NCBI RefSeq assembly: GCF_963921235.1
Contig: NC_086097.1
Coordinates: 113,338,001-113,402,000 of the forward strand
DNA from: Mobula hypostoma
Taxonomy: Eukaryota
DNA: 64,000 nt
Direction: 5' to 3'
Part shown: one piece after another, positions 1 to 64,000 of the stretch
How positions within the stretch are numbered: position 1 is the first letter of the stretch
How the letters are laid out: each line of letters begins with the position of its first letter
Notes under the pieces: generated by a model
Seen by the model: only the letters and a program-made list of their open reading frames with translations
The model's database searches: none
Told to the model about the DNA's origin: nothing
Made by a program: the position numbers and the translations under genes

Positions 1-478
1 TGTGTTTTCCTGCGACTTCCCCTTCCTGGAACCCACAATCAATTATTTGGTCTTACTGATGTTAAGTGCAGGTAGCTGTAGTAACATCACTCAACAAGCT
101 GATTCCGTATATCTCTTCATTATCTGAAATTCTGCCAACCAAAGTTGTGTCATCGGCAAATGTATAGATGGTGTTTGAGCTGTGCCTGGCCACACAATAG
201 TGGGTGTAATGCATAGAGCAGCAGGCTAAGCACACATCCTTGAGTGTGCCAGTATTGATTGTCAGTGAAGAGTAGATCTTATTTCTGATCTGCACTGGTT
301 GTGGCCTTCCAATGAAGAAGTGAAGTTTCCAGTTGCACAGGAAGGTACAGAGGCTCAGGTGTTGGAGCTTGTTGATGAATACTGAGGGTATGATGGTGCT
401 CAATGCTGAGCTGTGATCAATGAACAACAGCCTGACATACTGTAAGCATTGCTATTGTCCACGTGATCCAAGTTCAAA
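1..478 (-). mobile_element. Degenerate Rex1/Babar-like LINE RT fragment
   Basis: FIDHSSALSTIIPS...FADDTTLVGRIS motifs; similar to copies at 37435 and 58105. Confidence 0.8.
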
Positions 479-480
479 TG

Positions 481-989
481 GTATCTAATAAAGTGGCCAC
501 TGAGTGTATGTTCATGGTCTTCTGCTGCTGCAGCTCCATCCACTTCAAGGTTCAACAGGTTGTGCATCCAGAGATGTTCTCCTGCACAGCACTGTTGTAA
601 GCATGGCTATTTGAGTTGCTATTGCTTTTCTGTCAGCTTGAACCAGTCTGGCCATTCTCCTCTGACCTCTCTCATTAGCATTTTTACCAACAAAACTACC
701 GCTCATGGGATGCTTTTTGTTTCTTGCACCATTCTCTGTAAACTCTAGAGACAGTTGTGCATGAAATCTCAGCTTCTGAGATAGTCAAACCACTCTAGTG
801 GAAGATCTGGTCAAATCTGGCACCAACTGTCATTCCAGAGCATGATGTTTGGTCAGAGCAACAACTGACCCTCCTGAACATGTCTGCACGCTTTTAAGCA
901 TTGAGTTGTTACCACATGATTGACTGATTTGATATTTGTATTAACAAGTAGGTATACAGGTGTACCTAATAAAGTGTCGATTGAGTGTA
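481..989. mobile_element. Tc1-like non-autonomous remnant
   Basis: Two copies of ctaataaagtg(gccac/tcgat)tgagtgta (485-508, 966-989), resembling IR/DR Tc1 terminal motifs ending in TA. Confidence 0.55.
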
Positions 990-2029
990 GGTTGTTAGCA
1001 AGTAATTGCTGCTGAACAATTTTTCCAGTCATCAGCGAAGTCTGGAGAGCAAAGCCAAAGGTCCAATTTCAGAGATACAGTAGAAGCCTGAAAGTTGCAG
1101 ACTGAATATAGAGGTTCGAAGCAGCGACAAGTGCCCCAGTCACCGGGATCAGAATGAAGACCAGAAAGTCAAACCCATGATTGGCAAATCCTGTGGCAAA
1201 GTTGGAAGTTAGAGGCCTGGAGGTGGCCTGTCAAGGAGATGGAGGCCAGTCTGTGTTTATCTATCTGAGGGGTGGGTGGGTGGGAGAAAGGAAGTGTAGG
1301 AAAGGGCTTTATGGATGACAGGAGAAATTGTTTTCTGCTTACTTGTTGATGTTGTTGTTGCTTGGCTGTTTTGCTGAACATTCTCGGCATGCTATCTTTG
1401 CACCGGAACGTGTGGCGACATTTGTGACCCGTCCCCAGCACATCCTTGGGTATGTTTGTTATTAATGCAAATGACACACTTCATTGTATGTGTCAATGTA
1501 CACGATAAATAAACGTGAATCCGAATCTGCAGGGCACTGTGGCGCGAGGAGTCAGGTTCCATAATCTGCGCCTCACTATTGCTCGTTGACCACTCAGCCA
1601 CGGGGTGACCTTGATGTACGGCAGCTCTTGCACAATTTGATCTATTTGTACCTCATTTTAAACAGGTTATACCCCAGTATGGTCTGATGGATTTACACCT
1701 GGAGATTAATTGCGATTATGAGGATAATGAAATATTCAAGGGCTGTGATGAATTTTTCTGTCATTTTGAAAGATGATTAGTAGATTTAAAGACTTTAGAA
1801 CCAAGACTTTAAAGACATTAAAGGCTTTAGACAGGAATTCTAATTGTTTCCATCTAACACAAAACAAATCACTATTATAAATCTTCATTATTAAACAGTT
1901 GATGAATATGTCAATCAAAATGGAGATACCTACCATTACTGATTCAAAGGTAATGCAGTTGAGCTTTTGCAGTTAAGGAAGAGCTTTAATTAAAAATTAA
2001 ATTATTTAGTTACATTACGTACTTTTTTG

Positions 2030-2560
2030 CTATAGATTACAAGTGCTGGAGATTGTAGAGGCATTAGAAGACCATGGTAATACAGGCAAGCTACCAGCAT
2101 GGATAGATGATTAGCTGACAGGCAGAAGGCAAAGAGTAGGGCTAAGGTGGCCTTTTCAGGTTGAATACTGGTGTCTAGTAGCGTTCTGTAGGTATTGGTT
2201 TAGGGTCTGCCACTTTTCATATCCTGTGTTAGTGATCTGGATGATGGAACCAATGGCTTTGCAGCCAGGTTTGTGGATGACACAAACATAGGTCGAGGGG
2301 CAGGTAGTGTTGATGAAGCAGGGGTTCTACAGAAGAACTTGGGAGAATGGGCAAAGAATTGGCAGGTGGAAGGCAGTGCAGAGATATGTATCGTCATGCA
2401 CCTTGATCAAAAAAGAACAAAGAGAGAATTCAGAAATTGGAGGTGCAAAGGGATTTGAGAGAACTAGTGTGGGATTCATTAAAGGTTAACTTGTAAGATG
2501 AGTTGGTAGTAAGGAAGACAAAAGCAAAAAAGTTGGCGCAGACTCATTGCTCTTATGCTT
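2030..2560 (+). mobile_element. Old degenerate CR1 RT fragments
   Basis: Remnants of WLTGRRQRVG, FVDDTNIG and LGEWAKNWQ motifs. Confidence 0.65.
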
Positions 2561-2749
2561 TATGGTGTTAAAATCATTTTCAAAAGTATTGCTTTGTAAC
2601 ATATTCACTCAACTGAAGGAAGTCATTGAATCTGTAGCAATACGAGTTAACATTAACATAGAGTTAAATAATTTCAAACTGCCTTGTCATCAAGCCTCTG
2701 AATATCTGTAGCAGGACTGGTTAACACACACCAGTCCTCATAGACGGAT

Positions 2750-3077
2750 CCAAAGTGGAAAGTGTGAGCAATTTCAAGTTCCTGGGTATTTATATTTCTG
2801 AGGATCTATCCAAGGACCAACATATAAATGCAGCTACAAAGAAGGCAGGACAGCACTATACTTCATAAGGAGTTTGAGGAGATTTAGTATGTCATCAAAA
2901 ACACTCGCAAATTTCTGTAGATGTACCGTGGAGAGCATTCTAACTGGCTGCATCACCGTCTGGTATGGGTGAGGGAGGAGGTGCTTCTGCACAGGATCGA
3001 AATAAGCTGCAGAGTTGAAAACTTAGTCAACTCCACAATGGGCACTAGCCTCCACAGTTTCCAGGACATCTTCAAAG
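2750..3077 (+). mobile_element. Rex1/Babar-like 3' ORF fragment
   Basis: Similar to 37805-38140 (FKFLG...CTVESILTGCITVWYG). Confidence 0.7.
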
Positions 3078-3219
3078 ACTTTGTACCTGGAGCTTCTGTA
3101 ACTTTTTTGGTTGCCAGATTTGAATGCCTCTGATCTGGCCCTCTGCAGATTTCAGATCTCATGGTTCATCCAGGCTTCTGGTTGGGGAAGACCCCGAATG
3201 ATTTTGCAGGGACACACTT

Positions 3220-3952
3220 GTGGCCGATTAGGAAAAGGGAAGGTGCAACGAGACCTGGGTGTCATTATACACCAGTCATTGAAAGTGGGCATGCAGGTAC
3301 AGCAGAAGGTGAAAAAGGCGAATGGTATGCTGGCATTTATAGCAAGAGGATTCGAGTACAGGAGCAGGGAAGTACTACTGCAGTTGTACAAGGCCTTGGT
3401 GAGACCACACCTGGAGTATTGTGTGTAGTTTTGGTCCCCTAATCTGAGGAAAGACGTCCTTGCCTTAGAGGGAGTACAAAGAAGGTTCACCAGATTGATT
3501 CCTGGGATGGCAGGACTTTGATATGATGAAAGACTGGATCAACTAGGCTTATACTCGTTGAAATTTAGAAGATTGAGGGGGGATCTGATTGAAACGTATA
3601 AAATCCTAAAGGGATTGGACAAGCTAGATGCAGGAAGATTGTTCCCGATGTTGGGGAAGTCCAGAACGAGGGGTCACAGTTTGAGGATAAAGGGGAAGCT
3701 TTTTAGGACCGAGATTAGGAAAAACTTCTTCACACAGAGAGTGGTGAATCTGTGGAATTCTCTGCCACAGGAAACAGTTGAGGCCAGTTCATTGGCTATA
3801 TTTAAGAGGGAGTTAGATATGGCCCTTGTGGCTAAAGGGATCAGGGGTATGGAGGGAAGGCTGGTGCAGGGTTCAGAGTTGGATGATCAGCCATGATCAT
3901 ACTGAATGGCGGTGCAGGCTCGAAGGGCCTGCACCTATTTTCTATGTTTCTA
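3220..3952 (+). mobile_element. 5'-truncated CR1 LINE (young family)
   Basis: Matches the 3' end of the CR1 at 7390-10188; in-frame stops; ends in (ttctatgt)n tail. Confidence 0.92.
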
Positions 3953-4506
3953 CAACTGTTAGGTTTATATACTTTCTTTAACATTATACTTGATTAACTT
4001 GGAAGGACAATAGAAGGGAAGCATCCAAAAGATTAACAGTGAAGGTCTGCCTAGGATTCATTTACTTGTCTTTGCTGAGTGAACAAGTGTAGAAATTATG
4101 CAAGGCTAGTAGCAACAGCTTTTTTTTAAAATTAAAGGTGACATAATCAACAATCTCATTAATAGATCCTTTATTTTTGCTAATGACTGCAATCAATGAT
4201 GATCATATGGCAATTCTAAATAACAGCTGGATGATCAATTTATTAAAATACAATGAGAATAAGAAACAGATACTTAAATGTGTTTATTCATCTCTACTCT
4301 TGACTCATGAAAATAAATCACGTCTCATCCAGACTGCAGAAACATGTTTTTATGATTTCATTTTAGAATACCAACATTATCTTAAAAAAAAAACTTGACA
4401 CCCTAGTTCCATATTTTCATCACTGAAGCCTAGGATTAGTACTAAATGAGTTTACTGCTCATGACAGCTGTAAATGTTTATCTGACATTAGATTGGTAAT
4501 GTAATT

Positions 4507-4512
4507 TTTATT
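4507..4512 (-). promoter_or_regulatory. Candidate polyadenylation signal of DCAF13 (alternatives at 4283-4288 and 4170-4175)
   Basis: AATAAA on the minus strand about 100 nt after the stop codon; usage not testable from sequence. Confidence 0.4.
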
Positions 4513-4615
4513 TCATGCAATTACTTCCAGATAAGTTAGTATCCATTAAAACAATACAAAATGTCAATTCTGAAATATTGTCCAATAATTATTATACAAT
4601 GCAGTAACACAACAG

Positions 4616-4703
4616 CTATTTCACCACAGCCACAATATGCTTCTTCCTCTCAGCAACAAGTGGTACAGATCCTGGTTTGCTGTGCTTGCGAAGGTTCAGT
4701 TGT
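4616..4703 (-). CDS. dcaf13: DCAF13 last coding exon 11 (88 nt including TAG)
   Basis: QLNLRKHSKPGSVPLVAERKKHIVAVVK*; ttttctttcAG acceptor. Confidence 0.95.
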
Positions 4704-5954
4704 CTGAAAGAAAAATTAATTTAGAATGAGATATTTTTACTTGGTAAGCGATTGCTCAAACACAGACTTGTGTTTTTCTCTACTACTATTTTCTTTCCCC
4801 AAACATTCCACACATAAGCCTTACCACGCATTTTTGGTGCGAAGTAGCCAACCTGTCTATTCAACTTACTTTATCAGTTTCTATATTAGGTTCTCCTATA
4901 ATAATTCAGAGTAAACAGCATAAATTCAACATTAGATTTCCTTTGGGTTTATAAAACTAACTGATTAATATCAAACCAGCTGTCACACAGGGGAAAAGAA
5001 GCATCACTGCTTGATAACTTTCATTTCCCTGTAATTAGTTTTTCCATATGCACATCATAAACAATCATACATATTATGTATATTAATACATAATTCATAT
5101 GTGAATAAATATTTGAATTATGTAGTGATACAGACGTAAGTTTGGACTTTGGCAGTTTAAAAGATTAACTTAAAAAACATCATTTTTCTGCATCCCTTTT
5201 GCATTTTAAATTGGAAATGGTCATGTCGACATTAACTAATAGCGTGAATATAATTCAAACGACCTAATGAAATAAAAGCTAGGATGAAATCTACAAAACT
5301 GAACAGCAAGACAGGTATGAAGTTTTTTACTTTAATCAGAACCAATAATCAAATAAAGTTAGCAAATTAAGGAAATGTAACCAAGACAGTTATAAGGATA
5401 CTGTACTTCATAATATAATGCCGCTCGGTGTTATGCATGAGGCAGCAAACACAACCTTCTATTCAGAATTGTTATTACTTTATGATTATAAAGCCACTCC
5501 CTGTACTCAAAAAGGATACAATTTTGTGGAAGACCAAGCCAGACTTATTACAAAATATTTATTATTATGAGCTTTATTAGTAATTTATAGCTTTTATCAT
5601 TACCAAAACTGTAATTCTTAATTAATTCAATATAATCCCTCTCCGGTTGAAGAATAAAATGAGTATCATCAACTTTGGCCAGTCCCAGTGCTGCACAGCT
5701 GCAATTTTAAATCTCGAGCTCAAGGCATGTTTGTTATAAAATAAAATGCTAAGCTGTACCTGATTATAATAAATATGCTCAAATCAATCAATTTATATCT
5801 GAGCTGACCAACAGTAGAACACTGAACTGAGGCCAGAGTTCAGGTTTATCATGAAGCATTTAGAAGCAGAGATACAAAATTGCTGTTCTGTTCTTCACTT
5901 ACATATGTCTAAATAGACTGTAGCATAATCCAGGATTAGTACCTTGGAACTAGA

Positions 5955-6422
5955 CATATCATCCATGGCCTCGTCTTTTGTCATGATGAAGCCACACTCA
6001 GACTGAAGGAGTAATGCTTCATATTCCATCTAAGCAGCCTCCAGCCTGATGACCTGAATATTGATTTCTCCTTCCAGTAATTTTTCCCCTCTCCTCTTCT
6101 TCTATTCCACAACTCTAGCCTCTTCTCCTCACCTGCCTATCACCTCCCTCTGCTGTACCTCCTTCCAGGGTCCACTCTCCTCTTTGATCCATTTGTTTTT
6201 CTCCAGTCACCTTTCCCACCCACCTGGCTGGTCCTGCTACCCCTCATCCCACCTTTTTTATTCTGGCATCTTTCCCCTTCCTTTCCAATCCTGAAGAAGG
6301 GCCTCATCCCAAAAATTTCCATTGTTCATTCATTTCCATAGGTGATGCCTGACTTGCTGAGTTCCTCCAGCACTGTGTGTGTGGCTGCTTTGGATTTCCA
6401 GCATCTGCAGAATCTCTTGTGC
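5955..6422 (+). mobile_element. Penelope-like element 3' remnant with pLTR
   Basis: GIY-YIG C-terminal remnant, pyrimidine-rich UTR, degenerate hammerhead motif near 6291 and gatttccagcatctgcag end. Confidence 0.75.
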
Positions 6423-6585
6423 TTATTAGTCACAAGACGTAGTTTGCCTCATCACTTCCTTTCAAGCATTGGAACAGAATTGTGATTATAAGCTTAACCT
6501 AACCTTCTACCCTTTTGCAGTGAAGTGCTTCAGAAAAAAAAGACTATGACTTGACTGAAAAACAAATCCATAACCAATCAGTCTA

Positions 6586-6650
6586 ATAGAAACATAGAAA
6601 ATAGGTGCAGGAGTAGGCCATTCGGCCCTTCGAGCCTGCACCGCCATTTA
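6586..6650 (-). mobile_element. 65-bp CR1 3'-terminal micro-insertion
   Basis: Identical to the 3' stem-loop and tail of the CR1 starting at 7390. Confidence 0.9.
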
Positions 6651-6747
6651 AATTGAGAAGCAGCTTTATATATCAAACCATGATGTTATAAAGGGAACCA
6701 ATGCGATGAGGAAGATGTAGTTCCATAGGATATACTTTGAAACATAC

Positions 6748-6911
6748 TTTTTACGCTTTGCTTCCTTCATAATGCGGAGTTCCTTAGCCTGGTTATAAAT
6801 CATTTTAGGCAAATGCCGGTGCCGAGCTATCCGTTTGATCTGAGGATGATGCTGGAATTTTTCTTTAAGCTTTTGGTTGTATTTCAAGGCAGCTTTCTCT
6901 CTTGGCATAAG
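6748..6911 (-). CDS. dcaf13: DCAF13 exon 10 (164 nt, Sof1 domain)
   Basis: LMPREKAALKYNQKLKEKFQHHPQIKRIARHRHLPKMIYNQAKELRIMKEAKRK(K); tttAG acceptor, GTatgt donor. Confidence 0.96.
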
Positions 6912-7389
6912 CTAAAGTAAACAAAAGATTTATTCAAAGTTTAGAAACAGATTTTCAAATTTCTTTTAAAGTATTTACAATTTTTTAGTATTCTGAGCAG
7001 CTAATATTTTTCAACATTATTCTTCCTTGCAATATAACTACTAATATTTATTAAAATATTAATTACTTAGGCAAGTTGAAAGTATACATTTTCATCAAAA
7101 TTGTGCATTTAATTATTCGTTCTTTTCATGTGAGGGGAATAAAAGTAAAAGCAAACCTCAAAAGAAAATTTGCATTCAAAACTAAACTACAAAAATAAAC
7201 TTAATTAACCACTCTTCTAATTGTAGGAATGTTTAACTAAAATCAAACATTAACTTTATGTAATTATAAAAGGCCATTGTCAAATAGAGTTAGCATTATC
7301 TCCAGGTCTTTCCAATGAACAACTTTGCAAAAGTCAATTAAAAGGGTGAAGTGTAGTGCCAGGCCAGTGCTTCAAAGAGACTGCACTTT

Positions 7390-10188
7390 ATAGAAACATA
7401 GAAAATAGGTGCAGGAGTAGGCCATTCGGCCCTTCGAGCCTGCACCGCCATTTATTATGATCATGGCTGATCATCCAACTCAGAACCCAGCCTTCCCTCC
7501 ATACCCCGTGACCCCTGTAGCCACAAGGGCCATATCTAACTTCCTTTTAAACATAGCTAATGAACTGGCCTCAACAGTTTGCTGTGGCAGAGAATTCCAC
7601 AGATTCACCACTCTCTGTGTGAAGAAGTTTTTCCTAACCTCGGTCCTAAAAGGCTTCCCCTCTATCCTCAAACTGTGACCCCTCGTTCTAGACCTCCCCA
7701 ACATCGGGAACAATCTTCCCGCATCTAGCCTGTCCAATCCCTTTAGGATCTTATACGTTTCAATCAGATCCCCCCTCAATCTTCTAAATTCCAACGAGTA
7801 CAAGCCCAGTTCATCCAGTCTTTCTTCATATGAAAGACCTGCCATCCCAGGAATCAATCTGGTGAACCTTCTTTGTACTCCCTCTATGGCAAGGATGTCT
7901 TTCCTCAGATTAGGGGACCAAAACTGCACACAATACTCCAGGTGTGGTCTCACCAAGGCCTTGTACAACTGCAGTAGTACCTCCCTGCTCCTGTACTCGA
8001 ATCCTCTCGCTATAAATGCCAGCATACCGTTCGCCTTTTTCACCGCCTGCTGTACCTGCATGCCCACTTTCAATGACTGGTGTATAATGACACCCAGGTC
8101 TCGTTGCACCTCCCCTTTTCCTAATCGGCCACCATTCAGATAATAATCTGTTTTCCTATTTTTGCCACCAAAGTGGATAACTTCACATTTATCCACATTA
8201 AATTGCATCTGCCATGAGTTTGCCCACTCACCCAACCTATCCAAGTCACCCTGCATCCTCTTAGCATCCTCCTCACTGCTAACACTGCCACCCAGCTTCG
8301 TGTCATCCGCAAACTTGGAGATGCTGCATTTAATTCCCTCATCCAAGTCATTAATATATATTGTAAACAACTGGGGTCCCAGCACTGAGCCTTGCGGTAC
8401 CCCACTAGTCACCGCCTGCCATTCTGAAAAGGTCCCGTTTATTCCCACTCTTTGCTTCCTGTCTGCTAACCAATTCTCCACCCACACCAATACCTTACCC
8501 CCAATACCATGTGCTTTAAGTTTGCACACTAATCTCCTGTGTGGGACCTTGTCAAAAGCCTTTTGAAAATCCAAATATACCACATCCACTGGTTCTCCCC
8601 TATCCACTCTACTAGTTACATCCTCAAAAAATTCTATGAGATTCGTCAGACATGATTTTCCTTTCACAAATCCATGCTGACTTTGTCCGATCATTTCACC
8701 GCTTTCCAAATGTGCTGTTATCACATCCTTGATAACTGACTCCAGCAGTTTCCCCACCACCGACGTTAGGCTAACCGGCCTATAATTCCCCGGTTTCTCT
8801 CTCCCTCCTTTTTTAAAAAGTGGGGTTACATTAGCCACCCTCCAATCCTCAGGAACTAGTCCAGAATCTAACGAGTTTTGAAAAATTATCACTAATGCAT
8901 CCACTATTTCTTGGGCCACTTCCTTAAGCACTCTGGGATGCAGACCATCTGGCCCTGGGGATTTATCTGCCTTCAATCCCTTCAATTTACCTAACACCAC
9001 TTCCCTACTAACATGCATTTCGCTCAGTTCCTCCATCTCACTGGACCCTCTGTCCCTTACTATTTCTGGAAGATTATTTATGTCCTCCTTAGTGAAGACA
9101 GAACCAAAGTAATTATTCAATTGGTCTGCCATGTCCTTGCTCCCCATAATCAATTCACCTGTTTCTGTTTGCAGGGGACCTACATTTGTCTTTATCAGTC
9201 TTTTCCTTTTTACATATCTATAAAAGCTTTTACAGTCCGTTTTTATGTTCTCTGCCAGTTTTCTCTCATAATCTTTTTTCCCCTTCCTAATTAAGCCCTT
9301 TGTCCTCCTCTGCTGAACTCTGAATTTCTCCCAGTCCTCAGGTGAGCCACTTTCTCTGGCTAATTTGTATGCTACTTCTTTGGAATTGATACTATCCCTA
9401 ATTTCTCTTGTCAGCCACGGGTGCACTACCTTCCTTGATTTATTCTTTTGCCAAACTGGGATGAACAATTGTTGTAGTTCATCCATGCAACCTTTAAATG
9501 CCTGCCATTGCATATCCACCGTCAATCCTTGAAGTGTCATTTGCCAGTCTATCTTAGCTAATTCATGTCTCATACCTTCAAAGTTACCCCTCTTTAAGTT
9601 CAGAACCTTTGTTTCTGAATTAACTACGTCACTCTCCATGTTAATGAAGAATTCCACCATATTATGGTCACTCTTACCCAAGGGGCCTCTCACGACAAGA
9701 TCGCTAATTAACCCTTCCTCATTGCTCAAAACCCAGTCCAGAATAGCCTGCTCTCTAGTCGGTTCCTCGACATGTTGGTTCAAAAAACCATCCCGCATAC
9801 ATTCCAAGAAATCCTCTTCCTCAGCACCTTTACCAATTTGGTTCACCCAGTCTACATGTAGATTGAAGTCACCCATTATAACTGCTGTTCCTTTATTGCA
9901 CACATTTCTAATTTCCTGTTTAATACCATCTCCGACCTCACTACTACTGTTAGGTGGCCTGTACACAACTCCCACCAGCGTCTTCTGCCCCTTAGTGTTA
10001 CGCAGCTCTACCCATATCGATTCCACATCTTCCCGGCTTATGTCCTTCCTTTCTATTGCGTTAATCTCTTTTTTAACCAGCAACGCCACCCCACCTCCCC
10101 TTCCTTCGTGTCTATCCCTCCTGAATATTGAATATCCCTGAACGTCGAGCTCCCATCCCTGGTCACCCTGGAGCCATGTCTCTGTGAT
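7390..10188 (-). mobile_element. CR1 LINE, 5'-truncated in the APE domain, ORF2 open (7480-10188)
   Basis: APE (ITETWL, GDFN, SDHN), RT (GVPQGSVLGP, FADD), 3' stem-loop and (TTCTATGT)n tail. Confidence 0.97.
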
Positions 10189-10657
10189 AAAACAAAGTAA
10201 GTAATCCATTTTAAAAACCTGCCTTAGTTAAACAAAGGAAAACAACTTAATTTTTCATGTTTTAATGAAAGAAAATCATTTAAAAGGAATTCTTTGGGTT
10301 TTCTATCATGTGTGGGAAATTTTAAGTACTGATAAAAATTTTAAGTGGTAGTGATAAACAGATGTGCAGTGGATTCTGGTTAATTGGTCCATCGGTTAAT
10401 TAAGGCAGCCATTTATTTGGGACACTATGCTGCTTAATTGGGGCAGAAGACTGGTGCTAAACAGTTTTTGAACTAGCATCAGTTGCATGCACATGTGTGG
10501 CTGTTAAACTGTGCTTAGCATGACCAATTTTTAACTAGTGCCAGTTTTTTGCATTTGTGTTTCAAAAGCCATGATTTTTGTGACTGACAGTTGGTGAGAA
10601 ATAAACAGTAGGAGAATTCAGAATTGTTCTGCTCACTGCGGTTTCTAGCATTCAGGC

Positions 10658-11290
10658 AACACACATAAAAGTTGCTGGTGAACGCAGCAGGCCAGGCAGC
10701 ATCTCTAGGAAGAGGTGCAGTCGACGTTTCAGGCCGAGACCCTTCGTCAGGACTAACTGAAGGAAGAGTGAGTAAGGGATTTGAAAGTTGGAGGGGGAGA
10801 TCCAAAATGATAGGAGAAGACAGGAGGGGGAGGGATGGAGCCAAGAGCTGGACAGGTGATAGGCAAAAGGGATACGAGAGGATCATGGGACAGGAGGTCC
10901 GGGAAGAAAGACAAGGGGGCCCAGAGGATGGGCAAGGGGTATATTCAGAGGGACAGAGGGAGAAAAAGGAGAGTGAGAGAAAGAATGTGTGTATAAAAAT
11001 AAGTAACAGATGGGGTACGAGGGGGAGGTGGGGCATTAGCGGAAGTTAGAGAAGTGGATGTTCACGCCATCAGGTTGGAGGCTACCCAGACGGAATATAA
11101 GGTGTTGTTCCTCCAACCTGAGTGTGGCTTCATCTTTACAGTAGAGGAGGCCGTGGATAGACATGTCAGAATGGGAATGGGATGTGGAATTAAAATGTGT
11201 GGCCACTGGGAGATCCTGCTTTCTCTGGAGGACAGAGCGTAGGTGTTCAGCAAAGCGGTCTCCCAGTCTGCGTCGGATCTCGCCAATATA
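10658..11290 (-). mobile_element. 5'-truncated Penelope-like element (GIY-YIG C-terminus + pLTR)
   Basis: YIGE..RRLGDRFAEH...HF...RLEEQHLIFRLGSLQPDGVN; 9-bp flanking duplication cattcaggc at 10649-10657 and 11291-11299. Confidence 0.9.
10719..10754 (-). ncRNA. Minimal type I hammerhead ribozyme motif (Penelope pLTR)
   Basis: Minus strand agtc-CTGACGA-agg gtctcgg cct-GAAA-cGTC-gact: complete core, stem I agtc/gact, palindromic ACGT stem III. Confidence 0.8.
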
Positions 11291-11984
11291 CATTCAGGCT
11301 TGGAGATGCCAGAAACAGCTGGCAGTGAAAAAGAAATTAATCATTGTGAATGTTAAAATTAAAATTATTTGGAGGATGCCATTGTCTAAAACACTGGATC
11401 AAGGCAGTCCATTATCTGTACTAAATGCATGCACTGGTTTTGTATGTTTACAGCCAATCATTGGCACATGAATTCCTCTGTCGATAACCATTAGGAACTA
11501 ACACACAATTTTATAGTACTGTAGAGATATTGGTAGTGTTCTAAATTGTTATTTTATTTAAATAAATAAATTGTCACTCAGTTAAACAGCAGTTCGTCTT
11601 ATTTATACCTTTTAACTATTTCCATGAAACTTCAGCCTATTGGGATAGCCGCTTAATTGGGCCAAAATATACTGGTCCTGATGTGTCTCAATGAACCCCA
11701 ATTCACAGTATTTACAACCAGTTGAAATTGTAGCAAGCAATTCATTAACTGGAGGCTCTGTCAATAACCTTAATAAAAGGCTAAGATCCGGGCTAAGGTG
11801 CAGAATTGAAAAGACCAAAAAGAAACGTGTAGTACAGAAGTTTCAAATGCTTTCAAGGAAGACAAAGGAAGAATTTGTGAATGACCATGTAAATTCTCAG
11901 ATGAATAAAGCTAATGAAGTCTTGGTAAGCAAAACTTCTGCCCTAACTGCAGTTGGATTTTGCATTGCACTAATTGGTTCCTTA

Positions 11985-12560
11985 AGGTTGTTATAGCTGG
12001 GGATGGTAATGGTAACAAGCTCTCACTACCTAGTAAATGTTCCCAATGGCATGCGCCTCAAACAGCCTCCGACAACCAACCCTCCAGCTCCTGGCCTTCA
12101 TGTGTGGCTTAGCTACTAAGCCCAGTAGAACCGTCTCTACTGACAGAAGGGGCAAAGGTGGGTTACTAGCACCTTAAAAGAAGTCGCTTTGGGCAAATGA
12201 GGCTCGTCAGCTGTGGCTGGCGGCTCATCCAGAAGGAGGAAAACTCTGATCTCAAACATCCACTGCCTTGTGGTTATACCCACTCATGGAGAAGACTTCA
12301 GGAATAAACTTAGAGGGAAAATTCTGGAGCTGGAGTCCCCAAGGCACTCCTACACTGAGTTCAATGTTGACTGGCAACTCCCGGGACGCTGGTACCAAAT
12401 TGTATCAGTCCCTGCCGTTCCTTTGGATTCATCAGATGCATGGAGAAGTGGAGCTTGCACCATGGGCAACAGCTTGCTCTCCATATTGTACTGCCCAGGC
12501 TTGCACATTTAGACAGCTAGAACACAACATTCATGGCCAACTCTGACCTATGGAGGCCTC
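11985..12560 (+). mobile_element. Non-autonomous retroposon, possibly RTE-derived
   Basis: Second copy at 20450-20945 (-); ggaggaaaactctga motif; RTE affinity is recalled, not verified. Confidence 0.55.
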
Positions 12561-13830
12561 AACTCACCTCAATTAGTTTTCATATTCTCCTATATTATTA
12601 TAGTGTTACATTTCATTGGTACTTCTCTGGGTTTATGCTTGCAAGAGAAGTCCATACTGTAGGGATCCCAAATGAAGATTAGTTCGGAAGATATGAAGCA
12701 GTGCTAGTGAAAAACCAGGATGAAGCAGTTCCTTCTGAGTTAAAATATTTTCAAATTACAAATACAGTCCTATAATTAATTCATGAAATTAATGTTGTGT
12801 TTAGGTAGCGTATGTCCTCACTTTCAAATACATCCTTCAAATGTTTTTAGCAGCTCAGTCCTTAAATACGACCAACTGCACAAGGATAACAAAGTATTAG
12901 TTCAATGCAATCAAGGTAATTTAAAAATGCCAAGCATAAAGGCAAATCATTTTACCCTAATTAAATTGTGGTCTTCACTTTTACACCTCAATCAATGAGT
13001 GCCAACTTCCATTACCAGTTAAATAAATGTATCAAGCTCCATCCACTCAAGCTCATTTTCCTAAGCCTACCTAAATAGCTGCTTCTGTGTTAATAAATCC
13101 CTGTCTCATTCGTTTCACTGAAAATTGTTAAGGCAATCCAAACTGTAAAGGCTTTTATTATAATTAAAAGCAATGATTTTTTTGGTTCAATTTATTTAAT
13201 AAGTGCAAATTGCTGATCTAGTTCAATTGCAATGCTTCTCTCAACAAAAAAAAGTATCAGTTAAGTAATTTATGAATAGCTTTAAAATATGGGCAACCAA
13301 ACAAGAATTTTCATTAGGTAATCAGCAGATTCAGGCTGAAAATATGGAAAGGGATATCATACTCATATACCTTCCTCTGTTATTTAACTTAATGTGTTTC
13401 AAAAGTCCCAGTTGTGATTTTAAGGTTTTAGTCATCACATTCAGAGAAACTGCATCTCGTTGAGTATCTAAAAGCAAATTTGATAAAACACTGCAAATGC
13501 AGAACCTCAGATGTCAAAAAAAAATTTAAGCAACCTTAAGTTGCACAGCACTTTACAGAGGTAATAAGCATAAGGTGGGAAACAAGTAAATAATTAAAGT
13601 ATTTTAATGTTGTCAAGAGTAAAACCTTGAAGCAAATAAAGTGATTTCAAGATGAAGAGAATATTTTATATAAATTTTATGGTTATAAATGCCCCTGTAT
13701 GTGGTTCATATCCAATAGTTTTTTTCTGGGCCATCAAGGCCTTGGTAAACAACTTATAATAACGTTGTAATGTTGTTAACATATCACTTGGGGACTCCAA
13801 CTTTCTGCAGTGAGTTTTTTGGACAAATTA

Positions 13831-13899
13831 AAGGTTTCCCCCACTATCCGAATGTACAGCGTTCCTATGAAACCATTCGTACACCGAAATGGTGTAAAT
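13831..13899 (-). mobile_element. Tigger-like terminal fragment
   Basis: Approximate reverse complement of the right end of 15745-17219. Confidence 0.6.
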
Positions 13900-13902
13900 A
13901 AC

Positions 13903-14973
13903 ACCATTATGCCTTCTTAACCACTGAATCAACCTGCGTAGCAGCTTTGAATGTCCTGTGGACTCAGAACCCAAGATCCCTCTGATCTGCCACACTGCCA
14001 AGAATCTTACCATTAATGCTATATTCTGCCATCATATTTGATTTACCAAAATGAACCACCTCACACTTATCTGGGTTGAAATCCATCTGCCACTTCTCAG
14101 CCCAGTTTTGCATCCTATCAATGTCCCGCTGTAACCTCTGACAGCCCTCCACACTATCCACAACACCCCCAACCTTTGTGTCATCAGCAAATTTACTAAC
14201 CCATCCCTCCACTTCCATCCAGGTCATTTATAAAAATCACAAAGAGTAGGGGTCCCAGAACAGATCCCTGAGGCACACCATTGGTCACCGAATATGACCC
14301 ATCTACAACCACCCTTTGCCTTCTGTGGGCAAGTCAGTTCTGGATCCACAAAGCAATGTCCCCTTGGATCCCATGCCTCCTTACTTTCTCAATAAGCCTT
14401 GCATGGGGTACCTTATCAAATGCCTTGCTGAAATCCATGTACACTACATCTACTGCTCTACCTTCATCAACGTGTTTAGTCACATCCTCAAAAAATTCTA
14501 TCAGGCTCGTAAGGCATGACTTGCCTTTGACAAAGCCATGCTGACTATTCCTAATGATATTATGCCTCTCCAAATGTTCATAAATCCTGCCTCTCAGGAT
14601 CTTCTCCATCAACTTACCAACCACTGAAATAAGACTTACTGGTCTATAATTTTCTGGGCTATCTCTACATCCCTTTCTTGAATAAGGGAACAATATCCGC
14701 AACACTCTGTTCCTCTGGAACCTCTCCCAACCTCATTGATAATGCAAAGATCATCGCCAGAGGCTCAGCAGTCTTCCCCCTTGCTTCCCACAGTAGCCTG
14801 TGGTACATACCATCTGGTCCCGGTGACTTATCCAACTTGATGCTTTCCAAAAGCTCCAGCACATCCTCTTCCTTAGTATCTACATGCTCAAGCTTTTCAG
14901 TCTGCTGCAAGTCATCGCTACAATTGCAAAGATCCTTTTCTGTACTGAATACTGAAGCAAAGTATTCATTAAG
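13903..14973 (-). mobile_element. CR1 RT fragment (second subfamily), frameshifted
   Basis: KSPGPDG, NYRPVSL, QHGFVKGKSCLT, DFSKAFDKVPH, KFADDTK. Confidence 0.92.
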
Positions 14974-14974
14974 T

Positions 14975-15245
14975 TTGTGAGGAGATGTGTTATTACCAAT
15001 CCATACTGACTGTGGTCTCCCGATGAGGAAATCATTGCAGGGGTGAGGGGCTGGGAAGAGGGGATTGTCGTGGTGAATGCAGGGTTTGACTCTTGTTGAT
15101 TAGAACTGAGGGGATGATGGTGTTGAATGCTGAATACTGATCTATAGTCAATAAACAGCAGCCTAATGTAAGTATTGCTGTAGTCCAGGTAGTCCAAGAC
15201 TGAGTAGTCTGCACTAAGGCTTGCATCCACTGTAGATCTGTTGTC
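14975..15245 (-). mobile_element. Rex1/Babar-like fragment
   Basis: NTYIRLLFIDY...AFNTIIPS motifs. Confidence 0.7.
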
Positions 15246-15744
15246 ATAGGTGTCCTGAAGTTCGAAATTGTGTCTCTAACTTCATATGGAATTGCCTTTT
15301 TACTCTTTATGATTATTTAAGAGTTGTTTCAAAGCTCTAACAGAAGGTGAGACTGCCTCCAGCTGGGCTTCCTGCACAAGTCTCTTGGGGCATTCTGGAA
15401 GGGCTTTGCAAACTGTCATCTGAAACCTACTGCCTCTTGAGAATTACTGGGCTTAGAAGGTTGGCTCATTTGGTCTACTGCATGAGCTCAAGTGAGGGTA
15501 GCGTACAGAATCCAGCATGATCTGACTGAATTATTTTGTTCAGTATTTAACAAGATCAAAGACAAAGGCATTGAAAGAAACAATTAAAAGATCTTAAAGT
15601 ACCTAAAGAGGGAAGATAAAACACTGTGAAACCATATATATAAAAAATTAGGAATAGTTGGCTGAGGCACTGTTACAATTTAATGACAATAGATAAGAAA
15701 CCTGAAAAATGCTTCTGGCTGATGAACAGTTTAATATTAGATTA

Positions 15745-17219
15745 CAGGTGTCCCCCCGCTTTTTGAACGTTCGCTTTATGAAATCTCACTGTTACGAAAG
15801 ACCTACATTAGTACCCTGTTTTCCCTTTCAGGTGTTTTCACTGTTACGAAAAAAAAAGCAGCGCGTGATAAAAGGCAGCGCGTGCCCCGAGCAGCCGCTC
15901 TCCCCTGGATTAGGAACGGCATTGCCTAAAAGAGCTCGTAAGGGTGTTACACTTAGCATAAAGCTAGACATAATTAAGCGTTTCGATCGTGGTGAATGAA
16001 GTAAGGACAACGTGAGTTTGGCTTGTGGAAGCTGACGAACATGATGTTGAAGAGGTTTTGGCATCCCATGACCAAGAACTGACAGATGAAGAGCTGATGC
16101 AATTGGAAGAAAAAAGGATAACAATCGAAACCGAATGAGTAATGATAAAGTACGACTTTAATTTTGAAAGGGTACGTCGGTTTAGGGGATATTTGCAGGA
16201 TGGTTTGAGTCGTTACAAGGAACTATGTGATAGAAAAATGCACGAGGCTCAGCAGTCAAGCAAGCCTTCCACATCAGCCACAGCAGATGACGAACCTCGA
16301 CCTTCGACATCGAGCGGGCAGAGATAGAAGAAGATGAGCTGCCTGCTCTAATGGAAACAGACGATGACCAGGTGACAGCCCAGTGTCCCACCACCCCAAC
16401 CCCCAGGCCACGGACAGATACCAATTCGCGGAGAATGCAAAGGTAGCCGGGAGGCACACAACACATCTTTAAGAAAAAAGCCGAAATAAACATGCTAATT
16501 AATTAGGTGCCCCTGACACGTAATTGTCGGCCCAGATCAGAGACGACGCAATCGGAAATCGGCCCTGATCTGGGCCGACAATTATGTGCCGGGCAGCACC
16601 TAATTAATTATCATGTTTGTTTCGGCTTTTTTTAAAGATGTGTTGTGTGCCTCCTGGCTACCACTGGACCCCTGCATGCTTCGCAGCAATGTATCGCTCG
16701 GCGGCCTGGAGAGTGGGGGCCACTGCACCACCCAAACTCCGACTCAGCCTAACACACCAACATCAGTGCTCTCGGCGCTGTCCCGATTCCGGTAAGTGAT
16801 ACTACACTGTACATACATTATTTCTACTTTATATAGGTTGTGTATTTTTATGTGTTATTTGGTATGATTTGGCAGCTTCATAGCTTAAAGGTTACTGGAG
16901 CGCTTGCGCCGTGTTTCTGCCAACAGTGCTTGCGTGAGATTTTCGCTACAGAGAACAGTTCAGTAATGATTGTGGAAAAATATTTCTACTTTATATAGGC
17001 TGTGTATTTATCATATCATTCCTGCTTTTACTATATGTTACTGTTATTTTAGGTTTTATGTGTTATTTGGCATGATTTGGTAGGTTATTTTTGGGTCTGC
17101 GAACGCTCACAAAATTTTCCCATATAAATACATGGTAATTGCTTCTTCGCTTTACAACATTTCGGCTTACGAACCATTTCATAGGAACGCTCAACCTTCG
17201 GAAGGCAGGGGAAAACCTG
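15745..17219 (+). mobile_element. Tigger/pogo-like non-autonomous DNA transposon with internal palindrome
   Basis: TA|caggtgtccccccg ... ggggaaaacctg|TA; CENP-B-like N-terminal remnant RARKGVTLSIKLDIIKRFDRGE; second copy at 38317. Confidence 0.88.
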
Positions 17220-17644
17220 TATTCCAGTGATGATGATATAGAGGATCCTATATAGGAAGAAGGGATTGGCAGGATATAATAACCCTAATATTCACGAGTA
17301 TACAAGATTTGTCATCAAAGCATTAGGGCTCATTTCAAGAAAAAGAACTGAAAACCACAAAAATTATGCTGAACTTTTACACTGTGAGACAAAATTGGGT
17401 GTTACTTTGTAAAGGTTTGATCTCCATATAACTAAATGATAGAAAGACACAAGAGATGGTATCAGATTTAAATAGAAGACAATAGCAGTGGCCATCTGAA
17501 AAAAGAGTATTCAAGTCCTATCATTGAATTAGTAACATTTTTTCTTCAAGCTAAGTATTGGATAGACTGAAATCAAAGTCTGCAGTGGCTACCATAATTC
17601 TTGTTCCCATAATCTATCTTATAAATCCAACTACTTCATACATA

Positions 17645-17780
17645 CATGAGAAAATCTGCAGATGCTGGAAATCTAAAGTAGCCCTGATTAAGAGTCTTGG
17701 CCGGAGACGTCAACTGTTTACTCTTTTCAATAGATGCTGCCTGTCCTACTGAGTTGTTCCAGCGTTTTACCTATGTTGTA
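17645..17780. mobile_element. Short inverted Penelope pLTR remnant
   Basis: Minus-oriented pLTR end abutting a plus-oriented degenerate hammerhead/pLTR. Confidence 0.6.
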
Positions 17781-18574
17781 TTTCAAACATACTCTTTGGG
17801 CTACAGAGTGCTTTGAAACAAAATTTAATCATGAAAGGCACTATGTACATATGTACATGCAAGTTCATTCATTCCATTTTTTAAATGGTTTTGAATGAAC
17901 GCCTGCTGTCGCAGAGCGGATTGATTCGGTTTCATTTAACCTGTGTGTCTTTGCAGCAGCAACCTCAATAATTGCAAGTGCAAGCCATCTAACATCATGA
18001 AACTGTCCTGCTGTTGCAAACCATCAAATTTCACGTCATATATGACAGTGGTAACGAATCCAATTCTGACTTTGTAACCAGCTGTGTGGCGCTCTGCTGG
18101 TGTCTTGTTACTGTATCCAGCTGCAATCACTAAGACACCTGTGATATCACTAAGATACTGTTTAAGGCAAACTGTGTAAGTTAAGAATAGAACAAGCTAG
18201 CACTAACTTCAAGACATCTAGCAAACAATGTAGTTAACAGAATGCAGAAAATAATTTTTGATTTATGTTAAAAAAAAAGAACTGGATACTGAAATATAGG
18301 AAGCATGTGAAGCGAGAAGGACTGACGGAAGTGAGGATGAAAACAGGTCAAATGATCATCTGTGAAATTATCGTAACAATGAAATACACACACAATTTCA
18401 TTTCACCTACAGCAAAATCCTTGTTAGATTCTAGCAGGTGATGGACCTGCTGTCGCAGAGAAGATTGGTTTACTTAGTTTTTCCAAATTGATAATTCTAT
18501 GTTGTTACTAAATAGCTGACAAAATCTAGTAAACACACAAGTAAAATTTGTGATTGTCAAATAAAAAGTGGTTT

Positions 18575-18950
18575 TATTCAACATTTTCATATAATGTAAT
18601 TTTGACCTTTCCGAGTCCTTCTTATATGAACAGGGGAGCAGAGTTGATGACATTATTGAACGTATTCGATTTAAGATATTGGTCCAGCCTTGTTTTGTTC
18701 CATTTGCTTTTTTTTTTGGGTTGAGTATTTAGTTTTTTTTTGGTTTTTCTTTGTATTTTTTTTCTTTTTATTTCTTTTTTCTCTATGATTAACTATATTA
18801 AGAGTTTGGAAGTCTATTACACCTGTTTTATTTGAAATCTTTTTTGTACATGTTTATCAACAATAAGATTATTCCATTCTCTCTGTATCAATATTGTTAT
18901 TCTGTTTATAATTTTGGAAAATGAATAAAAAGGTTTAAAAAGAAAGAAAG
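18575..18950 (+). mobile_element. 5'-truncated L1 (ORF2 end + 3'UTR)
   Basis: IQHFHIM* ORF2 end, AATAAA..(GAAA)n tail, 12-bp TSD aaaaagtggttt (18563-18574 / 18951-18962). Confidence 0.88.
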
Positions 18951-19286
18951 AAAAAGTGGTTTGCTTCACCAATCAGAAGCAGTAAAATGTCAGCCATATA
19001 GGTGAATCTGGCAAAACTGGGTAAGGATGTCAATTGTATCTCTCAGAAAGAAATTAGTAAACTAAGCAAGTTTTTAAATCACAACTGGATAATTTCACCA
19101 TTGCTGTTACTAAACTCAGCTTTTTATGTATATTATGCAATTTAAGGTATCAAACTGCCTTGGTGGAATTCAAATACAGAGCCCTGGATTAATAGCCAAT
19201 CAATCAATCACTTACTATCCTTCTATACCCCAGCCAAACATGTTCATAGCAGAAAGAGAAATCTTTATAGGAATAGAATCGCTTAC

Positions 19287-19422
19287 CACACCAAGCTTTT
19301 CAGAAGCATTAGCTTTCCACAAACGGATATTCATTTCATCAGAACCACAAAGTATGTATTTATTGTCAGCAGACCACTTTACACACATCACATGTTGCAT
19401 TCGTTTTGTATGGTACACCTCC
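19287..19422 (-). CDS. dcaf13: DCAF13 exon 9 (136 nt)
   Basis: EVYHTKRMQHVMCVKWSADNKYILCGSDEMNIRLWKANASEKLGV; ttttctAG acceptor, GTaagc donor. Confidence 0.96.
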
Positions 19423-19885
19423 CTAGAAAATAAAACAATTACATTAATAACAAAGAAACTTTACAACAACATTAATTGATACAGAAGCCATAAATGGAAA
19501 AATAGAAACACATGAAAATGAACAAAGTAGTGTTACAATTAACAAATAAATAGAAATTCATTTCAATCCACATACACTAATATCATTCCTGTAAGTATTT
19601 ATTCATTATCACTTTCTACACAATTTGCTGCAGCACCAATCACTTTTGCAGAGAAATTAAATCAATTTGACTAACCCTGGTTAATAAATAATACAAGATA
19701 TTTACATTACTGTAAGTATTCAAGAGTAAATGATGTATACAAAAAACACGCACACACTTCTGATGTGCTGATTGAAAAGGGAAAAGGGACATTTTTTTTT
19801 CCCTATTGCCATTACATACATATCCTGTATTGAAATAAGATGAGTTCTAATCAGAGCTAAAATAGGAAAAGCGTCATTATCTGAT

Positions 19886-19985
19886 CTACACAAAATGCTG
19901 GAGGAACTCAGCAGGTGAGGCAGCATCTATAGAAAAAAAAGTACAGTTGACATTTCCGGCTGAAACCCTTCAGCAGAATTGGAAA
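19886..19985 (-). mobile_element. Penelope pLTR fragment with degenerate hammerhead
   Basis: CTGCTGAagggtttcagccgGAAAtgtc on the minus strand followed by pLTR sequence. Confidence 0.7.
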
Positions 19986-20449
19986 AGAGACTTTGCAGAG
20001 TAGCAATCAAATTACAAACAAAGAAACAAATAATTTTTCTGCAGATTTTCTCTTGTTTGTGATTATCTAATCTACACAGAAATGATCAAAAATATTTTAA
20101 TAGTATCTTGCCAACCTATATTTTGAGCGTACAGAATGTTTTTTCTTGATGTATTTTCCTGAAGTCCTGCTTGTTCAAAATCAAAATTAAATACTTTATT
20201 AGGATGTCTGTTTTTAATTATTGAATTTATGGTAAATATCACATTTCATTTTAAATGAATAAAGCTAATTAGAACCGTACAATCTAGTTACAGCCTTTCA
20301 TTGTTATATTCCATTGACGTTTACTAGAAAGGTGTAGTGTGGAAGATATTACACCTGATCATAATGAGCTCAGTTTCAATCATTTTGCTTTCTTTTGGCA
20401 CTACTTATTTGATTAAATTTTGTTAAATATACTGAGAATTGTAATTTAT

Positions 20450-20945
20450 GAGACTCTATGATGGTCAAGGTTGAGCGTGGATGCTGTGCTCTTTCGATGT
20501 GTTACATGAGCCAGGGTAATAGAATACGGAGAGCAAGCCGTTGCCCGTGCAGCAAACTCCCCCTCTCCAGGCAGATGATGAATCCACAGGAACAACAAAG
20601 ACCGATATAGTTCAGTACAAGTGACGTAACAGGAGCTGCCAGTCAGCTTTGAACTCAATGTACAACTGCCTTGGGGACCCCAGCTCCAGAACTTTCCCCA
20701 GAATTTACTCCCAAAGCCTTCTCCATGAGTCAGTATAGCAGCAAAGCAGTGGAGGTTTGAAATCAGAGTTTTCATTCTCCTAGAGGAGTTGCCAACCATG
20801 GCTGATGAGCTCATTTGCCCAAAGCAACTGGTTTTAAGGTGCCAGTAGCCTGCCTTTGCCCCTTCATCTTTCAGTAGAAATGGTTCCACGGGGCTTAGTA
20901 GCTAAGCCACACGTGAAGGCTAGGAACTAGAATTGGCTATCAGAG
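20450..20945 (-). mobile_element. Second copy of the 11985-12560 retroposon
   Basis: Reverse-complement similarity over about 480 bp. Confidence 0.65.
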
Positions 20946-21454
20946 TCTAACCCCCCACCAAGCTATCACAATCTTAAAGAACCTGTAATTTATAACTTTT
21001 TTTATTATATATTACATTGTACTGCTGCTATAAAGCAACAAATTTCACAACATATGCCGGTGATATTAAACTTAATTCTGATTCTAATGGAAATAAAAAT
21101 CAACCATTGCAATAATAAATTGCTTAAATGGTGAGTTTGGTGAAATATTTCTGTTCAAACTTGCAATGCACTGCTCCTGGTTACGCTGAATATTGAAAGG
21201 TACATTCATTATACTCAGTGAATTGTACTTTTTTTGCTAAATCATGGTCAAAAGCTTTTAAATGCAGTGTTAGAATCAATAACTGATTTCATTGATCAAT
21301 GCTGTAAGCACATTTTTATTTTTGATTCAGTTTTTTTAGTATTAGCACTGTTAAATTTCTATCTACAAAAAAAAGAAAGACCATCATTATTCTACATAAG
21401 AAGACTGAGGAATGAAAGTTATCTGAATACTATTGGTCATTCCTCTAAGAAGTT

Positions 21455-21716
21455 AAGGAAAGGAAAAGTACGTCACATCCGGAGTTTCTCCGGTTAGCGG
21501 ACGATTTCCCTCCACGCCTCTCTGACGTAGTGGGGAACCGCGTACGAGGCAAGTTACAGCAGTGGTTTGCCATTGCCTTCTGCCGGGTGAGTTTCCAAAG
21601 AGATCACCAGCTCATAACCCAGCACGGATGGAAAGCGTGCAGGGGAGCTGGCTGGATTCGAACTCGGGACCTTTCATCCTGAAGTCTGGCACTGATGCCA
21701 CTACGCCACCAGCTGA
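21455..21716 (-). mobile_element. tRNA-derived SINE
   Basis: A box tggcgtagtgg, B box gagttcgaatcc, (tttcc)n tail. Confidence 0.8.
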
Positions 21717-22717
21717 GTCAAAATTACAATACGGTTGTGAAAAGGACTGAAGTCCGATATAATCTAACTTATGTTCTTTAATATAAACTCACCAAAATAG
21801 AGTATCCATCATCCTTAAGATTTCTATTTAATAAACATAAAAAATTCTATCCTCGAGTTAATTTCCACACAAACGCCACCAAAAATCCACCTATTTCAGT
21901 TTAATTTGTTAAAATCAATTAACAGATTAAACACCATATCATTAAAAATTTGAAATAAGTAACAAGACAACTTACCTACCTCTACACCTACCCTTCAATT
22001 TCAAGGTCAGGGATCCCAATTTAAATAGTTTGCAACTCCATTACCAAGCTTAGGACAGCTGGCAAAGGACCAGCAAACCGGACACTCCAGCATAACAGCT
22101 GGAATTCTAGTCTGCCTAGAATATGTCAATGGACTGCATGTGGATTATGGACTTGTCTCCGTGTCAATTAGTCTTCATCTTTGGATTACAAGTCAGCAAC
22201 CCAAAGGATCTCATGTTAATTGTTATAATACTTATATTGTACATCAATAGACAATAGGAAAGCATACTGTTTATTAATTACAGCTTGGTGTTCAATACCA
22301 TTATTCCCTCAGTACTAATCAACAAGCTTCCAAACCTGAGTCTCTGTATCTCCCCATTGGATTGGGACTGTATAAATGTTATTTTCGCGCCGCCTTAACA
22401 ACAATAGAGTGCCTCCTGTCCTTGTGTACCACCCCATGAGCCTCTGCATCCAACACATCATTCTCCACAGCTTCTGCTATCTCCAAAGTGATCCTACCAT
22501 CAAACATTTTTATCGCCCTTCCTCTCTCCACTTTCCACAGGAATTTCTCCTTCTGTGACTCCTTTGTTCACTCATTCCCCCCTTCCCAACTAATCTCTCT
22601 CCAGGCACTAATTCCTGCAAGCAGCCAAATTCACCTCCTCCCTCACCTCTATTCAGAGCCCCAGACAGTCCTTCCAGGTGAGGCAACACTTCACCTGTGA
22701 ATCTTCTGGGTCCTCTA

Positions 22718-23156
22718 TTGAATTGAATTGAATTGACTTTATTACTTACATCCTTCATATACATGAGGAGTAAAAATCTAAGTGACGTCTCCGTCTAAAT
22801 GTGCAATGCGCAATTTATAGTAAATTGTAATAAATAGTATGTACAACAGGACAGTCAATATAACATAGAAATACAGCTGTGTCAGCATGAATTAAGTAGT
22901 TTGATGGTCTGGTGGAAGAAGCTGTCCTGGAGCCTGTTGGTCCTGGCTTTTATGCTGCAGTTCCGTTTCACGGATGGTAGCAGCTGGAACAGATTGTGGT
23001 TGGAGTGACTCGGGTCCCCAATGATCCTTCAGGCCCTTTTCACAAATCTGTCTTTGTAAATGGCCTGAATAGACAGATGCGCATCTCCACCACTCTCTGT
23101 AGAGTCCTGCAATTGAGAGAAGTACAGTTCCCATACCAGGCAGTGATGTAGCCAGT
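22718..23156 (-). mobile_element. Rex1/Babar-like 3' fragment
   Basis: Minus strand ends AATAAA + (CAATT)n; C-terminal LRDSFFHQTI-like remnant. Confidence 0.75.
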
Positions 23157-23644
23157 GTATCTGGTGCTCTCAATGCAGCCTCCTCTACATTGGTAAGGTG
23201 AGACCCGTCATAAATTGAAGGACAGCTTCATCAAGCACCTCTGCTCCATCCACCAAAAGTGGAACTTCCTGGTGGCAAAACATTGTAATTCTGATTCCCA
23301 TTCTGACATGTTCATCCACAGCCTCCTCTTGTGCCCAAGAAGAGGCCACCCTTAGAGTGGAGGAGCAAAACCTTATATTGTGTCTGGGTAGCCTCCAACC
23401 TGATGGCAAAAATATTGATTTCTCCTTCCAGTAAAAAAAATTCCCTCTCCCTCCATTCCCCACTATGGACTCTTACTTCTTCTTGCCTGCCTATTACCTC
23501 CTCCTGGGTCCCTTCCTCCTTCCCTCTCTCCTATCCATATCAGATTCCTTCCTCTCCAGCCCTTTAGTTTTGGCTTCACTTATCACCTTCTAGCCATCTT
23601 GCTCCCTTACCCCGCCCCCCCCCAACCTTTTTATTCTGGTATCA

Positions 23645-25730
23645 TACCTAGTAGTATGTCATGTAAAAGTAAACTTAAAAAAACTAAAAAGCAATCCCTT
23701 GACTACTTGCAATTAATTAAAGAAGAAAAGTTTACAAAAATTTACAACTGAAGTAAGGAACAGATTTCAAAGTCTCGAAATAGAATCTGTTGAAGATGAT
23801 AGCAATCATGTAGAAATGAAATTTAACTCTCTAAAGGATGCCTTGGTAAAATCAGCAAAGTCAGTGATTCCTAAAAAGAAAAAAGCACGAAGAATAAATG
23901 GATGACAGATGAAATCAAAAATCTAATGGAAGAAAGCAAATCCTATGGAATATAAGTCCTTACATAAAAAAGTTTAAAGCTTATGTCAAAAAGTTAAAGA
24001 AGAATGGTTAAACCAGGAACGTGAGCAAATAGAAAGAATCCCTATTACTGATCCAAAAAGGTTACATCAACAAATCAAGAATACCATTGGTAAAAAGTTC
24101 TTCAGTTGGATGTTTGAAAGCAAAGGACGGTACCATTATCATGGAAAAAGATGAGATTATGAACAGATGGACTGAGTATATTCCAGAATTGTTTGAAGAC
24201 GATCAAGGCGAAAAACCAGAAATTAAGAAAAACATTGAAGCTTTTAAAATCTGAAGTTCGTAATGCAATAAATAAGATGAAGGAAGGAAAGGCCGCAGGT
24301 CCTGATGAATTAGTAACAGAACAAATTATCACCCTTGAAGATTATGGAATTGAATAAACTTACTTACTGATTTAATCAATGACATTTATGAGACTGGAAT
24401 AATACCAGAAGAGATGAAAAAATCAGTATTTATCACTCTTCCTCAGAAACCTGGAGCAACAGAATGTGAATTACATAGGACCATATCACCAAGATACCTC
24501 TAAGAATTTTGATGACAAGAGCTAAAAGTAAGATACAAGCTGAAGTAGGTAAAGAATAATGTGGTTTTGTGAAAGACAAAGGTACAAGAAACGCAATACT
24601 GATGTTAAGGATACTATCAGAATGAGCTATTCAAGTGCAAAAAGATTTGTTTGTTTGTTTTATCGACTACACAAAAGCATTTGATAAAGTAAAGCACAGT
24701 AAGTTATTTGAAATATTACAGAAAACTCTAGATCTAGATTTGAAAGACCTCCGCCTAATCAGAAATCTGTACGGGAACAAACTGCTGCTGTAAGAATAGA
24801 TGGAGAAGTGAGTCACTTAATGAAAATCAGGAGAGGCGTTAGATAAGGGTGTGTTTTCTCCCCTGATTTATTTAATGTGTACAGTGAAACCATATTACAA
24901 AAAATAAGAGACATCTTGGGAATCAAATTTGGTGGTGAAAACATCAATAATTTCAGATATGCAGGTGACACTGTTAATTGCAAGTATGGAGGAAGAACTA
25001 CAAAACTTAATTGATATAATTGTTGAAGAAAGTGCAAAAATAGATCTATCAATTACAAAAAGACAATGTATGGTGATATCCAAAAAGAAGGAGATCCTAT
25101 CTGCAGGCTGAGAATAAACAGGGAAGACATAAAACAAGTACAGAACTTTTGCTACTTCGGAAGCTGGGTGACATCAGATGGCAGGTGCGACTTGGACATC
25201 AAAAGAAGAATAGGGATGGCAAAAGGCACCTTTACGAGAATGAAGAGTATACTGACCAATACTAAACTAGGCATGACAACCCACCTCAGAGTACTGAAAT
25301 GTTACGTTTATCCAGTTATGTTATATGGCTCAGAATGTTGGACAATATCTAGTAACATGAGGAAACGAATTGAAGCAGCAGAGAATGTGGTTTTTGGGGA
25401 GGATGTAAAGAATATCGTGGACGAAATGAATATCTAACGAGGATGTCATGAACAGAACAAACACAAAAAGAGAAATAATGTATGAGATCATGAAGAGGCA
25501 ACGTAACTTCATTGGACGTGTGATTAGGAAAGAGGAGGAAAGAGAATGCACGGTAATTATGGGAAAGATTGAAGGAAAGAAAGCAAGAGGAAGACAAAGA
25601 CAAATGATGATGGAGACAGCAGCCAGAGAACTGGAAATGAATACCAATGAATTGATCCACTTGACCCGAAACAGGACTGCGTGGGCCATGGCACTCAAAG
25701 CTCAAACTGGGCACGATACCTGATGATGAT
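23645..25730 (+). mobile_element. 5'-truncated RTE-clade LINE, frameshifted
   Basis: GKAAGPDE, FIDYTKAFDKVKH, GCVFSPDLFN, DIKRRIGMAK, LYGSECWT, GKIEGKKARGRQR; (TGA)n tail. Confidence 0.92.
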
Positions 25731-26204
25731 CTTCCTCCTTCCTTTCCAGTCCCATAGAAGGGTTTCGGCCTGAAACGTCGACTGTTTATTCATTTCCATA
25801 GATGCAGAGTTCCTCCAGTATTCTGCATGTGCCTCTTTGGATTTCCAGCATCTTTCTTGTGTTTGTTATTTTTCTTATGCTTATTCATATTTTTATATAA
25901 TTACTTATACACATGTAATTGTTTTGAGGGGTTTTATTGGTTGCAGATGCCTTTGCATCTTTCCGGCAGATATCACATTACTTGAATAAAGGCTATCTTC
26001 CATTGGTAAATTCAACCAATGAAATTTATAGGTATCAGCAAACCATGTTGGACTGCTCGCTTATTGTCTTTCTTTTTGTCCTTCCACTAATTTTGCTTTT
26101 GCTCTTCATTCTCACCCTTTTTTCATTCTTTTGTTCTTTTAGCACTTAATAAAAATGGCTGGAAGCAGAAAGTTATACCTCACTCTTGACTTCCAAAGTT
26201 CTTC

Positions 26205-26520
26205 AGATGAAAAACATCAGGATCCAACATCCCTCTGCAACTGGATTCCTGACTTTCTTATCAGGAGACCAGTCTGTGTAGATTGGTAATAACATCTCTT
26301 CCTCGCAAAGGATCAACACAGGCACATCTCAAGGATGCATACTTAGCCCTACTGATTTACTCTATACTTGACTGTGTGACTAAGCACAGCTAAAACACCA
26401 TCGAACTTCACCAAAGACACCACTCTTGTTGGCAGAATCTCAAATGCATCAAGGAGCCGTACAGGAGTGAGGTACATCAGATGCGCAACAAAAAACTCGC
26501 ACTCAATGTCAGGAAGGGGA
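26205..26520 (+). mobile_element. Rex1/Babar-like RT fragment
   Basis: LCNWIPDF, INTGTSQGCILSPY remnants. Confidence 0.65.
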
Positions 26521-28069
26521 ACTTTTACTTGTGACATGCTCATGAATGTAAAAGATTCAGTGTCATTTGATTTACTTCCTGTGTTTGTCTGCAAAATCAA
26601 GGATTTACCACCAAAGCTTCTTCCGACTCACAGCAATGATGCAGGCCAGAAAATTAGTGTCTCCAGGAGCTATAGAGGTAAATGGGTGGACACTCTGGTA
26701 CAATGGAGGTTCAGAGGCTTCCGTATTGCTCTCCCGGCAATCTGCCTTTCTAATGTCTGGGCCAGTGAGTGACATTCAATCCGACTAACAAGGATTACAC
26801 CCATATTTCTGCCTTTTGTTTTGTAGAAACGTGGCTTAACTTGGACATACCAGACAAACTTGTTCAAGTGCGAGCGGATGATAATAGTGTGCTATGTGGC
26901 AAGTCAAGTGATGGTGGCTTGTGCATGTTTAGAAATAACAGATGATGCAGAGACGTGTCTGTCATTCTTTCCATTTCCTCAACTGACTTAGAGGCCCTTT
27001 TCATTCAATGTAAACCATTCCACCTAACCAGGGAATGTTACTGTGTTAAACAAGGGAGGTGCTACAAGTCCATCACCTCTAGGACTACACGGCATCTCCA
27101 AACCTTTCTTGTAGCTAACCAGCCACAGAACTCATGCAGGTGTAATCTCCCGTCTCTGTACAACTTGTGTTAAATGGTCTTTTCTGCTCTTCTTGTTTGT
27201 TGATAATTATTTAGTCTGTTCATATGTTCACATTTATTTGATTATTGACGGTTGTGCTAATTGTTGATGGCTGAGGGCTGTACACACCATTGTCTTATAA
27301 ATTGTTGGTTACTATTGTGTTGTCTGTTATGGTATTGTCCTAGGTTTAATGCTTGGCATCAAATCCCAATCAGTTCTGGTATGTTTCACATACCGGCAAT
27401 AAGGTGATTCTGATTCATATACTGGTGTTAATAAACCCAGTTATGACTTTTCACTCAGTATCTTTAACTGCCTTTGGGGTCTTCAGTTATTCTATAGTAA
27501 TGTTCTTCGACTCAGGTCTTCCATATTGAAGCACATTGTTCATCTCTGCCTGCACATCTATGTTTTGCCGCTTTGCAGCTCTGCAGTAAGTTAGCATTTT
27601 GAAACTTCGATAAATGTTCTACATAATAAAATACCTGGAAAATACAGCCCATTTTTTTCATACAAGTTGGAGAAAATACAATTTGCTTCTGGAGTAAATC
27701 ACTCAGTTCAGAATGCAATTAATTTATATCTTCATTACATTCTTCAACATTTGGACTACCAGCAACAGCTTGAGGATCTTCTTTGTGGATTTTAGCTCGG
27801 CCTTCAACACTATTGCTCTGGAGATGCTCCGCAGCAAGCTAACCCAGTTAACCCAAGCTAACCTTACAGTATCTGTCAGTGGATTACAAACTTCTTGACA
27901 GGAAGAAACAGAAATTTAAGTGCAAATACTCATACCAGGTAATATGAAAAATGTATTAGCACTGAAAATCAATCCAAAGCACACAAGCATTAACAATAAA
28001 TCAAAGTCACACATTTCATTAACATAACTTAGTTAAGTAACACAATTATGAAGATTGTAAGCCACGAAC

Positions 28070-28234
28070 CTGCTATGTCCTTTGTCTGCAGGGAAAATGC
28101 GAATAGATTTATCAAAACTGGCCGAGACAAACTCTTTTCCTGTTGGAGAGTAATCAACATCCAGCACTGCTGACACATGATCCTTATGAACCATCAGGGA
28201 TGAATCAAGATTGCGCATGTCAAAGGTGTATAAG
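28070..28234 (-). CDS. dcaf13: DCAF13 exon 8 (165 nt)
   Basis: LYTFDMRNLDSSLMVHKDHVSAVLDVDYSPTGKEFVSASFDKSIRIFPADKGHS(R); gcAG acceptor, GTtcgt donor. Confidence 0.95.
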
Positions 28235-29204
28235 CTGCATAAAGATTTAAAAAAAATATATATATAATCTATCACAAGCTAAAACACATGAATCAGAGAT
28301 AGCTTAATTTATAAAAAGACAGGAAAAATCCTATTCTATTCATTTAGATTTTTTGAAGAGGAAACAGATTTAACATTCAGTTATAATGTACACTTGTGGT
28401 TTAACATTTGAGTTATTCATCTCTTTGTCATTAAGTGCATCTAACATTATTTCATCAAGCACACTTCCTGTTACTTTGAACTTACTTCACCCTCATCAAT
28501 ATGAAGATTTTTAACAGAGGACTTCTCCCTTCTGAAGTTTTGCCTCTACCTTTGTCTAATTTTATTTAAAGTGCCTGGATTTTATCAAGTAAACAAACTA
28601 TGGCTTGTTTTAACGAGATTGCTTTAATACACTATTGTTTAAAAGGTCATGACTATACAATAATATTTAGGATCACAATAGCAGATGGGCAGTTTCACAT
28701 TCCTGACATAAGCAACTTTTTTCCAAAAAGCCATCTTTTACAATTACAGCGAAGGACTATCCAACCTATTGGTCTCAGATTCGTAAGTGTACAGGAGGCA
28801 GCCACTCACTCTTCAGGCCTGTGCTGGCACTTTGGCCCCACAGTTTAGCCTTTTCCAGGTAAGTGCAAATGAGTCTTCTTTGCCTCATCCAATGCCTTTT
28901 ATTGGTTCCTGGGGAATCCATTAACGTTTCAGTTAATGACTTCCAAAACCAAGTCATCATCTGTACAGAGAAAAACCTCATTTGCCCAGTCAATAATTTT
29001 ATACCTCTGACCTTGTTTTTCCATTCAGAGGATAACTTTACTTCCTCCATCTAACAGGCATTCATTTAACTTTCTAAAAAAAAATCCCTGTTCTTTTACT
29101 CTACATATACCAAACCGCTTCCGTGCCTTTTCCAAAATTTTAATACATTTCACAAAAAAATCTAGAATTTTTCAAACTACTCTAGCTGATGTCTAAGCAT
29201 TGCT

Positions 29205-29480
29205 GGAGTCATAGAGAAATACAACAGTAATATAGGCTCTTCAGCCCACTGAGTCCATGCCGACCATGGTGGCAAGCCAGCCAGTCCCAATTTCCTGTGT
29301 TCCGCCCATATCCCCAGAAGTTCTGCCCCTCCATGTACATATACAAGTACTTCTTAAATAATTACTTCGTTCTTGACTCATCCACTTCTTCTGGCAGCTT
29401 ACCATCTTCTGTGTGAAAATGTTGCCCCCTCACCCCAAATCTACTTCCCCTAGTCTTGACTTCCCCCAACCACAGGAAAA
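29205..29480 (-). mobile_element. Old CR1 3' fragment
   Basis: Diverged CR1-type 3' end with partial stem-loop. Confidence 0.5.
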
Positions 29481-30593
29481 TAGGTTGATAAAAAGTGTTC
29501 TACAACTTCATTATGTTTTGCACACTTCATTAATTGCCTTTACAAATGTATCATCATCAAATAAACATGCAAGTTGCTCTATCAATGGGACTCTCTCAAA
29601 ATAATACTATGTAGTTTATACTGACTTTACATGTTGTCTTTTATATGTTTTATAACTTCACTCTGAATCAAATTAAATTTTGTATACCTGTCCATTTCCT
29701 TGACCACATCTTCAGGAATTTTTTTATCATATCATCAAAATTTGTATTTGTCTGCAAATTTCCAAAAAAAAACCCTTTACCTAGGTCCTTATCAGTCAAA
29801 TATAAAAAGAATAGGAAAAATGATCTTAGTACTAACCCTAAAAAAAATCCTCAGTAGGAAAAATAGCCATTCACCAGTTGCTGCCTTTTATCATTCTCTA
29901 CAGCAATGGTCGCATTAGTAGCAAGTCAGTAATGCAGAATGATCGAGCAATTACACATTCACAAGATTTTTCTCCAATGTCTCATCTCAGAAGATAGCTC
30001 CATGCAAAAATAACAATATATTCGCTTGACAATACATCTTTATGATCGATGCATTGATATAATCACTTAGCACGATGACGAACTGCAGACTGTGATATGA
30101 AGATGCACACAAACATTTCAAGACTTCACTCAACATTTAAAAAAATCAAGTTGGCTTAGCGATTCCATCATCTTGAAAACAAATTATAATAAAGTACTGA
30201 TAATTTACTTTGCAATTGTTCATAAGTCCCAAGAATTCAGGAACTGTTTCATCTGGTAATATTTGTTGCATGCCTCAAAGACTTTTAATCTTACTGGTAC
30301 TCAGTTCCCACACACCTTGAAGAACCCTGTGGCTGTATTCTCACACTCCCTTTAAGCACCCGGGGCCCTGCTTTCTTTCCGATACTCACCCGGGCTCAGT
30401 GAAAAATTTGTTATATGGTTGTGTAATATATAAAGAAATAAATTACAAGTGGATTGAGGCACTGATGTGCCAGATTATCGGAGCTTTACTGTGTATTTAA
30501 ATACATGCAATGATGTTTACAATCATACACTGTTAATGAAGGGAAATGCAACTGAACCATTTTAAGCTGGAAATTCAAATACATCAAGGAAAT

Positions 30594-33440
30594 CATAGAA
30601 ACATAGAAAATATGTGCAGGAGTAGGCCATTCGGCCCTTTGAGCCTGCACCGCCATTTATTATGATCATGGCTGATCCTCCAACTCAGAACCCCGCCCCA
30701 GCCTTCCCTCCATACCCCCTGACCCCTGTAGCCACAAGGCCCATATCTAACTCCCTCTTAAATATAGCCAATGAACTGGCCTCAACTGTTTCCTGTGGCA
30801 GAGAATTCCACAGATTCACCACTCTCTGTGTGAAGAAGTTTTTCCTAATCTCGGTCCTAAAAGGCCTCCCCTCTATCCTCAAACTGTGGCCCCTCGTTCT
30901 GGACTTCCCCAACATCGGGAACAATCTTCCTGCATCTAGCTTGTCCAATCCCTTTAGGATTTTATACGTTTCAATCAGATCCCCCCTCAATCTTCTAAAT
31001 TCCAACGAGTATAAGCCCAGTTCATCCAGTCTTTCTTCATATGAAAGTCCTGCCATCCCAGGAATCAATCTGGTGAACCTTCTTTGTACTCCCTCTATGG
31101 CAAGGATGTCTTTCCTCAGATTAGGGGACCAAAACTGCACACAATACTCCAGGTGTGGTCTCACCAAGGCCTTGTACAACTGCAGTAGTACCTCCCTGCT
31201 CCTGTACTCGAATCCTCTCGCTATAAATGCCAGCATACCATTCGCCTTTTTCACCGCCTGCTGTACCTGCATGCCCACTTTCAATGACTGGTGTATAATG
31301 ACACCCAGGTCTCGTTGCACCTCCCCTTTTCCTAATCGGCCACCATTCAGATAATAATCTGTTTTCCTATTTTTGCCACCAAAGTGGATAACTTCACATT
31401 TATCCACATTAAATTGTATCTGCCATGAGTTTGCCCACTCACCCAACCTATCCAAGTCACCCTGCATCCTCTTAGCATCCTCCTCACAGCTAACACTGCC
31501 ACCCAGCTTCGTGTCATCCACAAACTTGGAGATGCTGCATTTAATTCCCTCATCCAAGTCATTAATATATATTGTAAACAACTGGGGTCCCAGCACTGAG
31601 CCTTGCGGTACCCCACTAGTCACCGCCTGCCATTCTGAAAAGGTCCCGTTTATTCCCACTCTTTGCTTCCTGTCTGCTAACCAATTCTCCACCCACACCA
31701 ATACCTTACCCCCAATACCATTTGCTTTAAGTTTGCACACTAATCTCCTGTGTGGGACCTTGTCAAAAGCCTTTTGAAAATCCAAATATACCACATCCAC
31801 TGGTTCTCCCCTATCCACTCTACTAGTTACATCCTCAAAAAATTCTATGAGATTCGTCAGACATGATTTTCCTTTCACAAATCCATGCTGACTTTGTCCG
31901 ATCATTTCACCGCTTTCCAAATGTGCTGTTATCACATCCTTGATAACTGACTCCAGCAGTTTCCCCACCACCGACGTTAGGCTAACCGGTCTATAATTCC
32001 CCGGTTTCTCTCTCCCTCCTTTTTTAAAAAGTGGAGTTACATTAGCCACCCTCCAATCCTCAGGAACTAGTCCAGAATCTAACGAGTTTTGAAAAATTAT
32101 CACTAATGCATCCACTATTTCTTGAGCTACTTCCTTAAGCACTCTAGGATGCAGACCATCTGGCCCTGGGGATTTATCTGCCTTCAATCCCTTCAATTTA
32201 CCTAACACCACTTCCCTACTAACATGTATTTCGCTCAGTTCCTCCATCTCACTGGACCCTCTGTCCCTTACTATTTCTGGAAGATTATTTATGTCCTCCT
32301 TAGTGAAGACAGAACCAAAGTAATTATTCAATTGGTCTGCCACGTCCTTGCTCCCCATAATCAATTCACCTGTTTCTGTCTGCAGGGGACCTACATTTGT
32401 CTTTACCAGTCTTTTCCTTTTCACATATCTATAAAAGCTTTTACAGTCCGTTTTTATGTTCCCTGCCAGTTTTCTCTCATAATCTTTTTTCCCCTTCCTG
32501 ATTAAGCCCTTTGTCCTCCTCTGCTGAACTCTGAATTTCTCCCAGTCCTCAGGTGAGCCACTTTCTCTGGCTAATTTGTATGCTTCTTCTTTGGAATTGA
32601 TACTATCCCTAATTTCTCTTGTCAGCCACGGGTGCACTACCTTCCTTGATTTATTCTTTTGCCAAACTGGGATGAACAATTGTTGTAGTTCATCCATGCA
32701 ACCGTTAAATGCTTGCCATTGCATATCCACCGTCAATCCTTTAAGTGTCATTTGCCAGTCTATCTTAGCTAATTCACGTCTCATACCTTCAAAGTTACCC
32801 CTCTTTAAGTTCAGAACCTTTGTTTCTGAATTAACTATGTCACTCTCCATCTTAATGAAGAATTCCACCATATTATGGTCACTCTTACCCAAGGGGCCTC
32901 TCACGACAAAATTGCTAATTAACCCTTCCTCATTGCTCAAAACCCAGTCCAGAATAGCCTGCTCTCTAGTTGGTTCCTCGACATGTTGGTTCAAAAAACC
33001 ATCCCGCATACATTCCAAGAAATCCTCTTCCTCAGCACCTTTACCAATTTGGTTCACCCAATCTACATGTAGATTGAAGTCACCCATTATAACTGCCGTT
33101 CCTTTATTGCACACATTTCTAATTTCCTGTTTAATACCATCTCCGACCTCACTACTACAGTTAGGTGGCCTGTACACAACTCCCACCAGCGTCTTCTGCC
33201 CCTTAGTGTTACGCAGCTCTACCCATATCGATTCCACATCTTCCCGGCTTATGTCCTTCCTTTCTATTGCGTTAATCTCTTCTTTAACCAGCAACGCCAC
33301 CGCACCTCCCCTTCCTTCATGTCTATCCCTCCTGAATATTGAATATCCCTGAACGTTGAGCTCCCATCCCTGGTCACGCTGGAGCCATGTCTCTGTGATC
33401 CCAACTATATCATAATCATTAATAACAATCTGCACTTTCA
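30594..33440 (-). mobile_element. CR1 LINE, 5'-truncated, ORF2 open (30685-33441)
   Basis: Near-identical to 7390-10188; RT motif reads FVDD instead of FADD. Confidence 0.97.
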
Positions 33441-33504
33441 TGTAGTGGGGTATTAGTAAAACTAACCTAATATGCTGCTATATGCCTGGAAGAAGGGCTG
33501 CTTT

Positions 33505-35039
33505 CAGAGCCTATAAAAAGTATTCACGCCCTTGAAAGTGTTCATGTTTTATTGTTTTACAACATTGAATTACAGTGGATTTAATTTGGATGTTTTGACA
33601 GTGATCAACAGAAAAAGACTTTGTAGAGATCTACTTTCACTTTGACATCAAAGTGATCCAAATTCATTACAAACATTAAGCAAAAAAATAATTGATTGCA
33701 TAAGTATTCACCCCCTTCAAGTGAGTATTTAATAGGTGCACCTTTGGCAGCAATTACAGCCTTGAGCCTGTGTGGATAGGTCTCTTTCAGCTTTGCACAT
33801 CTGGACATAGCAATTTCTCCTCCATTCTTCTTTACAAAACTGCTCAAGCTCTAGCATGGGATCGTGAATGAACAGACCTCTTCAAGTCCAGCCACAGATT
33901 CTCAACTGGATTGAGGTCTGGACTCTGACTGGGCCACTCCAGGGCATTCACTTTGTGGTTTTATCCCTTTCCTATGTAGCTTTGGCTTTATGCTTGGGGT
34001 CATTTTCTTGCTGGAAAACAAATCTTCTCCCAAGTCACAGTTCTCTTGCAGACTGCATCAGGTGGTTCTCCAGGATATCCCTGTATTTTGCTGCATTTAT
34101 TTTACCCTCTACCTTCACAAGCCTTCCAGGGCGTGTTGCAGTGAAGCACCCCCACAGCATGATGCAGTCACCACCATGCTTCATGGAGGGATGATGTTCT
34201 GATGATGTGCTGTGTTTGGTTTAAGCCAAACACAGTGTTTAGTCTGATGACCAAAAAGCTCAATTTTGGTTTCATCAGACCATAGAATCTTCTTCCAGCT
34301 AACTTTGGAGTCTCCCACATGCCTTCTGGCAAACTCTAGTCCAGATTTCATGAGGTTTTTTTCCCCCAACAGTGGCTTTCTCTTTGCCACTCTCCCATCT
34401 CAGCCACTGAAGCTTGTAACTCCTCCAGAGTTGTCATAGGTATCTTGGTGACCTCCCTCACTAGTCTCCTTCTTGCATGGTCACTCAGTTTTTGAGGACA
34501 ACCTGCACTAGGCAGATTTACAGCTGTGCCATATTCTTTCCATTTCTTGATGATTGACTTAACTGTACTCCAAGAGATATTTAGTGACTTGGAAATTTTC
34601 TTGTATCCATCTCGTGACTTGTGCTTTTCAATAACCTTTTCACGGAGTTGCTTGGAGTGTTATTTTGCCTTCATGATTTAGTGTTTGCCAGAATACTGAC
34701 TCACTAGCACCTGAAACACCTTGACCGCACACAGGTCTCCAAAAACAGATCTCCGTTTAACTAATTATGTGACATCTAAAACTAATTGGTTGCACCAGTG
34801 ATGATTTGGTGTGCCATATTAAAGGGGGGGGGGGAGAATACTTATGCAATTATTTTGTGTTTTGTATTTGTAATTAATTTAGATCACTTTGCATTGATCT
34901 GTTTTCACTTTGACAAGAAAGAGCCTTTTTCTGTTGATCAGTGTCAAAAAAAGCCGAATTAAATCCACTGTGATTCGATATTGTAAAACAATAAAACATG
35001 AAAAATTCCAAGGGGGGTGGATACTTTTTATAGGCATTG
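33505..35039 (-). mobile_element. Tc1-family transposon with long TIRs, disrupted transposase
   Basis: TIRs of about 200 bp (cagagcctataaaaagtattca... / ...atactttttataggcattg); RKPLL..WKKILWSDETKIELFG and RLKAVIAAKGA remnants. Confidence 0.92.
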
Positions 35040-35529
35040 CATATAACCCTTGCAGGTAGGGTAGTATCTGAAGAGAAAAGAAATAGGAGGAAAAGCAAAT
35101 AACATTCCAAAACAGGGTGGAGACAGAAAGGAAATAGTGAAAATGTTTGTTTACAAGCAAACTGAATTTGCTTTCTCCTGAATAAATTATTGAAAGTTAG
35201 TGGAAAAAAATATCTTCATTACTCTTAAACAACACACAGACCAAGGATCAACGCAGCTTTGGTAGCAAGTATAATCACATTCATGAATCCCTGTGACTTC
35301 ATTATGCAGCAAAATACTAGCAATTAAATTAAAATTTTAAACATTCCCTGACAAGCAATATATTCACAATAAATTCCCATCAACTACTTTGAAAGAAATC
35401 AATGAGTCTCTTCAAGATTACAACTGTGAACATACAGAAAATTAAATTTAGTGCAGTTTTAGCAGAAACAGCACAATGAGTTGGTTACAACTTTGTTCAG
35501 TAAGCACTAACCACATGACAAAATACAAC

Positions 35530-36560
35530 AAAAACACGAGAAAGTCTGCAGATGCTGGAAATCATAAGCAACACAGACACACACAAAGTGCTGGAGGAAT
35601 TCAGCAAGGTCAGGCAGCATCTATGGAAATGAATAGACAGTCAACATTTCAGGCCGAGACCCTCCTTCAGGGCTGAGAAGGAAGGGGGAAAAGATACCAG
35701 AATAAAAAGCTGGGGGTGAAGGGAAAGAGGCTTGCTGGAACCAGATGAGTGGGAGATGTCAAGGGCTGAAGAAGAACAAATCTGATAAGAGAGGAGAGAG
35801 GACAATAGGAGAAAGGGAGAAGGAGGGATCCTAGGGTGAAGTAATAGGAAGGTGAAAAGAGGTAAAAGGCCAGAGTGGGGAAAGGGGAAGGGGGGGGGGT
35901 TGGAGAATTTGTTTACTGGTATGTGAAATCAATATTCATGTCATCAGGTTGGAAGCTACCCAGATGGAATATAAGGATTTGTTCCTCCACCCTTAGGGTG
36001 GCCTCAACTTGGCACAAGAGGAGACCGTGGACTGACATGTTGGAACAGGATTGTTGTTTCTTTCCTCTCCTTTCTATAAGTGTATACCTCAGATAAGTAT
36101 TATGTGGAAATTTGTGACAAATATGATTATATGATATATATGTACAGTGTCTGAAATACATCTTGTGGAAATGTTTGTTTGATGATGAAATTCAATAAAA
36201 AATAAATTACAAAAAAAAAAGCATTATAATGTTTGGCCACCAGGAAGTCCCGCTTGTGGTGGATGGAGTGGAGGTGCTCAAAGAAACAGTTGCCTAATTT
36301 GCGACGGGTCTCACCAATGTAGAGGAGGCCAGACACAACAGAAGACTCCAGCAGATTCGCAGGTGAAGTGTTGCCTCACCTGGAAGAATGGCCAGAGGCC
36401 CTGAATAGAGGTGAAGGAGGTGGTTTATGGGCCGTTGTAGCACTTAGGCTGCTTACAGAGCTAAGTGCCGAGAGGGAGATTAGTGGAGAGGTACAAAAGG
36501 ACAAGGGAATCACAAAGAGGGAAATCCCTGCATAAATCGGGGAGGTAAAGATATGTTTAA
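35530..36560 (-). mobile_element. Penelope-like remnant with pLTR, interrupted at about 36050-36220
   Basis: GLLYIGETRRKLG, RVEEQILIFHLGSFQPD; degenerate hammerhead near 35638-35675. Confidence 0.82.
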
Positions 36561-36954
36561 ATCCTTTGGTACAACAGAAGTCTTCTAAATAAAATGTAAA
36601 TGATGCCTAAAGGCAGACATGCCCTCTTCTCATTGGTAACATCAAGGAGGTAGTACAGGAGCCAGAAGATCCTATTTAACCAGCAGCGGTCTGGACAGCA
36701 GGGGCTGCTACCAGTCAAGTAGATATTAATGATAAGTAAAATAATCACTGTAAGACACTAGCTATTTGTTGAATCTTTTCAGAAAAGATAATTAAGAAAT
36801 GGCTTACATTCTTAGAAGATAAGTGTATCTATCTACATGCATAAGTTAATGGACAGCCTAAAATTGAGATAGCTGGAACTACTGGAACAGTCCCTTTCAA
36901 AATGCTAATTTCTCCGACTTGTATAGATAAATTCCAGCTTCAAGAATCATAAAC

Positions 36955-37322
36955 ATATTCACAATGGCCTAGGTAGAGAGGACATAGAGAGGATGCATCC
37001 AATAGAGGGGGAGCCAAAGACCAGAGGGGACAGCCTCAGAATAGGACATCCCTTCAGAACAAAGATGAGGAGGAATTTCTTTAGCCAAAAGGTGGTGTAT
37101 CTGTGAAATTCATTGTCACAAACAGCTATGGAGGCCTACTCATTGGGTGTACTTAAAGTGGAGGTTGATAGGATCTTGATTTGTAAGGACATCAAAGGTT
37201 ATGGGGAGTAGGAAGGCAGGAGACTGGGTTGAGAGGGATAAAAGATCAGGCATGATGGAATGGCAGAGCAGACTCAATTGGCCACATGTGCAAACTCTGC
37301 TCCTATGTCTTATGTCTTATTT
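36955..37322 (+). mobile_element. CR1 3' fragment (older subfamily)
   Basis: RRNFFSQKVVYL motif; (tcttatg)n tail. Confidence 0.75.
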
Positions 37323-38316
37323 GAATCTTAATCTTGAAGAAATAAGTAAAACAGGCTGTCAGTAAATCTACTGCCTACATATCAAAGTTCAAAGTACATT
37401 TATTATCAATGTATTACATTGTATACAATGTATACCTAGGCCTCTGTACCTCCCTCTGCAATTGGATCCTCGACTTCCTAACCAGAAAACCACAATCTGT
37501 GCGGATTGATGATAACGTTTCCTCCTCACTGATGATCAACACTGGTGCACCTCGGGGGTGTGTGCTTCTCTAACTGCTCTACCCTGTATACACCCATGAC
37601 TGTGTGACAAGGCATAGCTCAAATACCATCTATAAATTTGCTGATGATACAACCATTGTTGGTAGAATCTCAGGTGGTGACGAGAGGGCGCACAGGATTG
37701 AAATATGCCAACTAGTAGAGTAGTGCCGCAGCAACAACCTGGCACTCAATGTCAGAAAGGGTAAGACGAAGGAACACATACCAATCCTCACAGGGGGATC
37801 AGAAGTGGAGAGAGTCAGTAGTTTTAAGCTCCTGGGTGTCAGGATCTCTGAAGATCTAACCTGGTCCCAACATATCGATGCAGTTATAAAGAAGGCAAGG
37901 CAGCGGCTACACTTTATTAGGAGCCTGAAGAGACTTGGTATGTCAACAAACACACTCAAAAACTTCTACAGATGTACCGTGGAGAACATTCTGACAGGCT
38001 GCATCACTGTCTGGTCTGGCAGGGTGGGGAGCTATGGCACAGGACCGAAAGAAGCTACAGAGGGCTGTAAATTTAGACAGCTCCACCTTGCGCTAGTACT
38101 AGCCTACAAAGTACCTAACACATCTTCAAGGAGCGGTGTCTCAGAAATGCAGCGTCCATTATTAAGGATCTCCAGCACCCAGGGCATGCCCTTTTCTCTA
38201 TGTTAACACTGTACAGAAGCCTGAAGGCACACTCAGCAATTCAGGAACAGCTTCCTCCCCTCTGCCATCCAATTCCTAAAGGGACATTGGAACTACCTTA
38301 CTTTTTAAAAAAAATA

Positions 38317-39737
38317 CAGGTGTCCCCCACTCTTTGAACGTTCGCTTTATGACACCTCGCTGTTACAAAAGACCTACATTAGTTACCTGTTTTCGCTAAC
38401 AGAAGGTGTTTTCACTGTTAGGAAAAAAGGCAGCGTGTGAAAAATCGTGTCAAAAAGGAAGCGCACGCCCTGAGCAGCCAGGCTCCTCCCCCGGATCTGC
38501 ATTCTAGCCGGCATTCCTTAAACACTTGCCTGTGAGCATCTGTGCTTTATCTTGATTTATTTTGAGCATCCGTTAGCAAGATGAGTTCTAAGGTATCAGA
38601 AAAGCTGAAAGGAGCTCATAAGGGTGTTACACTTAGCGTGAAACAAGACATCATTAAGTGTTTCGATCATGGTGAACGAAGTAAGGACTAGGTGAGTTTG
38701 GCTTGTGGAAGTTGATGATGATGATATTGAAGAGGTTTTGGCATCCCATGACCAAGAACTGATAGATGAAACATAGAAACATAGAAAATAGGTGCAGGAG
38801 TAGGCCATTCGGCCCTTCGAGCCTGCACCGCCATTTATTATGATCATGGCTGATCATCGAAACCGAATGCAGTAGCGAATGGACCGAAAGTGAAATCGTC
38901 CAGGAACTGAATGTGAAGCAACTGTGTGAGATTTTCGTTGCAATTGACAACAAGGATTGCAGAAAAGTACGACTTTAATTTTGAAAGGGTACGTAGGTTT
39001 ATTTGCAGGATGGTTTGAGTGTTTACAAAGAACTGTATGACAGAAAAATGTGCGAGGCTACGCAGTCAAGCATACTGTCGTTTTTCAAGCCTCCCACATC
39101 AGCCACAGCAGACAATGAACCTTGACCTTCGACATTGAGGCAGGCAGACGTAGAAGCTGATCTGCCTGCCCTGATGGAAATAGACGACGATGAGATGACA
39201 CCCCAGTGTCCCACCACCCCAACCTCCGACGACTCAGCCTAACACACCATCATCAGGGTGTTCGCTGTCTTCTCGATTCCGGTAAGTGAAACTACACTGT
39301 ACATACATTATTTCTACTTTATATAGGCTGTGTATTTTTATGTGTTATTTGGTATGATTTGGCAGCTTCATAGCTTAAAGGTTACTGGAGAGCGCTTGCG
39401 CGTGTTTCTGCCGAGAGCGCTTGCGCCAAGATTGCTGCCCAGAGTGCTTGCGTGAGATTTTCAGTATGGTTGACAGCGCAGCAACGATTACAGAAAAGAA
39501 TTTCTACTTTATATAGGCTGTGTATTTATTATATTATTCCTGCTTTTACTATATGTTATTGTTATTTTAGGTTTTATGTGTTATTTGGCATGATTTGGTA
39601 GATTATTTTTTGGGTCTGCGAACGCTCACTAATTTTTCCCATATAAATAAATGGTAATTACTTCTTCACTTTATGACATTCCGGCTTACGAACCGTTTCA
39701 TAGGAACACTCTACCTTCGGATGGTGGGGAAAACCTG
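38317..39737 (+). mobile_element. Tigger/pogo-like non-autonomous element, copy 2
   Basis: TA|caggtgtccccc ... ggggaaaacctg|TA; collinear with 15745-17219. Confidence 0.88.
38768..38858 (-). mobile_element. 91-bp CR1 3'-end insertion inside Tigger
   Basis: Identical to the CR1 3' terminus at about 7390-7475. Confidence 0.9.
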
Positions 39738-39950
39738 TATATAGTATTTCTGTGTTTTGCACAATTTTTAATCTATTCAATATACGTATACTGTATAAAG
39801 TACACTGAATAAGATTTAATTATTATTTTTTTACTATATTATGTATTGCATTGAACTGCTGCTACTAAGTTAACAAATTACATGTCACATGTCGGTGATA
39901 ATAAACCTGATTCTGATTCAGTACACAACCCCAAGATTCATCTTCCCGCA

Positions 39951-40176
39951 GGGAGGGAACGTCAACTCAGACCATGAGAGGCCTGCGTCAGGCATTTTCA
40001 TGCCTTACAAGGTGCAGGTTGGAAGTCTGTGTGGGGCGCCACTCCTCGCACAGACACTAGAGCAATGTGTGATTAAGTGCCTTGCTCAAGGACACAAAAA
40101 CGCTGCCACAACTGAGGCTCGAACTAGTAACCTTCAGATCACTAGACGAATGCCTTAACCACTTGTCCACGTGCCC
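39951..40176 (-). mobile_element. tRNA-derived SINE with CORE-like central motif
   Basis: A box tggacaagtgg, B box agttcgagcc, then tgtgtccttgagcaaggcacttaa. Confidence 0.75.
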
Positions 40177-40370
40177 AACATAGGCAGCCATGAAACAAAG
40201 AAATACCACAGAACTTGCTTAGAGAAAAACACCATACAACAAAGACCAAACATCCAACATACAAGAAAAAGAACAAATCGCACAAACAGCCAAAAACGAA
40301 CAAATAACACACAGGACATTAAACATCAAACCGCAGATTCTCCAAAACAATCCAGAAACTACAGCCGCAA

Positions 40371-40636
40371 ACACGAGGAAATCTGCAGAAGCTGGAATTT
40401 CAAGCAACATACATAAAAGTTGCTAGTGAACGCAGCAGGCCAGGCAGCATCTCTAGGAAGAGGTGTAGTCGACGTTTTGGGCCGAGACCCTTCGTCAAGA
40501 CTAACTGAAAGGATCTCCCCCTCTCACTTTCAAATCTCTTACTAGCTCATCTTTCAGTTAGTCCTGACGCAGGGTCTCGGCCCGAAACGTCGACTGTACC
40601 TCTTCCCAGAGATGCTGCCTGGCCTGCTGCGTTCAG
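40371..40636. mobile_element. Inverted pair of Penelope pLTRs with two mutated hammerheads
   Basis: Arms 40427-40511 and 40551-40635 are near reverse complements. Confidence 0.85.
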
Positions 40637-41410
40637 CAGAAATTACAGCCATTGAGTCAGTCAGTTTAACGTTGTTTTGATGGCTGCATGCGCGCAGACC
40701 CACTTCTACACTGAAGCACCTTGATCAAATCTTGCAAATAGTAAAGTAAGTTAAACAAAAACATATGGAATATGAACTGCAGAGCCTGCTAAGGTGAGTC
40801 CACAGTTGAAGAGTATGTTCAGCTCTAAGAACATTAAATGTCAAACTGCAGGCGCTCCCGAAATTGAGTCCACAATCATGAACTTCCTTGCAGTGTGGGA
40901 CGCAAGACTTCTGCAGCTACTGCTGACAGCAGCAAGAGGGCGTTTGGTTAAACACAGGCAGATGGTGCTGAACACCTGTTCATTTTCCACTCTCGGCCTT
41001 ATCAATTTTAATCTAGCTCGACGCTTTAATTGGTGCACAGACACGAAACTGAATGTGGGTTTGCGTTCCACCAGTAGGGACTGATGGCCGCCCCTGCACA
41101 CCTTGCTCTTAACCTCGACAGGAGATCACAAAAGCGCCAAATCATTACTCAACTCAAAACTACATCTTTAAAATGAACATTGCAGGGCTGCAATCAATTA
41201 TAGTTTAGGAGAAGTATGTTTAAAAGGAGAAAAAAAAAAGAGTATTAGTCGTTTTGTGAGCTGTTTGTAGGATGTCGTGGTCACTGGCGCCATTTGGCAA
41301 CATCTTCAGTTTTTAAGTAACTAAATTAAATGTTCCTGGTTGGCTCCAAATTGGAAGCGATTCACTGCATATTCATACAAAACACAAAACCGTTTTTCTA
41401 AATACATTAC

Positions 41411-41493
41411 TTGTAATCCTCATTTGCTCCAGTAAAAATAAAAGCTTCCAAGGGATTCCAACATACAGCATTAGTCCGCAGGTCCATGATTAC
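41411..41493 (-). CDS. dcaf13: DCAF13 exon 7 (83 nt)
   Basis: VIMDLRTNAVCWNPLEAFIFTGANEDY(N); gacAG acceptor, GTaatg donor; preceded by a 92-nt intron. Confidence 0.94.
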
Positions 41494-41585
41494 CTGTCAA
41501 AATGTAATTTAAATAAAAAAGTAAACCAGTACGTCGTGTTTTAATTATACTCAATTTAACACAAATATACAACCAATGACCATAC

Positions 41586-41663
41586 CTTCTTCAAAGGAGT
41601 CGCCTGCCTCATATCATACAGGACAATATTTCTATCAGAGGCACAACTGGCAAGAAGGTTTGT
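41586..41663 (-). CDS. dcaf13: DCAF13 exon 6 (78 nt)
   Basis: TNLLASCASDRNIVLYDMRQATPLKK; ttccAG acceptor, GTatgg donor. Confidence 0.95.
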
Positions 41664-43546
41664 CTGGAATGGAATATTACATTTATCAGTATCAGAGAAA
41701 TTAAAATCAACTATGAGGTTAATGAACAAAACTACAGATGACAAAAGCTTGTATGTAAAGTAGTGGAATGGACAGAGGAGTGATTAGTAGACAGAAATCA
41801 CCAAGTAGACGAGAAGACAGTCCTTCACCCACATTTTAGTTAATTTTTGGAATTCTCTGTCCAAGAGAGCTGTGAAGTGATTAACTACATTCAAGAAAAT
41901 AGAGGGACAATGTTCCTCGATTCCCTCCTTTCGTAAAAATTCCATTAATTTTACTACCACTTCCAGCTATAGCAAATTGTTGCCACTGAATAGATGGCTG
42001 CTGCAGTTTTGGGATAGGTGTGCAAATACTCCCACGAAGCCAGGAAATCTGGACAGACTGCCAAAAAAGTCCCAATAGGGGGCTTGTTCTTTGTGCAAGG
42101 AAGCCAGAAATGCAGAGCTCAAGTCTGAATGTTAATAGCAATATGAATTATATCATTGGGTATTTTGTCTGAAAAAACACAGTTCAAGCGGTAATTCTAA
42201 AGGAATCATCATAATCTAGAATTAGTTTGCAAACTATTTTGGATAGTATATTTGATGTAATCTTTCTGGAATTTAACAATACATTTAACAAGAGTCCACA
42301 TGGTAGATTGAAAATAAAAGGCTATGGAATCCAAGATCGTAATGAGGCAAGTATAATTCGATCAAGAGAAATAATGAAGGGAAAAAGTGCAAGTGAAGAC
42401 TACAAATAGATATTGAGAATAGAGGAACAGTGGGATTTAAGAATTCTCATGCAAACACCTATAGATAGCAGTGTAAGAGTCTTCATAATTGCATCATGTA
42501 CAAGGAAACATTTACTTTACTTTCAACACAAAATATAAAAGCTCAATCAAGAATAAATACATTGGGCTCCCGTGGGATTGCCTTATCTTGTGGGTGTACA
42601 GGCCAAGTGACTCATGATGCTCATCACCTGGTGTGTGGTAGATCACTTATTGCTGAAAACATTAACATAATCTTATTACTAGACTAATGGAGGAAGGCCG
42701 AAGATAATAACAGCAGGATCCCTTAAGGGCATCATCCTGAGCCCAGCCTCCTTCAACAAAGATGAAAATACTGGAATAATCCAGCAGGTCAAGCAGCATT
42801 TATAGAAAGAAAACTTTCTCTGCAATTTAAATCAACTTGCTTTCCTTCTTTCTCCATTGTCATTTAAAAGATTAACAAGCAACTCTACTGGACTAGCCAC
42901 ATAAATAGTGTGTCAAATGAGGGGTATCCTCCATTCGGTGACAGACACATCACCTTCCAAGAAAGGCTCACAACCAAGTCTCTCTAAATTTAAGCTCACA
43001 CAAGGACTACAGCCCATTTCCAAACTTGAATTCCTCCATCCCTCACCAAGTGTTCATTGACTCGAACTATTCTTAAAATTTTTTTTTATAGTTTGATTTT
43101 AAATCATCATACTCATGTCGGAATACCTCCATAACCTTAATCTTCTCCAACACTGCTATCACAGTCCACTGGCATCTTGCACAAGCCAACTCTAGCATTT
43201 CATCCAGCTATTACTGACTGCGTATTCGTTGGTTAGGCATGAAGCCTTGCAATTCCATCACTGTCACTTTCAAGATGTTTATCCAATCCTACTCTTTACA
43301 TGAACTAACATTTTGTATTCATTTTTGCAGGTAATTTTCCCTCCACGCTAATAGTATCTCAGGGCATTTCACTGCAATGAAGGTATACAGGTGATTTGAG
43401 TCTTGACTCAAAAATCAACTGTCCATTTCCCTCAACAGATGCTGTCTGACCAGCTAAGTCCCTCAAGCAGTTTGTTTCTTGCCCCATTTTATCAGTCAAT
43501 TAATACAAAGAATTTTAGAAACAACAGAATTTCGCTAGAAATTTAC

Positions 43547-43702
43547 CTCTATTGGATTAAACTTAATACTGCTGATACTGTCCACGCTCCATGTAAATGA
43601 GCGGATTGGGCTGGTCCTCTGCTCATCCCAGATGTCCACCTGCTGTCCACATGTGGCAAACACACCATCTCTCCAATGATGATCAATTCCTGTATAAACA
43701 GT
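43547..43702 (-). CDS. dcaf13: DCAF13 exon 5 (156 nt)
   Basis: TVYTGIDHHWRDGVFATCGQQVDIWDEQRTSPIRSFTWSVDSISSIKFNPIE; AG acceptor, GTaaat donor. Confidence 0.95.
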
Positions 43703-44737
43703 CTAAGCATTGCATGGATTATTACATTTGTTCAGAGTACCAAGCAAACATGCAATGCTAAAATACGTGCAGCAATACTGGGATAAAATAAAGTGAACTC
43801 TCCAGAAATGAAAATAATTCAGTCAACCAGAAGAGTGAAAGTTTTAATCTGGCATTCATTCAAGCTGATTTATAAAGCTAAAAGGCATATTAAAGAGAGA
43901 TAGTGCTGATAAACTAACTAGATAATTTCCTATAAAAGTAAATTGTAGTTATATTTCCATATTTGCTATAACAGCCCTCAGACTGTTCTGCAAACTAACA
44001 GAGAAATAAGCCATCACATCTGTTTCTTGACCTGACACACAAGGTCAACTGGGTGAGTTAAATCATCTGGCAAATTTTAAGAGATCCCAGTTTTACTATC
44101 ACTTTCCCTTTATCATTTAATCTCTCCTCCCTTCCATCGCAAATATTTTCTTAATATTTTTTGCTTTTAAAACTCATCAACTCCAAGATGTATATGAGTT
44201 CTGATAAAAAGCCATTGTTGTGTCGTTCTGTCTCGATGCAGATAGCATATTCCATCTCAGTTAATTTGATATTTTTTTTCATTTATGGTTTTCTCCAACA
44301 TGATGGATGGAAAATTTAAAAAAAACTGTTTCCTTGGCCAAATGAGAATACGTATTCATCGTCTGTCTCCAGGTCTTTCTTGGCTTCAGAGTCTACTTCA
44401 GAGCAACTGAACTCTGTTAGAGCTACGAGCAGTACTAGGTGAGCATGTGCGATGCATTTATAGAAGGTCAAGTTAGCTGATTATAAAATTATGCTGTTTC
44501 CCACAATTTAGAATGGGATTGACACTGTTGTATTTCTGAAAGCAGAGCAAGAGATTCTGCAATATGGTATTTAGGTCAAAAGAAATTTTCTGATATCCAG
44601 TAGCATTTATGGCCTTAGCATGTACTAAGATAAATTTGCAAGATATTTAAGTCTGACAGCACAACAGTCTTTTTATTTAAAGTAATGGTTTTTGCCACTT
44701 TTTTTTAAAATCAAGTATTACAGAAAACATTCCATAC

Positions 44738-44827
44738 CTTGCCTAATATTGTGTGTATTGGCTCTTCTTCCTCATCAAATGCAGGACCCTCCAATTTCCA
44801 TTGTTTGATTGTCTTATCATCACCAAC
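44738..44827 (-). CDS. dcaf13: DCAF13 exon 4 (90 nt)
   Basis: VGDDKTIKQWKLEGPAFDEEEEPIHTILGK; AG acceptor, GTatgg donor. Confidence 0.95.
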
Positions 44828-44904
44828 CTTCAACAAAACATTGCAAATAAGCAAAGCTATTTCCTTTTTACTGACAATGTCATCAGTATAATACAAATTC
44901 ACAT

Positions 44905-44936
44905 AGTAGTAATAATAATAATAATAATAATAATAA
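44905..44936. repeat. (TAG)2(TAA)n microsatellite
   Basis: Read directly. Confidence 0.9.
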
Positions 44937-45002
44937 GGAACAACCATGGCCCATGTGATGTAATTAAATTCTTACCAATAAAAACACGAGCTCAAGTGTA
45001 TT

Positions 45003-45147
45003 ATGGGCAGCATGGTAGCATAGTGGTTAGCACGTTATAAATTGTCCTGTGATTCTGCTAGAATTAAATTGGGGGATTGCTGGGCAGTGCGGCTCAAAGG
45101 GCCAGAAGGGCCTGTTCCGCGCTCTATCGCAACAACTAAATAAAAAT
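45003..45147 (+). mobile_element. Internally deleted tRNA-derived SINE with CR1-type tail (HE1-like)
   Basis: A box tagcatagtgg; tail gggccagaagggcctgttcc resembles the CR1 3' end. Confidence 0.6.
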
Positions 45148-45760
45148 ATAAATTTTCAAATAATTGGCTTGAATTTTCTTCATATTGCTAACATACCTCA
45201 CAACCTTTTATTAGAATAGCTTAACAAATACACCTTTACAAAGCTATGATAGAAACTTGAAGTAGTACTATTTTGTAAAAGATGTACCACTCTTAACATA
45301 AAAACCATAAGGGTTAAGCTTTTAATTCTCATAGTTTAATGGTTTGGGTTATACACTTTCAAATTGGTTTAGAAATAAATCTTCATGTCTTCAGTTAGCC
45401 TTTTCTTTTCCCACTAATTCCATTAAACTTAATAACGAAGTTTTGACCATTACCAGCAAGAATGATGAAGTTCCAAAAATACTTGAGTTCTTTAAATGCA
45501 GCTGATCATTCAGAGACCACTGCTCAAGGATGTGGAACCTTTTTCTGTTCAGACAAAAACCACCAATCTCCTATCTAATTATAATTACAAATATTCTTAT
45601 GTTGTAGCACTATTAACTCCATAATCTTACAAGCATCTATCCTTAATCCATCCTAATGCCCATTTACACAATAGGCCATGGCAATATCACTCAAAAGGGC
45701 AACCTCAGGTTATGTTAGTAAGCCCATGAAAATCAGCCCATCTCAGAAGCATTTCAATTA

Positions 45761-47004
45761 CCGTAAATTCCGGTGTATAAGCTGAGAATTTGGTTCTAAA
45801 TTTTGGTCCTAAAATTAGAGGGTCGGCTTATACAGAGGAACTTTGGAAAAATGAATACGCGGAAGACAAGTCGTATTTATTGGCTGTTTTTGAGTCAAAT
45901 TCATTCCACTGTCGATGCATGAATTCTTTGAATGGTTTGTTTAAACACATCTAGTGGCTGGAGCACGGACATCAAACCACCAGGGATGACTGTAATATTC
46001 ATATTTTCAGCTTTCAGTGCTGCTTTTGTCTCACCTGACAAGTGCGCTTTGAACATGTCCCAGACAAGTAGCAACTTTTCCTTCCCGAAACCTTCAGGAC
46101 GTCAACGCCACACCTCTTTAACTCACTTCAAGCAACCCACTTCGTCCATCCAGCAGCATTTTTGGACGTAAACAACAACACCCCGCGGGAATTTTCTGAG
46201 CAATCTTTGTTTTTTGTCTCAACACAGGATCACATCTATTCATAAATCGGGTGCACCAACTTCGCATAGCTTTGAAATTTTCGCTGACCTCATGGTGTTT
46301 TTCGTCCCATTTCAATGCTTGAACTCGAATCATTTCTCTGGTAACAATGTATCCAGATGATCGCTGGTGATTCACCCACTGTAAAACTTTTTCTTCCAGT
46401 TCTGGCCACTGACATGTTTTCCCGTGGTTTGCACATTTCGTCTTTAGCATTTCCCTCAGCATGTCCTCTGCCTTTCTCCACCCTCTCACTTGTTTCTCAT
46501 TTACACTAAACTTCTTAGCAGTGGCAGAATTATTCGGTCCTTCAGCAAAATCAACAACCTTCAGCTTGAGGCCAGCATCATAACGCATTCGTTTTAATCT
46601 TTTGTACATGGTGGTCGCAAACTCAATACTGAGTACACGTACTGATCCCACCACCCCGTGTTATGTTTTAACGAGATTACGATGGGCGCTAAATGGTTTC
46701 ACGGGAGTATAGGATTCTTTACCATTGGAGACCTAATCCAAAATTTCCCTCCTTGATTTATTTATGAAGAATTTGCTTATAACCCTCTACAATGTGTAGG
46801 CCTGTTTTCTTAGCAGGTACTGGTTCACAAAATTTCCAGGTTCCGGACCCGGCAAAGCTGAGTACCAGCATGTGAGATCTTGTGATCTTTTCTGGTTAAA
46901 TCAAAAACCTCTACTAAAGGGGTCGGCTTATACAAAGGTAACATGAAAAAGTCACTTTTTTAACCTTGAAAATGTGGGGTCGTCTTATACTCCGGAATAT
47001 ACGG
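45761..47004 (-). mobile_element. pogo-superfamily (POGK/Passer-like) transposon, internally deleted
   Basis: TA TSDs; TIR ccgtaaattccggtgtataag / cttatactccggaatatacgg; Brinker-type DBD + CENP-B HTH, DDE remnants LLVWDMFKAHL and IPGG..LQPLDV. Confidence 0.9.
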
Positions 47005-47423
47005 TAGTCTTTTCACAGTCCCTCATTTCTCGCATTGTATATTAATTATAATACACACACATATTCCCAATGAACACTGAAATCTCAAATCTATTGACAC
47101 ATGTGTAGACATCCATCACTCTAAGTAATAAAAACAGAAAATTCTGGAAATACTCTGTAAGAACATCTGTAAGAACAGGAACTTTATTTAAAACACTCCA
47201 TTTTTATTTTTGATTTCCAACTTCTGTAGTTTTTTTGATTTATGCTCATTCAAATCTCTGTAGTCACATAATTAACTCTTATTAGCTAATCACGTCTGTG
47301 CTGCTGTATAATCTGGCCCTGTGAATAGCTATCACTTCCTTTGTTCCATTTTGCAAACAAGTTTTACCCACTGCAATAAACCTCTGCCTTCCTGTTCTGT
47401 TTTATGCTTAAGAAATTCCTTCA

Positions 47424-47635
47424 GGTCGGCTGGTGGCGCAGTGAGATCAGCGCTGGGCTTGAGAACGGAGGTTCCCAAGTTCGATCCAGTGACAGACAGT
47501 TCCCTAGCACGCTCTCCATCCATGCCCGGTTGACGTCGAGCTCACAACTCGACCTAGTAAAAAAAAATACTGCCACCTCCAGTTTAAATTCCCACATGGA
47601 ATATTGTGGAGGATCAAATACCCAAACCCAAAACC
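47424..47635 (+). mobile_element. tRNA-derived SINE
   Basis: A box tggcgcagtg, B box gttcgatcc; head shared with 21455-21716. Confidence 0.75.
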
Positions 47636-48922
47636 TACCTCTCTGGCACTACTTTCCACATCTTATTCTTAAGCCATTCAATATTATTTGTTAAAATTTG
47701 TGTAAGAAAAATCCTGTGACTTGGGATAGCCTCTTCTGTTCAACAATTCATTCCACAAAAAAATTCCTCATTTAACCTTCTGAAATTCATTACCTTTTCT
47801 AACAGTTTAAATCAATCTCGTTCTTCAACGATCGAGGCAAAAAGCCTTCATAATTTTTTTCTTTTATACCAACTTGATTTTAGAATAACAATAATTTCCT
47901 TAAGACTTTACAAGGAAAACATTGAAACAGAACTTATATCATGACATATTATAAGTGAAGAAATTGCTGTGATGTATGGATAACTTCATTTGAGATTAAC
48001 AGTCATTGACAACAAAAGGAAGAAAGTATAATGAGGGTCCAAGAGTTCTGATCCATGTCAAGTTTCCAAACTTTACCTTACTGTACAATTACTTCAGATA
48101 TGCCAACTGCCTGTGTATCCTTAACAGCCTACACACTTCATTTTATTCCCTTAAAATAATAGCCATATTTTTATTTATCATTTCAAAATAATCCTTTAAA
48201 CTGACACTATTTGTTCAAATGTTCTCCTGTAAAAAGCAAGTTAGTTATATTTTTAAAATGTTAACATTAATCATTGATGATCTCAATCAATGGGATTTAT
48301 TGCTCTCCCTATCCATCTGGCTATTTCCCCAATTTATAGTTATACACCTTGCTCTCCGCATCGTACTATCCTGTCTGTGTATCACATAGGTAGTTGGGAT
48401 GCAATATCCGTGGTCGACCCCAACCAAAGGAGGGCTTCAAAATAGTCATACAATCATCTTTGCCCAATTAAAAGAAATCACTGATTAATAGGATTTACGA
48501 TTAAAGTTTAATTCATGTTTTTTCTAATTTTCACTGCATTGTTTTCTTTTAGTTGTAAAGGATAACATATCAGTAAGGAGGGAGCAAGCACAAAACATGG
48601 CACAGGGCTTGATCTCTGGAATAGTTTTTGTTGTTTAATTTCTAATCGGAGAAGATTACTGGAAACAGCCTGATGCATTTCTTCAGAATTCATCTTTACT
48701 TCATGGGTGTTACACATCCTTGCCTACTACCATCTTGCCTGTGGTATAATACTAGAGTCTGAAATATATAGAAGGTGGACCTAAATTCATAAAGGCTTAC
48801 ATTTAATGAGTAAATTAATCATAAAAACATCCAATACTTGCTTGACATTACTGAGGATTTGGTTAAAAAAAAAAGAACATTTTGATAACAGCCATGATTA
48901 TTACACGAAATTTGGTACTCAC

Positions 48923-49030
48923 TGAAAAAAATGATGTACCACAGAATCTGGAACAGATACCTCTGACAAAGCCTGTGTGTGCTTGTACAGTATGGACGCA
49001 TTCACGTTTCATCAAGTTCCAAACTTTGAT
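48923..49030 (-). CDS. dcaf13: DCAF13 exon 3 (108 nt)
   Basis: IKVWNLMKRECVHTVQAHTGFVRGICSRFCGTSFFS; acceptor ttttgggtAG, donor GTgagta. Confidence 0.94.
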
Positions 49031-49829
49031 CTACCCAAAAATAAAAGCAAAAGTCACATTATCTCAAGAAATGTAGAAATTCTCTTTTTACAGAAGTATG
49101 ATAAATAATGAGTGTCATACTTCAAATTAACTTTATAAACAATTTCAACTAGTCAGAAATTTCAAGGAACTTTAACTTAGGGATTCAATTTATACAGATG
49201 CATGGAAGATAAGAATTGACGTTACATTAAACTAAATTTAATTTTGCAGGTGGTGAAGTATTATTATTGATAATAGGAAAATTTTTGATCATTTCCCTTG
49301 CACCCAAGAATGAGAATCCTGTCCTTCGGGATGCATTTAGCAGTGAGACACTTACAATATTGGTTCCTCTTGAATTTGCATTCAGAACAAGGAAAAGATT
49401 TTAATAGCAACGTAAAATACAACTTGCTTTCTGATTGCAACGTATGCCAGCTGAGAAGTTTTTTCACAATGTCATAAAAGAAATGAAAAGGGTGTCTAAG
49501 ATGAAAGGTCAAACAGGATGTCACCTCTTTCTCTTCGATTGTATGGTGTGGAAACAAACTAAAAAAAAATCCCTCTCAACAATTATTTAAAAATTTAATT
49601 TGACTTCTTGATAGGATGGAATGATTCATAGCTGCCAACAGCCGTAACGACTGCTCCTGTACTAAACAAGATATGGATCATTTACCATTTAATGAAACAG
49701 TGAGTCACATAAAATAGAGCACTTGTACAAACAGCAACGTACATTCACAAGCAATTTCCAGAAGGCAGAAAGTGATAAACATTATCTCACTGCCACCAAA
49801 ATAAAGTTGAAATGAAAAATTAAAAAAAA

Positions 49830-50480
49830 TACCAGATGCTGGAAAGCAGAACTAAAATAAAACACAGAAAATGCTAGAAGCACTTGTGTCAGGCAACATT
49901 TGTGGAAAGACAAACAAAGTCTTAGTAGGAAATGGGAAAAAGAGAAAACAAGTTGTTTTATGTTGCAGAGAGAATAAGGGACCGATAGATAAGACAAAGG
50001 TATATCCTTCATAAGTCAGCCCAAGGTTTCTGTGGGGGTAAACTGTTACAAGGCAGGATTCTGTTGAACAAAGAATTAAAACTATGGACTGAGATTAGTT
50101 AAAGAATGAGAACACAAACAAAGAAATGTAACAAGAAAAGTTGCAGAACACTGAGGAGAATATTTTAATGTTCAGAGAAATATGGAACCAGTATCACAGA
50201 TTGGCAGGCGATTCAGATACAAACACAGAAGCTTGTAGAATTCAGTATTGATTCCAGACTGTAAAGTGCTCAGATGAAAGAATAGGCATTGTTCCTAAAG
50301 CCTGTTGTGTTACATTACAATAGTGCAGGAGGATACAAACAGAGTGGGAGGCAAATCAGAAGGCGAAAGAGGGTGGAGAATTTAAGTGGCAGGCAACAGA
50401 AAACTCAAGATTACAATGGTCTAAACACATGTTGTCTCCAAAATGGTCATCCAATCTGTAATTGGATTCTCCAATGTAAT
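49830..50480 (-). mobile_element. Highly degenerate Penelope-like remnant
   Basis: Weak pLTR and GIY-YIG C-terminal similarity. Confidence 0.45.
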
Positions 50481-51075
50481 GAACACTACATGTAGTACAG
50501 GTCATCCCAAGTTCATGGTAAGGATCCACTTTTGTGAATTATTTGAAACCTGGACAATTACAAGTTGGAAATGTGCCGTGAACTAAGTTCACAGGTGGCA
50601 GAAGATGCTTGCAGCGTCTTGCAAATATATTCTACTGGTCTCCCAAATGTTCCGATTACGGGATATAGATAAACTGGGCATTCAGTACCTGGGGAAGATT
50701 GTCCCATGAGATTGGAGGAACTCACCATACAGTATTAACTGAACCAAAGATTTGGCTCATTCAACTTTGTATCACAAGATGAAGAGCACTTTCGCACCAT
50801 GCTATCAGCCAAGTAGAGAGTTGAGGAAGATGAGAATGAGAGACAGAGTTAGATGAGGAAAGATAGAAAAAAATTCCAAGTCAAACATAAACTCCACCAT
50901 GAACTAATTGGGTCAAAATTACGATTTTCTGCGCTGTATGCTTTGTACTCTTTTGTAATGTTAGCCTTCAAGTAAGTATTTTAACAGCAGATATAATACA
51001 TGGAAGTGCCCTGTTATATCTGGATGTGATAAGAGCAAGGTAAATTGATAAAAATGTCATTTATCATTATCAATG

Positions 51076-51247
51076 TACTGAAGAAGGGTCTTGGTGTGAA
51101 ACATTGACTGTTGTCTTAAAGAAGAACCTTGACCCAAAACATCAACTGTTCGTTCATTCTCGTAGATGCTGCTGGACCTGCTGAGCTCCTCCAGCATTTT
51201 GTGTGTATTGCTTTGGATTTCCAGCATCTGCAGAATTTTGTGTTTTT
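51076..51247 (+). mobile_element. Penelope pLTR with two tandem degenerate hammerhead motifs
   Basis: ctgaagaagggtcttggtgtgaaacattgactg directly followed by cttaaagaagaaccttgacccaaaacatcaactg. Confidence 0.65.
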
Positions 51248-51479
51248 GATAAGATATGTTTTTTGCCTGTAACATGAATCCTATGTTTTAACAAACTTGT
51301 TTTGTCTCAATTTAAGAAATACAGGGGACTTCCGGTAGCGCTCATGGAGTGAAGTCGCGTTCTTGACTCGCTCCATTACCTCTGAGTTTTTTTTCTCTAT
51401 GGTCAGCTATACTTTAATTAACCATTAAGGCATCAATTCTTACAATACTTTGAATTAAACTGAATTCTCCGACAATTGG

Positions 51480-52379
51480 ATGGAACTTAGATCTGCTATG
51501 TCTAAGAACGGGAAAAACGGCAAGGATGGTAAACCTCCGGTCAAACCGAAAGCTACGGATCTCCCCCCGACTGAATCACCGGTGACTTTGAAAGCGATAT
51601 CGGAGTTAATTCAGAGGGAAATTTCAACCTCTGTTAGGGAGATGATTCGTACGGAAATTGCAGGCTCTGTTAAAGACCTGATTCATACGGAAATCTGAAC
51701 TAATTTCCAGAAAATTGCCGATTTAATTGATAAGATGCAAACATGTATTGCGGAACATCAGTCGGCTATATCTGATCTTCAAAAATTCGCGCAACAAAGT
51801 GAGCTTAAGATGGGGAAAATCGAAGAAACAATTAATGTAATGAAGAAGAAACTTGACTTTTTGACTTTTAAAAACTCTGACCTGGAATCTAGAATGCGAC
51901 GGCAGAATTTACGAATGATTGGCGTGAGGGAAGCCGTGGAATCCAACAATCCCATGAAATATTTTTCTCAACTTTTAAAAGATGCATTCCCTACTGTATT
52001 TCCTGACCAACCACCGCTTCTGGATCGTGTTCACAGAATCCCATCATATTCGTCTAGGTCAGATAGACCTAGGCATGTTATTTTACGTTTTCATTATTTT
52101 CAAGACAAGGAGAGACTGTTTCAATTCGCTCGATCTAAAGGTTTCATTGATTTTTCGGATCTTAGGTTCCGATTCGTGGAAGATTTCAGTAAACCAATCT
52201 GGGACCAACGGGTTCGTTACAGATCCGTGATGTCGGAATTCTATAAGATGGATTTAAGACCAGCGCTGCTGTACCCTGCACGTCTAAGGATTCGCATGTC
52301 AGATGGAGCCCTTCGTTTTTTTGATTCTCCATCGGATGCCCAGAGTTATCTGGATCAACTTTCATCTTCAACATCTTAA
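51480..52379 (+). pseudogene. L1 ORF1p (299 codons, internal TGA at 51696)
   Basis: Coiled coil, DLESRMRRQNLRMIG, LDRVHR, PRHVILRF, LLYPARLRI motifs in one frame. Confidence 0.92.
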
Positions 52380-53101
52380 TTGCTTTTTTTTAATTATCTC
52401 CGTTGATCGGAGGCTGTGAATTGGTTGGTTTTAACTTTTTCGTGCCCTATTTGGGCAGAAAAGTTTACTTTTGATTTCTTAATATGGTTGCTAAACTTTC
52501 TTTTTAACTGCGTCATTTCTTTCTTTTCCCAGGGGATTCTGGGTGGTTACTTCCCTTTTGTCATCTTACGTATTTCCTGTGTGGCCTTAAATTTTGTAGT
52601 TTTTTTTTAAATTTTATTCTGTTTTGCTTTTTATAACCACTTTATGTCAATAATCTTATTGTTTCTTGTTGCTGTGTCTATTCATGGGTTTGAGGTTTAT
52701 TGTGGGGTTTTTTTAATATATATTTTCCGGCTTTTGTTCTGTTCTGTGTGTATTTTAATTGAGCTACATTTTTTTTTTACTTTTTTACTGTTTTACAATT
52801 AGCTGATCCTTTTTCATATTTATACCTTTTTTTTTAGGGAGTGTATACCGGAAGTCATGGGGGTAGTTTTAGCGCTTGCTTCTTTCTGGCGGGTCTGCTT
52901 TAGATTTTGCCTTGGGGTCTTGGGGTGGGGGGTGGTGGGAGGGGCTTCACGTTTTAGTTTCTTTCTCTTTGGGCTATATACATTATTGAAGTACTGGTTG
53001 CGTCCTTTTTCCCGGTATCTTTTGTATGTTCTGTTTCCTCTCCGGGTTTGTGGGTCGCGCCTATCGTCAATCCTCCTTGTTGTGGGTTGACTTTAGGATT
53101 T

Positions 53102-56100
53102 ATGGAGTCTATTATTAATTTTGTCTCCTGGAATACTAATGGTCTTAATCATCCTATTAAAAGGAAAAAAGTTTTTAAAGTGTTCCGGAGACTTAAAGCA
53201 CAAATTTTATTTTTACAAGAGACCCATGTACGGAGGGGGGACAGACTACGTTTTTTCAAATTCTGGAAGGGACAACAATTTCATTCGAACTCCAATGCTA
53301 AGATTCGAGGCGTCTCTATTTTTATAGATTCCTCAGTTACTTTTATACAACAGGATATTGTTTCTGATCCGAATGGTAGATTTTTATTGGTTAGTGGTTT
53401 ACTATTTAATAAAAAAGTAGTTTTGGTTAATGTTTATGCTCCTAATATGGATTGTCCGGAATTTTATAAATCATTGTTCGATCAGTTTCCGAATTTGAAC
53501 GAGTTTTCATTGATCTGGGGTGGAGATCTTAATACCTGTTTGTCTCCAGCTTTGGACCGTTCGGCTCCTTTACGGACTTTACCTAATAAATCTGCAAATC
53601 TGATTAATTTTTTCCTTTCTGATTCTGGGTCGACGGACATTTGGCGTTTTCTGCATCCTCAGGAAAAAGATTTTTCCTTCTTTTCACATGTTCATCATTC
53701 CTATTCAAGAATTGATTATTTTTTCATTGATTCTCGTCTTATTCCTTCAGTGATTAAATGTGATTATGATTCTATAACCATTTCGGATCATGCTCCACTT
53801 AAGCTTTCTATTAAAATTATGGCCAATATACCGAATAATAGACAATGGCGTTTTAATTCGCTGTTGCTTCAGGACTCGGACTTTGTTAATTTTATGAATG
53901 AACAGATTGAGCTTTTTTTTACAATTAACCATATAGAAGATATTTCGGTTAACACTCTTTGGGACACTTTTAAAGCCTATATTCGGGGTCAGATTATTTC
54001 GTATTCTGTTGCTTTGAGGAAGAAACAGAAGTAGGAGGAGATGGTAATTGTGGACAAGATTAAAGAAATTGATAAGAAATATGTTATGGCTCCTTCTGAG
54101 GAGTTATATAAACAAAGAACTGAACTTCAAATGGAACACAGTTTACTACTCTCGTCCTCGATTGTAAACCAATTAAAGAAAACAAGAAGTGACTTTTATG
54201 CTCACAGTGACAAAATTGGCAAGCTGCTGGCTAATCAATTGAAATCTAATTATGTTAAATCTCAAATCAATCAGATTTATAACCAAAATGATCGATTGAT
54301 ACTGGATCATTTGGGGATTAACCAAACCTTTTGTGATTTTTATTCTTCTTTATATCAATCAGAGTCTCCTCGAGATTCTAAATATATGAATGATTTTTTA
54401 GATAAGTTAGACTTCCCTCAGATTTCATAGGATATGTCTTCCTTATTAGATACTTCCATTACAATGGATGAGATTAAGAATGTTATTTTTTCTATGAATC
54501 TGGGGAAAGCTCCTGGCCCTGATGGGTTTACCGTTGAATTTTATAAATGTTTTGCTTCTTTATTGATTCCTTGGCTCGGTAGGGTTTTTGAGGCTTCTTT
54601 GAAACTTGGTAAACTTCCTGAATCTTTTAATAGAGCATCAATTTCTCTAATATTAAAGAAGGATAAAGACCCTGCTCAATGTGCATCTTATAGACCAATA
54701 TCTTTATTAAATGTTGATTCTAAAGTTTTTTCTAAGTTATTAGCAAATAGACTAGAAAAAGTACTTCCTTCTATTATTTCGGAGGACCAAACGGGTTTTA
54801 TTAAAGGTCGTTACTCTTTTTATAATATTCGTACATTGTTAAATATCGTTTATACTCCCTCACAAAATGTTCCTGAGTGTGTTACTTCTTTAGATGCCGA
54901 GAAAGCTTTTGATAGAGTAGAATGGCCTTATTTATTTAAGGTGCTTGAAATGTTTAATTTTAGCTTGAGATTTATATCCTGGATTAAACTGTTATATCAC
55001 TCCCCTGTAGCCTCGGTTCGTACTAACTCTTTAAACTCACCTTTTTTTCCTCTCTTTCGTGGTACTCGACAAGGCTGTCCTCTTAGTCCCCTATTATTTG
55101 ATATTGCATTAGAACCTCTTGCAATTGCTATTCGAGAATCTTCAAATATTACTGGGATAACTCGGGGATTAAAGTCCCATAAATTATCACTCTATGCTGA
55201 TGATTTACTTTTATATATCTCTAATCCTGAGAGATCCATTCCTGCTGTTTTAGAGTTATTAGCACAATTTGGTCTTTTCTCAGGTTATAAATTAAATCTT
55301 AGTAAGAGTGAACTTTTTCCGATTAATAAACATCTTCCCCTATATTATAAATTTCCATTTAAATTGATTAATAATTACTTTTCATATCTTGGGATTAAAA
55401 TTACTTGTAAATACAAAGATTTATTTAAGACTAACTTTTTACCATTAATAGACCATATTACTCAACTTTCATCTAAATGGTTTCCTTTATATTTAACTTT
55501 GATTGGTCGTATTAATGCGGTTAAGATGTCTTTTTTGCCAAAATTTTTATATGTGTTTCAGGCATTACCAATTTTCGTTCCAAAATCTTTTTTTGATAAA
55601 GTTGACTCTAAAATTTCTTCATTTATTTGGCAGAATAAGAATCCGAGACTGGGTAAAATACATTTACAGAAAGCTAAGAGAGATGGAGGTTTAGCATTAC
55701 CTAACTTTAGATTCTATTATTGGGCTATTAATATTCGACATATGAAATTTTGGTTACTTGACCAGGACATACTATCTATTCCTAAATGGGTAGCATTGGA
55801 ATTACAATCGGTTCAGGGTTATACACTTGGTTCTATTTTAGGCTCCTCTCTCCCTTTTGATTCGAAACGTCTTAAGCAGGTCTCTAACCCGATAGTTAAA
55901 TATGCTTTGCGCATTTGGTTTCAATTCAGAAAATTTTTTGATCTTAATCAATTCGGGTTAGCGATTCCTATTTTAGGTAACATATTTTTTCCTCCCTCTT
56001 TTACGGATCGCGCTTTTCAAACTTGGAAGACTAAGGGTATTTTACGGTTTTTGGATTTATTTTTAGATGGTTCCCTTATGTCTTTTGAACAATTATCTAA

Positions 56101-56875
56101 TAAATATAACTTATCAAGAATACATTTTTTTAGATATTTACAAGTTAGAAATTTCCTAAGTACTATACTTTCTTCCTTTCCAATGCTTCCTCCTACATAT
56201 ATTTTAGATTCGATAATTAACCTTAATCCATGTCAGAAAGGTGCATCGGCTATGATTTATAATATTATTATGAAACTTAGGAAAGCTCCATTTGATAAGA
56301 TTAGGGTAGATTGGGAACAGGAATTGGGGCTTACCATTTCTGTGGATGATTGGGGGCAGATTTTACAATTAGTTAATACTTCCTCTATTTGTGCTAAACA
56401 TTCCCTAATTCAATTTAAAGTGGTTCATAGAGCACATATGTCCAAAGATAAGTTAGCGCGTTTTTACTCGCATATTAATCCTTTCTGTGATAGATGTTCG
56501 GGGCAGATAGCCTCTTTAACTCATATGTTTTGGTCTTGCCCTGCTTTGGAAACTTTTTGGAGAGATATTTTCAATATTATTTCTAAGGTATTAAATATAG
56601 ATATCTCTCACCCTATTACTGCTATCTTTGGACTACCTAAAATTTCTAGTAATCTTTCCCCTTCAGCCCGTAGAATGATTGCATTTCTTACTTTAATGGC
56701 GAAAAGATGTATTTTACAACATTGGAAAGAGCTTAATGCTCCAACTACCTTTTTTTGGTTTTCTCAGACGATTTTATGTTTGAATTTGGAGAAAATTAGA
56801 AGTAACGTTTATGATTCTTCATTTAAATTTGAACAGATTTGGGGACCTTTTATTCGATATTTTCATTTAATGTAA
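53102..56875 (+). pseudogene. L1 ORF2p (APE-RT-CCHC; internal TAG at 54032 and 54428)
   Basis: [46 protein letters not shown]; single frame. Confidence 0.95.
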
Positions 56876-58104
56876 TACTTACCCTTCTTGTTTTTTTTTC
56901 ACTGTTTTTAATGGAGGTCGGGATTGAGGACGTGATTTTAAGTTTAACTCTGTTTGGTTTCAAGTTAGCCCATTGCTTTGCTTTGCTTTTAGTTAGCTGC
57001 ACGGTGGGTTTTTTTTGGGGGGTTTTTTTTTCTTTTTCTTTCCATTGATATATATAAAATTTAGTATACTATTATGTTATCTTGGTTTCTTATGTTTAAA
57101 TTACATTGTTTGTAGTAATTTCTTTTTGGTATTGATATCTTTTGGAATTTTATTATACTTTAACATTGTATTAATGTTTATATGGCTTACCTTTTTTGTA
57201 TACTTACTCAATAAAAAGATTTAAAAAGAAAGAAAGAAAGAAATACAGAATAACAATTTCCTTTGAAAAAGTCAGTAAAGTGGTTGATATGAAAAATATA
57301 ACAGCCAAAAACAGAGAAAAGTGCTTCTGTGATTTGGAGTTAAAGCGTGTTTTTGCAGAACAACACAAGTAATTTCACAATATATTCAACCAATGATTCA
57401 ACTGAAGTATGTACCAATCTCTGGCAATGACAAGCATAATCTTGGTGACACTAACATTTAAAGCACAGGCATATCTCCAAGAAACAGAACCACATAAACA
57501 TTATAATGCAACAGAAGCATTGGCATCAACATATAGCCAAGTCTAACCTGGGCTACCTTTTTAAAATGACACGGTATAAATTCCTACAATATAGCTGGAT
57601 GTGAAGGTCAATTAAAAACCTATAACAAACTTGTACATTTTAATGAATGACTTCCATTACGCCCTAAGATACATCTGGTTAATGGTGAAAAAGTTTTCAG
57701 GTGTTAAAAGGTAAAGCACTTATTGCGGTCAGCATAGCTTCTGGCCACTCTTGTAATCTCTATATGGGCAATCCAATTCAGTTTCTGCTCCATGGTGGCC
57801 ATTAGCAATTCAAAACAATGCCAAGGAGAGACGGACATACCATAACTTGAGGCAGATCATCATTGGAAACAACTTTAAACATGGTAGATCACCAGTAAAT
57901 ATTTGTACTTCAAACCCCATGATGGCAGGACAGTCATTGATATGCTAACTGCAGATGGTTAGGCCTACTAACCTGTCCTGAGAAATTTCTGTAGCTAAGT
58001 CCATGGACTGGGGTGATCAATTTCTAATTCTCCGAATTATATTCCTTAGCAGAGTAGAAGTCCACTCAGTACAGTGATCCCCTCTTGATCGAAAATCTAC
58101 AGAA

Positions 58105-58950
58105 ACTAGGCATCTGTACCTCCCTCTGCAATTGGAACCTCAACTTCCTAACAGGAAGACCATAATCTGTGTGGACTGGTAATAACATCTCCTCTTGCTG
58201 AAGACCAACACTGGTACACATCAGGGAGGTGTGCTTAGCCCACTACTCAACTCTCTCTATACCCAGGACTGTGTGGGTAAGCATAGCTCAAATGCCATCT
58301 ATAAATTTGCTGACGATACAACCATTGTTGGCAGAATCTCAGATGGAGATGAGGTGGTGTACAGGAGTGAGATAAACCAGCTAGTTGAGTGGTGTCACAG
58401 CAACAACCTTGCACTTCACTTCAATAAGACCCAAGAGCTGATTGTGGACTTCAGAAAGGGCAAGATGAGAGAACGCAAATCAATCCTCAAAGGGATCAGA
58501 GGTGGAGAGAGTGAGAGATTTCAAGTTCCTGGGTACTAATATCTCTGAAGATCTGATCTAGTCCCAACATATCGATGAAGCTATTAAGGAGGCAAGACAG
58601 CAGCTACATTTCGTTAGGAGTTTGAGGAAATTTGGTTTGTTACATAAAACACTCAAAAACTTCTACAGATGTACCATGGAGAACATTCTGACAGGTTGCA
58701 TCACTGTCTGGTATGGTTTGCGGTGAGGCTATTGCACAGGATCGTAAGAAGCTACAGAAAGTTGTAAAATTAGTCAGCTCCATCATGGGTACCAGCCTCT
58801 GTAGTATCTACGACATCTTCAAAGAACGGTGCCTTATAAAGTCAGCATCCATTATTAAGGACCCTCATCACCCAGAACATGCCCTCTTCTCATTGTTGCC
58901 ATCAGGAAGGAAATACAGAAGCCTGAAGGCACACACTCAGTGATTCAGGA
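58105..58950 (+). mobile_element. Rex1/Babar-like LINE RT fragment interrupted by CR1
   Basis: QGGVLSPLL, KFADDTTIVGRISDG, KTQELIVDFRK, FSLLPSGRKYRSL. Confidence 0.88.
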
Positions 58951-60240
58951 ACATAGAAACATAGAAAATAGATGCAGAAGTAGGCTATTCAGCCCTTCAA
59001 GCCTGCACTGCCATTCAGTATGATCATGGCTAATCATCCAACTCAGAATCCTGTACCTGCCTTCTCTCCATACGTCCTGATCCCTTTAGCCACAAGGGCC
59101 ATATCTAACTCCCTCTTAAATATAGCCGATCCAGTCTTTCATCATATGAAAGTCCTGCCATCCCAGGAATCAATCTGGTGAACCTTCTTTGTACTCCCTC
59201 TATGGCAAGAATGTCTTTCCTCAGATTAGGGGACCAAAACTGCACACAATACTCCAGGTGTGGTCTCACCAAGGCCTTGTACAACTGCAGTAGTACCTCC
59301 TTGTTCCTGTACTCGAATCCTCTTGCTATGAATGCCAGCATACCATTCGCCTTTTTCACCACCTGCTGTACCTGCATGCCCATTTTCAATGACTGGTGTA
59401 CAATGACACCCAGGTCTCGTTGCACCTCCCCTTTTCCCAATCGGCCACCATTCAGATAATAATCTGTTTTCCTGTTCTTGCCACCAAAGTGGATAATCTC
59501 ACATTTATCCACATTAAATTGCATCTGCCATGAATTTGCCCACTCACCCAACCTATCCAAGTCACCCTGCATCCTCTTAGCATCCTCCTCACAGCTAACA
59601 CTGCCACCCAGCTTCGTGTCATCCGCAAACTTGGAGATGCTGCTTTTAATTCCCTCATCTAAGTCATTAATATATATTGTAAACAACTGGGGTCCCAGCA
59701 CTGATCCTTGCGGTACCCCACTAGTCACTGCCTGCCATTCTGAAAAGGTCCCATTCATTCCCACTCTTTGCTTCCTCTGTCTGCCAACCAATTCTCTATC
59801 CACATCAATACCATACCCCCAATACCGTGTGCTTTAAGTCTGCACACTAATCTCCTGTGTGGGACCCTGTCAAAAGCCTTTTGAAAATCCAAATATACCA
59901 CATCCACTGGTTCTCCCCTTCCACTCTACTAGTTACATCCTCAAAAAATTCTATGAGATTCGTCAGACATGATTTTCCTTTCACAAATCCATGCTGACTT
60001 TGTCTGATGATTTCACCGCTTTCCAAATGTGCTGTTATCACATCTTTGATAACTGACTCTAGCAGTTTCCCCACCATCGATGTTAGGCTAACCGGTCTAT
60101 AATTCCCCGGTTTCTCTCTCCTTCCTTTTTTAAAAAGCGAGGTTACATTAGCCACCCTCCAATCCTCAGGAACTAGTCCAGAATCTAAAGAGTTTTGAAA
60201 AATTATCACTAATGCATCCACTATTTCTTGGGCTACTTCC
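58950..60240 (-). mobile_element. CR1 LINE (same family), with a 3' internal deletion and frameshifts, interrupted by L1
   Basis: Collinear with the 30594 copy apart from a gap of about 250 bp near 59128. Confidence 0.93.
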
Positions 60241-63200
60241 TTTCTTTTTAAGTCTTTTTATTGAGTAGGTACACAGAAGGTAAACCATATAGGCACGAAT
60301 ACACTGTTAGAATATATTACAGGAAATATTAATACAGAAAAAAATTAATACAGTGCAATTTAAACATAAAATAACAAGGTAATATAATAGTATACTAATT
60401 TTTATATATATCAATAGAAAAAGAAAAAAAAACCCAAAAAAAACCACCGTGCAACTAAACTAAAAAGCAAAGCAAAGCAATGGGCTAACTAGGAAACAAG
60501 TAGAGTTAATGAACTTAAAATCACGTCCTCAAACCCGACCTCCATTAAAAACAGTTAAAAAAAACAAGAAGGGAATATAAATATGGACCGAGAGAAAAAA
60601 AATTACATTAAATGAAAATGTTGAATAAAAGATCTCCAGGTCTGATCGAATTTAACTGAAGAATCACAAAGATTACTTCTAATTTTCTCCAAATTTAAGC
60701 ATAGTATCGTCTGGGAAAACCAAAAAAAAAACGTAGTTGCAGCATTAGTCTCCTTCCAATGTTGTAAAATACATCTTTTCGCCATTAAAGTAAGAAACGC
60801 AATCATTCTACGGGCTGAAGGAGAAAGATTACTGGAAATTTTAGGTAATCCAAAGATAGCAGCAATAGGATGAGGAGAGATATCTATAATCAATACCTTT
60901 GAGATAATATTAAAAATGTCTCTCCAAAACGTTTCCAGAGTAGGACAGGACCAAAACATATGAGTTAAAGAGGCTATCTGCCCCTGACATCTAACACAAA
61001 AAGGATTAATATGAGAATAGAAATGAGCTAATTTATCTTTGGACATATGTGCTCTATGGACAACTTTAAATTGAATTAGGGAATGTTTAGCACAGATAGA
61101 GGAAATATTGACTAGTTGTAAAATCTGCACCCAGTCATCCGCCAAAATAATAAAACCCAATTCCTGTTCCCAATCTGACCTAATCTTATCAAATGGAGCT
61201 TTCCTAAGTTTCATAATAATATTATAAATAATAGCAGTTGCACCTTTTTGACATGGATTAGGGTTAATTATAGTATCTAAAATATATGTGGGAGGGAGCA
61301 TTGGAAAGGAAAAAAAGTATAGTACTTCGGAAATTTCTAACTTGGAGATATCTAAAAAATGTATTCTTAGTAAACTATATTTATTAGATAATTGTTCAAA
61401 AGACATAAGGGAACCATCTAAAAATAAATCCAAAAACCGTGAAATACCCTTAGTCTTCCAAATTTGAAAAGCACGATCCGTGAAAGAGGGAGGAAAAAAC
61501 GTTACCTAAATCAGGGATCGCTAGCCCAAATTGGTTAAGATCGAAAAATTTTCTGAATTGAAACCAAATACGTAAGGTATATTTAATTATCGGGTTACAG
61601 ACCTGTTTGTGGCGTTTCAAATCAAAAGGAAGAGAAGAACCTAAAATAGAGCCAAGTGCATAATCTTGAGCAGATTGTAATTCCAATACTACCCATTTAG
61701 GAATGGATAGTGTATCTTGATCAAGTAACCAAAATTTCATGTGTCGAATATTAATTGCCCAATAATAGAACCTAAAGTTAGGTAATGCTAAACCTCCATC
61801 TCTCTTAGCTTTTTGTAAATGTATTTTACCCAGTCTCGGGTTTTTATTTTGCCAAATAAATGAAGAGATTTTAGAGTCAACTTTATCAAAAAATGATTTT
61901 GGAACAAAAATCGACAATGCCTGAAATATATATAAAAATTTTGGCAGAATAAACATCTTAACTGCATTAATACGACCAATCAAAGTTAACTATAATGGAG
62001 ACCATTTAAATGAAAGTTGAGTAATATGATCAATTAAGGGAAAAAATTAGTCTTAAATAGATGTTTGTGTTTACAAGTAATTTTAATCCCAAGATATGAA
62101 AAATAATTATTAATCAATTTAAACGGAAGGTTATGATACAAGGGAAGTTGCTTATTAATCCGGAAAAGTTCACTCTTACTGAGATTTAACTTGTAACCGG
62201 AAAAGAAACTAAATTGTGCTAATAAATCTAAAGCAGCAGGGATAGATTTTTGAGGATTAGAAATATATAAAAGTAAGTCATCAGCATAAAGTGATACTTT
62301 ATGAGACTTTAAGCCCCAAGTTATCCCAATAATATTTGGAGATTCTCGAATAGCAATTGCAAGAGATTCTAATGCACCTCTTGCAATTGCTATTCGAGAA
62401 TCTTCAAATATTACTGGGATAACTCGGGGATTAAAGTCCCATAAATTATCACTCTATGCTGATGATTTACTTTTATATATTTCTAATCCTGAGAGATCCA
62501 TTCCTGCTGTTTTAGAGTTATTAGCACAATTTGGTCTTTTCTCAGGTTATAAATTAAATCTTAGTAAGTGTGAACTTTTTCCGATTAATAAACATCTTCC
62601 CTTATATTATAAATTTCCATTTAAATTGATTAATAATTACTTTTCATATCTTGGGATTAAAATTACTTGTAAACATAAAGATTTATTTAAGACTAACTTT
62701 TTACCATTAATAGACCATATTACTCAACTTTCATCTAAATGGTTTCCCTTATATTTAACTTTGATTGGTCGTATTAATGCAGTTAAGATGTTTTTTTTGC
62801 CAAAATTTTTATATGTGTTTCAGGCATTACCAATTTTCGTTCCTAAATCTTTTTTTGATAAAGTTGACTCTAAAATTTCTTCATTTATTTGGCAGAATAA
62901 GAATCCGAGACTGGGTAAAATACATTTACAGAAAGCTAAGAGAGATGGAGGTTTAGCATTACCTAACTTTAGATTTTATTATTGGGCTATTAATATTCGA
63001 CATATGAAATTTTGGTTACTTGACCGGGACATACTATCTATTCCTAAATGGGTAGCATTGGAATTACAATCTGTTCAGGGTTATACACTTGGTTCTATTT
63101 TAGGTTCCTCTCTTCCTTTTGATTCGAAACGCCTTAAGCAGGTCTCTAACCCGATAGTTAAATATGCTTTGCGCATTTGGTTTCAATTCAGAAAATTTTT

Positions 63201-64000
63201 TGATCTTAATCAATTCGGGTTAGCGATTCCTATTTTAGGTAACATATTTTTTCCTCCCTCTTTTACGGATCGCGCTTTTCAAACTTGGAAGACTAAGGGT
63301 ATTTTACAAGTAACCTTTATGATTCTTCATTTAAATTTGAACAGATTTGGGGACCTTTTATTCGATATTTTCATTTAATGTAATATTTACCCTTCTTGTT
63401 TTTTCTTCACTGTTTTAATGGAGGTCGGGATTGAGGACGTGATTTTAAGTTTAACTCTGTTTGGTTTCAAGTTAGCCCATTGCTTTGCTTTGCTTTTAGT
63501 TAGTTGCACGGTGGGTTTTTTTTTGGGTTTTTTTTTTTTCTTTTTTTTCCATTGATATATATAAAATCTAGTATACTATTATGTTATCTTGGTTTCTTAT
63601 GCTTAAATTACATTGTTTGTAGTATTTTCTTTTTGGTATTGTTATCTTTTGGAATTTTATTATACTTTAACATTGTATTAATGTTTATATGGCTTACCTT
63701 TTTTGTATACTTACTCAATAAAAAGATTTAAAAAGAAAAAGAAAGAAAGAAAGATTCTAATGCAATGTCAAATAATAAAGGACTAAGAGGACAACCTTGT
63801 CTAGTACCTCGAGAAAGAGGGGAAAAGGGTGAACTTAAAGAGTTAGTACGAACTGAGGCCATAGGAGAATGATATAACAATTTAATCCAGGATATAAATT
63901 TCGAGCTAAAATTAAACATTTCAAGCACCTTAAATAAGTAAGGCCATTCTACTCTGTCAAAGGCTTTTTCAGCATCTAAAGAAATAACTCACTCAGGAAC
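60241..64000 (-). mobile_element. Older L1 (3' part 60241-62376, resumes 63752-64000 and runs out of the window)
   Basis: Frameshifted ORF2 homologous to 53102-56875; AATAAA and GAAA tail at about 60241-60262. Confidence 0.93.
62377..63751 (+). mobile_element. Young 5'-truncated L1 nested in the older L1, with a 754-bp internal deletion
   Basis: 13-bp TSD agattctaatgca (62364-62376 / 63752-63764); near-identical to 55115-57237. Confidence 0.93.

Follow-up and report, generated by a model that had tools for sequence, protein, structure and literature searches.

Our results demonstrate that a young L1 in the genome of Mobula hypostoma begins at the position of its own element that is homologous to the site into which it inserted. 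It lies in what we call the window, the whole stretch of 64,000 nucleotides that was analyzed (contig NC_086097.1, positions 113,338,001 to 113,402,000), nested within an older, antiparallel L1. The coincidence of target site and truncation point was correctly described by the initial annotation, is real, and is probably mechanistic rather than a product of chance. The mechanism that we favor, with modest confidence, is that the target, once cut, exposed a 3' overhang that paired with the homologous L1 RNA and stopped reverse transcription, which would amount to twin priming in which the inverted piece has zero length.

Structure of the nested insertion

The features of the locus are as follows.

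51325 to 57237, plus strand: full-length young sibling used as the coordinate reference, with its own 11-bp TSD at 51314-51324 and 57238-57248
60241 to 62376, minus strand: 3' part of the older-subfamily L1, corresponding to sibling 57236 down to 55105; left inverted-repeat arm
62340 to 62403, no strand: perfect inverted arms of 26 bp (62340-62365 and 62378-62403) around a 12-nt loop, from the window sequence and a DNA fold
62364 to 62376, plus strand: 5' TSD copy, 13 bp, whose reverse complement matches sibling 55105-55117
62377 to 63307, plus strand: 5' piece of the young L1 insert, equivalent to sibling 55115-56045, inside the ORF2 RT region
63308 to 63751, plus strand: 3' piece of the young L1 insert, equivalent to sibling 56800 to the 3' end, with an (AAAG)n tail
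63752 to 63764, plus strand: 3' TSD copy, 13 bp, read from the window sequence
63765 to 64000, minus strand: older L1 resumes from sibling 55104, 88% identical to the sibling and extending past the window end

Self-comparison and a three-way alignment confirmed that the young plus-strand L1 (62377-63751) sits within the older minus-strand L1 and is flanked by a TSD, agattctaatgca, found at 62364-62376 and again at 63752-63764. The simple 3' tail is (AAAG)n, not poly(A), and the first 3 bases of the TSD could equally be tail, so that the TSD length is 10-13 bp. The 5' junction shows 1-nt microhomology (62376, sibling 55114). With its source-family domains, TSD, simple tail and microhomology-joined 5' truncation, the insert is an L1-clade TPRT product, and judged from its sequence it is a recent one. 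Its 5' and 3' pieces are 98.4% and 96% identical to the sibling, and the older arm at 60241-62376 is 86.8% identical to it across 2,167 columns of the window self-comparison. Among the genome matches listed for the older L1, other copies are 95-96% identical to it. Past the window, the older L1 reaches element position 1413 and is followed by a CR1-like insertion and then by positions 1411-531.

Internally the insert lacks 754 bp (sibling 56046-56799), a deletion whose junction was found at 1 locus, the window's own, among the loci compared. Splicing was ruled out as its source, as there is no GT at the left end, and alignment revealed no clear haplotype switch across it. The gap could reflect two microhomology jumps via sibling 56134-56144 (window 63304-63311), and internal deletions are frequent in the family (L246, L308, L334, L433, L434 and L436). 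That the insert has lost sequence once lends something to the idea that a longer insert was later shortened at the center of the inverted repeat, an explanation that we regard as extremely improbable: the TSD is of normal length and adjoins the insert, and deletions in inverted repeats are expected to widen the spacer, not to remove it.

Elsewhere in the window, a second LINE with endonuclease and RT domains, which we take to be CR1-like, is present in three copies that are 96-98% alike (7390-10227 and 30595-33477, both on the minus strand, and 59129-60242). The 3' end of the old L1 adjoins one copy of this LINE, and past the window end the old L1 is interrupted by a further copy. A frame at 46118-46660 on the minus strand carries Brinker and Tc5 DNA-binding domains and appears to be the remnant of a pogo/Tigger-type transposase.

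The source family is abundant. The sibling has ORF1 (PF02994), endonuclease (PF03372) and RT (PF00078) domains, with zf-RVT (PF13966) below its cut-off; at least 24 other full-length copies are 98-99% identical to it among the best 26 scored, and the 3.48-Gb genome harbors 1,084 exact copies of one young 3' end. Family target sites have a purine-rich start matching the tail, without a strict consensus, and the median TSD is 12 bp (n=133 measured), so the 13-bp TSD of the window insert is ordinary. An atypical endonuclease site at the window target was considered and dropped, family targets being relaxed. Neither is this a sequence-specific (self-targeting) LINE: its target position varied across 431 tails, and nest targets span element positions 1841-5857. 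The window site being ordinary for the family, nothing suggests an unusual choice of target, and the earlier proposal that pairing had possibly guided that choice is not supported.

Start point, TSD footprint and inverted arms

Element positions are given below as window positions minus 51324, which places the footprint of the window nest at 3781-3793 and the start of its insert at 3791. Alignment bore out the claim that the TSD maps to sibling 55105-55117 and that the insert begins at 55115. The reverse complement of the TSD matches this segment at 12 of 13 bases, with the mismatch at 55115; this is the best match on the whole sibling, the next best being 10 of 13. The first base of the insert (62377) corresponds to sibling 55115, or 55114 if the 1-nt microhomology is counted, and thus falls inside the footprint of its own TSD. 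The 10 bases at the 3' end of the overhang would pair without a break with the RNA (3781-3790), and the insert starts 11 nt 3' of the site at which the overhang end would prime (+11). Two traits of twin priming are therefore present, namely, complementarity of the TSD 3' end to the RNA at the breakpoint (12/13) and a first strand that ends near the internal annealing site (+11 nt). A third, an inverted 5' segment between the TSD and the sense piece, is absent, and the sense piece directly follows the TSD.

For the window nest alone, the chance of a start in or adjoining the footprint is 0.18% for a 17-nt interval and 0.5% for a 48-nt interval, the latter derived from inverted copies; allowing for a locally higher density of starts near this position, it is 0.5%. 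Family inserts start at 3686, 3738, 3758, 3778-82 (L281) and 3810, which suggests a mild truncation hot zone around 3690-3810, close to the window start.

The long arms pair over about 930 bp, up to the 754-bp internal deletion, with 100 differences in 928 positions. The loop has 12 nt instead of the 11 nt first given, and the first 85 bp contain 8 differences where about 7 had been counted; the divergence itself stands, and with it the argument against a read fold-back artifact. Compared with four young copies at other loci, the 5' piece of the insert differs at 1 of 931 positions. The insert already carries the young allele at its first base, and old-type sequence continues in the left arm as far as the TSD. 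The 2 private alleles of the insert both lie where the old arm and the young copies agree, so no allele was taken from the old arm, and the young alleles from the first base onward show that the insert is not a fold-back copy, which rules out fold-back templating from the old arm. In a fold-back duplication or read artifact the arms would be identical from the turning point; these differ at the first base.

Long inverted repeats are hard to assemble, and the locus might in principle be an assembly or read fold-back artifact, or a fold-back copy of the target strand. We consider this very improbable given arms from two subfamilies, a tail of the insert's own, two TSD copies, a private internal deletion and a young first base. 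In four sets of public contigs from one sample, 62-71% of the junction-region words were present, and the contigs aligning to 60000-64000 were mostly other L1 copies. Of the 80 contig pieces matching 62342-62411 at 100% identity, none of the 32 listed spans the junction. One X2 contig (depth 36) crosses the site as an unbroken old element and could represent other old copies or an empty allele.

Antiparallel nests and inverted copies elsewhere in the genome

The prediction that breakpoints cluster at the target coordinate was examined in other antiparallel nests, which were selected by their 3' ends alone, blind to the 5' end. The search required the family 3' end followed within about 70 bases by antisense-L1-enriched motifs (nine patterns, 402 rows), and all listed places were examined except 6 whose flank was judged by eye to be CR1 or SINE. 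Together with loci from the search for the exact young 3' end, 431 distinct tails were screened, some of which are tails of target copies. The patterns cover 71% of antisense positions in the training set, and the window's own nest was not among the matches that any of them listed; two consecutive motif searches of the genome added no close nest. Sequence-similarity searches of the genome, with 26-40 candidates scored, listed no nests. Besides the window nest, 9 close nests (target at least 85% identical) were found.

A homology effect at the 5' end is absent from 7 of the 9. Five are full length (L170, L174, L190, L282 and L283), compared with 3-4 of 14 unselected copies, both being small numbers. 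L281 starts at 3778-82 with its target at 4123-39 and thus reads 345 nt past the target position. In L171, which is twin-primed at 2741 on a 2-nt microhomology with a sense start at 5548, the overhang has a near-perfect 19-nt complement on the RNA at its target position, 3958-3976, yet this was not used as the priming site. L171 (C50:63469774) and L172 (C80:29687895) are independent insertions at a common antisense-L1 site, 3958-3976, and the inverted piece of L329 starts within that site, at 3974. Among nests with targets 64-77% identical, the coincidence was found in 0 of 5 (L073, L176, L285, L401 and L402). L284 (G000:C21:23391500-23401499) was dropped as a nest: it is a tandem pair of twin-primed L1 copies in which one TSD occurs three times, between the two copies and on either side of the pair. 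L032 (G000:C91:52502000-52511999) was also dropped; it is a SINE-flanked inversion in an older L1, between inverted short-repeat copies, with a 62-bp inverted overlap.

A footprint match occurs in L173 (G000:C96:35371605-35371683), which sits in a full-length copy that has a 12-bp TSD of its own. The footprint is 5843-5857 and the sense piece starts at 5840-5843 (about +1); an inverted piece, 1353-979, is also present, the overhang having been extended from 1353. Inserts as short as this one, which begins 70 nt before the 3' end, are not rare: of 286 distinct inserts, 5840-5857 contains the start of 1 and 5812-5859 the starts of 4. With empirical starts, at least one footprint match would be expected among the 9 nests with a probability of 0.024 if the footprint is extended by 3-4 nt and of 0.062 if the 48-nt interval is used, the window nest having been left out since it was picked for its coincidence. 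A start at the target coordinate was thus seen in 1 of 9 close nests (L173) and is not general.

These counts bear on the possibility that the window insert is an ordinary 5'-truncated copy whose start happens to fall in the footprint and which was picked by scanning very many windows. Nothing about its 1-nt microhomology, 13-bp TSD or target sequence is out of the ordinary, no effect is seen in 7 of 9 close nests, the possible hot zone at 3690-3810 is close by, and the unbiased probability is only 0.02-0.06. Against this, 2 footprint matches among 10 close nests of one family compare with about 0.03-0.07 expected, and L172 shows homology acting in such nests. We judge coincidence to be unlikely.

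In L172 (G000:C80:29680900-29690899), the antisense left arm runs unbroken from 5910 to 619 with no 5' scar, followed by sense sequence from 4922 to the tail and then by the target again from 3976. The left part at 3957-1007 differs from the right part of the target at 48 of 2,944 sites and thus comes from another copy. Of 21 young copies compared, L183 is the nearest to the target (27/2,358), and the left segment 3977-4921 shows 22/945 differences from L183 and 6/945 from L180. The left arm has target-like alleles at 5811 and 5814 and insert-like alleles from 5771 on, so that the haplotype changes between 5811 and 5771, at a distance of 1.8 kb from the footprint. The replacement of about 1.8 kb of target points to DNA-level exchange or priming far from the footprint, unlike the window event. 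These alleles, assigned on few sites in a panel of mosaic lineages, point to a seamless resolution by homology. Annotation would read L172 as one long minus-strand copy, of which about 1.8 kb of the target 3' part carries the insert haplotype.

Two parallel arrangements were also observed. L034 (G000:C2:74647000-74656999) is a tandem of 2113-5913 and 4271-5914 with one outer TSD and no inner TSD, which may be a scarless parallel nest or an insertion into a tail. L177 (G000:C18:69666500-69676499) is a parallel nest whose insert is 90 bp long and whose target lacks about 440 bp (4287-4728).

5' inversions are common in the family. After removal of L172, L174 and L281 (nests), L097 (internal inversion) and L382 (start not covered) from 23 rows, 18 inverted copies remained. 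In 11 of these the sense start falls at -31 to +11 nt relative to the start of the inverted piece; in 6 the sense start lies 164-3768 nt further 3', and in 1 there is an overlap of 144. Where priming occurred in L035 and L051, the end of the TSD agrees with the RNA in 4 of 5 bases. The geometry of the 11 copies and the matches in L035 and L051 indicate that annealing of overhang to RNA works in this family and usually marks the end of the first strand. In L051, L102, L109, L329, L449, L171 and L173, the start of the inverted piece lies 0.5-4.5 kb upstream of that of the sense piece, leaving very large internal gaps.

Possible mechanisms and comparison with known systems

From the geometry, alleles and complementarity visible in the window we infer an order of cleavage, a stall and a jump. 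The bottom strand would have been nicked and priming would have occurred on the tail, followed by early top-strand cleavage that freed a 13-nt overhang before the enzyme reached the footprint. The freed overhang may have paired with RNA 3781-3793 (sibling 55105-55117), and the enzyme, after displacing two loosely paired bases and the mismatch at 3791, would have stalled at the 10-bp hybrid (3781-3790). It could then have jumped onto the overhang end held alongside, or the ends could have been joined through the 1-nt microhomology. The agreement between the start and the edge of this hybrid is a post hoc observation. Because this outcome requires early second-strand cleavage, most antiparallel nests would be unaffected, and the full-length nests would fit late cleavage. 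Two observations weigh against pairing: a 10-bp paired 3' end should prime well, yet no extension is seen in the window insert, and L171 and L173 were primed elsewhere. The suggestion that RNA-DNA pairing set the truncation point thus stands in part, with L173, the twin-primed geometry of 11 of 18 copies and the absence of any coincidence in 5 distant targets in its favor; as a general rule it fails (7 of 9 close nests, and L171). Footprint truncation is an occasional outcome with one independent event behind it.

RNase H cleavage of the hybrid would also place the stop inside the footprint; it fits poorly with the stop of L173 at the footprint's very edge. At the DNA level, a longer cDNA could have invaded the upstream arm and paired with the bottom strand as far as the nick (55118), its 3' flap then being trimmed to 3-4 nt. 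This predicts the same breakpoint, and the scarless arm and haplotype change of L172 speak for such a process. We nevertheless think it distinctly unlikely for the window, where the arms are 11-13% apart (100/928), the insert has no old-arm allele and the left arm keeps its old type right to the TSD; strand invasion at 87% identity should be disfavored. The scarless junction, haplotype exchange and target loss of a homology-resolved chimera are present in L172 and absent from the window, where the TSD is intact. Reporter assays nonetheless indicate, in the accessible text of 10.1101/2025.09.17.676864, that homology promotes L1 cDNA recombination.

Under the pairing mechanism, the cut target end would serve as a built-in antisense oligonucleotide that fixes truncation at the target's own coordinate and makes a near-perfect palindrome, and nests would be a natural experiment on L1 truncation; we hold this to be evenly balanced. 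If overhang-RNA pairing can set the truncation point, truncation and 5' inversion would be two outcomes of one intermediate, and the share of nests stopping at the footprint would measure how often the second strand is cleaved before reverse transcription ends. Antiparallel nests would then bear on the causes of L1 truncation, long palindromes with short loops would have a named route of origin, and there would be consequences for retrotransposon-based gene insertion where template and target have common sequence.

Twin priming, with its 5'-inverted L1 insertions, was reportedly described by Ostertag and Kazazian in 2001, and L1 chimeras and homology-driven cDNA recombination reportedly by Gilbert et al. 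in 2002 and 2005. As far as the accessible texts go, the window event resembles twin priming in that the top-strand 3' end pairs internally with the RNA, the first strand ends nearby and the TSD is in the range of 10-20 bp (PMC2912911, PMC4245944, 10.1101/2024.08.27.596794). Twin priming is described there as resting on short spurious complementarity (PMC2912911, 10.1101/2024.08.27.596794); the window pairing, unlike this, would be true homology (12/13) rather than a 2-5-nt spurious match, and there is no inverted segment.

The accessible part of PMC4245944 describes an annealing pathway in which the overhang is exposed before the first strand is completed, and early top-strand nicking is reported for human ORF2p (PMC7617806). 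Truncation after early exposure of the overhang and a microhomology join are common to these models and the window event. In those models, as presented, the overhang pairs with the cDNA, whereas in the window a match with either the RNA or the flanking arm would determine the position. As in L1 cDNA recombination (10.1101/2025.09.17.676864, accessible text), identity between element and target would decide the 5' resolution, and L172 resembles that class; in the window event, by contrast, the TSD is clean, no target was lost and no alleles were exchanged.

Antisense L1-in-L1 insertions are also common in humans, where Levy et al. recorded 21,559 sense and 9,899 antisense cases (PMC2836564). 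The accessible part of that study is about orientation and target hot spots and does not relate truncation points to target positions; its 9,899 antisense cases would allow the idea to be tested with existing genomes. Fold-backs at L1 breaks (10.1101/2024.12.14.628481) and antisense chimeras (PMC13174262) are described, in the accessible parts without truncation at the homologous position. A search by title or abstract, with most subscription papers outside its scope, found no report of a start coinciding with the footprint. Twin priming and nested L1 are thus known; within the literature covered, truncation at the target's own homologous position is not described.
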